The position numbers and the translations under genes are program-made. Shown here piece after piece: positions 1-64,000 of a stretch of DNA of 64,000 nt. The stretch is from Eledone cirrhosa. Lineage: Eukaryota. Every line of letters begins with the position of its first letter. The stretch's first letter is position 1. Location: NCBI GenBank assembly GCA_964016885.1, contig OZ024743.1:59024001-59088000 (forward strand). The letters run 5' to 3'. The notes beneath the pieces are model-generated. The model saw nothing but the letters and a program-made list of their open reading frames with translations, ran no database searches and was not told the origin of the DNA.

Positions 1-855
1 TCATCGATCTTTTTAAAAAATGCAGTGGTGCGCATCAGTTCTCACTCTTTGTCCCATACGAGATAATAGCAGCATTGGACGGATGCGAGCAGAATGGTTT
101 CATCTCTGCGACCATCCGGCACTGCTCCGTCTGACAGCACTTCCGTACCTATAGTGTTTGTTATGAAGCAGTAGTGCCATCCGGTAGTATTGCCTGGCTA
201 GGGATTTCTGAAAATTATCTATAGTTCCTGGTCTGAAAGTTCTCCGTATCAGACTGGTTAGTGTGTTCTTATCAACGCCTGGATTTTCCTCGAGAACATC
301 GTCCCATCACTAGTTCCTTATTAAACGCTAATGTGGAATATCCACTTAACACATTGCTCAATTGGTAGTAGGCTGTGTACACTAGAAAATATTTCACAGA
401 CCAGAAGGACAGACGTTAGCCTTTGCTTGACCCAAGACTGCAGCTCACTCAAGGAAACGAATTATGTAAAGATGCGCCTGAAAAATGGCGACCACAACAG
501 TTTGCTGTTCAGGAATATCTGTAGATGCGGGAGCCGTATCACATGGTTGCGCTTCCTCAGACATGGTATACCTTAGTACCCGATATAAAGGGCGTTTCCA
601 GAAAATGGACAGCTGAACATTGAAACCTATCCCTTTTTGAAGAAGTAGAAGAGCAGATGCTCTATCTTTGTAAAGCGCAAAAGGAAGCAAGGAGTGTTGG
701 TAATAGTTGGACCGCTTGGCAATTCGAAACTAACTATTCTACAAGAAGTGGTGAGCAAACGCTCAGGCCGGGTGAGGCGCAAACTGGAACAAATTCGACG
801 AAAGGCAGTAATATATGACGTTGGCAATGGATGTGTTCGTCCCTTATGCTCGACC
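1..855 (-). mobile_element. Old degenerate fragment of L1/Tx1-type LINE ORF2 (post-RT region)
   Basis: Minus strand gives disrupted GRA...IANVIYYC and DETILLASVQCC, matching GRAEVANAYIASVIYYR and DETVLHALVQC of the 16787-22505 element; gacccaagactgcagctca matches the copy near 40063. Confidence 0.75.
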
Positions 856-1324
856 TTTTAGTAGTAGATACACAAATAGATGGGGAAAACAAAAAATGAT
901 ATTTCCTATAACATTAATAACAATGTTCTGGTAATACTAATTAGTAGATAATGCTCCAGATAAAGTTACTTCCAGAAAACAAAAAGGATACGTGCGAGAG
1001 GTCTTTCTGGCCCGGGGAATAGATGAAGGAACCGTGAAGAATGAAAACATTTCCTTAGTACGTTAGGCAATACTTCTATATGGTCTCAAAACTAAAGTAG
1101 GTGGGATACATACTAGCCTATATCTGGTACATTGCGTGTTACATCTACAGGGCTGAAGGTTATAGAAGAGTGTCTGGTTTTTAAGACTCAGACAAAAAGT
1201 GTTATGTAGACTTAGCGTATTATATAAGTGCTCAGAGAGACATTGTTAATAAGGTCGTTTGTGGATACTAGGCTCATCGTTAAACTTGAAATAATATAGT
1301 GTCAAATGGTGTTTCTATTTTCTG

Positions 1325-1502
1325 ATTTAGGCACAAGGAGAGGGGTAATTTTGGAGAGGGGTAATTGATAAAATCGACCTAGTGCGATACTGGTACTATA
1401 TTTTATTTACCTCGTAATTATAACAGGCATCGGCGGGATTTGAAATCAGTATGTAAAGGGATGTAACTCTATGTCTGACACTACCGATACAACCAATCCA
1501 CC
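1325..1502 (-). mobile_element. Degenerate copy of tRNA-derived SINE
   Basis: ggcacaagg, tactggtact and cggcgggatttgaa segments match the SINE family. Confidence 0.65.
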
Positions 1503-2001
1503 GAGTCGGATCTGTTTTCGATGATCAGCTGTTTCAAATGTACTGGAAACATTTCGAAAATTCATCGTTTTCATCACCTTGGTCCTCTATCCCCCTCATT
1601 GCCTTCCAATAACAATTCCATTAAACTCACAGCAGTACTCCGTTCTTTATGAGAACCTTGTCTGAAGCAATTCTTCTGAAGTTGATTCCAGTGAATACGT
1701 TGGTTGGCCTTGACCATATTTGGTATGACATTTCCTCGATAAGATGTCTGCCTATTGTCTACATTTCACTCTTCACTATTTCCTTCTCCCCACAACAGTA
1801 ACAGGATTTCAGAATTCACTCCCACCTATCAGTTTCCTTTACACAATGACGGAAGATTAAGAAACTTGAAACAGTTTGATCAGTCTAGAAGGGTTATGGA
1901 CAATTCTCGTGATCTTTCATTAACTTGTAATTTTAATATTTGTAAAATGGAGAGAGAAAACTAGTATGGCTTTAAGAGTAAAAGAGGGCGCATATACTTA
2001 C

Positions 2002-2087
2002 CATTAGCAATTTCATAAGGTATCACACCATCTGTCCAACGACATATTTCTGGTAGTATAGCAGCTCTTTTACGTCTACCTCCGGGT
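2002..2087 (-). CDS. Astacin-family (M12A) metalloprotease, coding exon 4: furin site and start of catalytic domain
   Basis: ttatag acceptor and gtaagt donor; 86 nt; translates (Q)PGGRRKRAAILPEICRWTDGVIPYEIAN, i.e. RxKR followed by the astacin W-x-x-G-V-I-P-Y motif; phase-compatible with upstream exons. Confidence 0.88.
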
Positions 2088-2594
2088 CTATAATGATAAG
2101 TATTAAATCAGTGTTAATACCTATAATAAATGGTAAATATATTAAACAGAATAATAAAATCCTTGTTTGGAAGAATTATTAGTTATATTATAGCTTTGAT
2201 CTACGTTTGATAAGAAATCTAATTATTTGGAGAAGAAAGAGCCAGATAATATATGTTGGAGTTCCCTTTAGGGGTAAAACTCTATTTTCTAGCTTTTCCT
2301 GTTCTGAGGCAATAGACTGGCCCAGATACTCTGATTTTAAGAAGTCCAACATACTTTTTCAGGACATCCGTCTGTTCAGATGACGTGCGCCCCAGACGAT
2401 TGAACAAGGGAAAGCATACTCGTTCGTAAAATTAACATGCAAGTATGTTTGATTGTTCGTGTGTATATATATGTATGCATGTATATATGCATGCATCCAT
2501 GTATGTATGTATGTATGTATGTATGTATGTATGTATGTATGTATGTATGTATGTATGTATGTGTGTATGTACGTAGTTATGTATATATATATAT

Positions 2595-3203
2595 GTCAGG
2601 TCACCAGTTGGTGCTACTGGTAACATGTATCCCAGTACAACCTGTCTCATGGTCGGGTCGTTGGCGACTAAACTGGCAACCCCACCAAGGTTTCTTGGTG
2701 AGGAGGGTGACATTGGACATCCTGCAGGACTAAAATCAAAACCTGTCAAAGGGCAAAGGAGCTCTTAAGAGTCAATGGCCATCCAAAATCACCGGGTGTG
2801 ATGACCCCCTTAGCCTTTGTCAAGGCAGAATTCTAGGAGAAGCAAAACTCTGATATAACACCTGCAACCCTGATGGTATCCAATGATGTTGACTTGATCT
2901 TCTTTTTGGTAAATATCATCTTGGTTAAGAGAGTGGGACTGGCTGTGTGCAGTGCCTTTGCTCACTATAAAAGCTTCACGGCACAGGCATTGCTTTGTAT
3001 CTGGAGATCTCTCTGCACTTGTTGTCACATGGTACCATGGGCCCAACATTATGTCAATAATTGTCACAAGTGTAGTGTTTGTACCAGAGTTTTCAAGTCC
3101 CTGGCTGGACTAAAAAGTCACACTCGTTCAGCGCATCGGTAGGGGATCTCCTACATGGATATAAAGTAGTGGCCGTACTCGAAAACGAGTCGGCAGCCAT
3201 CAT
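2595..3203 (+). mobile_element. Non-autonomous RTE-derived element (~600 bp), copy 1
   Basis: Near-identical to 13773-14378 and 14833-15428; RTE-like 5' UTR motif ttagcctttgtcaaggc...ctaggagaag; C2H2 remnant [17 protein letters not shown]; 3' stem-loop ctcg-aaaa-cgag shared with RTE at 12722; flanked by (TATG)n. Confidence 0.85.
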
Positions 3204-4165
3204 ATATATATATGTATGTATGTAAGTGTGTATGTATGTACGTATGTATATCTGTGTGTATATATGTATGTATGCATGGATATATTGTTGTATGTATGTG
3301 TGCGTGTGTGTGTTTGTGTATGTGTATGTGTGTTTGTGTGTTTGTTTGTCCAGACCTAGGTATGACAGAATCTGTGACGATTACATGATTACGATTGCAC
3401 CCTTACACTTCCGCTATGAGTAAATGCCCAAGGATGGATTAAATTCTAGTTGACAATATTGTGATATAAGCTAGAATAACAAATATTTATTTAGAATGAA
3501 ACACCTAGCCAAACATTACTAAATACCCATCAAACTTTGATGTAAATTGTAAACAGTTATAGTGTTAAAAACAGTCGAACATCTTGAGGTGATATTCACC
3601 CTATTCATTAATCAGTCAACATCTCATGATTTATTTGGTACATAGTGCTGGCGCTATTAATAAGCCACCCAGAGCGAAGAACATATAAGACAGCAATACT
3701 GAGCCTTAAAGTAACATAATTTTTTATAAGTTTGTAGAATAAAGTACAGTATATAATAGCTTCTTTCGAACACTAAACTAACAACTAAACATCTTGCAGC
3801 GTAGATTCCAAATGTGGAGTGTCGTATGTCATTATGATTTGTCCCATGAATAGGCATGGCTGAGTGTGGACTGTGTCATAGAAAATATTGTCTATGTAAT
3901 TTCCTTTGTGTAGTCAGAGCAATACACTGATATTCTTTTTTAAATTTTTTTGAAGAAAATGACGCACACTGTAGAGGTTGCCTAGGGCTCTGGATACCGA
4001 ACCGCCAGGACTATGTATGCCATATCAATGTATAAGCTTATTTTTGCTAACACCAATAATTATGTTGTGTCATTCTTTCTAATATTTCTTTTTCGTTTTA
4101 GAAACTTTTTTATACAGAGAACAATTCCTTTCAACACATTTAAGAATCATTTAAATGTTACTTAC

Positions 4166-4211
4166 TGTTCCGTTTGAGGAATACCATTTCCGGTTACTTC
4201 TACGCTGGGAA
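4166..4211 (-). CDS. Astacin-family metalloprotease, coding micro-exon 3 (46 nt, pro-region)
   Basis: ctctttatttcattcag acceptor and gtaagt donor; phase 1 in, phase 2 out; (V)PSVEVTGNGIPQTE(Q) joins exons 2 and 4 in frame. Confidence 0.75.
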
Positions 4212-4724
4212 CTGAATGAAATAAAGAGCATAGTCTATAATACATGAACTATCAAGAGTGGTAAAATATAATTTACTTGAACGGAATCAACGTTAAGATA
4301 TTTCGGATTCGTCCTTGTATGGTAAGTGACTGGATTCGACACCGATTTTTGAAAGTAAAATAATTGATCTGTGGAAGAGTGGTTTTAGCGAAAGATGGAT
4401 ATATTGTGGAAGAAACTTGATCTAGGGCTATGTGTTGAAAGTAAAACAATTAAAGCGTGGAAAGATTCATTTTAGCCCTTTAGAATACACACAATACAGT
4501 TGGCATTGATTTCTTGGGTGTCACATTATATTTTCGTCACATTGTGTGGGCCGTTGTTACAGACAGTGCAACAAAAATGTTGACACCAATAAAGACATGA
4601 TAATTAAAGAATATAATTAACAGTATCTCTACTTTATAAAGGGTTAAAGTGACTCTTCCTCCAGGTAAAAGTTAAGATGATGTAGTAAGAAGTCGTTAGT
4701 GTTCGGTAACTCTGATATACTCAC

Positions 4725-4758
4725 CTGTGTCAGTTACAACAACCGGTACTTCAGTAAC
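4725..4758 (-). CDS. Astacin-family metalloprotease, coding micro-exon 2 (34 nt, pro-region)
   Basis: tctcttttgcatcttttcag acceptor and AG/gtgagt donor; VTEVPVVVTDT; phase 0 in, phase 1 out. Confidence 0.78.
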
Positions 4759-5299
4759 CTGAAAAGATGCAAAAGAGACAATACCTAAGCTTTATGTTTG
4801 TAGGTGTGTGTATGTGAAGGCTTGTGCCTTTCTGGTTCGGGTTTTCAGCTCACAACTTTATTGTGTCATGAGTTCAAATAGACGTATATGTCCTCAGCTA
4901 GTCTTCTTGACTGGGCTGTAGATCTGGTTTAAGCGAAGACCGACAGAGAGCTCTTGATAATTGGAATGACGTGAAGTACTAACAGTTCTTTGCCAATCGA
5001 GCAGTACGGTCGGTGGAAACGCCACTTTGGCCTTGTATAGGAGCATATTGGCAATTAAAAGGACCGCATGATCCTTATGCACGCCAGAAGAATGCTGCTC
5101 TTTAACGTAGACACTGAATGGGTAAAGAAGACCAACACAAGCAGGCCATTCTACGTGCGCATGTGCTCGTATCATGGAGCAGGCGTATGTGATTTGCCCA
5201 GTCTGTACATGTAGCACTAGACTTAAATAATAGGAGTACAAACCACGTATAACTGACCAAACGAGGTTAGTATTAACTTAATGTTAAACTCCAAAATTA

Positions 5300-5770
5300 T
5301 TATAACAATGAAGTCTTCATTACCCAACCGAATCGTATGCTCCTGTAGGATCGGAAACGCATGTCCTCTGGTGGAGACATGCATGACAGAGGCCGTAGTC
5401 TACGAGGCAAAAGTAAATTTGATTAACCACCAATATAATGAATATCATGTGGCACTTCGTTGTTATCGAATGAAAAGTTAAAGCATATAACAACAATCAT
5501 TCGACGTCGTTCCGACAATTTAATGATAGAACACGCTTGATCTCTCCAGTCATATATGAAAGCTAAAATAAGACTGTGCGGACTACAACATGAGGTGGAA
5601 GATACAGGAAAAATGTAAACATTACATCAATCGTTCTATGAATTGCAGACTTTGCAACACCGAGAAATGATTCATCTGGAGAAATTTGCTGGACCAAATC
5701 TCATGCATCAAATCTTGGCGTGAAATATATAAGCCATTTCCACACACCACTGATTATAAGAAGAGCGCTC
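5300..5770 (+). mobile_element. Penelope-like element GIY-YIG endonuclease remnant
   Basis: CSCRIGNACPL...C...VVYEAKV and DYNMRWKIQEKCKHY...CRLCNTEK, with stops and frameshifts; ends in (TA)n. Confidence 0.8.
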
Positions 5771-5777
5771 AATAAGG

Positions 5778-5860
<83 letters not shown>

Positions 5861-6130
5861 AACAAAAATGGCGTAGACTCACAATACAATACAATAAAAT
5901 AGGAGGAAACATAATAGTACCACAGATGATGTTACAGATATGCAACGAAAGAACTTTGATAGACTTTATATATATGTTTATATATGTATTTTTAACCGCT
6001 GGCCAATCAATGATAAACATTGATTGCCAGATAAATTAACTATGGAGATATAAATGATACAAAAGCGAAAACCAACCAAAGAGTGAGTCTGTTCTGTTAT
6101 TATTTCTGGCACTATTACAAAAAAGGGTGA

Positions 6131-6317
6131 TGGATTGCCAGTATCAGTAGAGAGTCGGATGCCATGCTTTGACGCATAGAGTTACGGCCCTTGCCATTCT
6201 GAGTTCAAATCCCGCCGAGGTTAATTTTGGCTTTCCTCCTTACGGGGTCGATAAAATAAAGTACCAGTAATGCACCGGATAATTGCTGGCCTTGTGCCAA
6301 AACTAGAAACAATTATT
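6131..6317 (+). mobile_element. tRNA-derived SINE (A box, B box gagttcaaatccc, central cctttcatccttacggggtcgataaaataaagtacc core)
   Basis: Pol III A/B boxes; more than 12 copies in window; 3' ggccttgtgccaaaa..agaaacaattatta tail. Confidence 0.9.
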
Positions 6318-6343
6318 ACAACAACATGACCCTTCCCGATTAT

Positions 6344-6386
<43 letters not shown>

Positions 6387-6448
6387 GGAGGAAGTTATAG
6401 TTCACTTAAAGCATTGTGTAATGAGGTATAAACGTTTGTATATATATA

Positions 6449-6657
6449 ATTGTTTCTACTCCAGGCACAAGGCCAGCAATTACACAGTGCGTTACTGGTA
6501 CTTTATTTTATCGACCCCGTAAGGATGAAAGGCAAAGTTAACATCGGCGGGATTTGAACTCAGAATGCCGAGGACCGTAACTCTATGCGTCAAAGAGTTA
6601 CGGTCCTTGCCATTCTGAGTTCAAATCCCGCCGAGGTTAACTTTGCCTTTCATCCTT
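6449..6657 (-). mobile_element. SINE copy with inverted (fold-back) segment at its 5' end
   Basis: 6449-6593 is minus-strand SINE; 6594-6657 repeats part of the SINE on the plus strand. Confidence 0.8.
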
Positions 6658-6798
6658 GTATATATATAATAAAGCCAAAACAATGCAAGTATGGACATAG
6701 AATAAAGAATGCAAATGCAAAAGATATTGTTGACAGTTAGTGTTTTACCTTGCAGGTCCATACCTGCATTGTTTTGGCTTTATTATACATATACAAAC

Positions 6799-6864
<66 letters not shown>

Positions 6865-7114
6865 ATAATAATAAATTTGAAGACTAAAATCCAAAGAGGG
6901 CTCGATAAGGATAAATACATATCAGATATATAAGAACCGGAGAGCAAATATTTTCAACGAACCAAAGTATCGTCTTCCTGTCTTCCTTCGGTTGCAAGGT
7001 TTTTTGAAACATTTACTTCTGCGTTCACAGATTGACATATTTATTTTCAGAAGATCCCGTAAAGGGTGAAAGCAGCGATTATTTACTCAAACTTTAATCT
7101 GTTATTTTAATAAA

Positions 7115-7145
<31 letters not shown>

Positions 7146-7239
7146 TTATACCCGTAGAGCAAATATGTTTCACTGCCGATCAGCAAGAGGAACGATATAA
7201 TTGTGTTCCTTCCTCTCCTATACAAGCGCTCATACGGAC

Positions 7240-8015
7240 CACCATGGAGACGTTTCGGAACACGTCTTCGCAATACCGTAGAGAACATAGATCACTGTTT
7301 CTCTTTGATCATGGCTCCGACTGTGTTTCATGAGACCAGATTTATTCAACCAAATCTTTCCACACTTTGGGCACATCAATTAAATGGAGACATCGATCGT
7401 TTCGAGCGATACACCAGGGCATTACTTACGCATAACTCGTTTGATCTTCTCGTGTTCTATGCGTTTGTCTTCAAAATTATGGACCCCATCATTCACCATT
7501 CGCCAAGTCTCTCGTCTCTCTTAAAAGTGCTTCTATCTTCCAGTCAGCCACCATAAAACCAGTTTTTTTCAATGAGTCCTTTACACAATCTTTGAATCGG
7601 AGTTTTGGTTGGTGAGGTGGTCTTTTACCTTTACAAATATCTCCATACAAAAGGTGTTTCGGGATTCAATCATCCTCCATTCTGCAGAGGTGTCCGGTAT
7701 ATCGCAAGCGCCGTTGGTGGATGATACTTTCAATGTTCTGGGACTCACTTCTCTCAAGGACCTTAACATGACTCACATGTATCTGCCACTTGATACCGAG
7801 CATCTTTCTGAGACACTGATGGTGAAATCGTCCCAGTCTGTTGATATGCCGTTTCTAGGAATCCCATATCTCACACGCATACCGCAATGCTAGCAGTACA
7901 CGTGCAGCATACACCTTGGTCTTCAATGTGATTCAGTAGACCAACATCTCCATCCAGAGAGAAGGTCACACTCAGAGTACCCCCAATACAGAAATCTATC
8001 AGCAACCTTCAGAGT
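7240..8015 (-). mobile_element. RTE-clade LINE 3' remnant with C-terminal C2H2 finger
   Basis: Frameshifted GHLCRMED..IPKHLLYGDICKGKRPPHQPKLRFKD and CPKCGK...GLMKH; homologous to ORF 13135-13596. Confidence 0.8.
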
Positions 8016-8225
8016 TTTACCTTATACATATATGGAGGGTTTATTGAAATCTTTATATATATATATATATATATATACGGAAGTATAGATATACATTTAA
8101 GCGTATCCATCAGTTATCAGTTTTCCTCAATGAATCAAAGAATTAAATAGTCCATTATTCATAGAATAATAATTTATGAGTGGTAAAACAAATAAGATAA
8201 TAAAGTTACCTAAATTACTTCTAGG

Positions 8226-8317
8226 TCCCTATTGCAGTTTTGCTGTGTAAGAAGCATCTCGAGTATTCCATAATTTAGGTTATCATTCTGTGTGAGATAT
8301 CTCAGCTCATCAAGGGA
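8226..8317 (-). ncRNA. Degenerate type I hammerhead ribozyme
   Basis: tccc-TTGATGA-gctg...cagc-AAAA-ctgcaa-TA-ggga; stems I and II close but core has C3U and G12A changes. Confidence 0.55.
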
Positions 8318-8517
8318 TTTCTCAATCCAAGAAAAAAAATTTTCAAGTGATCGTTACCAGGGATAATTTCGAGTGGAAAAGTGTCACATGGTAGGTGGTC
8401 AACAAAAAGGGTAGCAAAATGTGGACTATTGGCGATTAACGTGATTACTAGAAAAATCAGTCCATTTCAGCTTAATTTATCCTCAACTGTAAAGGATTAT
8501 ACAACAAAATTATTGCA

Positions 8518-8561
<44 letters not shown>

Positions 8562-8567
8562 TATATA

Positions 8568-8699
8568 GAAATAGCCGTCGAAACGGCTTGAGCTCTGCCG
8601 TCGGGGTCATACTTTTTCCTATTTCCCTCTCTACTAACCTAAGTATTGAGTACTCTGGTGCGTTATGGTTCATCTGGTTCCTTACCACAATTCCTTTGT

Positions 8700-8700
<1 letters not shown>
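8568..8700 (+). repeat. PLE pseudo-LTR-like repeat carrying the 3' half of a hammerhead
   Basis: GAAA-cggc-ttgagctct-gccg-TC-gggg; same family at 56794-56990, 57345-57390, 57440-57650, 59770-59820, 59985-60035. Confidence 0.7.
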
Positions 8701-8731
<31 letters not shown>

Positions 8732-8929
8732 AATATTGAAGAATAACATGATATTCTTCAATATTTCACTATTATCACTCCAAGAATAACGTGCATAGGA
8801 ATTCCCGCAAATTCGCTACCTACCTATGGAAACATCTTGTTGAGTGAAACAAAGCCGTACGTTAAAACTATCCAGAATACGGAGTACTCCCAACCTCTCA
8901 CTGGATTACCTATAACGATAACTTGTTAT

Positions 8930-9003
<74 letters not shown>

Positions 9004-9067
9004 TATAGTCATACATATAAGGGTGTCGTTCAGTTAACAGTTTTGCTCAATGAGAGAATTAATTAAG

Positions 9068-9222
9068 TAATTGTTTCTACTTTAGGCACAAGGCCAGCAA
9101 TTATCCAGTACATTAATGGTACTTTATTTTATCGACCCCATAAGGGTGAAAGGCAAAGTTAACCTTGGCGGGATTTGAACTCAGAGCGTAAAGGGACGTA
9201 ACTATGCTAGAAAGCATGGCAA
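9068..9222 (-). mobile_element. tRNA-derived SINE copy
   Basis: Matches family consensus including B box and core. Confidence 0.9.
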
Positions 9223-9838
9223 TTCACCGAGAATTAATTAAATAATACAATAGTAAGAGCATTATAAATTTATAAGTTGGAAAAGCTAATAGGATAAAAA
9301 AAAAAAGGTTCCTGGCTATATGAGTGTGTGTGCACCCGTGTACGAGAGTGAGAATTTGTGTTGATTTGTATGTTCTGATATATACATATATGTATGTATC
9401 TGAATACGCATATCTGTATATATGCGTGTACATGTATTCGTATTTTCATGCGCCACGTGTGCATGTGCATGTACATGTTTCGCAAAGAATAGTTTTTCAT
9501 AAGGGACTCAATGGAGCTATAGCCGCCGCTGACAAATGTTCTAATTTTGACTGAAGAACGAAGCGGCAATAATATGTGTTCTCTTAAGGAAATTTCGAGT
9601 AATATATATACATACATACATATATATATAATTACACACGCACACACATCCACTCACGCAAACACAGACACACATACACAAACATACACCCCCTCGCACA
9701 CACACATATATATAATACATAAATAAACAAAATTCGAAAAACTCAGATTACATTTATTGTATTCAGCCATGTAGAGTGATATTATTTTTGAATAATTGAA
9801 TAGGGAAAAGCTGGCCATTAATTGCTTGTATACAGGAA

Positions 9839-9950
9839 ACTAACCAGCCTGTCTGCTGATATGTAAATCAAGCTGATCAGTGGATCTGCTAATATGCAGA
9901 TCTGACTGATCAGCCAGTCCGCTATTATGCAAAGTAGGCTGATCAGTCCC
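9839..9950 (+). repeat. 33-bp tandem repeat (~3.4 units) with octamer-like motifs
   Basis: atgtaaat 9861, atgcagat 9894, atgcaaag 9927 at 33-bp period, each followed by ctgatcag. Confidence 0.75.
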
Positions 9951-9990
9951 TGTATATTTCAGAAAATATATATTTTCACTAGTACTGACA

Positions 9991-10072
9991 GTTGGCAAGT
10001 AAACAGTGAACTGCACCGATGAAGGATGATACCCTGAAACATTAGTGTCTGCAGTTCTATTTACTTGTCAAC
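9991..10072 (+). ncRNA. Type I hammerhead ribozyme (CCGAUGA core variant, extended stem I)
   Basis: gaactgca-CCGATGA-agg(atgatac)cct-GAAA-ca(ttag)tg-TC-tgcagttc; outer arms gttggcaagtaaa/tttacttgtcaac; GUC at 10047-10049. Confidence 0.8.
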
Positions 10073-10188
10073 ACAAGAGCAACAGTGAGGGGCTCATTCT
10101 ACTGACATGGCTTTAAAAATAAAAATGATACTGTTTGCATAATTGCAAACGAATCGAATATTATTATTAATATTCGACAAACTCAGAT

Positions 10189-10900
<712 letters not shown>

Positions 10901-10909
10901 GAACAACAT

Positions 10910-11017
<108 letters not shown>

Positions 11018-11029
11018 ATATAAGTAGAT

Positions 11030-12400
11030 AAATCTAACAAAATATACGGTAGTGTCCAATCCGTATGAAGAACTCAATGTAATCCAAATATGATGAAAAG
11101 AGAGGATGCATTCAAACATTTTCGATGAAAATCACAGGAAAACAGAGTCAAGATAAATTAATAAAAACAATGAATAAAAACAAAGAACAAGTTCCTTATA
11201 TTAAAAGATTCATAATTTTACGATCGTTTCTAGGATATATATATGTGTTGGTATGTATACCATATAGATCTATGTAAAAATATTACAAACTATCAGAGGA
11301 AATAAACATACTTTACATATATATGCTGTCTTCAGAAATAATGAGATTTGTTTATTGAAAAAAAACAACAAAGATTTAATATAATAGGTCTGTTTGGGAA
11401 CAGATTTTGAATTGACCAATAGAAAAGTAGGAAGAGCTCAAGTTGATAGAATAGTAGTAGTAGAAATTTAATTTAGGGGTAGAGGAATGCAGACTTATGT
11501 TTTGAATTGAAAGAATACTTTGAATGAAAATAATACTTTGGGGATGAAAAGAGGTCAAGCCGGTGAAGGGTACACGAAAATGTGATGTTATTTAAGAATA
11601 ATGTTAATGTTAAAACCGAAGGAGAGTAACATTTTAGGGTAAAGGTATTAGTGAGAAATACCAATCTTATTTAAAACACAAGGAATTTAGATCTATAACA
11701 AGAAATTAAATTAATTGATAGGTATACTTATAGGGATAAAGTTATATTAATTCATATGGATGTGATAAATAAGAATTAGATGTTATTAAAGAATGTTGTT
11801 AAAACCGAAGGAAAATAAAATGTTGGGATAAGTGTAGTAGTGAGAAATACCAATCTTACATAGACTACCAGGAATCTAGATTCCTAACAGGAAATTAAAT
11901 TAATTTATATGTATACTTTTAGGTATTCATTTTAGGAAATAGAGCTGTAAGAGGGAAATAAAATTATGAAGTTCTCTGTAGTAAAGTACTAATTATATGT
12001 TAACTAAATTAAAAAAAACTAATTATAATAATATGTAAAATATAAGTGTAATTAATTAGGTTTATAATATTTGAAAGTTCTTCTAATTGTATGATTGCAA
12101 GATATAATTAATTATTGTCCCTTATTTAATAGGATATCCTTAGATTTCATTATTTCAAAAGGTTTCTGTGAGCATAATCTACACTCATACCTGTTATTTT
12201 GATACGGGGTGGCCCCTTTGAGCACACTCCAGGTCAGGTTGTTTATCGATAATCTTTATTCTATAATTATTAATTGTTTCAGCCAAGGATGTTGTATTAG
12301 CTAATGCGGCATTTTTAAAACTATGTTTGTGGGTATTAAATCTTACTTTAAATTGGTTAGACGTAGCTCCTATATATCAATAAGTTGAGTCCTTAATGCT
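11030..12400 (-). mobile_element. AT-rich PLE 3' fragment (GIY-YIG remnant 12075-12400, 3' region with ~190-bp duplication, hammerhead)
   Basis: Minus strand YIGATSNQFKVRFNTHKHSF...TTSLA...WSVLK..PY...CRLC; hammerhead at 11210-11344. Confidence 0.75.
11210..11344 (-). ncRNA. Type I hammerhead ribozyme with long stem II
   Basis: tcattattt-CTGAAGA-cagcatatat...atatatccta-GAAA-cgatcg-TA-aaattatga; stem I pairs 8 of 9; palindromic stem III. Confidence 0.75.
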
Positions 12401-12721
12401 AATATATGAATTGGCAGAGTTGTCAGAACGTCGGTTCGAATGCCTCCATTCATCCGTGGTCGATAAAAAAGTAACAGTCAAGTGCTGGGTCAATTCTTCC
12501 TCTATATCGCTTTCCCGCTTCCTTTCTCTCATTCTGTCTATCCTTCCTTGCTAGAAATCTACTGTATTCAGGCCTCGAGAGGAGATTGGCTCCACCATGT
12601 TTTAAAAATGCCCTAAAAACGCCATATGTTAATATAGAGTCCCTATTACTCCATTGGGAGCTACGGATCCATACCATAGCATAACCGACACATGTATGTA
12701 TGTATGTATGTATGTATGTAT

Positions 12722-13650
12722 GTGATGGATGCCCCCTCGTTATCGAGTATGGCCATTGCACGAGAAAAAAAAGAAATATATATATTAATAACATTAATAA
12801 TAATAATAATAATAACAACAATAATAATAACGACGACAACAACAACAATAATAATATACATATAAATATATACACACACACGCACACACATAAACATATC
12901 TATACTCACACACGATAGCAAATAACAGCGTTGCGATCGAATGTGGCTTTTTAGCCCAGCCAATGATCTAAAATGTCTTGCACAGAGTCGGCAACCAAAA
13001 CATTCACTGGGAATAGCCGGCTGTGCTTGGAGTTTATGTCGTTTGTGACCTCCTGCTGATTTACATTCTCTACCACATGCTTGGCAAGCATGATGAGTAG
13101 CATCTCCAATAGCAGCCTGGTATTCAACCACTGGTCATACTTTATGACTGCGAAGATGACTTTCGAGTCCAGCTTTGCTTAAGCAGAGTCTCGCACAGAC
13201 GCTGCATGTCAGCACCGTAGGAGGACCCTCTCCGTCTGGAAGTGCAACAGCAATGCCCTTCCTCACATCCCGCTTTACTTTCTCGTATGCGATTCGAGAT
13301 GCCTCAAAGGCAACTTTTCCCTCATATACAGTCTTTCTCCATTTATTACGATCAGCAGCAATATTTTCCCATGTATCAGCAGAGATGTTAGCTTCTTTCA
13401 AAGAGGCTTTCAAGGAATCCTTATACCTCTTTTTTGGATTATGTGGCGGTCGTTTTCCTTTAACTAACTCTCCATAAAAGAGTTGTTTTGGTATTCTAAA
13501 ATCCTTCATCCTGGCAAGGTGACAACTCCAACCGAGTCGTTGCTTAAGCACAAGAGCTTCTATACTGTCCCACATAGAGCTTTCCAAAATCTCCATAACC
13601 CTGATGTGGTCCCTCCAGTGAACGACATGGACCCGTCTGAGACACCTCTG
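12722..13650 (-). mobile_element. 5'-truncated RTE-clade LINE with tandem C-terminal C2H2 zinc fingers
   Basis: HLARMKDFRIPKQLFYGELVKGKRP...KRYKD...AADRNKWR, then three C-x2-C...H-x3-H type fingers; 3' stem-loop ctcg-ataa-cgag. Confidence 0.88.
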
Positions 13651-13772
13651 ATGGCCATACTTGATAACGAGGGGGCGGCCATCATGTATGTATATATGTA
13701 TGTATGTATATATGTATGTATATATGTATGTATATATGTATGTATATCATAAGTATGTATGTATGTATGTAT

Positions 13773-14378
13773 GACAAGTCACCAGTTGGTGCTAGTGGTA
13801 ACATGTATCCCAGTACAATCTGTCTCATGGTCGGGTCGTTGGCGACTAAACTGGCAACCCCACCAATATTTCTTGGTGAAGAGGGTGACTTTGGACATCC
13901 TTCAGGACTAAAAACAAAACCTGCCAAAGGCCAAAGGAGCTCTTAAGAGTCAATAGCCGTCCAAAATCACCGGGAGAGAGGACCCCTTAGCCTTTGTCAA
14001 GGCAGAATTCTAGGAGAAGGAAAATTCTATATAACACCTGCTACCCTGATGGTATCCAATGATATTGACTTGTTCTTTTTGGTAAATATCATCTTGGTTA
14101 AGAGAGTGGGACTGGCTTTGTGCAGTGCCTTTGCTCACTATAAAAACTTCACGGCACAGACATCGCTTTATATCTGGAGATCTCTCTGCTCTTGTCATCA
14201 CATGGTACCATGGGCCCAGCACTATGTGTCAATAATTGTCACAGCTGTAGTGTTTGTACCAGAGTTTTCAACACGCTGGCTGGACTAAACAGTCACACTC
14301 GTTCAGCGCATCGGTAGGTGTTCGCCTACATGGATATAAAGTAGTGGCCGTACTCGAAAACGAGTTGGCAGCCACCAT
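13773..14378 (+). mobile_element. Non-autonomous RTE-derived element, copy 2
   Basis: Aligned by eye to 2595-3203. Confidence 0.85.
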
Positions 14379-14561
14379 GTATATATATATATATGTGTAT
14401 ATATATATATATATGTATATATATATGTATATATATATATGTATATATATGTATATATATATGTATATATATATATATGTATATATATATATGTATATGT
14501 ATATATGTATATATATATGTATATGTATATATGTATATATATATGTGTATATGTATATATG

Positions 14562-14596
<35 letters not shown>

Positions 14597-14605
14597 GTAT
14601 ATATG

Positions 14606-14638
<33 letters not shown>

Positions 14639-14832
14639 GTATATATGTATATATATATATATGTATATGTATATATGTACATATATATATATATGTATAT
14701 ATATATATGTATATATATATATATGTATATATATATGTATTTATATATGTATATATACATATATATGTATATATATATTTATATATATATGTACATATAT
14801 ATGTATATATATATGTATATATATATATTTAT
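14379..14832. repeat. Long compound (TA)n/(TATG)n microsatellite
   Basis: Direct reading. Confidence 0.95.
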
Positions 14833-15428
14833 GTCAGGTCACCAGTTGGTGCTACTGGTAACTTGTATCCCAGTACAACCTGTCCCATGGCGACTAAACT
14901 GGCAACCCCACGAAGGTTTCCTGGTGAGGAGGGTGACTTTGAACATCCTGCTGGACAAAAACAAAACCTGTTAAAGGGCAAAAGGAGCTCTTAAGCGTCA
15001 ATGGCCATCCAATATCACCGGGAGAGATGACCCCTTAGCCTTTGTCAAGGCAGAATTCTAGGAGAAGGAAATCTCTGTTATAACACCTGCAACCCTGATG
15101 TTATCCAATGATGTTGACTTGTTCTTCTTTTTGTTAAATATCATCTTGGTTAAGAGAGTGGGACTGGCTTTGTGTAGTGCCTTTGCTCACAATAAAATCT
15201 TCACAGCACAGGCATTGCTTTGTATCTGGAGATGTCTCTGCACTTGTCGTCACATGGTACCATGGGCCCAGCACTATGCTTCAATAATTGTCACAAGTGT
15301 AGTGTTTGTACCAAAGTTTTCAAGTCGCTGGCCGGACTGAAAAGTCACACTCGTTCAGCGCATCGGTAGAGGTTCTCCTACATGGATATAAAGTAGTGGC
15401 CGTACTCGAAAACGCGTTGGCAGCCACC
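14833..15428 (+). mobile_element. Non-autonomous RTE-derived element, copy 3
   Basis: Aligned by eye to 2595-3203; 12-nt deletion in the 5' structured region. Confidence 0.85.
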
Positions 15429-15444
15429 GTGTATGTATGTAAGA

Positions 15445-15810
15445 TTCAACGGCCATCCCAAAGTGTGTACATATATATATACACAAATACCGCGTGGTTA
15501 AACCACTGGGAGTGAAGGACCTCTAGCCTTTGTCAGGGCATTCTTCTAGGAGAAGCAACTCAGGAAACTGGGATAACTCCGATATTAAACATGCGGCTCA
15601 GTAGTTACCGATGATGATGATCTTTTCTTCTTTTCGAGTTATAGCTACTGTCGCTCAGAGATTGGGATTGGCTCAGTGCACAGTCTGTCTTCACTTTAAA
15701 AAATATCTTCACGCACAGCCATTGCACGATGGAATTAATTAATAATTATTAATAATGATATATCGTGCAATGGCCATACACGATAACGAGGGTGCAGCCA
15801 TCATCCTCAT
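15445..15810 (+). mobile_element. Diverged relative of the RTE-derived non-autonomous element
   Basis: tagcctttgtcagggc...ctaggagaagc and terminal ggccatacacgataacgaggg. Confidence 0.65.
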
Positions 15811-15964
15811 GTATGTATGTATGTGTACGTGAAATGAATCAACGAATAATAAAAAAAAAAACACACCTAGATGGTGAGGGTAGAAAAAAATCAATTTTCT
15901 GTGCTAAATTATGTTTTACAAATTACATGGAAGTTGGTGAAGATAAATGAAAGGTAGAACTTAC

Positions 15965-16048
15965 CTCAGATGAAGACGTAGGAATTTGGTAGGCGAACAA
16001 TATTAGCAGAGCTGCGAGATTCATTCCGGTTGTCACTTGCCACTTCAT
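15965..16048 (-). CDS. Astacin-family metalloprotease, coding exon 1 (signal peptide)
   Basis: acaaccATG context; MKWQVTTGMNLAALLILFAYQIPTSSSE with hydrophobic core; GAG/gtaagt donor, phase 0 matching exon at 4758; linkage across an 11-kb intron is inferred. Confidence 0.72.
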
Positions 16049-16090
16049 GGTTGTAGCGATAATGGTGTGGTTTTCAGTAACATTTGCTAC

Positions 16091-16097
16091 TTATATA
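16091..16097 (-). promoter_or_regulatory. Candidate TATA box of the astacin gene
   Basis: TATATAA on minus strand about 45 nt upstream of the ATG. Confidence 0.5.
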
Positions 16098-16145
16098 GAT
16101 AGAGGGACAGAGATAGACCAGTATATCGTCATGCCATTGGCTCCC

Positions 16146-16207
<62 letters not shown>
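16146..16207. repeat. (GATA)n microsatellite
   Basis: About 15 units. Confidence 0.95.
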
Positions 16208-16997
16208 GAATTGATATGGGGGAGACAGAGAGGAGAGCTGAAGAGATATAAGGATAGAGAATTAGCTGGTACATTTGCCATTGATCTGCAGAAATATACA
16301 TAGACATATTCCCTCTGTCGACGTACATATACGCAAGCAGACGGGTACGTCAAACACACATATAATCACGCATATATGTGTGTGTTTGACTTATATATAT
16401 ATAATTATATATTTATAATAAGAGAGATAATTCATGAACTTTCATTGGCCCTTGACTGATCCTCTTTCTAAACATTGACACTAAGTCTTCCTCGGCTCTC
16501 TATTTCTAAAATGATTTGTATTCAATCAGATTTCGCAGGGGTCAATTAACGTTGACTTTAGAATCTGAGTCAAAAGAAAATAACGTTTACTTATTTTATA
16601 ATCGGATTAAAAACATCCTAGAGGAATTAATGTTGGATTGAGCAGTTAACTTCTTGGAAAACATTTCATTTAATAAAAATTCATAAAATTGATGACTACT
16701 GAAATATTTCCGTCATTACCTTAATCTTGTTTATAAGTTCATCACAATTCAAGGTCAAATTATTATTATTATTATTATTATTATTAGTGGCGACCTACGT
16801 AGTAAATCGTATCATCGTGAGCTCCGCAAAGGTTTGTTATTTCCGTCTGTTAAAAATTGTCATTTATGGAAAATTTTATTGTTAACTGTTTATAAGCGCA
16901 CATACATTGTTTTCCGAAAAGGACACCCAAAAAGATTGGGGCTTTGTGCCCAAAATTTAAACTTTTATTATTATCAACAAATTTCTTTGAAAAAAAA

Positions 16998-18788
16998 ATG
17001 GCTAATTCACCTCTGCACCAAACAGCTGAAAGCCTTCCTCACAAATTAACACCTCACACCGACACCACCATTGTAAATGTTACTACGTTTGCCAACACAA
17101 AAAAAAAAAATATAAGCAGTAGCAATATTTTAAATTTGTCTCAGGCAGACATTCATTTCCCGCCATTACCAATGACTGCAGGTGTTAAAGCCTCCACCAC
17201 CACCACCACCGCGACAACCACCACCCCCACCACCACCGCGACAACAGAAACAAAAGAAGAAAAAAATAAATTAACTCGTGATGTCGAAATGAAATCAAGC
17301 AAAATGGACTCTTCCGCACCAAAGACGACTGACGTCACCACCACCACAACTGAAACTAAAATTAAGATTAACACAAATAACGATAGCAACAACAACAACA
17401 ATGACATTATAAAACCGACCCTTAGTTTCGCCATCGTAGCAAAACAATTCGAAGCGTTCACGGTAACTCAAGAGGATTTAGAAAATGCCAAACAAATGGT
17501 AAAGAAAGATGGGTACAGGGTCAGCCTCACCCCCCACCTAATAAAATGGAGCATCGGCGCCTATGCACCGTGTCGTATAGAACAATAAATGTAAAATCGC
17601 GTAAGATCAGGGTGACCCACGTGCCGCCGGCCATCGAAATTCCATGGCTAATAGCGGCTGTCCTCGCCGGGATCGAAGCCAACACGAAAATAATAGCAAT
17701 AGCAAAAGAAAAGCAGGAAAACTGGTCCGGATCTGGGATGGAGCTCCTAATCCAAGCGGACCAAAAAAGCATTGAGGAGATCCCAGAGGTAATAGACCTC
17801 ACTGACGGCAGCCACCTCACGGTAATTGTCGAGGGCAGAAGACCTAGGTGTGTCGTTTGTGGTGAAGGAACCCACCTAAGGGCTTTCTGCCCTCAGGCTA
17901 AAAGGTTGAGGCCACCTCTCCTACCCAACCCAGTGACACAACCATCAACACCACCAGTAGCAGAGATGGCAGCAACAACTGTAGCAGCAACAACAGAAGC
18001 AACTATAACAGCAATAACCCCAGCAACAGTAGCAAAACCAACACCAATACCACCACCAGCAAAACCAACACCACCACCACCCAACGCTTCAGAACTAGCA
18101 CCAGCGCCTACACCATCCACCACACCAGAACCAAAACTAACGGCTGTGGAGGACTTTCCACTCCCCGGCCTATCACAACTGGAGATAGATTGTGACGACG
18201 AGGAGTGGGAACGATATCCGGAAAAAAAAAGAAACCAAAAAAGAAAAAAATTCTCTTCCTTCCCCCTCCAAAAACAAAATACAGAGGGAAACAAATAAAC
18301 TAAGAAACAAAAAAGTTAGGACAGATATGCCACCATCCACACCAGCATCACCAACCCCATCAACCCAAACACCAACACCATCACCATCATTAACTCCAAC
18401 ACCACCATCACCTACACCACAAAAGTCACCAAAATGCGAAACAGAAACAAACCCACAACAAACGCAAACAAAACAAGACAACCAAAACGATACACACTAC
18501 ACAGCATTAAATTTGAACAACAAGCAATTATTACACTACATCCAACACAACACCAGCATCACAGAAAAAGACTACACAACAACCCCAAAATTCACACCAC
18601 CTCCACACATACAAATCACTCGCATCACACAGAAAACGTACAAGACACTAAAACAAAAATTCCCCAAAGACATCGGAGACTTCCGACAAGCACTCTCCAG
18701 GAGGATTTATAAGGACATCCTTCCTGAGGAGGCCACAAGCAGTGAAAAGGATGGAAAAACCGTCCTTCCCCTACGAGAAATAAGGTAA
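16998..18788 (+). pseudogene. LINE ORF1 (frameshifted twice)
   Basis: ORFs 16944-17588, 17546-18298, 18192-18788; CVVCGEGTHLRAFC zinc knuckle; Pro/Thr-rich linkers. Confidence 0.85.
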
Positions 18789-18822
18789 GTGGTCTTTCCC
18801 ATATTTTCCACTCCTTTTCAAC

Positions 18823-21800
18823 ATGACCTCACTCAGAATAGGCAGCATAAATGCGCGTGGCTTGGGGTCGTCATGGAAGCAGGGCCACCTGCTCAACGAC
18901 CCCAGGTCACTAAACATAGATGTAGTGGCCATCAGCGAGACCAGAATCTCCGAAGCACAGGCTTTCGCAGCGATCTTCGGCGGCTACGATGTCTCCCAGC
19001 CGTCCGGGATCGGGGGGGGGGGGGGAGGAGTTGCTGTGCTTTTTCGGAGAGGTTTGGATCTTGCCATACGGGCCATCTTCCTGGACCCAGAAGGTAAGTT
19101 GGTGGTGCTGGACGTGACCAGCGGAGACGGGCATGCTTTCAGGTTAGTGGCCGTCTATGCCCTGACAGGAGCAGGGCGGCCTGATTTCTTCCGGCGTCTG
19201 GAGACCTTTCTTGGAATGTCCCGCTCTTTAGTGTTAGTGGGTGACTGGAACGGGATCTTAGATGCACGCTGGGATTGTGTGCGATTAGTGGATAGGGAAG
19301 GAGGGTGCAAGAGTCTCACCAACCTGCTCAGACGTTTTGAACTGTCTGACAGGTACCGAATGGATTTCCCGAATTTACCAATGTGGACTTGGACAAATCG
19401 CATAGGGTCATCCAGATCATATCTAGATAGAGTATTTTGTAGGGAAATAGATAGGTCTAGCTTAGGCTGTCCACAATTCAAGATAGTCAGCTACACGGAC
19501 CACAAATTCGTGATCTGTGTACTTGACTTAGATAGGCTTCATAGACGAGGACCCGGCTACTGGAAGCTAAACGCGTCCTTACCAGCGCGCAAGGCCTACA
19601 GAGACCGTATTAGCGAACTAGTTAAGCGGGCGTTGACGGGGGCCATCGTCAACAACAAGTGGTGGTATGCTCTGAAAAGAGCAATTAGAATAGAGTCCAT
19701 TAGGTTTAGTAAGACTTTAGCAATAGAGAAAAATAGAGCAGAGGGAGAATTAGTTAGAAAATTAGATGAGGCGCTTAGCAAAGGCATCGCGACCGACGTA
19801 CTTGCGGCGAAATTGGCCCTTGACCAATTCTTCAATGCAAAGCACGAAGGCTGCGTTGTCAGAGCTAGGGTGCGTGCTCTCAGACACGAGGGGACGAAAG
19901 CCGTTCAATGGGCCCGAGTGGCGGAGGCGCGTCGTGGCAACAAAGCCACGATCCGGTCTTTGGTGGACCACGACGGGCGCATGCTACTCGATCCCGGGCA
20001 AATGTGTGAAGCTTTTCAGCGACACTTCGCTCAACTGTTCGGGGGCAGTGGCTGGACGAGATCGAGGGATGGACTTTAGTGTCTACCTCGACGGACTGCC
20101 GCGGCTTTCGGCCACTGAGGCGGAGTGTTGCGAAAAGCCGATAACAACCGCTGAAGTACGGGATGCAATGACTAGTTGCACAAGGGGTAAATCGCCTGCT
20201 TTGGATTATCTGCCCTATGAACTTTACGTACAAATGCCAAACTTGTTCGGAGGCCTCTTGGCGGACGTCTACTGCAACTGGCAACAGAACGGAAGAATTC
20301 CCAGCTCTGTGAGCCGAGGAGCTGTGGCGCTGCTGAGAAAGGATCCGAACAAGGGGGTTAACATAGATACTTTTAGGCCCATAACTCTGCTAAACACAGA
20401 CTTCAAGATTTTGGCCAAGGTGCTAGCAAAGAGGTTGGCGCTTGTCGTTGGTGGTCTGGTGGGAGAGGCACAGACATGCGCCATTCCCGACAGATCCATC
20501 CACGACAACCTCCACCTCATGCGATACATCGTAGAGAGGGTAGCTAGGGAACCTGGCACGGGTGGGTCTTTGATCAATTTAGATCAGTCGAAAGCCTTCG
20601 ATAGGGTCGACCATCGTTACCTAGCGGCAGTCCTGAGGGCGGCTGACTTTGGGCCCGTCTTCAGAGGCTGGATCGCTGCCATGCACAGCGACATCTGCTC
20701 TGTAGTGAGAGTGAACGGTCACCTTTCGGAACCGTTCAACATCATCCGCTCGGTCCGCCAAGGATGTCCCCTCTCGTCCCTATTGTACGTATTGACTCTC
20801 GAGCCATTACTGCACAAGCTGGAGACGTTGAGGGGGGTCCCGCGCGATCTAGGATGCGGAAGATCCGTGTCAGCATATGCCGACGATGTCACCGTAGTGG
20901 TGTCGAACGCCAAACACATCGAGGCGATCGGCACTACACTAAGAGAATACGAAGCGGTGACAGGAGCAATGATCAACCAGGAAAAGTCAGTGGGCCTGCA
21001 GCTCGGCACCTGGAGAGGCAGGTCCATGCCGTCCAACAGCGTCGTCGGGCGCTGGACGGACGGACCGGTTAAATTGCTAGGGGTCTGATTCGGTCCAGAC
21101 CTCCAGACGGACAAAAACTGGGACGAGGTGACGAGCAGGGTGGCTTCTCTCACCCAGAAATGGGCCGAGATGAAGCTATCCCTGAAAGGTCGAGCGGAGG
21201 TGGCGAATGCGTACATCGCATCCGTCATCTACTACCGCCTGACCGTCGTACCTTGTCCTAAGCCCCGCCTGACTGCGCTGGAGCGTTTGCTCTTTCGCTT
21301 CTTGTGGAAGGGACGCGCTCCGATGGTCAGGCGGCTCATCTGCTGTCAACACCCGCTACGTTGAGGGCTGGACATGCCGTGGCTGATGATGCGCAGACAC
21401 GCGCTCAGGCTACAACATCTCCACCTCTTCCTCGACGGTGATCAGGTGTGGTCGCCGTTTGCTAGACACGTTTTTCCCCAGCTCGTCTCCTTAACGGAGC
21501 TGCAGTCCTGGGTCAAGCGAAGACCGAGAGGGAGCGCTTGGAGACTGGAATGTCTTCAGGCGCTCACAGCCCTCGACCAATCGGGCAATGTGATCGGTGG
21601 AAACTCCACCTTGGCGTTCTATAGGGGATTAGTGGAGGGGAAGAGCGACGACGTACTTGGAGAAACTCTAGGCGTCGACGAAAATCAACTAGCCAATCTC
21701 TTCGGAAGGACTTTCGGGCCGGGGCCTATGGACAACTTCCAGAAATCCCTGGCCTGGCAGTGCTACCGAGGAGCTTTGCCAGTTCGGGATAAACTCTACA

Positions 21801-22243
21801 GGCATGGAGGTGCCGTCAGCCGGGCATGTCCGAGATGCGCGCAGGGCGACGAAACCGTCCTGCACGCACTCGTCCAGTGTCCGAGCATTGCTGACTTGTG
21901 GGTTTATGTCGAACACCTGCTGTCACGTGTAGGACGGATCCAGCTATCAGCTGAGTCCATCGTGAGGATTGCCCCGCCCCCTTCCTTTAGCCGGGAAGGG
22001 CAGGCAGTTTTTATCTGTCTGGTGGCCATGACGAAAAAGATAGTATGGTGGACACGTTTGAAAGGGCTGAAGACGAGCACTTACCTCTTCGGTGATGCCC
22101 TGATTAACTTTTTCAAATTTCATTTGAAAAGGAAAATCAGGGTAGAGAGGGAAGTGCTCTCTTCCCAGCATTTTGTTGAAAGATGGGTGAGAGAAGCAAG
22201 TATGGCCCGAATGAAAGGGCCTTCTCTGAGCATGTGTCTGTAA
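18823..22243 (+). pseudogene. LINE ORF2 (APE endonuclease, reverse transcriptase, zinc finger), disrupted
   Basis: SINARGL, ISETR, GDWN, YLDRV, TDH; FRPITLLNTDFKILAK, KAFDRV, VRQGCPLS, YADD; CPRC..ETVLHALVQC; one frameshift near 20045 and TGA stops at 21086 and 21362. Confidence 0.93.
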
Positions 22244-22536
22244 ATTAAAGGTGGAAAACTGGTAGAGGGCACTTGCCCTGGTGGTCAGGGCCACTGTGGT
22301 CTTTTAATGGGCTTTCTCCACAAATGTCCCTCCGAAGTCTCCCCCCTATTGGGGAACTTTTCATTGTTATTTTCATTGTTATTTTTGTTACATCCTCTGT
22401 TTTTGTTTTTTACACGCAGAAATGCCCATTTGTACCGTCCTGCATTGTCCTGCACTGTCCTTAATGTCTACTTTATGTAAACCCTTGTGGTTAATAAAGA
22501 AATCATTATTATTATTATTATTATTATTGTTGTTAT

Positions 22537-25500
22537 TCCTTGAATCTCAGTCATTGATGTTGGTTAACTGGAAAGTCCGTTGGATTGAATATCAAGCCAC
22601 TACCTGCAGCCTCAGATATTCAGGACGTATCGGAGGGTTCTTGCTGTTCCAAGCAAGCATGCCTTTTGAAGCGTTCCAAAAAGCGTGAAGGGGCCGATTT
22701 TCTTTAACCATCCCTGGAAACATTTGGAGATAGTCCCCAGTGCGCCTATGACAATCGGGATCACTTTGACTTCATGGCAGTTCCAAATCCTTTTCACCTC
22801 CCACTTTAGGTCCTGGTATCAGTTAATTTTCTCCCTCTCCTTCTCTTGCACTCTCGTGTCGAACGGGCAGGCCACATCCACAATCAGACACGATCTTTTT
22901 TCTTTGTCCACAACCACCAGGTCAGGTCTATTGTGTTCCAGTTTTTTGTCCGTCTGTATCCTAAAATCCCACAGCACCTTCACCTGATTGTTCTCCATCA
23001 CCGCCTCTGGCCTATGCTCATACCATTTCTCAGAATGTGGTAGATTGTTTACTTTGCACAGGTGCCAGTGGATCACCCTGCCCATCACATCGTGTCTCCA
23101 GCCCTTATAGTGTGTCTGGGCTAGGTGTTTACAATCGGACACAATGTGAGCCACAGTCTCCTCTCTCTCTCCACAGATCCTGCACAGTGGGCTGGCCTCC
23201 TCCTTGTAGATATGGTGCTTCAACCACTTCGTTTTGAGGGCCTGCTCCTGCGCAGCCATTAGCATTCCTTCTGTAGCCTTTTTGAGGTCTCCTCTTCTCA
23301 ACCAGTTCCATGTCTGTGGATCTCTAAATTCAGTTTTCTCAAAGAAGGTACTATGAAGGGGTTTTCCCTTAAGGCTGCTCTTCCTCCTTGATGTTATTTC
23401 CTCCCTGGACATCCCCTGGCCTACTGTCCCCTCCTTCAGTACAGCTCTGAGCATTGGCTCCTTACTATAGGTCACGTATTTGTATAGGTTGTTTTTCTCC
23501 ATCTGAACACAGTCCTCTATGCTGATAAGACCTCTTCCACCCTCAGATCTCCTTAGGTAGAGTCTATCGACATCACTCCTCTTGTGGAACATGTTGTAGA
23601 TAGTCAATAGCTTCCTAGTCTTCCTATCCATTTCTTTCTGTTCAGCAACATTCCATCTCAGAATTCCCGCTCTGTACCTAATAATAGACACAGCTCGGGA
23701 ATTTACTGCGCTTATGGCATTTCTGCTGTTCAGATGTGACTTCAATACGCTCCTTACTCTCCGAATGTATTCAGTTCTTAACAATTCCTTCATTTTTTTG
23801 TTCTTTATGCCATCAGCCTCCAGAACGCCCAAATACTTGTATCCTTCCTCAGAGTCAATTTCCTTTATCATCTCACCTGTTGGTATCTGGATCCCGTTAC
23901 TTCTGCTCAACCTACCCCTCTTCATCACAATGACTCCACATTTACCAATACCAAACTGCATACATATATCACTGCTGAAAATACGGACAGTGTCAACAAG
24001 CACATCCAACTCCTTCTCACTTTTCCCGAAGAGCTTAAGATCGTCCACGAAGAGGAGGTGATTGATGGTAAGCTCTCCCCTTCCCAACTTGTATCCTGCT
24101 CTCACTTTTCGCAGCATAATGGTCAAGGGCATCAGGGCAAGGACAAACAACAGAGGGGACAGGCTATCTCCCTGGAAGATACCTATCTTGATCTTCACGC
24201 TTCCCAAGGATACTCCAGTTGATGTCAACTCTGTCTCCCAGGACCCCATACTCCTGCCTAGCAACTGTCTGATGTTATCCGCCACCCTGAAGATCTCCAG
24301 GCTTTTGGTGATCCAGGAATGAGGCACCATGTCAAATGCCTTTCTGTAGTCTATCCATCCCATGGCAAGATCAGTGTGTCTCCTCCTGCAATTCCCCATT
24401 ACCATCTTATCAATAAGCAACTGGTCCTTTGTACCACGTGACTTCTTTCGGCATCCTTTCTGTTCGTCCGGTAACAAGTTGTTTGTGTGGAGGTGATGGT
24501 AGATTTCCTCAGACACAATGCTCGTCAACAGTTTCCACATTACGGGCAGACATGTGATAGGTCTATAGTTGGTAGCATCATTACCCTTGATTCGGTCTTT
24601 CATTATCAGAACTGTGGTACCTTTTGTCAACCACTCTGGCACCCCACCCGACACCAAGCAGTCATTGAACATGGCCGTCAGCTTCGGGTGGAGGGATGTT
24701 AGATGTTTAATCCAATACCCCTGCACACCATCTGGGCCTGGCGATTTCCAGTTGTATAGTTTTTTGGCTTGTCCCTTAAGAGTTTCAACTGTGATACTCA
24801 AATCAGTCTGTTGCTGTGCCTGCTCACCGATCTCCCTCTGTACTGTCTCAATCCACCCTGCCTGGGCATTGTGTCTAACATCCTGCTCCCATATTCCTCT
24901 CCAGAATGTTTTAGTTTGCTCCGCCCCAGGGATCAAGTCGTTGCCTCTTTCTTTGCCCTCAAGCTGTCCAAACAGCATCTTCTGGTTGTTGTCGAACATG
25001 CGGTTCTGTTTATACTGACTGACTCTGTTCTCGTATCGCCTGATTTTTGCACTCTTTGCTACAATGCGTTGCTTCAATTCCTCTATGATAATATTTAGCT
25101 TTTTACTCCTAGTTTTGTATTTTATTTCCAGTCTATTTTTAGTGCCTATGTTTTTTAGTGTCCCATTCAGTAGTGACTCAAGCTTTCCTATGTCATTTCT
25201 CATTTCCCCGATTTGCCCACTCAGTCGCTTCTTCCACCACGGTTCTGCTCTTTCTTGTCTGTTGTTTCCTCTCGCTTTTATACCAAGTAGTTTCCTCACC
25301 GTATTTGCTGTTGCTCTGAGGATATTGTTGCACTGGTGAAGGCTCCTCGCCTCAAGGTATGGGATGACTTTGTTTACCTTAGCTGTTGTTTCTTTTAACT
25401 TTTTCCTGTCTACAAATCTTAGGTTCATAGGTCTCCCACTATCATTGTTCAATTCATCTACCACTAAATTTAGGATGTCAACCGAATCTTGTCCTAGCCC

Positions 25501-26136
25501 GTCAGCATTCATCTCCTCAGTGGCCGTATCTCTGTTCCAGGTATTATTTATCTCAGTACTCAGATCATTGTCTGCTTCGGGTGGTTCCTCCGTCCTCAGG
25601 ACCTCCTCACCTTCATTTCCCACCGGCTCGCTTGTCTGGCATACTACACCCGCCATCTCCAAGCCATTCTCTCTGCTCAGTTCCTCCAGTTCCAGCTCGC
25701 TTATCCACCCATTAGTTCTTATTACCCGAGCCTGCCCGGCCAATTTTTGTTCATCTAATTTAAATAAACCAATCTCGTTCCAGATGTTATGCATCCGTCT
25801 CCTGTAGCCCCTCTCCTTGGGGTTACTTTTCAGGTAGCATTGCATAACAGTTCTATTCAATTCTTTCGTCCAGTTGGTTCTGGCCCCTTTCCTTCTTCTC
25901 CTTCCTCCAACATCAGCAGTATTTGGTTGACAGTCAGGTTCCTGCTGCTGAGCCAGGGGGCACCTGTTGGGTGAGAGTCTGTCACATGACGTTCTAGTCT
26001 CCATTTCACCGTTATTCGAACTGTTTATGTTCGATATTTAAACACTCTTATCGAGGATTGGCGAATGTATGTTTACATAGCCATCTGTGGGTCCGCCATC
26101 CCACTTGGCCCTTGTGTGGCATTATCACCACGCTGT
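22537..26136 (-). mobile_element. R4/Dong-clade non-LTR retrotransposon (restriction-like endonuclease)
   Basis: Single large ORF; 3' end in (TAA)n, the known Dong target; 5' boundary approximate. Confidence 0.92.
22612..26004 (-). pseudogene. R4/Dong polyprotein (RT, CCHC, RLE) with one premature stop
   Basis: NYRPITCL, WIDYRKAFD, GIFQGDSLSP, HLLFVDDLKL; CRICGEREETVAHIVSDC; RHD, RPDLVVVD, DVACP; TGA at 22819-22821 where the second copy has CGA. Confidence 0.92.
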
Positions 26137-26304
26137 ATACGAACACACATAAACAAACAAACACACAGGCAGAAAGGGCCCCAGAAATGAATAAGCATAA
26201 GTTTCATTGTAATGTAGTGTTCGAATGTCTGACTTAGTTTTAGTTTTTTAAGTTTTACTTTTTCCCCCCACTTCTCTGTCCGTCCGCCTGCTTCTCTCTT
26301 CATT

Positions 26305-27355
26305 CTTATTTTCTTTACGTTTTGGGGGTTTCTTTTTTTTGGTTTTTGTTTTTCTCTGTTTGTTTTTCTCGTTTTTTGCTGTTGTTGCTGTGCTGCTTTG
26401 GTTTTGTTGTTTGTTTTTTCTTTTTTCTTTTGGGTCTATCTATATATTTTGATGCCTTCCTCTTTGTTAGTAGTAGGAATTCTATAATGTGGAAGTAGCA
26501 GCCAGCAGGGAAGTGGGAGACTGGCGGCGTTAGCGATACTGAGACAGTGGTGGTGGTGATGTCGATACCGAGGCAGTGGTGGCGGTGATGTGACCGTATT
26601 ACTGTAGTGATGGTGCTGTAGCGGAGTCAAGGGGTGGTGGCGGCGGTGCTGGGATAGTGGTGGTAATGATGGCCGTAGTGAGCGGTGGCGGTGAAGGTGA
26701 AAATGTGTCGTTATCTGGCTGTTGTGTTTAGTGTACGCAGATGATGGGGTGGGTGGTGTATCTAGTTTCTGGTGTTGGTGAGTTTAGCTGTCCTATATAG
26801 TGAAGCCAGAGGAGAGGAGGGGAGGGGTTCTTCTTCCATTTATAGCCATTTTTTTTTTTTTTTTGGATATACAGTGTACAATACAAAGTTGAATATTTGA
26901 ATATTTGAGCCTTATAACAATATATTTTCTTTACGTTTTGAGCCTTATAACAATATATTTTCTTTACGTTTTGAGCCTTATAACAATATATTTTCTTTAC
27001 GTTTTTGGGGTTTCTTTTTTTTGTTTTTGTTTTTCTCTGTTTGTTTTTCTCGTTTTTTGCTGTTGTTGCTGTGCTGCTTTGGTTTTGTTGTTTGTTTTTT
27101 CTTTTTTCTTTTGGGTCTATCTATATATTTTGATGCCTTCCTCTTTGTTAGTAGTAGGAATTCTATAATGTGGGAGTAGCAGCCAGCAGGGAAGTGGGAG
27201 ACTGGCGGCGTTAGCGATACTGAGACAGTGGTGGTGGTGATGTCGATACCGAGGCAGTGGTGGCGGTGATGTGACCGTATTACTGTAGTGATGGTGCTGT
27301 AGCGGAGTCAAGGGGTGGTGGCGGCGGTGATGGGATAGTGGTGGTAATGATGGTA
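26305..27355 (-). repeat. Rearranged 5' piece of a Tx1-like element: ~365-bp direct duplication and 33-bp x3 tandem repeat
   Basis: 26305-26670 repeated at 26985-27355; ttgagccttataacaatatattttctttacgtt x3 at 26905-27003; A-run followed by ATGGCT resembles ORF1 starts at 16998 and 44229. Confidence 0.6.
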
Positions 27356-27365
27356 ATTATTATTA

Positions 27366-27421
<56 letters not shown>

Positions 27422-27429
27422 GTTGTTAT

Positions 27430-28177
27430 TCCTTGAATCTCAGTCATTGATGTTGGTTAACTGGAAAGTCCGTTGGAATGAATATCAAGCCACTACCTGC
27501 AGCCTCAGATATTCAGGACGTATCGGAGGGTTCTTGCTGTTCCAAGCAAGCATGCCTTTTGAAGCGTTCCAAAAAGCGTGAAGGGGCCGATTTTCTTTAA
27601 CCATCCCTGGAAACTTTTGGAGATAGTCCCCAGTGCGCCTATGACAATCGGGATCACTTTGACTTCATGGCAGTTCCAAATCCTTTTCACTTCCCACTTT
27701 AGGTCCTGGTATCGGTTAATTTTCTCCCTCTCCTTCTCTTGCACTCTCGTGTCGAACGGGCAGGCCACATCCACAATCAGACACGATCTTTTTTCTTTGT
27801 CCACAACCACCAGGTCAGGTCTATTGTGTTCCAGTTTTTTGTCCGTCTGTATCCTAAAATCCCACAGCACCTTCACCTGATTGTTCTCCATCACCGCCTC
27901 TGGCCTATGCTCATACCATTTCTCAGAATGTGGTAAATTGTTTACTTTGCACAGGTGCCAGTGGATCACCCTGCCCATCACATCGTGTCTCCAGCCCTTA
28001 TAGTGGGTCTGGGCTAGGTGTTTACACTCGGGCACAATGTGAGCCACAGTCTCCTCTCTCTCTCTCCACAGATCCTGCACAGTGGGCTAGCCTCCTCCTT
28101 GTAAATATGGTGCTTCAACCACTTCGTTTTGAGGGCCTGCTCCTGCGCAGCCATTAGCATTCCTTCTGTAACCTTTT
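27430..28177 (-). mobile_element. 5'-truncated second copy of the R4/Dong element
   Basis: Near-identical to 22537-23283; 3' end in (TAA)n 27355-27430. Confidence 0.93.
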
Positions 28178-28450
28178 CTTCTTCTTCTTCTTCTTCTTCT
28201 TCTTCTTCTTCTTCTTCTTCTTCTTCTTCTTCTTCTTCTTCTTCTTCTTCTTCTTCTTCTTCTTCTTCTTCTTCTTCTTCTTCTTCCCGAGAGGGTCGTT
28301 CTGGAAGATTCTTCAAACACTTTCTTCCAGGGGTACTGCCAGAAGCAACCGTCTCCAATTGATCCGACTTGAACCCCCAAATGCAATAGCCAAGCTCATC
28401 GATGTTAACCAACCATCTTACTTGGGGTCTAAACCTGGGTGTCTTCGGTT
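28176..28450 (-). mobile_element. Probable RTE-type LINE 3' end with (GAA)n tail
   Basis: About 37 TTC units at 28176-28286 adjoining degenerate RW..I...LETVA...LPERPSR. Confidence 0.5.
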
Positions 28451-28639
28451 TTGATTTTGCTCAATTATTCTAGTTCAATTTGTTGTTGGTATATGTTTTC
28501 CTGATATGTTTTAATGGAGTCGCATGGCATCTCTGTTAGAGTGCTAGGCTTATAATCCGAATGTTGTAATTTGATTTTTCGGATCGAGTGTCAAATTGGG
28601 ACCTTGTTTACAACACTTTATTTCCCGTTGCTGCAGTTT

Positions 28640-28940
28640 ACTCAAGCAGAGAATATGATTTTTAACGATCCTCGTTCCGTCTTTCCATTGTTCAACATCG
28701 GCGACGTGAAAATGTGAGACGGGCTGCCTGTATCACTTCTCAAAACACTCAACCTAATCTCATGCATCGCGGGGGCAAATCCATAGAGAGGAAATCCTGA
28801 GGTGTAAAATACATGGCAAATAGTGACAGATGGGGGTTCTTCTCTTCCCCTCATCTAGCTTTTCTTTTTACTTTTTTGAACTTGTTTTTCTTAATCATTT
28901 AATTTGTAAAGCTGCAGTGAGGAAGCCTCTATAGTGTTCC
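28640..28940 (+). mobile_element. Possible CR1/L2/Jockey-type LINE 3' remnant
   Basis: VKM*DGLPVSLL resembles the terminal W-N/D-x-L-P motif. Confidence 0.35.
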
Positions 28941-28964
28941 GGAGTACAAAATGATTTGTATTTT

Positions 28965-29088
28965 GCCATTCTGAGTTCAAATCACGCCGAGGTTAACTTT
29001 GCCTTTTATCCTTACGGGGTCGATAAAATAAAGTACCAGTAATACACTGGGTAATTGCTGGCCTTGTGCCTAACGTAGAAACAATTAT
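28965..29088 (+). mobile_element. 5'-truncated tRNA-derived SINE
   Basis: B box, core and tail match. Confidence 0.88.
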
Positions 29089-29502
29089 GACTATTACTAT
29101 TTAATCTTTGTAGGAAGTGATTACACGCTAGAATCCTTGTAGAGACATTCATGTTCGTTAGTGCGAGTGGATAACTATTCCTATGAGCGTATACACAAGC
29201 CAAATATCCACAATGTAGCAGAATACGCTACATGTTCTCAAAGACCTGAGTAAATTTGAGTTGAGCGACGGATTAAATCCCTCCAACAAGGGCAAAACCT
29301 GTCATCGCGACGGGCTTCAAAATCACGAAGACACTACAAATTTAGGCCTAGTGCGAATTTGTGTGATTATGTATATGTTCGATCGAGGCAGACGTTAGAC
29401 TAGATAACAGCAGCAATAAAAACATTAAAACAAGGAATTGATGTTTCTTTATATTCATTGTATCGTATGTTTTATCTTTTCTATATGATATTTGTTACTA
29501 TA

Positions 29503-29825
29503 TTACAAACATCTTCTGAAGGTATCGCAACATATCTTCTGACGATATCTCCAAATATGTTATCAGGATATCCCACTAACCCTCCTAATCATGTCACAAA
29601 ATAATTTGCGTAGATATAGCTATATAACTTCTAAAGATATTAAATATGTTGTCAAGATAACCTAATACAACTTCTCAAGTTATCACAAGATAATCCGTAA
29701 CAGTGTCATAAAATATCTTCTGGTGATATCATAAAATACCTTACCAAGATATAGCAAAACACCTTTTGATGATATTAGAGAATAATTTCTGAAGATAAAT
29801 CAATATATTTTCTGATGATATAACT
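29503..29825. repeat. Diverged ~23-bp minisatellite (~14 units)
   Basis: Approximate consensus acaaaatatcttctgaagatatc. Confidence 0.65.
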
Positions 29826-30262
29826 ATATTTTCATATTGCTTTTTTAAAATTATTATTTAAGTGTGAATATTAGGTATAATGATTCGGCGAAGTGGATTG
29901 GATACAGATGAAATTCAACTTCAATGTTGATGACTCTCCGACAAACATAGGAAGAGAACGAATTTCAGAGGTTAAGGGTGCAGGAATGTCTGAAGTGATG
30001 GACATATAGTGTGGTGTTGAAATTAAATTATATGAACAGTGTAAGAAATATCGATACATACTTGAGGCTATTGGGGTGTAGCTTGCTATTGCAATAAAAT
30101 ATAAACGATCGTAGAAGACCTGTTAACCATCTCCTTTCATAAATCACTCTGTTCTTTTTTGGGGAGATAAAACTATCACCACTCAACAACGCATCAGGAC
30201 CAAGATTTGGTCTTTTTTGTATTTCTGATACGAGACCGACCTCATATTTACTAATAACAGCC

Positions 30263-30416
<154 letters not shown>

Positions 30417-30430
30417 ATATATATAATAAT

Positions 30431-30475
<45 letters not shown>

Positions 30476-30679
30476 CGTTTCTGAATTTGTTTAGCAAGAT
30501 TCTTTATCTGAAAACGTGTGTTGAAACCGATATTGTTATACTTTGGGAGGGTCATGCTGCCAATAAGAAACACACGCACCAGTTGCTTTCACTTCAATTT
30601 ATTATAATAAATTTATAAATTTAGGAATTTATAAATTTCCGGTTGGTTGGTTCCACAACCAGTTGGTTGTTTATATATT

Positions 30680-30722
30680 GTCAAAGTTCTTTCGTCACGC
30701 ATTCTGTGACCTCTTCAGTGAC
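30680..30722 (-). ncRNA. Minimal type I hammerhead ribozyme
   Basis: gtca-CTGAAGA-g-gtcac(agaatgc)gtgac-GAAA-gaac-TT-tgac. Confidence 0.78.
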
Positions 30723-30921
30723 TGGCGTTCTTTTCTGTGTATTTTGTGCCTCTCCTTTGTTCTGTCCTACGCCATCGATTTCGAAAGCACCTGCTTACCG
30801 AAACACGGCCTTATCAATTATGTATTGAAGACATTTTTGGTACAAGATGACGTAGGACAAAAACGAGATGGCGTAGGACAGAACAAAGGAGAGGCACAAA
30901 AAACAAAGAAAAGAACCCTCA

Positions 30922-30964
30922 GTCACTGAAGAGGTCACAGCATGTGTGACGAAAGAACTTTGAC
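30922..30964 (+). ncRNA. Minimal type I hammerhead ribozyme
   Basis: gtca-CTGAAGA-g-gtcaca(gcatg)tgtgac-GAAA-gaac-TT-tgac. Confidence 0.78.
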
Positions 30965-31314
30965 AATATATAAACAACCATCTGGTTGTGGAACCAACCA
31001 ACCAACCGGAAATTTATAAATTCCTAAATTTATAAATTTATTATAATAAATTGAAGTGAAAGCAATGGTGCGTGTGTTTCTTATTGGCAACATGACCCTC
31101 CCAAAGTATAACAATATATATATATATATATATATATAATTAACTATCTCTTCTACATATATATATTAATATATATATATGTAGAAGAGATATTTAATTT
31201 GTTGGAAATCCAACAAATATAGATGTTTATAACTGATTCAGAGCACTCACAGATTTCTTGAGTAAGTATTCAATGATATTAAATAAATGGAAACTATATT
31301 TATAAAACCATATT

Positions 31315-31376
31315 TATTCTATTATATATATTTCAGGGGTACCAACAATTTCGGTACGCTATCATCAGATAAAATA
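31315..31376 (-). ncRNA. Type I hammerhead ribozyme
   Basis: tattttat-CTGATGA-t-agcgtacc(gaaattgtt)ggtacccc-t-GAAA-tatata-TA-atagaata; 8-bp stem I. Confidence 0.7.
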
Positions 31377-32284
31377 CAAAATGTTTTATAAATATTTGAC
31401 ATGACCAAAGATAATATACCTTAACGGTTCATGTTATCCCTGCAAAGTGAAGGGAAGAGAGAAGAAAAGTCAGACATTTAAAATTATTAATATGAGTATG
31501 CAAATTATGTTTATATTAAAGGGCAGAAAATACGTTATTTTAGAGGCTATGGAAAATTTAAATAATTATGATAAAGAAGGAAGAGAAAGAAAAAGAGAGA
31601 GGAATAACGTTAATTTTGGGGAAAAATGTGTTACCTATATTATGAGTTATAATATTGTATATAAATTATATGAAGACTTATGGTTGTAAGTATGTTTATC
31701 TTATTACAATATGTATATAAATATGTCTCTATATATTAATAAGTTGCGTATGTATTGATTGTTTATATAACAAATTTGAGTAACGAAGGATGTTGAAATC
31801 TTAAGTTGTGAGGTTAGAATAATTTGAGGATCCAAAAATGTTCAACATTGAGAATGTTTTCAGAATATTGTAAATTTAACGAGGCTATATAATTTATCAA
31901 ACAAAAATCGTTAAAGAAGAAGGAAAAGGAAGACCACTTAAACGTTAATTTAGGGGAAATATGTTAAGACATTTATTTATATTTATATGGAGAATTATTT
32001 ATCTTATTATAATAATATATAAATATCGATATATATTTTAATAACAGCATATGTATTTTTTATTAAAAGGATAGTTTGTTTATAATATGAGTTACGAGGT
32101 ATGTTTATTTATAAATAAATACAAAATAGGTGGTTGTTCATAATATAAGTTACTAGGGATTTTATGTAAATAAACAGGTAGTTTTATTGATAAGGTTTAA
32201 ATTTAATTAACGGAATTATGTATGAAAAGTTTTATGATTGAATAAAGGAAAGATAACTCCGATTTTTTTTTTATTAATCGCTAG

Positions 32285-32728
32285 TGTGGGAACGTAAAAT
32301 GTAACTGCAGAATCAAATCAAATTGCCCTTTACAAAATAAGTGTTTAGATAAAAACATAGTTTATAAATGTACATTTAAAACTAGTGGTAATATATTCAA
32401 CTATGTCGGTGCCACTTCTACAGAATTTAAACTTCTCTGGAATAACCACAATCATTCTTTTAGAAGATCTGACAAGAAATCTTCTACTACCCTATCAAAT
32501 CTTATATGGAACTTAAAAAGCAAAAATATAGACTATTCATTATCTTGGAAAACGATTTCGAAAGCACCTGCTTACCGAAACACGGCCTTATCAAGATTCT
32601 GTAAATTATGTATTGAAGACATTTTTTGTACAATTAATTGTAAAAACTCTATTAACCTAAAAACAGAAATATTTAATTGTTGCAGACATTGCCAAAGTTC
32701 TACATTCAGAACAATATGTAACTTATAA
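32285..32728 (+). mobile_element. PLE GIY-YIG domain, open frame of 147 codons without a start codon
   Basis: CNCRIKSNCPLQNKCLDKNIVYKC...NYVGATSTEFK..WNNH...TTLSNLIWNLK...W...Y...CKLCIE...N.KTE..CCRH. Confidence 0.88.
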
Positions 32729-32832
32729 TATACTTATAATATTCCTAATAATCTCCTCAATCATCCTATCTGTCTAACATTTTATATTTTTAATATTTTT
32801 AATACTTTTAATATATTATTATCTCTAAATCA

Positions 32833-32921
<89 letters not shown>

Positions 32922-33031
32922 TACATACATATATACATACAGGTAAGCAAAAATAACAACACAATCGGTACAGGAAGACCCGTGTCTGGAAAATTTGCTT
33001 AAAAATTGTAATTTCGTGAAATCATTATATA

Positions 33032-33691
33032 TACTACCAGAAAAATCACCCTTCGGGTGGTTTTTCTGCTGGTTTAGGTAGTGTGTATATTGATATTATA
33101 CGCAAGTATATATGCATGTAGATATGATACATCAAATAAAATTGTAATTGACAATATACACAGAAATTAAACGAAGACTGTGTTACACTCTCGTATGTAA
33201 TCAGTAACGTAATCCATGATACATTAAAAAAGACGATATTATATATCTGCTAGCATGTGTAGTGTGTATATTGCTATTATACGAAAGTATATATTCATGT
33301 AGATATGATCAAATAAAATCGTAATTAACAATATAAACAGAAATTGAACGATAACAGTTATATTGATTTATGTAAAAAGTAACGTAATCCATGATACATA
33401 AAAAAATACGATATTATATATAAACTGCATTAGGAGAAAATTAGTGCCAGAAATATATGAATATTTATTTAAACGATCACTAACCGGAAGTGTTGACATT
33501 TGAACATTTTAAAGAAGTGAATCTTTAAATAAGTAATAAATTATATTTAATGAACAGCCACGAAATTTAGTAGATACATTATGTAATATTCATTCAATAT
33601 TTATTCAAAGTAATCCAAATTATTTTACTAAGTGGATAACAAATTATAAAATTTACGCAGTCCCGCGCTTCTTACATTATCATAGTTTAGA
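33032..33691 (-). mobile_element. Non-autonomous Helitron-like element with ~180-bp internal tandem duplication
   Basis: A|TC start, terminal hairpin accagaaaaatcaccc-ttc-gggtggtttttctgctggt, GTAG|T end (CTAG variant); 33067-33246 repeated at 33247-33422. Confidence 0.5.
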
Positions 33692-33840
33692 TTTCGATGG
33701 CCCAGCTCAATCATCAAATTATGATGCTAGACAACATGATATCATCAGGTGACTTCCACAGAATTACTTAATGTGGCTACGTAGAACCCAAACATAATGG
33801 AAGGTAGAGAAAAGAGAATAGAAAATTGAAGATTGAACAT

Positions 33841-33898
<58 letters not shown>

Positions 33899-33928
33899 TA
33901 TATATATATATATATAAATATATATATT

Positions 33929-34860
<932 letters not shown>

Positions 34861-35079
34861 TAATATAAGAATAAAAGGCATCTATGAAGAAACAGTAAAT
34901 AAATACGCTATAGAATATTTACCAACATTTCAACAGCACGTGGAAATTAATTAAATACACGGTCAACCATACATAAATACCTGTGACTTTGTTTAATTGG
35001 TGTATGTGTAAATATTTATATTTAATAATCTCCCATAAGGTTGAGATAACAATTTGGGCGATATTGGGCTGCGCTTTCT

Positions 35080-35185
35080 AGCAACCAACCCACTCGCCGT
35101 AAGCAACCAATCACACTCTTCCTGACTTAACCACTGCCACGTCACAGTTCTCAACCATTTTGAATTCGTGTTTGGCGGGAGCCAC
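35080..35185 (+). promoter_or_regulatory. Promoter-like motif cluster upstream of a hammerhead
   Basis: CCAAT 35107, CCACGTCA 35137, TTTGAA 35159, TTTGGCGGGA 35171. Confidence 0.4.
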
Positions 35186-35214
35186 TTCAGAAAATAATAT
35201 GTCCTAGAGGGTTT

Positions 35215-35294
35215 ATCCCCTGAAGAGCTCTAAAACTCGAGTATGAACCTTAAATAAGGTATCTCAAAGGTGAGCGAAATCAATGGGTCGGGAT
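35215..35294 (+). ncRNA. Type I hammerhead ribozyme with expanded stem II
   Basis: atccc-CTGAAGA-gctc...(acctta-aa-taaggt)...gagc-GAAA-tcaatggg-TC-gggat. Confidence 0.8.
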
Positions 35295-35299
35295 TTAGT

Positions 35300-35633
35300 G
35301 ATTTAGTCCTGGTATGTATATAAGCATTCCTAGCATTAATTTTTACCTAATTATGTATGGTTGGCCGTGTATTTAATTAATTTCCACGTGCTGTTGAAAT
35401 CTTGGTAAATATTCTATAGCGGTTGCACGCGAAGACGCCACGATGGAGTATTTATTTTCTGTTTCTTCATAGATGCCTTTTATTCTTATAGCCTGGTCTA
35501 ATTGATTTTTTGTGTGGTTAATTATGCTGATTGGGAGTAGAGATGATGTATATATATTATCAAATAATTCTCTGGACATGCTTACTCTATAGTATCTTGC
35601 TCTGATTAATTTATTAATTCTCCATTGAGCCAC
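35300..35633 (-). pseudogene. Unknown element-borne ORF remnant antisense to the hammerhead
   Basis: Homologues at 34860-34975 (+) and 58783-59043 (+) with many synonymous differences. Confidence 0.65.
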
Positions 35634-35695
35634 ATCGTGACAAGTTGCAATAACACATATATACCTGTAACTTTGTTTAATAGGTGTATGTTTAA

Positions 35696-36795
<1,100 letters not shown>

Positions 36796-36799
36796 TATC

Positions 36800-36837
<38 letters not shown>

Positions 36838-36848
36838 CATATATATAC

Positions 36849-36936
<88 letters not shown>

Positions 36937-36955
36937 ATATATATATATATATGTC

Positions 36956-37072
<117 letters not shown>

Positions 37073-37084
37073 ATTGAATTCGGC

Positions 37085-37243
37085 ATTATTGGCAATATCG
37101 GTAGAGGGTCGGACGCCATCATCATCTGAGTTCAAATCCCGCCGAGGTTAAATTTGCCTTTCATACTTACGGGCTCGATAACATAAAGTACCAGTAATGC
37201 ACTGGGATAAATGCTGGCCTTGTGCCAAAAGTAGTAATAATTA
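37085..37243 (+). mobile_element. tRNA-derived SINE copy
   Basis: A box, B box, core and tail. Confidence 0.88.
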
Positions 37244-37727
37244 CAATATAGGAAAATAGATGCCATATCAACATCGTTGCTGCTGTTTGGTCGTTGATTG
37301 ATGTAGCTATTACACTTTAGTTCACTGAGATATTTTCAGAATAAGATAGAAACTGTTAACCTCTCAATATCCTATACCCGCAGACACATACGGTGTCTAT
37401 TCATCAAGAATGTTTCTCAATAACTTTGGTTTGGTTTTTGAAACCTGTTCAAATTTAGACTGTATGTTTACAGATATTCAAACGTTGGTCATTTATATCT
37501 ATTATGTACTTAGTATTGTTTCTAATATAACTTCTGACTATAATATTTACTAATTTCATTTAATTATATAATATTTACTATATATATTTGAAAGATTTTT
37601 CCCCATGACTGAACATATATATGTTCGAAAATGAATGACTAACCACTAAATTGATTATGTATGTAAACTATTTGCTTTGAGGGATTTGCTTTGAATTCAA
37701 TATTCGTATTCATCACACAAAGACAAA

Positions 37728-38290
37728 TAATTGTTTCGACTTTTGGCACAAGGCCAGCAATTATCCAGTAGATTACTGGTACTTTATTTTATCGACCCCG
37801 TAAGGATGAAAGGCAAAGTTAACCTCGGCGGGATTTGAACTCATACCGTAATGAGTCGTAACTATGCTGGAAAGCATGGCGACCGACTCTCTACCGATGC
37901 TGCCAATTCACAAAGAGAAATAATTGTTTCTACTTTCGGCACAAGGCCAGCAATTTCCCGGTACATTACTGGTACATTATTTTATCGACCCCGTAAGGAT
38001 GAAAGGCAAAGTTAACCTCGGTGGTATTCGAACTCAGAATGGCAAGGGCCGTAACTCTATGCGTCAAAGCATGGCGTCCGATCCTCTACCGATACTGCCA
38101 AGAGAAATAATTGTTTCTACTTTAGGCACAGGACCAGCAAATACCCAGTGCATTACTGGTACTTTATTTTATCGACCCCGTAAGGATGAAAGGCAAAGTC
38201 AACCTCGGCGGTTTTTGAACTCAGATCGTAAAGGGACGTAACTATGCTGGAAAGCATGGCGTCCGACCCTCTACCGATACTGCCAATCCA
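37728..38290 (-). mobile_element. Three tandem tRNA-derived SINE copies
   Basis: Units ~37728-37907, 37920-38100, 38107-38290. Confidence 0.9.
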
Positions 38291-39079
38291 AGAGAAATAA
38301 TATGAAAATATTATTATGAAATCGTTTGATAAGTATTTTATTACTATATTTTATAACAGTAAACAAAATAATTGCCCAATGATGTTAAGTTCTACTCCAG
38401 TGTTTTAGGAGTATCAAGTAATTCAATCAATCATGATAATTTAATTGTGATTAACAGGAGTTACAAGTGGTATAGACACAAGATTGATAACTGTTCATAT
38501 TATGGCACACAGTTGTGCAATTCACAATCCTTTCTTTATCTCGTGTAGCGGTACGCTACAATTTCGTCGGCTGTTTGAATTGAGCAATACATGGTGAGTC
38601 TTTAATGAAAGAAGAAACTAGCCTGTCTGATTCTAACTGAATATGACTTGAGTTTTAAACACATCCTTCTTTGGCATTTCAAACATTGTTTAAATATATG
38701 TTTATTTATCATGTGGACAAGACAAATGTTTATATTTCATAGTTGAATTATTGTTCTAGTGGTTGTTCCGTGATTTATGTATTTCGTGGTTAGTTTGTCT
38801 TTGATATGATCTGATTAATTGCAGATTTTTATTTTTTATTCCATGGGTCGATTGACATTGTCCATAGTCACTGTATTTTGTTGTTGTCCTAGTTTGCCTT
38901 TGAAATAAGGGCTTTTATAAACTTTTCTAAACGTTTCTACGCTGGAATACGATTCTTGCATGTCATCAATAATGTGCGTCTCTCTCTCTCTCTCTCTCAC
39001 TCTCTCTCTATCTCTCTCCTCCTCTCTCTCTATCTCTCTCTCTCTATATATATATATAATAATAATAATGATGATAATG

Positions 39080-42000
39080 ATTTCATTTATTTGCCACAAG
39101 GGCCGACATATAGGGGACAATACAAAAGACTGGGACAGTGGGGGTTTACATATATAACATGTAAACAATAATAACAATAACAATATAACAATAACAATAC
39201 AAGAAAAATTCCCCAATGAGGGAGGATGACCACACAGGATTCACTCAGGTACCCCAACATTCATCAACGACTCGACGCTTCGAGAGCACCCGGGAAGGGC
39301 ACCCTTCTCCTCCTTAAATTCACCCACCAACAGCCGCATGATCAGCGTAGGCCCACTCACGCGGGACATTCTAGACACATTCACCCACTCTTCAGCAAAT
39401 ATACTGGGGGGGGGGGGGGCAGCACTTCTCTCTCCACCCTTACCTTCCTTTCCAAGTGAAACTTGAAAAAGTTGATGAGGGATTGGCCGGAGAGAAAAGT
39501 GTCTGTCTTCAGTCCTGTCAACCTGGTCCACCATACAACATCTTTCGCTACCACCACCAGACAGTGGAAAATTGCCTGCCCTTCCTGGCCAAAAGAAGGG
39601 GATGAGTCGATCTTCACTATGGACTCGGGCGACAGCCGGATCCGTTCTACACGCGACAACAGCGGTTCGACATAACTCCACAAGTCAGTAATGCACGGGC
39701 ACTGAATGAGTGCGTGCAGAACAGTTTCGTCGCTCTACGCGCATCTTGGGCAGGTCCGTCTGACATCACTTCTGCGGTTGTAGAGTTTATCTGGAACCAT
39801 CATTGCCCCTCGGTAGCACTGAAAGCGAGGGTTTTGGGGAAATTATCTATCGTTGCGGCTCGAAGGTCCTCCGGAACAGACTGGTTAGTTCGACTTCGTC
39901 GACGCCCAGAGCCTGTCCGAGTGCCTCGTCGCACTTGACCACCACTAATCCTCTATAGAAGTCGAGAGTGGAAGTTCCACTGACCGCATTACCAACCGGG
40001 TAGAAGGCAGTGAATGCCTGGCAGCATTTCATATGCCAGTCACATAGTCTTGGTTTCTTCTAGACCCAGGACTGCAGCTCAGTCAAAGAGACGAGCTACG
40101 GAAAGGCCCGTCTGACAAACGTCGACCACACCTGTTCATCGTTTAGGAAGAATATCTGGAGATGCCGCAGCCTCTAGCGCGTGTCTGCGTATCATTAGCC
40201 ACGGCATGCCCAGCCCTCAAGAGGCTGCTGGCAGTAGATGGACCGCCTCAACAACGGAACCTGACCCCCGCCACAAGAATTTCAAGAGGAGCAGTTCCAA
40301 GTTGGCGAGGCGCGAACGGGGGCAAGGGACGACGGTCAGGCGGTAGTAGATAACGGACGAGATGTACGCATTCGCTACCTCCACCCGACCTTTCAGTGAT
40401 AGCTTCCTCGCAGCCCATTTCTGGGTGAGACTAGCTACCCTTCCCGTCACTTCGTCCCAATTCTTATCCACCTGGAGGTCTGGCCCGAACCAAGCCCGAG
40501 CAACTTTACCGGTTCGTCCGTCCAGCGCCCAACGACGCTGTCGGACATCATGGTGCCGAGTTGCAAGCCCACCGACTTTTCCGGGTTAAGTTTTGCTCCC
40601 GTCAATCTTTCATATTATTACCGAGCACCTCGATTTCTGAGGTGTCCGACACCATCACGGTGATGTCGTCCGCATAAGCCTACACAGCTTTCCGCGACCT
40701 GGTTCAAAGGCGATGCCCTGCAAGAGCTCCAGCTTCCTCAGTAAAGGCTCGAGAGTCAATACGTACAGAAGGGACGTGTGAGGACAGCTTTGACGGAGCG
40801 ATCGGGAGATCTGAAACGGTTCCGAGAGGTGGCCATTAAATTTTACCACTGAGCAGATGCCGCTGTGCATTGCAGCGATCCAACTTCTCAAGACGGGGCC
40901 GACGCCAGCCACATTGAGGACAGCCTAGAGGTACCGATGGTCGACCCTATCGAATGCTTTCGATTGATCTAAATTGATCAGAGCCCCACTGAAGCCAGGT
41001 TTACACCCTACCCTCTCTATGATGTATCGCATCAGGTGGAGGTTGTTGTGTATGCACCTGGCTGGGATTGCACCTCCCCAACCAAATCCCTGACGACATG
41101 CGCCTACCTCTTCGCTAACACCATGGCCAAAATCTTAAACTCTGTGTTGAGCAGAGTTAAGGGCCTGAAATTGTCTAATGTGTCCCTCTTGATCTCGTCT
41201 TTCCTTATCAGCGTCACTATGCCCCGGCTCACAGAACTGGGAATACCCCCGTTCTGCTGCCAGTTGCAGTAGTGTGCTTCGAGGAGATCGTAGAACAAGT
41301 CTGGCATATTTACGTAAACCTCGTAAGGAAGAAATGATCTAATGCCATTCCCGCCGCTAGCACGTCAGTTGCAACGCCACTACAAATACCTCATCTAACT
41401 TATCTATTGTTGACCCGGTCTCTGTAAGCCATATGTGCCGGAAACGACATGTTCAGTTTCCAGTAATCAGGTCCTAGCCTACGCATCTTATTTAGGTCGA
41501 CCATACAGATCACAAACTTGTGATCTGAATAGGCGATCGTATGTAATTGTGAACACCCTATACTATCCATATCCCCTAATCTAATTAGAAATCTATGTAC
41601 CTAAACGGTTTATCCAGGTCCACACTGGCGCATAATAGAAAGCTAGTCGGTACCTGTCAGGTAGTTGGAACTGGCTGATCTGGTAGTTGAGGCTTTGCAG
41701 CCCCCGCTCCTATTGGCTACTCCCACACAGTCCCAGCGTGCGTATAACATGCCGTTCCAGCCACTCGCTTACAGTAAAGGGCGAGACGTACCCAGAAAGG
41801 CTTCCATGCGTCTAAAGAAATCCGGCCATCCTGCCCCAGTAGGGACGTAGACGGTCACCAGTCTAAAGGCACCACCTTTTCTATTGTTCACGTCCAGGAC
41901 CACCAACTTACCGTCCGGATCCCGGAATATCGACCTTACCTCGAGATCTAGGCTTTTCCTAAACAGCACTTCCACCCCACCTCCCATTCGCGGCCAACTA

Positions 42001-44443
42001 ACATATGCAAAGATCTGATAGTCGTCGAAAATAGGGGCTAGTGCACGCGTGTCGGAAATCCTGGTCTTGCGGAAGGCAATTACATCCATTTGTAGTGACC
42101 GAGGTCGTTGAGCAGGTGACCCTGCTTCCAGGACGATTACAGGCCTCGAACATTTAAACTTCCTACTCTTAATATGGCCATGTTGGTAGGCGAAAAGAGA
42201 GAGGAAAGGTTTACCTACCACCCGTGCTCTTGTGAAGGTCAGGTGGTTCGACCTCCATAGTTGGTGGGGTTTCTTTGGGGAACCTCTTTAAAAGCCTACT
42301 TAAGGCTTTTACACTGGATGTTCCCACGTCGTTGGGGAAGCCTTCCCTAATTGTTTTATAATTGGTTAGTGCCATCCGCACCAACAAAAGTGTTTGTGGC
42401 ACCTTGAAAGTGCAGGTGTTAAACGCCCCCCTCTTTCTCCATTTCCTTACTTTGTGTTATGAGGTTCTGTAATTTTGTGTTCGATTTCCTCACTAACACG
42501 AAGTTAGGTGTTGTTGTGGTTGTAAGTTTTTGCTGTGTGTGTTTTCTTTTAGTTGTTTGTATTAGTGGTAGTGTTGTTGGTGGATATGGTGTTTGTGTTG
42601 ACGGCTGTGTTTTTGCGAGGGGGGGGGGTGTAGTATGTGTGTCTGTGTTTGATGCGAATGTGTCTTTTCGGTTTGCTGTTTATGTTGGTGTGTGAGACTT
42701 CTTGTGTTTTCTTTTTGTTTTTTATTTGGCTTTTGGTGTTCCTCCTCATCTTCGCTTAGTGATGAATAGGTTGCTGTGTTTGTGCCAGATGTAAGTGGCA
42801 GTGAGGGTATGGGTGTGTGTGTGCGAGAGGGAGGGAGCGGGAGAGCTTCTTTGGAGTTGCCCCTAGGTGGTCTTGGCTGTCTTTGCAGTTGTTGTTGGTT
42901 CTGCTGGTGTTGCTGCTTCAGATTGTGGTGTTGGTGTTGTTATTCGATGAAGCCCCGGCGTCGGCAGCAGCGGAGGCTTTTGACCCCTTGCATTTTTCAA
43001 AAGCTGAGGACAGAAGGCTCGCAAGTGTGTTTTTTCGCTGTAACTGAAACCGTGCGGCCTTTTGATTTAGCCATCACTTGTAGTGCCGTCCCGTCCCGTT
43101 TTGGAGGCGGATCAGCTCCGGGATTTTTTTTATTTCTTCAGGTTTGATCTGGAGATGCTTCTCCAGATCAACACCGGACCAGTCCTCTCTACCTGTCCTG
43201 GTTACCTGTATTGGGACGGCATCTAACCCCTCCACAATCACGCATCCCCAGGTCCACCACATATCTAGTCCAGGTGGAATCCTGGGAATCGGACACATAT
43301 TTTTCTTTTTCCCATGTGGGAGGGGTACATAATAACCTTGCTGCTTTTGCAAGGGGGCGTCGAGTGCTTCAAAGAGAGGGCCTCCGACTTAAACAGCACC
43401 GAGATGGTGACGTATTGTTGAACCCCCGCTCCGTACTCTATATCTCCTCTGATGCACCTCAGCGAAGCCTCGACGTCTGCTTGGGGAGAGTTTGTGGCTC
43501 TATTCGTCTCAGCTGAGATGCATTTGGAGACCAGAGTTCTCTTCTCCACCGCTTCTCTGGCTTCTGCCGGGACAATTAAGTTGGCCCAGGTTTGCTCCTG
43601 TTTGATGAGCTTCCATGCCTAGGCCAAATTTGTTTCCTTGTCTGTCAAGTCCATGTTGAAGCATGGCCTTTTCTTGGCTCTGCCGCAGCGAAAGTGTTCT
43701 TGTTGTTGTCGTTGGTGTTGTTGTTGTCGTTGTTCTTGTTGGTTTTGTTGCTGTTATCACTGTTACAGTTAGTTATATATTTGGTGCTGTCGCTGATTAT
43801 GTTCTGGTTACTGGTGTTAATTTCGTTGTTATTTTAGTTGTAATTGTTGCTGCTGCTATTGTTGTTATTGTTGTTGTTGCTGTTGTTGTGGTTGTCACTG
43901 TTGTTGATATACTTTGTTGTCTTTGTTGTCGTTGTTTCTGTTGTTGGTGTTGACATTATTGCAGTTGTCTTTGATTTTCCTGTCGTTGTTGCAGGTGCTG
44001 TTGTTCTTGTTCAAGACTGTTTTTTTTTTTTTTTTACTGTTTTTGGTAATGTCGCTGTTGCTGCTGCTGGCCTTTTTCTTCTCATTGTTGCTGGTGCTGG
44101 TGTTGGCGATATTGCCTGTGTGTTGTTATATTTTAAAATTGTTGTGGATGGAGCAGCGTTATTAGCCTCAAAGTTTGACTCGCTGTCGCAAGACAGCAAA
44201 GTCAAAGTTGGGGGGCGTGCTTCCGCCATGTTTTTTTTTTCGATAATCATTTTCTTTTACACACACAATGTTTAAATATTTGGGCCATAAGGCCCAAATA
44301 TTACGGGGAGTCCTTTCTTGGGGGCAAAGACTAAAGTCTTATTTCCCGTTTGAAACAAAAATATTATTAACAAACTTATTTCAAACCGTTGAACAAAACA
44401 AACTTACGAGCTCACGATAGTACTCCATTCACTTCAACGACCA
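39080..44443 (-). mobile_element. Degenerate near-full-length L1/Tx1-clade LINE, related to 16787-22505, in (TAA)n
   Basis: RDPDGKLVVLDV, FRPLTLLNTEFKILA, KLSLKGRVEVANAYISSVIYYRL; shared 5' atcgtgagctc; (AAT)n on both flanks; many frameshifts and an EN-RT deletion. Confidence 0.92.
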
Positions 44444-44855
44444 ATAATAATAATAATAATAATAATGACATTAATGAAGAGGCTGATATTACATAAATCG
44501 TTTATTCATTAGAATTATTTCAACGGATCTCCTATGCAATCAAGATGTAATTCATGAATTTGTTGCTGTTATGAGAACGGTATCCTCAGATGAAATTCGA
44601 TTTTGTGTTTTGTTGGCAGCAGGAAAAAACCCACACATGCTTCTGCCCGTGCGTCCAGCAGACATATGTGTATCTGAAAGGGTCTCCCAGCCGTCGTGTC
44701 TACTGGAGTAAAGTGCTATCCACGTTTAAATTAGGGAAATCAGGATTCACTCAACCCCCATGGAATTGAGGTCGTAAATCAGCAGAAAGGTAACAACTCA
44801 AGTATGCTATTGTTATCTGTATCAAACGATAGTCTATGCGTAGCCAGAATATATG

Positions 44856-44984
<129 letters not shown>

Positions 44985-45004
44985 TATTTATTTGTATATA
45001 TATA

Positions 45005-45500
45005 CTAGCAGAATGGTCCAGCGTAGCTCGGGATTCTAAACATATATTGGCATGTTTATCCCTCCTTTCTGAATCAATACAGAGAAGTACGGAATACCTC
45101 AGCCTGGGGATGGTGTCTACATTTTGTGCTTATAAAATATTCGTCGTAGATTACCAGGGGTTTAACTTAATTGGGAGTCTGAGAGTAAAATGTTCATCCT
45201 ACGAAAGCCATAGGGTTAAGTAAAATGGCATTCGACAAACCCAATATGTATGTGTTGTGCTATGGTACAATGAAAGCAATAGTTACAGAGCAGTAAGCAT
45301 GTGGGACTGCAGTGGTAGAAAGCATGAAGGAATTTAGTTGGATACTTTTAAGGTGAGAGGCCCTAACGCAACCAAAATGCTAAACAATGAGTTTAAACTT
45401 CTTTAAATTCGTTGAGAGCGTCATGGCAAATAATAATCAATAATTATCGCTATAGAAAGGTTTTTTCTGTTGAACAAACATATATCCGCTGCCTTAGCTT
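45005..45500 (-). mobile_element. Helitron 3' end with decayed helicase C-terminus
   Basis: CTAG|T at 45005-45008 with decayed hairpin cccgagctacgctgga; LLFAMT and TTNIL resemble RepHel FAMTINK and T-x-NIVY motifs; upstream extent unknown. Confidence 0.5.
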
Positions 45501-46553
45501 GTGAGAAGTATGTTCGTTGAATGCTTTATTTTTGTTAAATATGCCTAAACAAATATGAGTATTTCCTCATCAGAACGGGGACGTTGTCATTAGGTAATGT
45601 AAATTAGGTTATTTGCATTATATGGTTTAATACTGTTTTCTTTCATGCCTAATTGTGAGTGTGCACATGGCCAACACCATGTTAAGGCGAAAGCACGACT
45701 AAGTTATTTTGTGGTTAAGTAAGTAACGAGTAAGGTATTTAGAAATTCAGATTCGAAACACTCGCTTGAAAGTGTTTCTTCCCTCAATGCCTTCTGTTTT
45801 CCAGCTCTCCTAAGAGTTATTTCCACTGGAAAACCAGCAGCTAGCTCTGTATTCCATTCCACCATCCACATTCCTGGGTTGTCCATGGGAAAGTTAAAAG
45901 CTGAAACTGCTTGATTCTTTAGTCGTCAAAACGTATGTAACCAACTGAGTGAAATGGCACAAAGTCAAACAAACTTTTACGTCAAAGGACGGAGCACACC
46001 AACTGTTTCTGCAATAGAAACCACACAACTTCATAAACAATTCTTTTTTCTCAAGAAAAACAGGGATTTGTATCGGAAAAGTATATATCCAATGAGCAGG
46101 CCTCAGCAAGGATTTTTTCTAGAGGAGCAGCTGTCGCCCTTATATGCCATTCTCGAAGTTTGCGTATCGAGAATATGGTCACGAAATTTGAATATGGCGA
46201 ATGGTGGGTGAGGAGAACCCTCAATCCACAGACATCGACATCACAATTTCAAGATGAAAAAATCTTTTGAGGATGTTTGCGAAAATGCATAGTGTTTGGA
46301 TATATTCTATAAATAAACTTTGCTAAAATAAATAATATAATGCGTTAAATTGTTCCAAAATACTTGGATAGGATGAAGCTTAGGATTTATCTTCTTGCTT
46401 AATTCTGATCACTTGAACATCATTAAATAATGAGTAGATGTTGAAATTGTGATGATAATCTCGGAGGATTGACGTTTTTTCGCACTTAATTCTCAGAATG
46501 CAAGAACGTATCTGCGTATCCATCTATCTCTCTATCTATCTATCAATCTATCT

Positions 46554-46608
<55 letters not shown>

Positions 46609-47324
46609 TGATACATAAATGTGTGTGTATATATATATATATACATATATGTGTGTGTATACATGTGTGTGTATATATACATACATAGTAAACAAAATAT
46701 CTGGTGAAAAAAGAGAGGAACCATATGTCTATGGCAGTTATTATACTTCTCGCATTGTGGACATTGGAATGTATATTGAATTAGCCCAGCCTGTCAGCTA
46801 ATTGAATGTTTGTTAATCTACTTGTTCAGCGTTCCTTTGTCAGAAGAGCTTCTTGGGAAGATGAAAATCACGAACATATTTCACAAGACGTATTCTGAAC
46901 CAATCGACCTTTGTGAACAAACATGCATTGAATATCTTGTAAACGTTCTAAATTTTAAACGTTGAATGCGGAAACGAAACCTCTCTCTAGCCACAGTCGA
47001 GGGTCCTATCTATTATGATGACAACTTCCATACATGTCAATACTAGGATTATGCATCGTTATGGTGGCGGCATTAACCAGTTCTTTTTCTTAACTTAGAA
47101 TCTACTGCGATCATTTAAAGGAAAGTTCAGATCAATACAAATGACATTCAACTGGATAATGAATATTGATTTCTTATGATTTCTTAGACATGAGATTTGT
47201 TTATTTGTGTCAGCGGGAGAAGAATATAATCGATTACACATATCTGGAACATAAGTCTTGGGACACGTAACAATGGAAAAAAATAATTCACCCCATTTCA
47301 AGCCAAGAATGAGTTATGAAACTA

Positions 47325-47490
47325 AATAATTGTTTCTACTTCTTGCAAAAGGCCAGCAATGACCGCAGTGTATTATTGGTGATTTATTTTATCGAACCCG
47401 TAAGGATGAAATACAAATTTAACATCAGCGGGATTTGAAGTCAGATCATAAAGGTCCATATCTCTATGCTACTAAGCATAGTGTCCGAAG
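47325..47490 (-). mobile_element. tRNA-derived SINE copy
   Basis: Matches family, diverged. Confidence 0.82.
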
Positions 47491-49944
47491 GATCTGGAAC
47501 ACTACAGTGTATATTTAAAGCGCAGGTTCAGGTCTCTGTATTATTTAAGCTCCAGTTATTTCTGCTATGTATATGTTATTTACAGTTTTCTTCAATATCT
47601 ATTTAGGGTTCAGGGCTCAGTTTTCTAAATAGAAACCTTGTACTATTTGTAAATCCAATTCTCTACTCCAATTCTCTACTATCTCTAAAATTCAGTTCTC
47701 GCAACTCCCCCTCAAGTCCACTTGTCAAAGAGCTACCTTGAAACACTCTCTTCGTATGGTCAGTATCACTACAGTCTCTATCTAAGCTACTTGTTTCTAT
47801 TATATCTAAGGTTGTGCTCTATACTATCACACGCTAAGATCCATCTCTATCCCAAATTCGGTTCTGTCTATTGATACTCTCTCAGATCCATCCCTCTAAT
47901 ATTTCTATTTAAGTGTCATCTCTTTACTGTTTCTATCTACCTTCAGGGCTTTTTTCTCGCTAACTCATGCTTGTTAACCTATTTTCTACTACTTTCCTGC
48001 AGTTAAGGTATTGATGAGCGTGTAGAAAAATGTATTTGGTCATGATCTATATGTCACTCTTTTTCCACCACATCAGCAATACGTCAATAACCACTTAAGC
48101 TATCACAAAGAAAATATTTTTTTATTTTATATAATCCATATCATGGAAGGCTTGCGCCTAAATCAAATTCTGGTACTGTTTCGCTAATAAGCTTAAACAA
48201 TGGAATGTGTCAGCACAGCATCTCTGACGCTACCAATTTCATGTCGTTTTCATGTATATAGCAAGGTTCACTAGTTGCAGTCATATGATGAATGACAATT
48301 TGTTCAAATTCTTTGAATATTGTGACTGAGTTAATCCCTAGTATGTTTCAATATTATTCTTTTAAATACCAAAATTGATGCTTGTTTATTCACATTTATA
48401 TTCGACACAGGTGTATTCATCTTAAGTCAGCGTTACTTTAACATCTGTTAATCTTTCAATGACCATATTAAAATGAATTTAAGTAGGTGATTTTACCACA
48501 AAACGTATTATTGCCGATGCCATCTTCAAAGTTATTTTATTATTTTTACAGCTTCTGTCGACATCATAAGTGTATTGAAGTAACAGAATCGGTTTAGCGT
48601 CGGGCAAGATGTCTTCTTCTATTTAGATATGCTCTTTTACAATGTGAGCTACATCTTTTTATTTATTTGTGAAATATACAGTTAACACCACCCAGTAAAA
48701 TTGAAGTCACCTAACTAATCATCCACTCCACGAACATCACAAACGCAAATATATTATTATTGTAGTTGCTTTTGTATTAGAAATTATATTCTTGTTAAAT
48801 ACATCAATTAAACCCTCGAAACTCTCTTATAAACCAACAGTACTACAACCAAAAAACGCAAACCAATTGTGTGTTGCTATATTGAATTTATAAATATGGT
48901 TAAATAATATTATTTATTTTAATTATTGATGTTGTCTCAAAAACATTTCTATTGCTGTTGTATCCATATTTTGAGAATAGATGACACAAACGAACAAAGA
49001 ATGAAGAAATTTAGTGTATTTCCTATTTTCTTTTTCACCAGTTAAAATGCACAGCAGACACGACAGCTTAATAGTTCCACTTCAATAGAAAGGAAATTCT
49101 AAAATATCCTTTGAATAAAAAGAAGCATAATTTTCAAGTGTGACAGACAAAACAATTGGAATTTTGTTTACAAATCGTATGAGTGTTTTACAAAAATGTA
49201 TAATAAATCTTGCATTAAACATGATGTTAGCAGTCGTCCACATGACACTAAATTGAGAAAGAAACATCTACATTACAAAACTAACATTCTTCTTTCAATT
49301 CTATGAGAGTGAGCAATTATTTACAATAATTTAATTTAAAGCGAATGCTGTAGTTTATTGTCCATTATTAGTAAACCTATATACATATATTGCTACCAGT
49401 TTCATTGGAAATGTATTTCTATTTGAGGAGAATACATCCGAAAGGCTTGGCTTCATGCAAACATGTCGATCTCTGCGTAATGACATCTAAATGAGTCAAT
49501 ATGATTACATTTATTATTACTTGAATGTCGTTTAAAAGTGTACGTCTAAATGAAGATATTAGTACATTTCAATTATTTCGTATGTGTGCCTGTCTGCATT
49601 CATTACTCTCTAATACAGAATATAGCATCTATACTTTTTATATCTGTCGGAATGCATCCTTGGTCAGTCCTGGCAACGGCTGATTTCTTTCACAGAGAGG
49701 GAAAGAGAGGGAAAAGAAAGAAGAATTGAATAGTGTACTAGATTGTTACTTATTTATCGGCCGCGATAGGAAGAAAACAAAGTTAAGTCATGCATCATTT
49801 GAATAGAGAGAGATCTGGAACGAATATCGACAAGTATTATATCTGTAACTTAAAAAGTATCCTATCTCTAAATTTGCTGAGATTATACTGGTGTTGAATT
49901 AACATAACAACAAATACTACCTTGTTATTAACAATGTAGGGCGG

Positions 49945-50130
49945 TGGATTGGTAGTATCGGTAGAAGGTCGAATGCCATGCTTTGCAGTATAGAATTACG
50001 GTCCTTTACGATCTGAGTTAAAATACCGAGGAGGTTAACTTTGCCTTTCATCCTTACGGGGTCGATAAATAAAGTACCATTAATACACTAGGATAATTGC
50101 TGGCCTTGTGCCAAAATAAGAAACAATTAC
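49945..50130 (+). mobile_element. tRNA-derived SINE copy
   Basis: Full length. Confidence 0.88.
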
Positions 50131-50264
50131 TACCAATATAGCAAATGTTTCATACAAAATTAAGCTCACGTCACATGGCTACATTGTTATGTGTCTTTCT
50201 TGTTACGTTGAGTGTATTTGCTCTTTTCAAATTATCTCGGAGAAAATAAAAGAAGATACCTACT

Positions 50265-50447
50265 AATTGTTTTTTTTATTTTTGGCACAAGACCAGCAAT
50301 TATCCCAGTACATTACTGGTACTTTATTTTATCGACCCCAAAAGGATGAAAGGCAAAGATAACCTCGACAGGATTTGAACTCAGAACATAAAGAGACGTA
50401 ACTCTATTCTGCGAAGCAGGGTGTCCGACGCTCTACCGATTCTGACA
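50265..50447 (-). mobile_element. tRNA-derived SINE copy
   Basis: Full length; inverted relative to the 49945 copy. Confidence 0.88.
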
Positions 50448-50884
50448 TCTCCAGGAAAAGCATGGTAAAAAAAACGAATAATTTTAAATAGAACTACTCT
50501 CGAATGTGCAATGTTGTCTCAAAAGTTGACTTCATATTCCATAATTGATGCTATAAAATATACACGGCTTAAACCAATACTATATATAATACACACACAC
50601 ACACAAACAAACACACACACACGCACACACACAAACACACACACACATACACACAAACACGCACAAACACACACACACACACCCACACACACGCACGCAC
50701 ACACACACATAGATATCAACTCGGTCGAGATATTAATTCGTATTGAGCTGTTTGTACAAACTTTTGCAATAACTAAACATGCTGAATTCACTGGCCAAAA
50801 TAGGGGTTTTCTTACCTTAGAACCTCACATGTGCTTTCATAACCTGTTGAGAAAGCGATGCCTTGTTCGATCATTATACCAAAA

Positions 50885-52299
50885 TCTTATCATTATCTAT
50901 AAAAGGCAGGTTGTTGTTGTTGTGTGTGTGTGTGTGCATGTTCCATGTTTATACATTTGCATAATTTCAAACTGATTCAACTCAACGTCTGTAAGAATGT
51001 TTTAAATGCTCAAATTTAGGTCAACGACTCTTTATTTCATTCACACTCACCCACAATTACCGAAATAATCGATACAACTAAATACATGACGCTTTACCCC
51101 TCTAATACAATCAGAAGACCTCTCTCTAATCCCCTTAAACTTTAAGAGAGAAAGATAGAGATAGTGAGAGGGAGAGAGAGCGAGAGAACGTTTGTTTTTG
51201 AGTGTGGAACTGTCAAACATTTATTTACTCCAATGACAAAGAGAACTTATTACATTTCATACGAAACAACAATTATTCAAAAACAACAGATAAATTTATT
51301 CAACAACAAAAAAAATAACGATAAATCTTTTTTTAAATATCTATCAACAAACGTGGAAGAAAGAAGTATCAGTTCATTTACTATACACAATAATATCCTC
51401 TATGAGGTCACTAAACCTGCTAAAAATAGCAGCTAACTCTCCCCCATATTCAAAAGCAACAGGTAAATTTATTTAACAACAAAAATAACGATAAATCTTT
51501 TTTAAAACATCTATCAACGAACGTGGAAGAAAGAAGTATCAGTTCATTTACTATACACAATAATATCCTCGATGTGGTCACTAAACATGCTAGAAACAGC
51601 AGCTAAGTCTCCCCCATATCACACCACTCCCTACTGTCTTAGATTTAGAAAACATATCCTCTATGAGGTCAATAAATCTGCTAGAAAGAGCAGCTAACTC
51701 TCCCCCATATTCAAAAGCAACAGATAAATTTATTCAACAACAAAAATAGCGATAAGTTTTTTTAAAACATCTATCAACGAACGTGGAAGAAAGAAGTATC
51801 AGTTCATTTACTATACACAATAATATCTCTATGTGGTCACTAAACCTGCTAGAAACAGCAGCTAACTCTCTCCCATATCACACCACTCCCTACTGTCTTA
51901 AATTTAGAAAATATATCCTCTATGATGTCACTAAACCTGCTAGAAACAGTAGCTAACTCTCCCCCATATCACACCCCTCCCTACTGTCTTAAATTTAGAA
52001 AACACACATTAAAAAAGCATGCAGAACAAGTCCATCGCAGCTCTGTTCGGCTGGCATCGTCTACGCGCGTTTTGCGCAAGTACTGTGAAACAATAAATTT
52101 CAACACTTCTTTGCACAGAGATAATATCCATAGGCGAAACTACAATTGTCACTGCTGGCGCAGCTCCTGCTTCGGCAGTCCAGGTCTGCAATTCATTCAC
52201 CCAGTGCCTGGCAGACAAAAATCTGCTGCCATAAAATGGGTGGTGCAACCTAACTTTGGTAACTTACTGACCCCGAGCAACGCCGGGCTTTAATGCTAG
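50885..52299 (+). mobile_element. Non-autonomous Helitron with internal tandem array (51285-52005)
   Basis: A|TC...tataaaaggc..(tg)n 5' end; 3' hairpin cccgagcaacgccggg 52272-52287 then CTAG|T. Confidence 0.75.
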
Positions 52300-55200
52300 T
52301 TATTTATAAGCAGACAATATAATTGATTTAGGTGTTGCAGAAACCCAATATCGGAGTATTCCATCTTCCCCGAGGGTCCAGGTAACTATGTCAATCATAT
52401 CTTATTTTGTTTGTCCGGTTTATTTTGTTCGCCTTTTCGGCTAAGGTGGTTCATGGCTTCTTAACCATCGTCTCAGTTTAACTTATGTTTATAGTTCTGG
52501 TATCTTCATATCCATGGAGCGCTTGTCTGCACAATAGGGAAGTTGCGTTTCGCTAATTTCTACCCGGCGAAATGCGATTCTCGCTAAATTTATATATATA
52601 TATATATATACCCACGGAATTTAGAAACCTTGGATTGGTGTCAGATGCGTGATTTGACCAGTGGGTGCTGAATTTAGCTAAATCAAGTCTCTAAGATATA
52701 AAACCCATTGAACAATGATAGGTATGCATTCTCAATAGATGAATTAGGAATACCAATAAGTGTAAGGCTCCTGATAACTGTGGATTATGCATTATCGTAT
52801 CACACAGAATCCTATCGAACTAATTATTGTAGAGTGACGTGTTTGTTTTCTTCTAAAGTACTTGAAAAATTCAAGTAAGCTTAAGTTGTAATAAAGAAAT
52901 GTTATGAGTATGAAGTGTGGAAACCACATGAGCATTTGTTTCCTATCAGTTTCTGGCAAGATATTGGCAAGATTTTGGCAAGTGCTCTTCTTATCCACTT
53001 CAATATATCAATCTTAAATTATGTCCCTCCTTAATATTTTTGTGGGTTCTGACAAGGTAGCAAGTGATATGAATTTCACTGCAAGACATTTAAAACAAAT
53101 GACTTCAAAATAAAGTATTAAAGTTTGTCACTTAAACATCTTTAGATATACTCGTTTACTTTAGCTTTGCAATTTCATTGAATTTCATTCATCAGCAAAA
53201 ATGTCAGTTCCTTAGAACAATAGCTAGCCTATTCTTATGATAAGCAACGTTGAAAATGCTAGCGAATACCGGGGTCCCTTTGAACCTCACTGTAGCAGGA
53301 TATTGTTTCTTTCTGTTATACATGATGTCATGGCACCACATGCAATAACGATATTTATCTTTCAGTTAGTATTTACCTCATAGGCGCCAAATATATTACA
53401 AGAAAAATAATATATTTCAACATAATTGCAGAGAAAATGTAACATGTTCAAAGATTCCTAAACACAAAACATACAATCGTAAATCACCAGCTTAATGAAC
53501 ATTCTATGCAAATCAGATAACTTTTTATATTTTACTCCAAATGCGGAAAAATTTAACCAAAAATGTTAAGCCGATTGTCACATTCTGTAATATATAGTGT
53601 TGAATTGTAACAATTAGAAATTCTATTTTACAGTTTAACAGTTGCTAGAACAGCTAACTTGACATTCACACTTGAAAGAAATAAGATTAATTGTAATCAT
53701 TGAATCTTTCGACATTCATGATAACAGTTCCATTAAAGATATTAATGATAATTTGAATGATTTACCAAATGAGTTGTAAAGATAGAATATTACTCATTGT
53801 ATGGCACCAATCTTAAAGTTTCTGCTTTACATAGTCTAACAGCAATGAACTAGATAACATTGTATTGCACAGACACGTTTATTAATATAATTGAATATTT
53901 TTATAAAAATATATTTCTGATCATACTGTTATGGAAAACAATTATCTTTCTCCCAAGAAGAATGTTACAGGTCAAAGCTTAATGTTAGAATGAAGATATG
54001 CTAATTACTACGGCTAAATGTCTTTCTATAATGTGTCCCATAGCATGAAAGGAGCTGCTTCTCTCTTGACTTATAATGGGTCATGTAATCATGATAAACT
54101 CATCATGTATTTGTCAAACCCAAGCAGGTTCCATGGCAAGTTGAATTATGGAAGATCAGCAGTCATCAATGCATACAATTCTCCTTTCTCCATGAGACTG
54201 ATGTTGGCGAAGGGAAAATAAAAGGCCGATGCAGCTTGGTATCCATGTAGTCGCAAGTAATTTTTTTCAGCTGCGTGGACTGGAGTAATGTATAAATAAA
54301 CTGTATTTCTCAGGAACACAACGCACTACTCTGTACAGGAATCCAACTGAGAACATTACGATCATGAGAATAGCAACCCAACCACTAAACCACACGCTTT
54401 CACAAAAATGTTTACAACAGTGCGTCAATGTAAATGACTGCTTACTGCTGTGCGCCAAATCTATATGAATGCAGTTTACTTTGTAACCAGTCTAACAGTT
54501 TGTATCGGATCTCCATCGGCTCCGACGAGGAGAGTTCCATTTGAATCAATGAATGGACACAACGGATCAGCGGTAACCGAACTCACGAACGTACGGTCGT
54601 GAGGCACTAAACCAAACTTGCTATTAGGTACCAAATCTAAATGAATGTTTAGTACAAAGTAGCAACTCTAAACAACTGCTTTGTGCCGTGAAATATATCA
54701 AAACGATTACTTACTACGATGTAACATATCCAAATAATTGCTTGCTCTGGTGCAACAAGTGTAAAATTGACCTATATATCGAGTCAACAAGAAACACTAT
54801 CTTTTAGTCGCTTTACACGTCGGAAATAAATGGCAAAACCTCTTAAATCATGCTTAATTATATCAGATAAATGAGCTGAAAATGTAATCGGGATGAGATG
54901 GTCACGGCTAACAACATTTGAACATAGTTATACATTATCACGGCTGGCATTAGATTAACCCCCACCCACACCGAAGTAAAATGACTGGAAATATTTCAAA
55001 ACTTATTTAACAATCATTACCATATATATTTCCGCGCACACACACATGGTTTTCAGCCCCTATGGGCTACAGGTAGAAACAAAATAATGAGCAGGCGAAA
55101 ATGCTGGTTAGTTTATTTATATAACAGCAAGAAATATTCCAAAGACTCTGCAACACTGTAAAAAAGATACAAACTTAATATACTGTGTCGTAATAATCAA

Positions 55201-55516
55201 AGAGACGAAAAAAGAATAACCCTCGTTAATGCCTAAGGAATAAATTAGTCAGTGGTGATTCAGTGCGCTTAGATTTATATTACTTTTATATACGTCTAAC
55301 TATTAATCGTTAATCGATACCCACCCTAGTGAGACATCAACCTTGTACGTAATCACAGATTCATATCTACACGATTAGATGAAAGAGCTCAGGTCGCATG
55401 AATGCTTCTCGTGAATAGTGCGATGTGTAGTATAGGAGAGAAGTGAGATACCATTAATTCCATAGGAAAGAATCATCGACCCGACCGGCTGATAGAAATA
55501 ACTATAACATTATTTA

Positions 55517-55559
<43 letters not shown>

Positions 55560-55565
<6 letters not shown>

Positions 55566-55618
55566 GTAAGTATGTATGTATACGTACATACATATATGTA
55601 TACAGACGTACAGTAGCA

Positions 55619-55658
<40 letters not shown>

Positions 55659-56239
55659 CATATATACATACAGGTACACATACATATATGCACGCATCAG
55701 TTTAGCGGACGCTTATTATAACGCCGCTTTGTTCGTTTGAAAACAAACTGAACAGCCTGAATTTATGCCATACGGTGTTAAGGCAACCACGTCACCTTTT
55801 TTTTTTTTTACGTCTGTATACATATATGTATGTACGTATACATACATACTTACATTTAAGTAAGTGCCATACTAAAAGTGAGAAATGAAATTTCGTTTTC
55901 ATTTTTTTTTTTTCAACTTATCGTTTTCGGTATGCCTGACCGATTTAACTCGCTCAATATGCAAATTAGGCTGCTCAGCCGTAAATTTTCATAAGGAAAG
56001 TATATACTTTCGAACGTTCAACTATCTGGCGGATGGGTAAACGGTGCTGATGATAGCTAACAAGCTTGAAACTAGTACATCGTTCCTGTGTCAGTGTTGA
56101 ACAAAAAGGTGACGTGGTTGCCTTAACACCGTATGGCATAAATTCAGGCTGTTCAGTTTGTTTACAAACGAACAAAGCGGCGTTATAATAAGCGTCCGCT
56201 AAACTGATGCGTGCATATATGTATGTGTACCTGTATGTA

Positions 56240-56326
<87 letters not shown>

Positions 56327-56450
56327 GCATGCTACTGTACGTCTGTATACATATATGTATGTACGTATACATACATACTTACATTTAAGTAAGTGCCATA
56401 CTAAAAGTGAGAAATGAAATTTCGTTTTCATTTTTTTTTTACAACTTAAA
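55560..56450. repeat. Complex inverted plus direct duplication around a hammerhead
   Basis: 55560-55800 is the reverse complement of 56103-56388; 55810-55920 directly repeats 56338-56448. Confidence 0.85.
56040..56084 (+). ncRNA. Minimal type I hammerhead ribozyme
   Basis: aacggtg-CTGATGA-t-agc(taacaa)gct-t-GAAA-ctag-TA-catcgtt; 7-bp stem I; palindromic actagt. Confidence 0.85.
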
Positions 56451-56508
56451 TATATATATATATATATATATATTTAAAAGAATAGAGGTGTAACACACGA
56501 GTTATGAT

Positions 56509-56790
56509 ATATTGGTAAAAGGAAAAGAAAATGCTGACAAATTGTTCCCAGTGAAAAATAGTTTAATTAGGAATAAGTAAAACTTACTAATAGTATTGGT
56601 TAGTATTCAGTTTTGGTTTTTAGTTTTACCGGTTGCGCATTTCTAATGCTTTTCAAAAGTAATTTTGAGATAGAGCGCCCGACCAAAACTGAATACTAAC
56701 CAATACTATTACTAATTTTTGCTTATTTCTAATTAAACTATTTTTCACTGGGAACAATTTGTCAGCATTTTCTTTTCCTTTTACCAATAT
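56509..56790. repeat. Inverted repeat, ~108-bp arms with ~64-bp spacer
   Basis: attggtaaaaggaaaagaaaatgctgac...ttttggt mirrored by accaaaa...gtcagcattttcttttccttttaccaat. Confidence 0.9.
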
Positions 56791-56793
56791 ATA

Positions 56794-56990
56794 TATAGGA
56801 ACGAGTAGGACCCCGACGGCTGAGCTCAAACCGTTTCGACGGCTAACTCAGGACCAGAATTAGCCGTCGAAACGGCTTGAGCTCACCCGTCGGGTCCTAC
56901 TCGTTCCTATACCCCCACTTTACTACCCTAAGTATTGAGTACTTTAGTGCGTTATGGTCCATCTGGTTCCTTACCACATTTCCTTCGTTA
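56794..56990 (+). repeat. Palindromic half-hammerhead repeat
   Basis: Near-perfect hairpin 56794-56911, then a tail shared with 8620-8700. Confidence 0.8.
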
Positions 56991-56991
56991 T

Positions 56992-57040
<49 letters not shown>

Positions 57041-57439
57041 AGAGAGAGAGTGTATGTGTGCCAACCCAGCACGGTGCATCTTTGGAATGAGCAGTTTTGC
57101 TATTGGTGTGGTATATTTCTATTATTTTGAGAGTACATTCCACAATCAGTATACATTACCTAGTATTTCTATTTCATGTATGTTGAATATATTTCTAAAT
57201 CCTGAGATTTCTGTTATGCTTCCACCCACGTGTTCTTTTTGTTATTCCAAAAACACATGTTATTATAAGGATTGTTGCTGCTTTCATCATCCACATTTGG
57301 AATATGTCCCCATTCGATTGTTATATATGTATATATATATATATAGGAAAAGATTCAGGACACCGACGGCTGAGCTCCAGCCGTTTCAACAGCTAGATCT
57401 GAACTAACCAATATATATATATATATATATAGATATATA

Positions 57440-57646
57440 TAGGAAAAGAGTCACAACCCCGATGGCAGAGCTCAAGCCGTTTAGAAAGATATTTTGGGAC
57501 AGAAATAGCTGTCCAGAAATAGCTGTCGAAACGGCTTGACAATTGCCGTCGGGGATAAACATTTTCGTATTACTCACTCTACTATCCCAAGTATTGGGTA
57601 CTCTGCTGCGCTATTGTCCATCTGGTTCCTTACCACACCTCCTTCG

Positions 57647-57650
<4 letters not shown>
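57440..57650 (+). repeat. Second palindromic half-hammerhead repeat
   Basis: ccccgatggcagagctcaagccgttt...gaaacggcttgacaattgccgtcgggg plus shared tail. Confidence 0.75.
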
Positions 57651-57691
<41 letters not shown>

Positions 57692-57879
57692 TGTAATAAA
57701 CAACATAAGATAATTATTCATTTACCAGTGGTTTCTTGAAAGCAAACACAATTGCGCTTTCAATTATTAGACTGAAAAATCCTGGTGTATTTATTGACAT
57801 TGGATTTTAAATACAAAAATATAATCTATATGAAAGTGAGGCTGGAAAAGGAAGAAACAAAGGAAAAATAAACACACAT

Positions 57880-57936
<57 letters not shown>

Positions 57937-58295
57937 CATACACACACATATATACATACACATATATATATATACATACATATATATATATATATATACA
58001 TACACATATACATACACGTACACATACACATACATATATATATACATACATACACACATATATCCACATATCCATACATACACATACACACAAATACACA
58101 AACACACACACACACGCCCACATATATTTTTATATATATATATATATACACACATAATCATACATATATACACATGTACATAGGCACACATACATTAACA
58201 CATATATACACGCATACATACGCACACACAAATATATATATATGTACACACACCTACATACGCACACACACAATTAATTATAAGAAAAAATATAA

Positions 58296-58476
58296 TAATA
58301 GTTTCTACTTTGGCCACAAGGTCAGCAATAACCTAGTGTATTACTGGTACGTTATTTTATCGATCTCATAAGGATGAAAGGCAAAGTTAACTTGGGCGGG
58401 ATTTGAACTGAGAATGGCAAGGGCCGTAACTCTATGCGTCAAAGCATGGCGTCGGACCCTCTACCGATACTGCCAA
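58296..58476 (-). mobile_element. tRNA-derived SINE copy
   Basis: Full length. Confidence 0.88.
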
Positions 58477-58738
58477 TACACATACCTTCAAAAAATATTA
58501 TAATAAAAATAAAAAAAAATAGACGACCATATAGGCCGTCACATAAGAATAAAAATAAAAGTAAAAATTATTATAAAGTTGACAGCAATACAGGAATCAA
58601 ATAAATGAACAAACACACGTGGTAAGTAATACACACAATTACACATACACATACATACATATAAATAAATACATGCACACTCACTTACATATACATATAC
58701 ATATACACATACATATACATACACATATATATACACAC

Positions 58739-58776
<38 letters not shown>

Positions 58777-58782
58777 TAAATT

Positions 58783-59043
58783 ATGTCTTTAGAATCACTA
58801 GATATAATATATACCATTTCTTCTCCCAATTACCATAATTAACCATATAAAAAATCAATTAGACCAAGCTATAAGAATAAAGGCTCCTATGAAGAAATTT
58901 TCGACAAATAACCGAAAGCAAGCTCTTCGCGGTGGCCACGATAGAGTATTTATCCAACATTTCAACAGCATGTAGAAATCGACCAAATATACCGTCAACT
59001 ATACACAATTAGGTGTAAATTCAAACTTAGAAGAAATGCGTAA
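58783..59043 (+). pseudogene. Second copy of unknown ORF antisense to hammerhead
   Basis: [31 protein letters not shown]...FQQHVEIDQIYRQLYTIRCK, with frameshifts. Confidence 0.65.
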
Positions 59044-59054
59044 ATACCTTAATA

Positions 59055-59130
59055 ATCTCTACCATGGTTTCGTCCGTATTTTAAGACATCCAATAACAGG
59101 AAATGTCCAGAGCTTCGGATTCATCAGGAT
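59055..59130 (-). ncRNA. Type I hammerhead ribozyme with expanded stem II
   Basis: atc-CTGATGA-atccg...(ggacat..atgtct)...cggac-GAAA-ccatgg-TA-gagat; stem I weak. Confidence 0.68.
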
Positions 59131-59182
59131 CGAACTCAAAATTAGACATTTAATGTTCCAAAGTGATCGCGCCATTTATATT

Positions 59183-59248
<66 letters not shown>

Positions 59249-59344
59249 CATATGCACACACACACACACATAAAAATACATACACACACATGTATGTGTG
59301 TAAAACTCATTCTTAGATGTATTCATTGAACTTTGTTTAACTCT

Positions 59345-60395
<1,051 letters not shown>

Positions 60396-60398
<3 letters not shown>

Positions 60399-63300
60399 CG
60401 TTTCTGAATTTGTTTAGCAAGATTCTTTATCTGAAGACGTGTGTTGAAACCGATATTGTTATACTTTGGGAGGGTCATGTTGCCAATAAGAAACACACGC
60501 ACCAGTGCTTTCACTTCAATTTATTATAATAAATTTATAAATTTATGAATTTATAAATTTCTGGTTGGTTGGTTGGTTCCACAACCAGATAGTTGTTTAT
60601 ATATTGTCAAAGATCTTTCGTCACACATTCTGTGACCTCTTCAGTGACTGGGGATTATTTTCTTTGTTTTTGTGCCTCTCCCTTTTTCTGTCCTACGCCA
60701 TTTTGTTTCTGTGTGTGTGTTGTGTGCTCAGCCTGCGCATGCGCCACATTCGGGTGTCTGTGTGTGTTTATATTCGTTTATTTATTTGTTTATTTACATG
60801 TTACCGTTTGGTTGTTTGTTCTATGTGCGTGTGTGTTTTCATTTTATCCTTAATTGTAAGTTGTGATGTTGCTGTTCCACTCATATTTTCTATTTAATTT
60901 TGGTTGTAATTCTTTTATGTTTATTGCCTCTGTGATTTGTCTAAACATTGCGTCTTTTCTGTGTGTAGATTCTATTTTTATTTCTATGTTCTCTAATTTA
61001 CGCTTATGTTCGATTTTAGCATCTTGGTAGAGTACAGATGATTCTTTACTATCTTGAATGTCTCGCCAGTGTTCATTTATCCGTTCCTCTACACTACGAG
61101 CTGTCTCACCTATGTACACTATATTTATGTCTCTACATTGTCCTTCAGTACATCTTATGCTATATACTACATTTCTAGTTTTACACTTAATATGGGGGCT
61201 TATTTTACAGGTTATACATTTCTTATCTATACAGGGGGGTCTTTGAAAAGGGTATGTCTTGCTAATAAGTGTTTTTACCTGGTCTTTCTACTTTCTTAAT
61301 ATTGAGTTTATGTTTATCTAGGGCCCTTCTAAATCTGTAAGCTAAGTCACCTCTAGGGGTTGTATCGATGAACATTACACTCTGGTATTTATTGCTATCA
61401 TACCATGAGTTTATTCTATTAGCCTTATTCCTGGTTCTTTCTATTCAATTCCAAAATTTGCTCCTATTCAAGGGGCAGGTCACATTTGTGTCATTATTTA
61501 CCATTTTTTCCCATTTAGTTCTGGCTCCTCTATACACTCTGATTCTATCTCTCAGATTGTAACCAGAGAACTGCATACGGTGGATGAACTGTTGTATGTG
61601 TCTCTCTAGTTCTTCGGGGTTGCACATGCGGGACACGTTTCTCATCACCCGTACCACATCCGCAATCAGTATGTTGATTTTGGTATGGTCCGAAACAGCT
61701 TAGTTTCGGTGGATCAGATGTTTGGATGTCATGGGTTTGGCATAATGGGAATGGAGGATTTGTTTTTTGTTATTAATGGTATCTAACCAGAGCTCTGTGT
61801 CTAGTACAGGTAATCGATGGTTGGGGTGTTTAAACTTGGGTAGTCTATAGTAACTCTAATACTCTGGTGGATGGAGTTAGCTATTTGCTGGGTGCTTTCC
61901 ATTGTGTTTTTCTCTAGTTCCTGACTGTTCTCTAGTGGGGGTGTCTTAACTACGATGTTTATATCATCAACGTAGCGGGAGTACATTATGAGGTTTAAGG
62001 GGTCTTCTAATTGTTCTTTAAGTTTAAGTTTAAGTCTACTGTCCCACCATACCATGAATAAGTTAGCTATGTCGCCTGCAATGCTAACACCAATGGCTGC
62101 TCCTTCCTCTTGGGCATATGTTTTTCCATTAAATTTGAACATATGTTCCTTAAGGGTTAGTTTTATGCTGGCCCCTACCGCATGTGCAATAACTTTCTTC
62201 AGTTCATCGTGGTTTTCGGGTGTCCGTATGGCTCTGGTCCACCCGTTCCATCTTTCTGTGTGGGTTTCTTGACCATTGAGGTAATGGTAGGTGGTCTGCC
62301 TCTTGCTGGTCTTGTAGGGCACAGGTTGCTAAGGTCATATGTGTCTAGGTAATTATTACTATAGGTAAGTTTAAGTAGGAGTCCCAGCTCACTGGTATCA
62401 ATCCCACGGAACTCAACATTGCTCTCATTTTTTACGCATTTTTCCACAGCAAAATTCACGTCAATAGATGGATATAGGGACACAACATCCATACTACCTA
62501 TTATGCAGTTTGTTAGGTCCCTAGATCGGTTACTCTCGCCGATTCTGCTGAGGAGGTCCTCCGTGCCGTCACATACATCTGGGGACATTTCAATGATGGG
62601 CGTATGAACAGGGAGAGGAAGTAGGACAGTCTGTAGTTACTAGCAATGTTAGGTCCACAGACTGGCCGTGTTGGTGGTCCCGTGACAGGGTCACTGCCCG
62701 TTTTATGGTCTTTTCGAAGCCGATACAACGCCGGCACGTCATTATTCCAGGCCTGGAAGTTGTTGGCAGTCCTTTTGTTGGGCTGCATTATATTCGTCCA
62801 CATCACCATATGGGCATTGAGGGCTTTTTCTCTATCCTCATGCTCCTGTGGTGTTACGTCTCTTGTGTTAGTGATGTGGGGTTGCATTGCCTGGATGTAG
62901 TTTGGCAGGCTGTCAACCGACATTCTGCCAGACTTGCCTGTTGGAAAGCATGCTATCTCTCCATTACGCGAGCGGTGCATGAGCTTACGCAAGCCATTTG
63001 CAGATTTTTCTCCCAGTTGCTGGGCCTCCATTCTATTATGCTTCTTGCTATACTGTTTTATAATATTTCTAAGTTCGGATCTAGCTATACTAAATTGTGC
63101 TTCTGTTTGTTCATCGACCTGCGACGTCAATTGCGTGCGTTTGTGAAATGGTAAATTCGTGGCGTGGACTCGTCGCAGGTCGAACGACTTATCGGAGGGA
63201 TTATAAAAAGTAGAGTTCCAGGCTGCTGATTTATGTGTACTAGTGCTATTGTTATTGTTAGTTGTGTTGTTTCTATTTCTATTTCCACCAACAGCCTCAT

Positions 63301-64000
63301 GGTTGTTTCTATGTCTCTCATTATTACTCCTGTCTCTTTCCACTGGCTCATTGTTATTATCTACTCTATTTTGTGTGTCTGTGTGTTGGTCTTGGTTATT
63401 TTCTTTGTCCATAGTCTCCCTTCTCCTTTTAATCTTATTACTTTCCCTTATTTCTGTGATTTCTGCGCTACTGTCATTACTTGTTTTCTGTGTCTGTGTG
63501 TTTGGTAAGATTGTGTTGGTGGTTAAAGGTATTGAATGTGTGTGTGTTGTTGTTGTTGATGTGTGCTGTTGTTGATGTGTGTTGTTGTTGTTGTCTCCGT
63601 GTGTGTTATATTTGTTGTGTATGTTGTTATTGTTGTTTGTGTCTACGTGTCTGTTGTTGTTGTTTCTGAGTATGTTATTATTGTTGGTGTGTGTGTTGTT
63701 GTTGGGATGTGTGGTGTATGTGTGTGCGTATGTTGTTACTTTTGATTTTGTTTTTGTTTTTGAGGCTCCAACGTAATTTTGTAAATGATTTTTCTATTTC
63801 TGATAGACGACTAATCATATTTACCTTCTTGAATGCCGCATACTTAGGTGGCAGTTGTAATACAGATAATTCATCAGGATCTATTGCCGTGTTGCCGTAC
63901 ATATTTGTGTTGTTGTTGTTGTTGAACTCATCTGTTAATGAGGTGTCGGCCATATTTATACCGTCAATTTTGTCGGGATATCTATTGATATTCTCTACAG
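60396..64000 (-). mobile_element. Penelope-like retroelement, Naiad/Chlamys-type, frameshifted RT and GIY-YIG with 3' pseudo-LTR
   Basis: RKDHK...TRPV, GSMDVVSLYPSID, QEEGAAIG..M.WWD, RYVDD, KPM, MQFSGY; Cys linker C..KKCITC...CKTRNVVY; YIGETAR, RQITEA, LNRKYEW; runs off the right edge. Confidence 0.9.
60606..60648 (-). ncRNA. Minimal type I hammerhead ribozyme in the PLE pseudo-LTR
   Basis: gtca-CTGAAGA-g-gtcaca(gaatg)tgtgac-GAAA-gatc-TT-tgac; sense to the RT ORF; palindromic stem III. Confidence 0.85.

Follow-up and report, generated by a model that had tools for sequence, protein, structure and literature searches.

The locus examined here lies in a 64,000-nt stretch of the Eledone cirrhosa genome (contig OZ024743.1; "the window" refers to this whole stretch) and is one monomer of a high-copy, non-autonomous Penelope-like repeat, a non-LTR retrozyme. 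We are confident that the family is best explained as a hammerhead repeat, likely a non-coding element that depends on an autonomous Penelope-like element (PLE), whose reverse transcriptase (RT)-endonuclease copies the repeat's RNA in trans, and that the supposed antisense gene of the family likely reflects a conserved RNA hairpin. A preliminary description had placed an ambisense element at 35080-35640, with a promoter and hammerhead on one strand and an ORF for a novel helical protein on the other. That description was right to see a mobile element related to Penelope that bears a hammerhead and in which promoter-like words are conserved, and right that hammerhead and antisense segment are linked, a linkage that recurs in other copies. 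The element itself is longer than described, consisting of a monomer at 34971-35654 plus a tail to about 35696. Copy 1 at this locus and copy 2, elsewhere in the window, share 74% identity over 269 nt. The features of these copies and of the adjoining PLE are as follows:

34053-34863, minus strand (hammerhead-sense): 5'-truncated autonomous Hydra-clade PLE (family C), followed by (TA)n
34139-34144, minus strand: donor-like GTATGG at stem I of family C
34144-34183, minus strand: family C hammerhead
34367-34863, minus strand: end of the family C GIY-YIG endonuclease
34864-34979, minus strand (hammerhead-sense): third partial copy, with an internal deletion, joined to the Hydra fragment without a TA spacer
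34971-35654, plus strand (hammerhead-sense): full monomer of retrozyme subfamily A, 684 nt (34971-35024 recurs at 35655-35708; the tandem period is 684-688 in other loci)
35027-35047, plus strand: small predicted hairpin ATCTC..GAGAT, kept in alignments of A, B and D and altered in H
35107-35180, plus strand: promoter-like words CCAAT (35107), TTTGAA (35159) and TTTGGCGG (35171), with conservation counted per subfamily
35215-35294, plus strand: type I hammerhead with a long branched stem II and a short stem III, predicted to cleave after 35289
35312-35317, plus strand: splice-donor-like GTATGT directly after stem I, at the base of the hairpin in family folds
35312-35560, plus strand: predicted rod hairpin of about 245 nt, the segment read as the antisense ORF
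35373-35579, minus strand: 68-codon antisense frame including the stop, not conserved as a frame
35575-35595, plus strand: first fixed 3' end, likely a reverse-transcription start site
35655-35696, plus strand: start of the next monomer, reaching the second fixed 3' end, then (TA)n
58773-59175, minus strand: copy 2, a 5'-truncated subfamily B monomer ending at the first fixed end against (TA)n
58790-59047, minus strand: hairpin segment of copy 2
about 59055-59131, minus strand: hammerhead of copy 2, in which stem II has an A-C mismatch at its base

Both long-stem-II hammerheads reported earlier are present and are of type I, with stem II inserts of 47-49 nt. The fold is supported by paired changes in stems I and II from one subfamily to another, such as ATCCC/GGGAT in A versus ATCTC/GAGAT in D and GCTC/GAGC in A versus GTCCG/CGGAC in B. 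A strict hammerhead pattern is intact in 24/30 A, 19/21 D, 9/19 B and 11/22 intermediate copies and in 23/29 copies of a sister family, H; only 1/31 copies of subfamily F carries it, F having a stem I strand that differs from the pattern used. The best that Rfam gave for copy 1 was an HH9 match below the gathering threshold of 52 (18.2 bits, E 0.3); its scan of the whole window gave no hammerhead match, and unconstrained folds of the hammerhead alone were not significant. The donor-like word after stem I is kept in 26/30 A, 26/31 F, 16/19 B and 21/21 D copies. The promoter-like words CCAAT, TTTGAA and TTTGGCGGGA stand in copy 1 as described, and copy 2 is 5'-truncated and lacks CCAAT and the upstream TTTGAA. 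The word aaatggcgcga that had been read as a promoter element in copy 2 keeps only part of the E2F-like word, its 'aaa' being flanking DNA. We take these words to be CHR- and E2F-like, their function being putative.

The 3.0-Gb genome was searched with both copies, and 40 matches were scored for each. Copy 1 matched many loci at 90-96% (40 scored of 3858 candidates), and copy 2 did so at 92-97% (40 scored of 4430 candidates). First-look candidates by family were 3858 (A), 4430 (B), 3322 (D), 4703 (F) and 2497 (H), sets that overlap and are not copy numbers; exact motif scans gave 773 and 4888 matches, and their reversed controls gave 0. Monomers measure 684-688 nt in A, 655 in B and 672 in D, with a range of 655-690 nt over the subfamilies, and one satellite-like tandem array extends for about 25 kb (C1:92991092-93015559) at a spacing of 657-666 nt. 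Contigs from three public runs of one sample, which are uninformative on RNA, contain head-to-tail joints as well as the majority extra G that is absent in copy 1. A tree of 93 near-complete copies forms a ladder that leads from A through intermediates to B and then D, and F and K are further subfamilies. In the sampled loci no flank was shared beyond the monomer and no RT or accessory ORFs were found in the unit; 30 loci collected by the shared tail motif yielded only more non-autonomous subfamilies. The sister family H has a 486-nt monomer (L311:275-760) that matches the main family at 66% over 224 nt (E 5e-16). The long-stem hammerhead, the CHR/E2F-like words and the tail with its two ends are all retained in H, as is a donor (GTGAGT/GTAAGT), and the antisense-ORF/hairpin segment is absent from it.

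Insertion ends indicate how these copies are likely to have been made. Hammerhead-sense 3' ends pile up at two fixed sites with about 105 nt between them; 41/53 A, 33/37 B, 38/42 D and 31/36 H ends fall in the two commonest bins, and a TA run follows 41 A, 32 B, 40 D and 32 H ends. The 5' ends are scattered. Both orientations are present in 19/30 A, 10/27 B, 14/26 D and 7/29 H loci, and across many contigs the insertions border on (TA)n at internal sites. When the six commonest bins listed for each family are considered, ends close to the cleavage site number just two, one in B and one in H. Partial tandems, an inverted 5' copy, a tail with two ends and a microsatellite target together make up a Penelope-like insertion anatomy; tandem, inverted and tailed copies are described for PLEs in PMC8557442, and two-site internal initiation with a dispensable hammerhead in PMC11167929. 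From the fixed 3' ends, the scattered 5' ends and the fit to two-site internal initiation, therefore, the template was likely hammerhead-sense RNA.

The form of that template bears on a different account, in which the family spreads mainly by rolling-circle copying of hammerhead-cut circular RNA and not through linear multimers. We regard this as quite possible, although on balance we do not favor it. Pieces longer than one monomer occur in 20/30 A, 13/27 B, 12/26 D and 29/29 H loci, and these, the 25-kb array, the retention of hammerhead cores in A and D copies and the circles shown for other animal retrozymes (PMC7229834) all agree with it. However, linear read-through multimers explain the same arrays, and stem III is short. 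PLE hammerheads are reported to cleave poorly in vitro (PMC4209133), and cleavage was dispensable for a Poseidon element in vitro (PMC11167929). Rolling-circle copying is compatible with copying in trans by a PLE enzyme, and only the template differs.

Physical contact with autonomous elements is seen at the locus itself. The third partial copy, correctly described earlier as inverted, is followed directly, with no TA spacer, by a GIY-YIG endonuclease frame that shares its hammerhead-sense strand. The adjoining family C (about 2.7 kb) has RWR, DKT, CSCRKPEAC (CxCx5C), a C-terminal GIY-YIG, a sense hammerhead and (TA)n, and judged from its sequence by published features (PMC8557442) it is a Hydra-clade element. 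Its junction with the third copy is absent from the other matches listed, and the block 34053-35696, which has a (TA)n run on either side, therefore probably entered as a single composite insertion. Elsewhere, copies abut two further Hydra-type families (L037, L186) and a Neptune-type family (L146, L032), again with no spacer. Other neighbors are set apart by TA runs and may be independent insertions. In DNA and tblastx comparisons the monomer shared no sequence with autonomous families C, C2, C4, E5 and G, of the larger number that the genome holds; with no shared sequence in these five sampled families, the partner enzyme is one that we can only infer.

Several other elements lie in the window. 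A Neptune-type PLE (RT and CCHH-type endonuclease) occupies 60398-63800 (minus strand), and its minimal hammerhead at 60644 recurs at 30926 (plus) and 30718 (minus). The endonuclease end of Hydra-type family E5 lies at 32285-32728 (plus), with an inverted piece of the long E5 pLTR at 31300-32280, both unrelated to the small element. Repeats at 8551-8736, 56840-57025 and 57499-57684 match the pLTR/tail of C2, a Hydra-type family in whose hammerhead both stem II and stem III are long. Families C and G carry TGCGCATGCGC, presumably NRF1-like, upstream of their hammerheads (34210-34240, 60730-60750), unlike the CCAAT/CHR/E2F-like words of the small element. We take 18784-22243 (plus) to hold LINE-type endonuclease/RT frames, 22819-26037 (minus) to hold a 1072-aa RT frame, and 35836-36732, to the right of the retrozyme locus, to be a transposase-like remnant with inverted ends.

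The antisense frame was the basis of the earlier protein claim, and it did not behave as a conserved gene. In copy 1 it does not run up to stem I as had been stated; it encodes 68 aa from an ATG at 35579 to a stop at 35373-35375. The peptide quoted for copy 2 is spread there over more than one frame, and the FQQHVEI ending of copy 1 results from the loss of 1 nt, a deletion not shared by most copies of family A. Differences between the two copies had been called often synonymous; among comparable codons there are 46, of which 9 are synonymous and 37 fall in amino-acid-changing codons. An antisense frame of at least 60 codons from the ATG is open in 17/30 A copies and in none of the F (0/29), E (0/7), B (0/19), BD (0/5) or D (0/21) copies, so that it is broken in 81/81 copies of five non-A groups. 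F copies mostly stop after codon 43, and K copies stop at codon 17 in 5/5. When the segment was shuffled 500 times, a frame of at least 67 codons arose in 50% of shuffles from stop to stop and in 17% from an ATG. A conserved antisense protein is thus not supported, the frame being of chance length and open in subfamily A only.

Substitution patterns were examined on both strands. Over six ladder steps, which are not independent, changes were flat across antisense codon positions (23/24/24; S13/N32, p about 0.5). Across the lineage this is the outcome that the preliminary description had itself set as refuting its reading. The synonymous excess claimed previously survives modestly for A versus B (S10/N7; positions 8/12/20; p 0.011 relative to changes within families, with no correction for the six frames) and is absent along the ladder. 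A sense frame with the same wobble column also shows an A-versus-B excess (S9/N10, p 0.043), and B versus D gave none (S3/N9). A likeness of the peptide to the thumb of Hydra RTs, noticed by eye, was rejected: its best score against a 120-protein Hydra profile was -0.7 bits, and shuffles reached 2.1.

These results also bear on whether the segment could be fossil coding sequence, on either strand, from a parent that is extinct or was not found, and of which RNA structure alone is still maintained. We consider this unlikely. Points in its favor are an ATG-TC whose position is shared by the majority of copies in every long subfamily, the A-versus-B third-position excess and the Atlas result for the window peptide (recognition 2591, first match 0.95). 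However, that excess appears in the sense frame too and is gone for B versus D and along the ladder, and the ATG is the reverse of the GACAT at the conserved first 3' end. The first Atlas matches are bacterial hypothetical clusters, unrelated, with 159/256 features in common, and the majority-A peptide scored 2191 with no usable match. Besides the Hydra profile, Pfam gave 0 families for 3 peptides, the protein collection had no match to the peptide at longer or near lengths (a weak search for so short a query), and the PDB matched it only at E 0.63-0.87. An ambisense element encoding a functional helical protein, similar to Athena/Terminon, is very improbable and as a conserved gene largely refuted: although the frame of 67-68 aa is open in part of subfamily A and a single-sequence model is helical, that model is one long helix (pTM 0.36), the frame is broken in all other subfamilies, family H lacks the segment, the ends are (TA)n without telomeric repeats, and the linked autonomous endonuclease ORF lies on the hammerhead-sense strand.

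The segment is more likely a conserved RNA hairpin on the hammerhead strand than a protein-coding region. The predicted rod extends from the donor-like GT to a point roughly 20 nt short of the first fixed 3' end. Fold z-scores were -2.27 for copy 1, -4.27 for copy 2 and -4.76 for a D copy, and the antisense strand of copy 1 gave -0.15; this strand asymmetry points to RNA rather than DNA structure. All of 22 copies picked across subfamilies had negative values (-1.5 to -4.0). Subfamily K gave weaker values for the hairpin (z -1.2 to -2.2), those for H did not reach significance (z -1.1 and 0.3), and the whole monomer is only mildly structured (z -1.4). In a 69-pair consensus, 97.9% of cells pair, compared with 41-43% in slid controls, mostly through A-U/G-U and G-C/G-U exchanges; changes on both sides were found in only 3/69 consensus pairs, no more than shuffles give (130/500).

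Pair keeping differed between changes that separate subfamilies and private mutations. Between subfamilies, pairs were kept in 38/63, 43/62 and 34/60 changes (57-69%), whereas private mutations kept them in 67/199, 65/191 and 61/180 (34%; p 1.7e-4, 1.1e-6 and 1.6e-3), the structures coming from three single copies that are members of the tested set and the ladder steps not being independent. The exchanges of A-U or G-C with G-U are transitions, as are 8/9 of the synonymous differences between copies 1 and 2; of these nine, four keep a predicted pair, three are unpaired and two break a pair. Counts of A>G versus T>C, the signature of A-to-I editing, were 27 versus 26 at paired positions (p 0.13) and 19 versus 16 at unpaired positions (p 0.02, in a set of several tests). 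Within the hairpin, at 35472 and 35491 (plus strand), stand two polypyrimidine-AG words that are varied but kept in A, B and D and are possible splice acceptors.

The position of the rod led us to a tentative proposal, which we hold to be more probably wrong than right: its base may hide the pLTR splice donor while its 3' foot stands about 20 nt before the first start, so that the RNA would stay unspliced and be presented to the borrowed Penelope enzyme. In the mechanism that we envisage, a CCAAT/CHR/E2F-like internal promoter would transcribe tandem arrays, and a Hydra or Neptune RT-endonuclease would bind the RNA in trans near the hairpin and tail. The borrowed enzyme would then nick (TA)n and start reverse transcription inside the RNA at either site just 3' of the hairpin, copy through one or more monomers, and truncate, invert or switch template. 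Multimers may be resolved into monomers or circles by the hammerhead, which would probably act as a dimer and does not set the inserted ends. The 34053-35696 block would likely be one composite insertion made by template switching.

The family fits the known animal non-LTR retrozymes: each monomer bears a type I hammerhead, tandem monomers of a few hundred nt are dispersed, without LTRs and with no PBS or PPT apparent, and no protein is encoded. According to PMC7229834 and bioRxiv 10.64898/2026.07.22.740005, retrozymes are likewise non-coding, low-GC tandem monomers with a type I hammerhead each, range from dispersed monomers to long arrays, co-occur with PLEs and have been proposed to be non-autonomous PLE derivatives. 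Unlike those, monomers here measure 655-690 nt (486 in H) compared with a typical 150-450 nt (51-972 nt in the preprint), and they have a 47-55 nt stem II insert, explicit PLE-type tails, inversions, TA targeting and a conserved donor with a rod hairpin. Hydra-clade PLEs share with them a hammerhead-sense pLTR and (TA)n insertion (PMC8557442, section 11); in this genome, a donor-like GT also stands at stem I of family C, and the hammerhead of C2 has a long stem II. The small element differs in lacking RT and endonuclease and in having no DNA similarity to the four Hydra-type families examined.

Other PLEs offer partial parallels. In Poseidon PAc, too, ends fall at two fixed internal positions that lie downstream of the hammerhead and away from its cleavage site, and targets are AT-rich (PMC11167929), but the PAc tail is 30-40 nt compared with about 105 nt here, and here no ORF lies downstream of the hammerhead. 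The PAc hammerhead is dispensable, and PLE hammerheads in general are weak in vitro (PMC4209133). Chlamys MRC1-type elements are non-autonomous PLEs with pLTRs and head-to-tail insertions; unlike the present family, they resemble autonomous partners at the 3' end and are mostly without hammerheads (PMC8557442). Athena/Terminon elements have a hammerhead motif and head-to-tail arrays (PMC6431247), but the likeness drawn to them earlier does not hold, as our units have no telomeric repeat beside the hammerhead or at their ends, contain no RT, accessory or other ORFs and sit at internal (TA)n sites. In the literature searched, which took in only a minority of subscription papers and repeat databases, we found neither this family nor the donor/hairpin feature described, and likewise no antisense ORF in a PLE and no hairpin that hides a donor.

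These data remove a candidate for a new ambisense protein system and provide an invertebrate-type example of retrozymes with full Penelope insertion anatomy, including two internal starts, inversions and junctions with Hydra and Neptune elements. This anatomy bears on the proposal that Penelope enzymes move retrozymes. The conserved donor and hairpin are a concrete candidate for a cis-element in enzyme recognition and intron retention. If the proposal is true, a donor-hiding hairpin would account mechanistically for two unexplained traits of PLEs, the retention of their intron and internal initiation, and the subfamilies would form a natural test series for it.
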